Origin: Gemmatimonadales bacterium | Lineage (GTDB): Bacteria; Gemmatimonadota; Gemmatimonadetes; Gemmatimonadales; GWC2-71-9 | Assembly: GCA_041613315.1 (NCBI GenBank) | Contig: JBFJHJ010000048.1 | Location: 1 to 11,350 of the forward strand | DNA length: 11,350 nucleotides | Direction: 5' to 3' | Shown here: positions 1-11,350 of the stretch, piece after piece | Numbering within the stretch: the first letter of the stretch is position 1 | Layout of the letters: each line of letters opens with the position of its first letter | The notes under the pieces: generated by a model | Database searches by the model: none | What the model was told of the DNA's origin: nothing | Seen by the model: only the letters and a program-made list of their open reading frames with translations | Program-made: the position numbers and the translations under genes

Positions 1-725
1 AGGCGGGTGATCTCGTTGACCGACCGTCCTTCGTCATGGAGCGCGCGCACGCGGTCACGCAGCGACACCAGGTAGTCCAGCTTGGCCCCGATCGCGGCCT
101 TGCCGTCGGTCAACACGCCGCGATGGGCGCAGAACAGGGTGGCGAAGTCGAGCCGGAGCACGTGCCGCAGGCTCGCGATCGTCTCGTCCACGTCCTCGTC
201 GGCCCGCAGGAACCGCGGCTTGCTGGCGATGTAGAGATCGCCGCAAAACAGCCACCCGCGGTCGGGCTCCAGGTACGAGGTCGAGTCGGGCGAGTGGCCG
301 GGCGTGGGAACGGCGCGCAGCGCGAGACCGCCGTCCAGCTCCACGACCTCGGGCACCGCCTCGGGGGTGAACCGCACCGGCTTGCCCCACACCAGCCGCT
401 GATATGGGCGGAGCCGAAACCCGTCGCGCATGGGTTCGATGCCGGCCGCCGGGATGGCGACCCGGGCGTTCCACTCCCGCGCCACGCGCCCGCCGTTGCC
501 GCTGTGGTCCTCGTGGTGATGCGTGAGTAGGACCCGGCCCACCTGCCGTTCGGCCAGGAACCGCCGGACCTTGGCCCATTGGTTGGGCGGCCCGGTATCG
601 ATCACGGTCGTGCCCAGGCGGTAGACGATGCACGCCGTGCTGATCCCGCCGCCGAAGCGGCCCACCCGGAGCCCCTCGACGGTGTCGTGCGTGAACCGGG
701 GCGCTGGAAGGTGAGGGGGGGTCAC
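1..725 (-). CDS. MBL-fold metallo-hydrolase (glyoxalase II-like), 3' end truncated by window edge
   Basis: Translated by hand (not in the ORF track because it has no stop in the window). GTG at 725 gives MTPPHLPAPRFTHDTVEGLRVGRF...VIDTGPP...LLTHHHEDHSGN...TPGHSPD...LFCGDLY...FCAHRG. All MBL motifs are present (DTG, HxHxDH, GH, GD, terminal H). An in-frame upstream TGA at 753-755 limits the start. Confidence 0.92.
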   Translation of the reverse strand, partial: MTPPHLPAPRFTHDTVEGLRVGRFGGGISTACIVYRLGTTVIDTGPPNQWAKVRRFLAERQVGRVLLTHHHEDHSGNGGRVAREWNARVAIPAAGIEPMRDGFRLRPYQRLVWGKPVRFTPEAVPEVVELDGGLALRAVPTPGHSPDSTSYLEPDRGWLFCGDLYIASKPRFLRADEDVDETIASLRHVLRLDFATLFCAHRGVLTDGKAAIGAKLDYLVSLRDRVRALHDEGRSVNEITR

Positions 726-934
726 GTGAGGCAGTGAGGCCGGCGCTCGTCGTCAGGGTGCGTGCCCGCAAGGTAAGGGGCGGGCCCCGGTGGCACCAAC
801 GCGACCGCAGCGAGAGCGTCGGGCCTCGAGGAACGACCTCGGGCTGGACCGGACGGGCTGAATTGACCAGGTTAGGGGGACGACGATCGCCCGGGCGCTG
901 CCCAGCCTGTCGCCACGGGCGAGGGAGGTGCAGC

Positions 935-1183
935 ATGCGCGACGAGCTTCCGTATACGGTCGACCGCATCAGCGCCGACGACGCGGTCCTCCACGATGAC
1001 GAGCGCCGCGAAGTGCGGATCCCCCGGCGCTCCCTCCCCCACGGCCTCAGCGCGGGCACGGTGGTCCGCGTGCCCGTGATCGGCGGGCGGCCCGATTGGT
1101 CGCTCGCCCGCATCGACCGTATCTCGACCGAGCTCCGCTTCCAGGAGGCGGCGCCGAGAGTTCGGGAGCCGGGACGGGAGTGA
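935..1183 (+). CDS. DUF3006-like small protein (82 aa)
   Basis: ATG 935 follows a strong RBS, GGAGGT at 924-929. MRDELPYTVDRISADDAVLHDDERREVRIPRRSLPHGLSAGTVVRV fits the DUF3006 pattern (VDR...AVL...P...LP....G.VL). The ORF-track extension to 734 looks non-coding. Confidence 0.7.
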   Translation: MRDELPYTVDRISADDAVLHDDERREVRIPRRSLPHGLSAGTVVRVPVIGGRPDWSLARIDRISTELRFQEAAPRVREPGRE

Positions 1184-1187
1184 ACGA

Positions 1188-1224
1188 GTAAACGGCGGCG
1201 CAGGGTCCGACGCCCGCCGTTTGC
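1188..1224 (+). terminator. Hairpin just downstream of the DUF3006-like gene, possible terminator
   Basis: GTAAACGGCGG (1188-1198) pairs with CCGCCGTTTGC (1214-1224) with one G-U pair. The U-run is short (TTT). Confidence 0.4.
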
Positions 1225-1249
1225 CCCGGCCCGGCACCCCGTTTACACT
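1221..1249 (+). promoter_or_regulatory. Putative sigma70 promoter for the FKBP gene
   Basis: TTGCCC (1221-1226), a 17-nt spacer and TACACT (1244-1249), about 110 nt upstream of the FKBP start. Confidence 0.6.
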
Positions 1250-1356
1250 TCCCCACCGATCCAGCCACTGACCGGTGACGGCGGCCCGGGATCCGCCCGG
1301 GCCCCCGCCGATGCATGCCGCCGCTCTGCGGCCGCCCCAACCCAAGGATGAATGGA

Positions 1357-2052
1357 ATGCGATCCCACCGTACGATGCTGACGTTCGCTTGCGTCGCGCT
1401 CCCCCTTACCGCGTGCGGCGGGGGCGGCACGCTCGCCACCTTCCAGGACAGCGCGAGCTACGCGATCGGCATGAGCATGGGCAAGTCCCTCGAGCCCGTC
1501 CAGGACTCGGTGCGTCTCGCCCGCGTGGTCCAGGGGCTGATGGATGCCGCCGTCGAGGGCCGCGAGCCCAAGCTCGCGGAGCGCGAGTTGAGCGCGATCC
1601 TCGGCCGCTTCACCACCGAGATGCGGGCGGCCGACGCCACGGCGCGCGATTCCAAGGCCACGAAGAACCGCACCGAGGGCGACGCCTACCGTGAGAAGAA
1701 CATGGCGCGCGCGGGCGTGACGACCACGCCGAGCGGCCTCCAGTACGAAATCCTGACCGAAGGGACCGGCGCGCGGCCCACGGCGACCGACCGCGTGCGG
1801 GTCCACTACCGCGGTACGCTGGTGGACGGCAAGGAGTTCGACAGCTCGCACGAGCGGGGCGAGCCCGCGACGTTCGCGGTGAACGGGATCATCCCGGGCT
1901 GGGGCGAGGCGCTCAAGCTGATGCGCGTGGGCGGCAAGTACCGGCTCGTGATCCCGCCCGAGCTGGGGTACGGCGCGCAGGGCGCGGGCCGCGACATCGG
2001 CCCCGACGCGACGCTCATCTTCGAGGTGGAGTTGTTGGAGATCGTGAAGTAG
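1357..2052 (+). CDS. fkpA: FKBP-type peptidyl-prolyl cis-trans isomerase (FkpA/Mip family), lipoprotein
   Basis: FKBP_N region (SASYAIGMSMG) and FKBP_C region (SGLQYEIL, VRVHYRGTLVDGKEFDSS, IIPGWGEAL, IPPELGYG, LIFEVELL). Signal peptide ends in lipobox LTAC. ATG 1357 was chosen from AAGGA at 1344-1348; alternative starts are 1348 and 1375. Confidence 0.95.
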   Translation: MRSHRTMLTFACVALPLTACGGGGTLATFQDSASYAIGMSMGKSLEPVQDSVRLARVVQGLMDAAVEGREPKLAERELSAILGRFTTEMRAADATARDSKATKNRTEGDAYREKNMARAGVTTTPSGLQYEILTEGTGARPTATDRVRVHYRGTLVDGKEFDSSHERGEPATFAVNGIIPGWGEALKLMRVGGKYRLVIPPELGYGAQGAGRDIGPDATLIFEVELLEIVK

Positions 2053-2069
2053 AACCGTCGCAGCCCGCG

Positions 2070-2123
2070 TTCCCCTCTTCCTTCCGGGGTGAGGGATGGG
2101 GAGAGGGGGACCGGGGGCGAGGG
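2070..2123. repeat. REP-like palindromic element between convergent genes
   Basis: TTCCCCTCTTCCT (2070-2082) pairs with GGGGAGAGGGGGA (2098-2110) and is followed by GGGGGCGAGGG. This resembles the widespread CCCTCTCCC..GGGAGAGGG..GGGGTGAGGG extragenic repeat. Single copy in this window. Confidence 0.55.
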
Positions 2124-2124
2124 C

Positions 2125-2961
2125 TTATCGCTCCGGCGCCGCCACGACCCTATTCCGAAGCACCCCCACGCCTTCCAGCTCGACTTCCACCACGTCGTCC
2201 GGTCGCATCGTTCGCGTGGTGCCCGGCGTGCCCATGAAGATCACGTCGCCCGGCAGGAGCGTGACGTAGCGGCTCACGTAGCTCACGATGGCCGCCACGT
2301 CGAAGATCAGGTCGCGCGTCCGCTCCGATTGGCGCACCTCGCCGTTTACCCGGGTCTGGAGTCGCAGGTCGTCGTAATCCAGCCCGCGCACGATCGCGGG
2401 GCCGATGGGCCCGAACCCGTCGGACGCCTTGGCGCGGAACCACTGGAGATCGTCCCGCTGCCACCCGCGCTCGCTCACGTCGTTCCCCGCCGTGACGCCG
2501 AAGACGTAGTCCCGCGCCTCCGCGACCGACACGTTCCGCGCCCGCTTGCCGATCACGACCACCATCTCGCCTTCGTAATGGAGATCGGCGGCGTCGGCCG
2601 GGATCACGATGTCCGTGCCCGTCCCCACAATCGACGTGGGGTACTTGGCGAACAGCCCGGGATACTCGGCCGGGGCGCGGTCGCCCAGATGGCTCCGGAA
2701 GTTCAATCCCACCGCGATCACCTTGGACGGCTCGCACGGCGCCAGGAGCCGCACCGCGGTGAGCGGCACCCGCCGGCCCGTGGCACGGTGCTCGCCGAAC
2801 AGGTCGCCGGCCAGCTCGCGCACGGTCCCGCCCTCCAGGATGCCGTACGCCGTCCGGCCCTGGTAGGCATAGCGCACGTAAGCGGTCGGGCTCTGTGCCG
2901 GAACAGGCGTCGCGACCGCCAGCAGAGCAAGCGTCGTGATCACTCCGGTATGACTGGTCAT
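2125..2961 (-). CDS. Fumarylacetoacetate hydrolase family protein (N-terminal DUF2437-like region plus FAH domain)
   Basis: Motifs PSKVIAVGLNF, HYEGEMVVVIG, NDVSERGWQ, KASDGFGPIGP and LLPGDVIFMGTP. RBS GGGAG lies shortly upstream of the ATG on the minus strand. Confidence 0.95.
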   Translation of the reverse strand: MTSHTGVITTLALLAVATPVPAQSPTAYVRYAYQGRTAYGILEGGTVRELAGDLFGEHRATGRRVPLTAVRLLAPCEPSKVIAVGLNFRSHLGDRAPAEYPGLFAKYPTSIVGTGTDIVIPADAADLHYEGEMVVVIGKRARNVSVAEARDYVFGVTAGNDVSERGWQRDDLQWFRAKASDGFGPIGPAIVRGLDYDDLRLQTRVNGEVRQSERTRDLIFDVAAIVSYVSRYVTLLPGDVIFMGTPGTTRTMRPDDVVEVELEGVGVLRNRVVAAPER

Positions 2962-2998
2962 CGCGGGGCTCCCAGGTCGAGGTCTCGGAACAACGCGC

Positions 2999-3490
2999 TC
3001 AGCGCTCGAGGTAGCGCGCCAGCGCCTGCCAATGTCGAACGTCCCAGTACTTCTTCGCCGCTGCCGACGTGGACGGCAGCACGAACACGGCGCTGTCGCC
3101 CAGTCGCTCCCGCACCCGTCCGTAGCCGACCCGCGTGCGGCCGAGCCCAGCCTTCGCCGCGTTCTTGCCGTTGAACGCCACCACGCGCGGCGCGAATCGC
3201 AGGATCTTGTAGCGGAACCCGTGGACGTCGTACGCCTCTACCGGCAGCTGGGCATCCGTGCCCGACGCCCGTTTGACCACGTCGGTGAGCCCGATACCGA
3301 AGTGCGTCACCTCGCGGAATTCCTCGGGCGCCAGCTCGCGCCGCGTGAGCCCCACCGCGTGCAGCACCGGCCAGAAGCGGTTGCCGGGGCCGGCGTAATA
3401 GCAGCCGCGCCGCGCGGATTCGGGGCTCGCCGCGGTGCCGCAGAAGACGACCGCCAGGCCGGGTTCCAGGATGTCGGGGAGCACCGCCAT
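2999..3490 (-). CDS. mug: G/U mismatch-specific DNA glycosylase (UDG family 2, Mug-like)
   Basis: MAVLPDILEPGLAVVFCGTAAS..YYAGPGNRFW..GIGLTDVVKR..AFNGK..VLPSTS. ATG 3490 gives 163 aa, a typical Mug length. The ORF-track extension to 3682 overlaps the divergent gene. Confidence 0.93.
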   Translation of the reverse strand: MAVLPDILEPGLAVVFCGTAASPESARRGCYYAGPGNRFWPVLHAVGLTRRELAPEEFREVTHFGIGLTDVVKRASGTDAQLPVEAYDVHGFRYKILRFAPRVVAFNGKNAAKAGLGRTRVGYGRVRERLGDSAVFVLPSTSAAAKKYWDVRHWQALARYLER

Positions 3491-3629
3491 CCGGGAAGCG
3501 TGGCTCGCGGGGGCTCCGGCGGCAAGCGGGTGCCGGTGGGGGCGCCCCAGGGAGCAACCGCCGGGGGTCCCGGGTATCAGGTGCCACGGACCCTCGTGTG
3601 CACGGACACTCGACCGGAGGTCACTGCCT

Positions 3630-4178
3630 ATGCACCGTCTCGCCTTTGCGTTGCTTGTCACGTCGGCCGCCTCCTGTTCCACCTTCGCCGACCCCCCGCT
3701 CCCGGCGGACCAGCGGTTCCTATTCGAGGTGGAGTACGTGAACTACGCCTGGGGCTTCTCCTGGCACGGCACGGTGATCGACCGGACCGGCGTCGTGGCG
3801 CGGTACGACCTGGGCGATGGTGAGCCCTGGCCTCATAGCGACAAGGAAACCGTCACCGAGGCGCAGCTCCTCCAGAAGTACAACCGCGGCCGCGAGGTCG
3901 TGGGCCAGGTGGACCGAGGAGACCTGCTCGACGCGTTCGGCCTCGTCGGCACCGCGGCGCGTGGCGAGCTCGAGGGCCCGCTCGACCGCTGCCGGGACGC
4001 TGGTGGCTTGAGCTTCCGCGCGTTCCAGTACGATCCCGTGACCGAGTCGTACCATCCCGTTCTCCTGCGCACGGAGGGCGATTTCGCGTGGCGGAACCGG
4101 GCGGCCGCCGCCACCACGCTGTACCGTTGGCTGGCCGAGGTCACCAAGACGAGCGCCGACGGCGGCTGCGCCCCGTAG
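3630..4178 (+). CDS. Hypothetical lipoprotein (182 aa)
   Basis: RBS GGAGGT at 3616-3621 and ATG 3630. Signal MHRLAFALLVTSAAS-C with a lipobox-like end. Globular-looking sequence (FEVEYVNYAWGFSWHGTVID...CRDAG). Family not recognised. Confidence 0.8.
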   Translation: MHRLAFALLVTSAASCSTFADPPLPADQRFLFEVEYVNYAWGFSWHGTVIDRTGVVARYDLGDGEPWPHSDKETVTEAQLLQKYNRGREVVGQVDRGDLLDAFGLVGTAARGELEGPLDRCRDAGGLSFRAFQYDPVTESYHPVLLRTEGDFAWRNRAAAATTLYRWLAEVTKTSADGGCAP

Positions 4179-4453
4179 CGGCCGCCGTGACCCGTCGCTC
4201 ACCACCACTACCGGATCGGTCCGTTTCCCCCTCCTGGCCCCGGCCCGGCGACCATGCGTCGTCGCCGCTCGAATCCCGACACTTGCCGGCGACGCCGCTC
4301 GGATGTCCCAAATCCGACCCCTCGTGCCCCATGACGGGCCTGTCGGCGGCTGGGACGAGTGCGTAGCTAGAGAAGCAGTCCACGCCGCATCGCATCTGAC
4401 CCCGGGGTTCCAGCTCGCCGTGGGGTTCCCGCTCCTTGAACCGGAGGACGGAC

Positions 4454-6097
4454 ATGGTCATGCCCCGAAGCGTCCTGGTGTGCACCGCCATCAGCCTCAC
4501 GATCGCGTGCGTCGACTCGTCCGGCGGGGGGGGACTCGCGGACGAGGGCACCTGCGCCGGTGTGTTCCCGAGCTACTGGCAGGACCCGGATACGACGTTC
4601 CGTCCGATGTGGCGCGGCCAGACGATCAGCAATACGCCGCCCGAAGGGTGGAGCGGCCCCGTGTTCCGACTGAGCGACGCCTATCCGACCGAGCGGCAGG
4701 ACGACGCTGCCGCCCAGCCGTGGCGCAACGCCCGCTTCGACGCGCTCTTCGACCCCGCGACCGACCCGGCCACCAAGACGGCGCTCGCCCGTGACTACGC
4801 GTGGGCCGTGATGCGGTACATCCAGGACGGCAACATCGGGAGCCGTGACGTGACCGCCGACTGGACCCTGTGCAACAACCCCGTCCGCCCCTGGTTCCAC
4901 ATGCCGTTCCAGACGTACGACGTGATGAGCGGGCGTGAGTTCGCGCATGGCCTCACCCGCGAGGCGCCCGTCGCCTTCAGCGTGAAGGCACCGGGCCACC
5001 CGGATGCCAGCATCACGATCAACGGCACGATGTGGGCCGTGGGGTTCTACAACGCCACGGGCGCCTATACGATCGGGCGCGTGTGGAAGCCCGACGGTCG
5101 GGCCGAGGTGCCCACCGACAATCTGAGCTTCGATGAGGGCACGGTCGTCGGCAAGCTGCTGTTCAGCACCGCCACGCCGGCGCAGCTGCCGATGCTCGCC
5201 AACATGCCGGCCTGGCGGGCGAACATCTCCGACCCGGCCTTTTGCGCGTGCGACGCCGGGCCGGGGAAGAAGTGCACGATGATCGAGGAGAGCCAGCAGT
5301 GTGCGCGCAGCAGCGATGCCTGGGGCCCCGTGCGGTTGTTGCAGTTCGACATCGCCGTGAAGGACCACCGGGCGCCGGTCACCGAATGGGTGTTCGGCAC
5401 GTTCGTGGCCGACGGTCAGCGCAAGGCGGGGGAAGCGAATCCGTGGAATCGGATCTCGCCGCTGGGCCTGATGTGGGGGAATGACCCGCCGCCGGCGGGC
5501 GGGCTGGCGAGCGCTTACCCCGCCGATCCGCGGCAACACGGCTTTCCCGGTGCGGTGATCTTCTGGGAGACGGTCGACATGCTGAATGCCGCGGGTGGAG
5601 CGATCGCGTCCAAGCGGCCGGGCCACTTGGGCTGCAACAACCGGCTGAACGGGCCGGCGGACAACGCCAACAGCTCGTGTCTCTCGTGTCACATGACCGC
5701 CTCCGTGCCGGACCGGCAACGGCACACACCACCCATCATCGCGCAGTTTCAGCGCGGCATCACGCACGAATGCGTCACGCCTATGGCGTCGCGGCCGGAC
5801 AGCGGGACCGATGCCACCGGCGCGCCAAGCACCGTGCGGAATGGCATTCCGTTCTCCGGAATGGACAGCCTCTTCTTCGCCAACATCGCAGCGGGCCAAC
5901 CGGTGAACATGACGTGGCGGGGCAGGAACGTCATTCCGCCGCCCGAGTACACCGCGGGTCGTCCGACGGCGTGGCGCGCGCTCGACTTCTCGTTGCAGCT
6001 GTCGGTCTCGCTCACCCAATGGAAGGAATGGCAAGACGATCAGGCCGGCTCCGGGCAGGCGCCCCGGGTGTTCACCGGACTGCTGCCTGCCCGCTGA
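4454..6097 (+). CDS. Large monoheme c-type cytochrome lipoprotein, cytochrome P460-like (547 aa)
   Basis: RBS GGAGG at 4443-4447 and ATG 4454. Lipobox TIA-C. Single CxxCH (CLSCH, 5678-5692). P460-like motifs FDEGTVVGK (5129-5155) and DIAVKDHR...WVFGTF (5348-5404). The CDS itself is secure; the P460 fold is inferred. Confidence 0.75.
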   Translation: MVMPRSVLVCTAISLTIACVDSSGGGGLADEGTCAGVFPSYWQDPDTTFRPMWRGQTISNTPPEGWSGPVFRLSDAYPTERQDDAAAQPWRNARFDALFDPATDPATKTALARDYAWAVMRYIQDGNIGSRDVTADWTLCNNPVRPWFHMPFQTYDVMSGREFAHGLTREAPVAFSVKAPGHPDASITINGTMWAVGFYNATGAYTIGRVWKPDGRAEVPTDNLSFDEGTVVGKLLFSTATPAQLPMLANMPAWRANISDPAFCACDAGPGKKCTMIEESQQCARSSDAWGPVRLLQFDIAVKDHRAPVTEWVFGTFVADGQRKAGEANPWNRISPLGLMWGNDPPPAGGLASAYPADPRQHGFPGAVIFWETVDMLNAAGGAIASKRPGHLGCNNRLNGPADNANSSCLSCHMTASVPDRQRHTPPIIAQFQRGITHECVTPMASRPDSGTDATGAPSTVRNGIPFSGMDSLFFANIAAGQPVNMTWRGRNVIPPPEYTAGRPTAWRALDFSLQLSVSLTQWKEWQDDQAGSGQAPRVFTGLLPAR

Positions 6098-6159
6098 GAC
6101 AGCGGCGCCGGCACCGGGCCGCGGAGCCACGTGACCTCGATTCAGCTGGGAGGACGGCC

Positions 6160-7842
6160 ATGAGTGGATTGACGCGACGGGGGTTTCTCGCGACCGCAGG
6201 CGGCGCGATCATGGGTGTCGCTCCCGCCGGCCCCGCGATCGCCTGCACGCCTCGGCGGCCGGGACCGATCGACCGGGAGTGGGTCCTCGACGTCGCGTGG
6301 CTCGAGACCGCCATCGCGGGCACGCGGGCGAGGCTGCGCACCTACAACGGCGGCGTCCCGGGTCCGCTGCTCGAGGCACGACCCGGCGACACCGTTCGCG
6401 TCCTGTTGCGCAATCACCTCACGCCCTACGACTCGTCGGCCTGGAGCGGCGATCACAACGTGCCGCACCTGCTCAACACGACCAACCTCCACCTGCACGG
6501 GCTTGAGATCGTCCCGCACCTCTTCGAGCCGGTCGGCACCGCCGATCCCGGCGCCGCGATGATCGCGATCCCGCCGGGCGGCGAGAAGGAGTACGTCTTC
6601 CGGATCCCCGAGGATCAGCCGCCCGGGTTCTTCTGGTACCACCCGCATCACCACGGCTCCACCGCCGTGCAGGCCGTGAGCGGCATGGCCGGCGGCCTGA
6701 TCGTCCGCGGCGAGCTGGACGAGGTGCCCGAGATCAAAGCGGCGCGGGAGATCGTGCTCGCGCTCCAGGACATCGGCCTCTTTCGCAGCGAGACGGAGCC
6801 CGACCTCTGGATCTACGAGCCTCGGCAGAACGCCATCTGGGACACGCTGAAGAGCACCGTACGCATGGACGGCCGCCCGACCGACCTGAAGGGCGGCTTC
6901 ACCATCGGCGACTACCAGCGGCGCTACTACCTCGTGAATGGGCGCCCCTACTTCCATGAGGAGCACAACGCCCACACGCCCACCGAGCCGATCGGGAGGC
7001 CGCTCGGCCCTCCCCGCTACTCGTTCCGACCGGGCGAAGTGGTGCGGTTCCGCATCCTCAACGGGAATTCGGACAACCTCATGCCGCTCGCGGTCGAGGG
7101 GCACGAGATACACCTACTCGCGCTCGACGGCGTCAACTTCCCCGCGCCGAGAACCATCCCGGCCCCCGATGCGTCCTCCGCGGGCGAGGGCGCGGCCCAG
7201 CTCCTCCTCGCGCCCGCCAACCGCGCGGAGTTCCTCATCAAGGCCAACGCACGGCGCGGGGTCTACCGCCTCGTGCAGCGCGCGCAGCGCCAACAGTTCC
7301 TGCACAGCGCGTTCAAGACGATCGCCGGGTTCGTCGTCGAGGGCGCCCCGAAGGACATGGCGCTCCCCACGACGCTGCCGATCCCGCGTCGGCACTACCC
7401 GCTGATCGAGGAGCGCGAGATCACGAAGCGCCGCAGCGTGACCTTGAGCGCCCGGTTCCCCGGCCAGCTGAACCCGGTGATCGGCATGGACCTGATGGTC
7501 AACGGCACGCTCTATGACGAGCGGTCGGTCGCTGACGACTGGATCACCGATGTCGGGTCGGTGGAAGAATGGCACCTGCGCGTACCCGACGAGGCCCATG
7601 GCGGGAACGAGGGACACCCGTTCCACATTCACGTCAACTCCTTCGAGGTTCACTCCGTGGGCGGCGCGCCGCAGCCGGCGGGTACGCTCCAGGACACGAT
7701 TTGGGTGGCGCAGAACAGCGACGTGATCATTCGCATGAAGTTTCGGGAGTGGCGCGGGAAGTCGGTCTTTCACTGTCACATCTTGCCCCACGAGGACACC
7801 GGCATGATGCGGAACTTCCTCATCCGGCCGCCTCAGGGGTGA
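6160..7842 (+). CDS. Tat-exported three-domain multicopper oxidase (560 aa)
   Basis: RBS GGGAGG at 6148-6153 and ATG 6160. Tat motif TRRGFL. Copper motifs HLH (6490-6498), WYHPH (6634-6648), HPFHIH (7615-7632) and HCHILPHEDTGM (7771-7806, with T1 axial Met). Confidence 0.96.
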   Translation: MSGLTRRGFLATAGGAIMGVAPAGPAIACTPRRPGPIDREWVLDVAWLETAIAGTRARLRTYNGGVPGPLLEARPGDTVRVLLRNHLTPYDSSAWSGDHNVPHLLNTTNLHLHGLEIVPHLFEPVGTADPGAAMIAIPPGGEKEYVFRIPEDQPPGFFWYHPHHHGSTAVQAVSGMAGGLIVRGELDEVPEIKAAREIVLALQDIGLFRSETEPDLWIYEPRQNAIWDTLKSTVRMDGRPTDLKGGFTIGDYQRRYYLVNGRPYFHEEHNAHTPTEPIGRPLGPPRYSFRPGEVVRFRILNGNSDNLMPLAVEGHEIHLLALDGVNFPAPRTIPAPDASSAGEGAAQLLLAPANRAEFLIKANARRGVYRLVQRAQRQQFLHSAFKTIAGFVVEGAPKDMALPTTLPIPRRHYPLIEEREITKRRSVTLSARFPGQLNPVIGMDLMVNGTLYDERSVADDWITDVGSVEEWHLRVPDEAHGGNEGHPFHIHVNSFEVHSVGGAPQPAGTLQDTIWVAQNSDVIIRMKFREWRGKSVFHCHILPHEDTGMMRNFLIRPPQG

Positions 7843-7946
7843 CGCACGTCCTGAGCAACCGTTCAACCGGCTCTCCATGGTCCCCGCCTAGCCGCCGCGG
7901 CGTCCGGGCGACAGATTCGCGGAAGCATCGGCGAGGCGAGGCGACC

Positions 7947-10900
7947 ATGCGCGCAACTTTGGCAATTCCCCTGCTGGCGACCGCCGGCGCGACGGCGATC
8001 GCCGCGTGTGGAGGGGACGGCCCAACGCAGCCGCCCGGCGTGGCCTCCGTCCAGGTCACGCCGGCCACCGCTGCCCTCGCAGCCATCGGCGAGACCGTCC
8101 AGTTCAGCGCCACGCCGCGAGACGCGCAAGGGAACCCGGTGGCGGGGAAGACGGCGAGCTGGTCGTCCGCACCCACCGCGGTGGCCGGCATCGATCAGGC
8201 AGGCCTCGCCACCGCGGCGGCGAACGGTTCCAGCACGATCACGGCGACGGTGGACGGGAAGACCGGAACGGCGACGTTGACCGTGACCCAGCGGGGCGAC
8301 GCCCTTCGCATCGCCACGCATCCCGCCGGCGCGTCGGCCGGGCGGCCGCTCACCACGCAGCCCGTCGCGGAAATCCTCGACGCCCGGGGCAACGTGGTCA
8401 TCAACGACAACACGACGACCGTGACGGCGAGCATCGCCTCCGGCGGAGGAGCGCTCGCGAGCGCCGTGGCGACGGCCAGCGCGGGGGTTGTCACGTTCAC
8501 CGAGCTCGCCGTGAACGGACTCGTCGGCGAACGTGCGCTGCGCTTCGCCGCCGAAGGCCTGGTCGAGGCCGTGTCCGACCCGTTCACGGTGACGCCGGGA
8601 CCTGCGGACCGACTGGCCCTGGTGGCAGGGGACGCCCAGGTCGGCCTTGCGGCGATGACGCTGCCGACGCCTCTCTCGGTGCGCGTCACCGATGCATTCA
8701 CGAACCCCGTCGCCGCGGTGGACGTGTCATGGACCGTCACGACCGGATCCGGCGCTCCGTCGGCCAGCACGACGCCGTCCGAGGCCGATGGCATCGCGGC
8801 CGTGAGCTACACCCTGGGGCGGTTCGCCGGCGACGAAGCCGTCGAGGCGTCGACGACGGGCCTGAACGGCTCGCCCGTCGTGTTCCGCGCCACGGCAACC
8901 CCGAATGGGACGATCCGCGGGACGTTGTCGCTGGGGGCGGGCGGCGCGGCTCCGGCCGCGGCGCACAAAGTCTCGGTGGGCGGAGCCGCGCTGCAACGGC
9001 CCGCCTCCGGCAAGCAGCTTGCGCCGCGCGTGAGCGCCGCCTCCGGGATCGCGCGCAACCCGGTTGCCCCCGCGCCGCCCGCGTACACCCCCGACGAGCT
9101 GATCGTCACGTTCCACCCAACGGCCATCGGAGCGCCTCGTATTGGCGCCCAGGCCCACGCGTTCGCGGCGACGGCCGAGCGCACCGCCTCGTCCATGCGG
9201 GCCGCGCTCGCGCCGCATCTCGATCCGGAGCGTGCACGGCTGCGCGGGACGTCACCGGCGATCCTCGCGGCGCGGATCGCGGCCGCCGACGTTGGCCGGC
9301 TCGATGTCCTCGCCGCCGAGCTTCGCGCGAACCCGGCCGTCGCGCGGGTCGAGCGGAATGGGATCGTGCAGCTGGAAGCGCCACGCGCGCTGACCGATGC
9401 CGCCCGGTCCCGACTCCCCAACGACCCCCTCTACGTGTGGCAGGCGTGGCACTACGCCATGGCTGACCTGCCGGAAGCATGGACCCTGACGACAGGCGAT
9501 GCGACGGTGCTCGTCGCCGTCGTGGACGACGGGATCCGCTTCGACCACCCGGGCGTCGCAGCCAATCTCACGAGCGATGGGTACGACTTCGTCTCGGACC
9601 TGACGCTCCCGCTCTGCGCCGGCGGCGACATCAGCAACGCGGGCGACGGCGACGGATACGATAGCGACCCGACGCAGCCCGCGGCTTACGCGTACAACGG
9701 CACCTGCGTGGGCGGCCTGCTCGCCTCGGGCAATCACGGACTGCACGTCGCCGGCACCATCGGTGCGGTCGGCAACGACGCCGCGGGCGGCGCCGGCGTG
9801 AACTGGACGGTGCGCATCAGGCCCGTGCGCGGGCTGGGCGTGGCGGGGACGGGGACGAACTACGACCTGGCACAAGGCGTGCTGTACGCCGCGGGCTTGC
9901 CGGCCGACGACGGCGCGGGCGGGACCGTGCAACCCGCGGTGGGCGCCCGCGTCATCAACGCGAGCTTCGGGGGGGGTCCCTCCACCGTGATGGAGAACGC
10001 CGTGCTTGCCGCGACGAACGCCGGCGCCCTCATCATCGCGGCAGCCGGGAACAGCGCGTCCACCACCCCGCTCTACCCGGCAGCGTACCCCCAGTCCCTC
10101 TCGGTCTCGGCCGTAGGCCCGGATACCCTTCTCGCGTCGTACTCGAACTACGGAACGACGGTGGATGTCGCGGCGCCCGGCGGGGATCTGGGTGACGGGG
10201 GCGCCGACTTCGGGGTGATCTCCTCGGCGTGGGACTTCACGACGAGCACGGCGCTGTGGGACGCCTGGCAGGGGACCTCCATGGCGGCGCCACACGTCTC
10301 GGGAGTGGCGGCGCTCGTGCTCGCCCGCGATCCCGGACTCACGCGCGACCAACTCCGGGCACGGCTCGAGGATTTCGCCGTCGACATCGGACCCGCCGGC
10401 CCCGACAACCAGTACGGGCGGGGCCTCGTCAACGCGCGCAACGGCCTCACCCAGAGCCTGGCGCCACCCCGGGCACTTTACGCCCGGCTCGTCGACGCCA
10501 CGACGGGGGCGTCGGTCGCGACCGCCACGGCCGCCCCCGACGGCACGTACGAGTTCCGCGAGCTGGGGGACGCCGACTACTACGTATACGCCGGCCAAGA
10601 TGCCGACGGCGACGGTCTCGTGGGGGTAGCGGGTCGCCGGTGGGACGCGTTCGGCGGGGCACCGGCCCCCAGCGCGCTCACGATCAACGGCGCCGGGACC
10701 ACCACGGCGAGCTTTTCGGTCGGGCTGCCGCGCGAAGTGGAGGGCAACGACTCGTTCGGCACCGCCGACGCCCTACCCGTGGGCGGCTACATGCTGGGCG
10801 CGATCGCCGACCCCGCGACCGACGCCGACGTGTACCGGGTGCGGGTGCCGAGCCAGGGGACGTATACGTTCGAGACCTCCGCGAACGACGGCGCCTGTGG

Positions 10901-11099
10901 GTTCGCGCTCGAGGAGGACACGATCCTCCAGCTGTTCGACGAGACGGCGACCCTGCTGGCCGAGCATGACGACGTGGACCTGGACGGGAACAACTTCTGC
11001 TCGCGGATCAGCATGAGCCTCGGCGCCGGCACGTACTTCATCGCCGTCTTCGGATGGTACGGCCGACCCTATCGCCTTACGGTGCGGGCCGGGAGCTGA
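7947..11099 (+). CDS. S8 subtilisin-like serine peptidase lipoprotein with N-terminal Ig-like domains and C-terminal PPC-like domain (1050 aa)
   Basis: ATG 7947 follows GAGG. Lipobox IAA-C. Big_2-like domain (VASVQVTP...WSS...G.ATA...TITAT). Catalytic triad: D (VAVVDDG, 9525), H (HGLHVAGTIG, 9735) and S (GTSMAAPHVSG, 10278). Oxyanion-hole AAGN. C-terminus EVEGNDSFGTA...DADVY...DTILQLFD is PPC-like. Confidence 0.95.
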   Translation: MRATLAIPLLATAGATAIAACGGDGPTQPPGVASVQVTPATAALAAIGETVQFSATPRDAQGNPVAGKTASWSSAPTAVAGIDQAGLATAAANGSSTITATVDGKTGTATLTVTQRGDALRIATHPAGASAGRPLTTQPVAEILDARGNVVINDNTTTVTASIASGGGALASAVATASAGVVTFTELAVNGLVGERALRFAAEGLVEAVSDPFTVTPGPADRLALVAGDAQVGLAAMTLPTPLSVRVTDAFTNPVAAVDVSWTVTTGSGAPSASTTPSEADGIAAVSYTLGRFAGDEAVEASTTGLNGSPVVFRATATPNGTIRGTLSLGAGGAAPAAAHKVSVGGAALQRPASGKQLAPRVSAASGIARNPVAPAPPAYTPDELIVTFHPTAIGAPRIGAQAHAFAATAERTASSMRAALAPHLDPERARLRGTSPAILAARIAAADVGRLDVLAAELRANPAVARVERNGIVQLEAPRALTDAARSRLPNDPLYVWQAWHYAMADLPEAWTLTTGDATVLVAVVDDGIRFDHPGVAANLTSDGYDFVSDLTLPLCAGGDISNAGDGDGYDSDPTQPAAYAYNGTCVGGLLASGNHGLHVAGTIGAVGNDAAGGAGVNWTVRIRPVRGLGVAGTGTNYDLAQGVLYAAGLPADDGAGGTVQPAVGARVINASFGGGPSTVMENAVLAATNAGALIIAAAGNSASTTPLYPAAYPQSLSVSAVGPDTLLASYSNYGTTVDVAAPGGDLGDGGADFGVISSAWDFTTSTALWDAWQGTSMAAPHVSGVAALVLARDPGLTRDQLRARLEDFAVDIGPAGPDNQYGRGLVNARNGLTQSLAPPRALYARLVDATTGASVATATAAPDGTYEFRELGDADYYVYAGQDADGDGLVGVAGRRWDAFGGAPAPSALTINGAGTTTASFSVGLPREVEGNDSFGTADALPVGGYMLGAIADPATDADVYRVRVPSQGTYTFETSANDGACGFALEEDTILQLFDETATLLAEHDDVDLDGNNFCSRISMSLGAGTYFIAVFGWYGRPYRLTVRAGS

Positions 11100-11106
11100 C
11101 CGCGAC

Positions 11107-11350
11107 ATGATTCGGGCCATCGCCGCGGCAGGCGTGCTGGTCACGCTCGCGTCGTGCCGGCCGAGTGCCCCACCGCCGGAACGACCTGGAGGGGAGGTGA
11201 GCCTCGACAGCGCGCGCGCGGCGATCGCGACGCTAGTTGCGCAGCCCCGCTGCCGCGACGTGGCGCAGTGTCGCTCGATGGCGTTCGGCGCCAAGCCGTG
11301 CGGCGGCCCCCGCACCTACCTGATCTACTCGCTCGAGACGACCGACTCGG
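11107..11350 (+). CDS. Cys-rich hypothetical lipoprotein, 3' end truncated by window edge
   Basis: Translated by hand: MIRAIAAAGVLVTLASCRPSAPPPERPGGEVSLDSARAAIATLVAQPRCRDVAQCRSMAFGAKPCGGPRTYLIYSLETTDS... Lipobox LAS-C. The G.KPCGGP..YL.YS motif is one I recall from conserved uncharacterised lipoproteins. It starts 7 nt after the S8 stop. Confidence 0.8.
   Translation, partial: MIRAIAAAGVLVTLASCRPSAPPPERPGGEVSLDSARAAIATLVAQPRCRDVAQCRSMAFGAKPCGGPRTYLIYSLETTDS

Follow-up and report, generated by a model that had tools for sequence, protein, structure and literature searches.

The P460 enzymes characterised so far are small proteins whose substrate is hydroxylamine. Cytochrome P460 (N. europaea 2JE2, M. 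capsulatus 6HIU), cytochrome c'-beta and PF16694 share a beta-sheet fold in chains of about 150-190 aa, and in the part of a 2025 P460 review available to us (PMC11928373) enlarged members are not mentioned and the terms 'electron acceptor' and 'redox partner' never occur. The anammox protein BpMHAO, in the portion of the source that we could consult, unites a multicopper oxidase (MCO) module and a heme enzyme from hydroxylamine chemistry in a single chain, with a small-laccase-type domain, an HAO-like multiheme fold and reported hydroxylamine reductase activity (bioRxiv 10.64898/2026.07.28.741245). The Nitrosopumilus MCO Nmar_1354 likewise couples oxidation of a nitrogen compound to O2 reduction, but according to the available excerpt it works alone on NH2OH and has no heme partner (PMC11761707). 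In purine catabolism, the heme c protein PuuD avoids H2O2; as outlined in the accessible text, it consists of a DUF989 integral membrane protein and a class I cytochrome c (PMC4562309).

In this study, we analysed a window of 11,350 nucleotides (the whole stretch of DNA) from a Gemmatimonadales bacterium, in which the gene for a heme protein, P0001, is followed by that for an MCO, P0002 (Table 1). In contrast to BpMHAO, as far as that protein is covered in the portion consulted, the locus divides the system over two genes, with three domains in the MCO and a predicted monoheme P460 fold in the heme protein. The pair opens two questions, namely which other substrates a P460 heme may act on and what takes the electrons of P460 enzymes. 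The P0001 family keeps the catalytic positions and brings candidates for both partner and pathway, and what is new here is the nucleic-acid enzyme neighbours and nuclease fusions of this family. We found no description of such a heme protein-MCO pair among the open-literature listings searched.

The gene pair and its predicted products

The original prediction described two co-oriented genes 62 nt apart behind a 275-nt upstream gap, each with a strong ribosome-binding site, and this layout is borne out by the sequence, both sites being of GGAGG type. It had also noted the lack of a U-tailed terminator in the gap. None lies there, but the missing terminator is weak evidence that the two genes are linked, because a scan of the whole + strand found none anywhere; the - strand gave 3 against 3.3 expected by chance. 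A sigma70-like promoter was looked for in the leader and none was found. Next to the pair, the window encodes a subtilase and an unknown lipoprotein.

Table 1. Coordinates of the gene pair, its flanking segments and the residues discussed in the text.
Feature	Position	Strand	Basis or conservation
Intergenic leader, 275 nt, 3' end GGAGGA ribosome-binding site	4179..4453	+	
P0001 heme protein, 547 aa	4454..6097	+	ORF call
P0001 beta-hairpin (residues 174-190), docked on MCO domain 1 in the complex prediction	4973..5023	+	
P0001 Lys234, aligned with Lys70, the heme cross-link residue in N. europaea P460	5153..5155	+	K in 143/143 rows
P0001 Asp299, aligned with distal catalytic Glu96 of N. europaea P460	5348..5350	+	D in 142/143 rows
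P0001 single heme c motif CxxCH (Cys409, Cys412, His413)	5678..5692	+	142/143 rows
Spacer, 62 nt, ribosome-binding site and small GC hairpin without U tract	6098..6159	+	
P0002 MCO, 560 aa	6160..7842	+	ORF call
P0002 N-terminal strand 42-51, core of predicted interface	6283..6312	+	Complex prediction
P0002 T2/T3 copper ligands His111, His113, His161, His163	6490..6648	+	47 homologues
P0002 copper ligands His486, His489, His491, His538, Cys539, His540, His544, axial Met549	7615..7806	+	47 homologues

P0001 is predicted to be an enlarged monoheme protein of the cytochrome P460/c'-beta fold. In a structural realignment of its AlphaFold2 model (pLDDT 84.8), which covered Foldseek-ranked chains only, the top 17 matches are all P460 or c'-beta proteins (rmsd 2.9-4.8, 124-150 aligned), with Z of 5.2-6.8, a middling range below the tool's caution line of 8; the next row has Z 3.1. 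P0001 itself has no Pfam, NCBIfam or PDB sequence match, PF16694 included, and PDB sequence searches with P0001 and with profiles A1 and A3 gave nothing meaningful. The likeness to P460 therefore rests on the structural alignment, on Foldseek (best E 0.022), on a weak hhalign profile match (probability 28.7%, E 6e-4) and on PF16694 matches of homologues, which are weak in the 34 of 47 close homologues that have them (best E 4.3e-4) and pass the 27-bit cut-off in 2 distant family members.

Lys234 and Asp299 were mapped onto 2JE2 by way of L212 through this weak profile match (again the probability of 28.7%). As in P460s, there is one CxxCH, placed after the beta-sheet, and the distal carboxylate position (Glu96 or Asp102 in P460s) is filled by Asp299; by analogy, a heme-lysine cross-link may form at Lys234. 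Arg161, Glu162, Glu170, Gln297, Arg397 and Asp403 are further invariant polar positions. Unlike the solved P460 and c'-beta chains (135-196 aa), P0001 has 547 aa, three times the size of cytochrome P460, and its family 400-600 aa (450-550 aa when set against the about 150-190 aa of P460), with large conserved insertions. The family, rare and uncharacterised, comprises 751 representatives at 50% identity; its alignment and FastTree tree hold 143 rows, from which duplicates and near-copies were left out. The P460-like character first read from the sequence agrees with the predicted fold and with the Lys and carboxylate at the catalytic positions.

Judged from its sequence, P0002 is a Tat-exported three-domain MCO of a distinct, uncharacterised clade. 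It shares with the three-domain laccases (Thermus thermophilus 2XU9, CueO, CopA, PhsA) three cupredoxin domains (PF07732, PF00394 and PF07731, all over cut-off), the full ligand set with axial Met, and Tat export. In contrast to them, it falls far under all NCBIfam cut-offs (97 bits against 525 for CueO, 77 against 479 for CopA and 60 against 950 for PhsA) in a clade that stands apart at 50-67% identity, and the usual neighbour of this clade is the heme protein rather than copper-resistance genes. The T1 His-Cys-His-Met and the eight T2/T3 His are invariant across 47 sequences, and the NirK model scores 32.9 bits against a cut-off of 296.3, so the complete T1/T2/T3 set of laccase rather than NirK type holds as proposed. 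Export of both products had been claimed as well; P0001 is likely a lipoprotein via a lipobox-like Cys19 and P0002 has a twin-arginine leader, both signals being read by eye.

Co-occurrence and predicted docking

The pairing is real and non-random and turns up across bacteria, but it is asymmetric. Of 486 confirmed metagenome MCO loci, the best 80 were examined, and 39 of these have a family member within 6 kb; once this set had been enlarged by 7 genome stretches and clustered at 90% identity, the same held for 34 of 58 clusters, and for 22 of the 30 flanked by at least 1.6 kb on both sides. All 43 heme gene-MCO pairs are co-oriented, 39 of them spaced within 400 bp. As background, the P0001 family was found in 3 of 400 Gammaproteobacteria, seed included, and in none of 60 relatives of this genome; the MCO clade was found in 4/301 and 1/301 genomes of two other groups. 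Each of the five MCO-clade genomes tested, two of which were picked through the family, holds a family member, unlinked in three. Seen from P0001, however, an MCO lies within 6 kb of only 4 among 72 close homologues, one of these MCOs belonging to a different clade and one being broken or partial, and the P0002 clade is present in only 5 of 50 genomes with close P0001 homologues. Conserved adjacency, on which the original prediction depended, is thus far above background from the MCO side, but the pair is not obligatory.

MCO-linked members spread over at least four separate subclades of the FastTree tree, and in some loci a dehydrogenase gene stands between the MCO and heme genes or the MCO is unlinked. 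Fusion of the family domain with an MCO was seen neither among 21 long proteins scanned nor in a search of longer proteins, which is weak evidence. The MCO would be a dedicated acceptor, and an optional one, because most family members lack it and would use another acceptor.

Prediction of the P0001-P0002 complex passed with a score of 0.68 (best control 0.00). The mark, which is rough because the alignments were self-made, is reached by 116 of 157 solved pairs but by 2 of 215 mismatched ones. At least 88% of contacts are shared between runs, and partner pLDDT is at least 84. The interface expected between the two proteins thus passes as a prediction, but the residues named lie on an edge strand of MCO domain 1, with neither a T1 ligand nor a CxxCH residue among them. 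Of 42 MCO-linked rows, 36 have a hairpin segment of at least 21 residues, versus 8 of 65 unlinked ones; six linked rows have a short segment and the long segments mostly belong to one clade, making a tie between longer hairpin and MCO linkage suggestive only and confounded by descent.

Nucleic-acid enzymes around the heme protein family

The P0001 family differs from P460 in its genetic links, which are to an MCO and to nucleoside enzymes instead of nitrification or methane oxidation. Neighbours across the 58 MCO clusters include a nucleoside hydrolase (11), a fused xanthine-dehydrogenase-like enzyme (8) and a phosphorylase-like enzyme (3), whose family also occurs in one randomly drawn genome (L198). 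Of the loci of the 72 close homologues, nine, six of them from Undibacterium, have a nucleoside hydrolase of a second clade directly upstream; a DNase II, an RNase T2, an S1/P1 nuclease and a PLD-family enzyme occur once each, and a phosphoesterase four times. These counts are floors, since automatic gene picking overlooked genes in some loci, and the neighbour proteins sent to Pfam were hand-picked (sets of 67, 57 and 29). Three of the 21 long proteins scanned fuse the family domain to secreted nucleases: S1/P1 plus endonuclease I, endonuclease I, and an EEP nuclease. P0154, in which part of UvrD precedes the family domain, looks like read-through and was not taken as a fusion. On phage contigs, ThyX or dCMP deaminase is encoded just upstream of the family gene; nucleotide genes cluster in phages anyway. 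A search of annotated phage records for the family gave no match.

Nitrogen-cycle genes do not recur in the sets of neighbours that were clustered or scanned. Searches for HAO in this genome and for AMO in five genomes gave nothing, but no control gave a signal either. From the neighbours and fusions we infer the substrate class of the family, as they point to nucleic-acid or nucleoside catabolism instead of the hydroxylamine or metal ion put forward originally. Having no obvious signal peptide, the linked nucleoside hydrolases and dehydrogenases would work in another compartment.

The nucleic-acid theme is patchy and is missing at this genome's own locus. In this genome, 82.9% complete, no nucleoside hydrolase, phosphorylase-like or fused dehydrogenase partner was found. 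An even sample of Myxococcota has the family in 19 of 301 genomes; within 1.5 kb of these loci, outside the seed genome, no MCO, nucleoside hydrolase, phosphorylase-like enzyme or fused dehydrogenase was found, and the neighbours scanned include no nuclease. At 12 plasmid loci viewed there is no MCO, and neighbours include peptidases, amidohydrolases and GMC oxidoreductases. The family is distributed very patchily and carried on plasmids and phages, and S8, S10 and S41 peptidases, a lipase, a GMC oxidoreductase and TIR proteins are among its other, varied neighbours. Around 15 small PF16694 loci, searched out to 1.5 kb, the partner profiles had no match.

Candidate mechanism and alternatives

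The explanation we prefer, with a little less than even confidence, is that the heme protein docks with the MCO and oxidises a nitrogen-containing compound released when nucleic acids or nucleosides are broken down. P0001 would carry out this reaction outside the cytoplasm, presumably as a proton-coupled oxidation of the heme-bound substrate as in P460, and electrons would pass from its heme to the T1 copper of the MCO, which would hand them on to oxygen. A narrower version, which we hold only tentatively, is an extracytoplasmic nucleoside/nucleobase oxidase in which a giant Lys-cross-linked P460 enzyme, acting on an organic nitrogen substrate, is docked by its extended hairpin on a dedicated MCO that reduces O2 to water. 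If true, P460 chemistry would for the first time reach beyond hydroxylamine, a P460-fold enzyme would for the first time have a named electron acceptor, and environmental DNA and RNA recycling would gain a missing step, one carried by phages too.

That P0001 is instead a true P460, turning NH2OH into N2O or NO in a hydroxylamine- or N-oxide-detoxifying oxidase that the MCO reoxidises, is unlikely. The P460-essential Lys and carboxylate are conserved and, in the parts of the sources available, P460 requires an outside oxidant (PMC11928373), an archaeal MCO oxidises NH2OH by itself (PMC11761707) and an MCO-HAO fusion is known in anammox bacteria (bioRxiv 10.64898/2026.07.28.741245). Yet the lack of recurring nitrogen-cycle genes among the neighbours covered and, with the reservation of silent controls, the HAO and AMO searches speak against it, as do some 300-400 extra residues, many invariant and polar, that suggest a pocket for a larger substrate, and it leaves the nuclease fusions unexplained. 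It is equally unlikely that the two enzymes serve one pathway without direct electron transfer, the MCO oxidising a separate intermediate and docking merely holding them together. The edge-strand contact, with no T1 or heme-motif residue named, and the loci with an intervening dehydrogenase or an unlinked MCO would fit such an arrangement, but a P460-type site requires an oxidant, which an O2-reducing MCO provides, and residues that the tool left unnamed may still touch.

Two unrelated nucleoside hydrolase clades and the phosphorylase-like family share a nucleic-acid theme, on which four adjoining nuclease families and the three fusions converge, and the partner profiles found no match near small PF16694 loci; these observations argue against the quite improbable view that the family belongs with the many other secreted enzymes gathered in mobile accessory islands, with incidental nucleic-acid neighbours and an unrelated substrate, although its patchy, plasmid- and phage-borne distribution, its varied neighbours and the Myxococcota sample without nucleoside enzymes nearby are compatible with that view. 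Least credible, to the point of being highly improbable, is a pair that stands in for a missing urate oxidase. The xanthine-dehydrogenase-like and nucleoside hydrolase neighbours suit it, and a precedent exists in PuuD, described in the accessible text as a cytochrome c urate oxidase (PMC4562309). The fold of PuuD is unrelated to that of P0001, and its membrane domain, PF06181, is absent in both P0001 and P0002. This genome has its own PuuD on contig C25, adjoining HIU hydrolase, OHCU decarboxylase and an allantoinase-like amidohydrolase, and a missing-uricase role was ruled out on that ground. OHCU decarboxylase occurs in only 27 of 54 genomes, the linked dehydrogenases have Thr where seven other myxobacterial XDHs have the Glu of the GGKE motif, and PuuD is present in 4 of 6 purine loci examined.

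The enlarged heme protein and its predicted P460 fold

The first gene product, P0001, had been described in the original prediction as a P460-like cytochrome. P0001 itself had no family match in family and solved-structure sequence searches; scoring of 7,998 candidates gave 771 relatives, and the family comprises 751 representatives at 50% identity. Most relatives are labelled hypothetical in NCBI, and one is named 'cytochrome P460 family protein'. With a confident AlphaFold2 model of P0001 (pLDDT 84.8), Foldseek placed P460 and c'-beta chains on top, though not significantly (best E 0.022), and upon structural realignment 17 P460/c'-beta entries reached Z 5.2-6.8, the following row scoring 3.1, in a range (Z below 8) that may reflect just a common arrangement. 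Agreeing with this ranking, PF16694 matched weakly in 34 of 47 close homologues and above cut-off in two distant family members.

To map the putative active site, 12 small PF16694 domains were aligned, one of which (L212) was tied to N. europaea P460 (2JE2), and compared by profile with the P0001 family. Through this match (probability 28.7%, E 6e-4), Lys234 of P0001 aligns with the cross-linking Lys70, and Asp299 with the distal Glu96, positions listed in Table 2 of the P460 review (PMC11928373) as required for activity. Across 143 family rows, Lys234 is conserved in 143, and Asp299 and the CxxCH motif in 142 each. The modelled fold, the alignment of Lys234 and Asp299, and CxxCH conservation place P0001 in the P460 superfamily by fold and motif; the earlier description thus stands as to superfamily, and in size P0001 is not a typical cytochrome P460. 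Functions may differ among family members. At another site, the same genome also codes for a small PF16694 domain separate from P0001 (see table).

Coordinates of the gene pair and of associated features
Feature	Location	Strand	Remarks
P0001 gene (heme protein)	window 4454-6097	+	547 aa; GGAGG-type RBS; 275-nt gap before start
P0002 gene (Tat multicopper oxidase, MCO)	window 6160-7842	+	560 aa; GGAGG-type RBS; 62 nt after P0001 gene
Secreted subtilase	window 7947-11099	+	Ig-like and PPC domains; starts 104 nt past MCO gene
Probable lipoprotein	window 3630-4178	+	182 aa; upstream of pair
Housekeeping-type genes	window 1-3490		MBL-fold hydrolase, DUF3006-like protein, FKBP isomerase, FAA hydrolase family, G/U mismatch DNA glycosylase
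Small PF16694 domain	L218 (G000:C41:4242-4526)		window's own genome
Single-chain molybdenum hydroxylases	L149:1520-5728; L019:395-4690; L185:7586-11845		~1,400-1,550 aa; Thr at GGKE Glu
Divergent phosphorylase-superfamily proteins	L113:3006-4124; L135:1136-2257; L198:401-1468		weak PF01048; immediately upstream of heme gene; three unrelated loci
Rhizobium plasmid sets	L226:4938-9432; L227:4878-9388		heme family, small protein, GMC oxidoreductase, ferritin-like protein
Unannotated protein family, myxobacterium	L233:1-1446		480 aa; atlas name 'cytochrome c family protein'; immediately upstream of family member

The multicopper oxidase as candidate partner

P0002 contains three Cu-oxidase domains above cut-off; among solved structures, a Thermus-type laccase matches it best (E 2e-45). 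Its T1, T2 and T3 ligands and axial Met549 are all invariant among 47 homologues, and it scores far under the CueO, CopA, PhsA and NirK cut-offs, bearing out its identification as a laccase-type oxidase and not NirK. It falls in an MCO clade of its own. The predicted two-gene anatomy (co-orientation, intergenic spacing, upstream gap and an RBS at each start) was likewise confirmed, and the GC3 of the two genes (0.89 and 0.90) is like that of adjoining genes. The lack of a terminator between them carries little weight, since the scan found none on the whole + strand of the window. The genome (2.6 Mb, 82.9% complete), of which the window is the entire contig C48, has cytochrome c maturation genes. 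No conserved link was seen between the pair and the downstream subtilase, and the upstream lipoprotein is without a Pfam or NCBIfam match.

The proposed conserved adjacency held from the MCO side but not from the heme side. A wider-family member occurs in 39 of the best 80 metagenome MCO loci (at least 486 confirmed); when these 80 were clustered at 90% identity with seven genome stretches (four from genomes reached via the heme family), it was found in 34 of 58 clusters, and in 22 of the 30 with sufficient flank. Linked genes are co-oriented in 43/43 loci and within 400 bp in 39/43, stop touching start in some. Among 72 genome loci of the close heme subfamily, by contrast, an MCO lay within 6 kb in four. 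Three of these are myxobacterial operons whose MCO belongs to P0002's clade, broken or partial in one case; the fourth, from Aliikangiella, has an MCO of a different clade. The MCO clade is present in 5 of 50 genomes carrying close-subfamily genes. Both are rare: the heme family occurs in 3/400 Gammaproteobacteria, 19/301 Myxococcota and 0/60 relatives of the window's genome, and the MCO clade in 4/301 and 1/301 genomes in two samples. All five MCO-clade genomes tested (two chosen via the family) carry the heme family, unlinked in three. Pairing that is usual from one side and rare from the other indicates that the MCO clade tracks the heme family, which does not depend on the MCO. MCO-linked heme proteins fall in at least four separate subclades of the family tree, P0001 lying outside the main one. 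In three Myxococcales loci (L061, L064, L066), one MCO, broken or partial in L061, is flanked by two heme proteins: the four-gene series opens with a fused xanthine-dehydrogenase-like enzyme, followed by a distant paralogue from the heme family, the MCO and then a close homologue from that family. We consider it very probable that heme protein and MCO form a functional unit.

Complex prediction with P0002 residues 38-557 and P0001 residues 57-532 scored 0.68 (runs 0.43, 0.68 and 0.69; best control 0.00), a mark attained by 116/157 solved complexes and 2/215 mismatched pairs, figures that apply only roughly because the alignments were author-supplied. Contact agreement among runs was at least 88% and partner pLDDT at least 84. 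The core contact sets P0001 hairpin 174-190 on MCO strand 42-51 of domain 1, and the segment bearing this hairpin reaches at least 21 residues in 36/42 MCO-linked versus 8/65 unlinked rows, a difference confounded by descent. The model thus supports binding, which we regard as probably direct; of the anticipated heme-MCO interface a complex was predicted, but the named contacts include neither a T1 ligand nor a CxxCH residue, so the interface reads as a docking site.

Nucleic-acid enzymes near the heme gene

Among the 58 MCO clusters, 11 contain a nucleoside hydrolase, eight a single-chain xanthine-dehydrogenase-like enzyme and three a phosphorylase-like protein, typically with the hydrolase first and the heme protein and MCO next in the same series. 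In all 15 linked dehydrogenase rows, Thr replaces the Glu of the GGKE motif (Glu802 in bovine numbering); in seven other myxobacterial XDHs the Glu is retained, and none of these has a heme-family member within 1.5 kb. In the sole plasmid carrying a Thr-type dehydrogenase, the enzyme adjoins a heme-family member. Single-chain bacterial molybdenum hydroxylases of this type were seen here only beside the heme family or MCO clade.

A nucleoside hydrolase of a second clade is the immediate upstream neighbour in nine of the 72 close-subfamily loci (six from Undibacterium; three confirmed by Pfam, the remainder by profile and clustering); DNase II, RNase T2, S1/P1 nuclease and a PLD-family enzyme lie upstream in one each, and a phosphoesterase lies downstream in four. 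In three long family representatives, the family domain follows a secreted nuclease part within the same chain: S1/P1 with endonuclease I in one, endonuclease I alone in another and EEP in the third. Eight viral contigs (L201-L208) carry a heme-family gene, with CxxCH kept in all four translated. In the viral loci scanned, the gene is preceded by one for ThyX or dCMP deaminase, so that on these phage-like contigs the exported heme protein is encoded amid nucleotide-metabolism genes. In three marine Gammaproteobacteria (L010, L014, L018), DUF2278 proteins, which may have a nucleic-acid-related function, lie immediately upstream of the heme gene.

Against a nucleic-acid role, nucleoside hydrolase, phosphorylase-like and fused dehydrogenase partners are absent from the window's genome, as assembled, and from within 1.5 kb of the heme gene in 18 non-seed family-bearing genomes of the Myxococcota sample. 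Twelve plasmid loci have as neighbours peptidases, amidohydrolases, a GMC oxidoreductase with ferritin-like protein, and defence-type genes; one has a dehydrogenase, and another an endonuclease a few genes off.

Proposed mechanism and alternatives

We tentatively propose that a P460-type heme cross-linked to Lys would arise in the exported heme protein, that a pocket built from P0001 insertions would bind a nitrogen-containing product of nucleic-acid breakdown, that this would be oxidised with Asp299 acting as base, and that the docked MCO, where present, would accept the electrons and reduce O2 to water. As a whole, this mechanism falls a little short of an even chance, substrate class being its weakest step. 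Hydroxylamine detoxification, a substrate originally suggested, is unlikely: the window's genome has no match to HAO, nor to AMO in a search without positive control. A shared pathway lacking direct electron transfer between the two proteins would accommodate an interface among whose named residues are no T1 ligand and no heme-motif residue; we think it improbable. That the neighbours are incidental, gathered in islands, is quite improbable in view of the nuclease fusions and the recurring nucleoside-enzyme and nuclease neighbours, even with the mixed plasmid neighbourhoods. Substitution for a missing uricase is very improbable, since PuuD is encoded in this genome alongside HIU hydrolase and OHCU decarboxylase, and since OHCU decarboxylase occurs in only 27/54 genomes.

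The closest known systems are cytochrome P460 and c'-beta, the bacterial laccases, the anammox MCO-HAO fusion (bioRxiv 10.64898/2026.07.28.741245), archaeal Nmar_1354 (PMC11761707) and PuuD (PMC4562309). A literature search found no account of the enlarged P460 family, of its pairing with an MCO or of a connection to nucleosides. We regard the pair as real and as an apparently undescribed form of P460 chemistry, for which the MCO is a candidate dedicated oxidase. The MCO is absent from all 12 plasmid loci viewed; on the Rhizobium plasmids, the small protein, GMC oxidoreductase and ferritin-like protein are a possible alternative set of redox partners.
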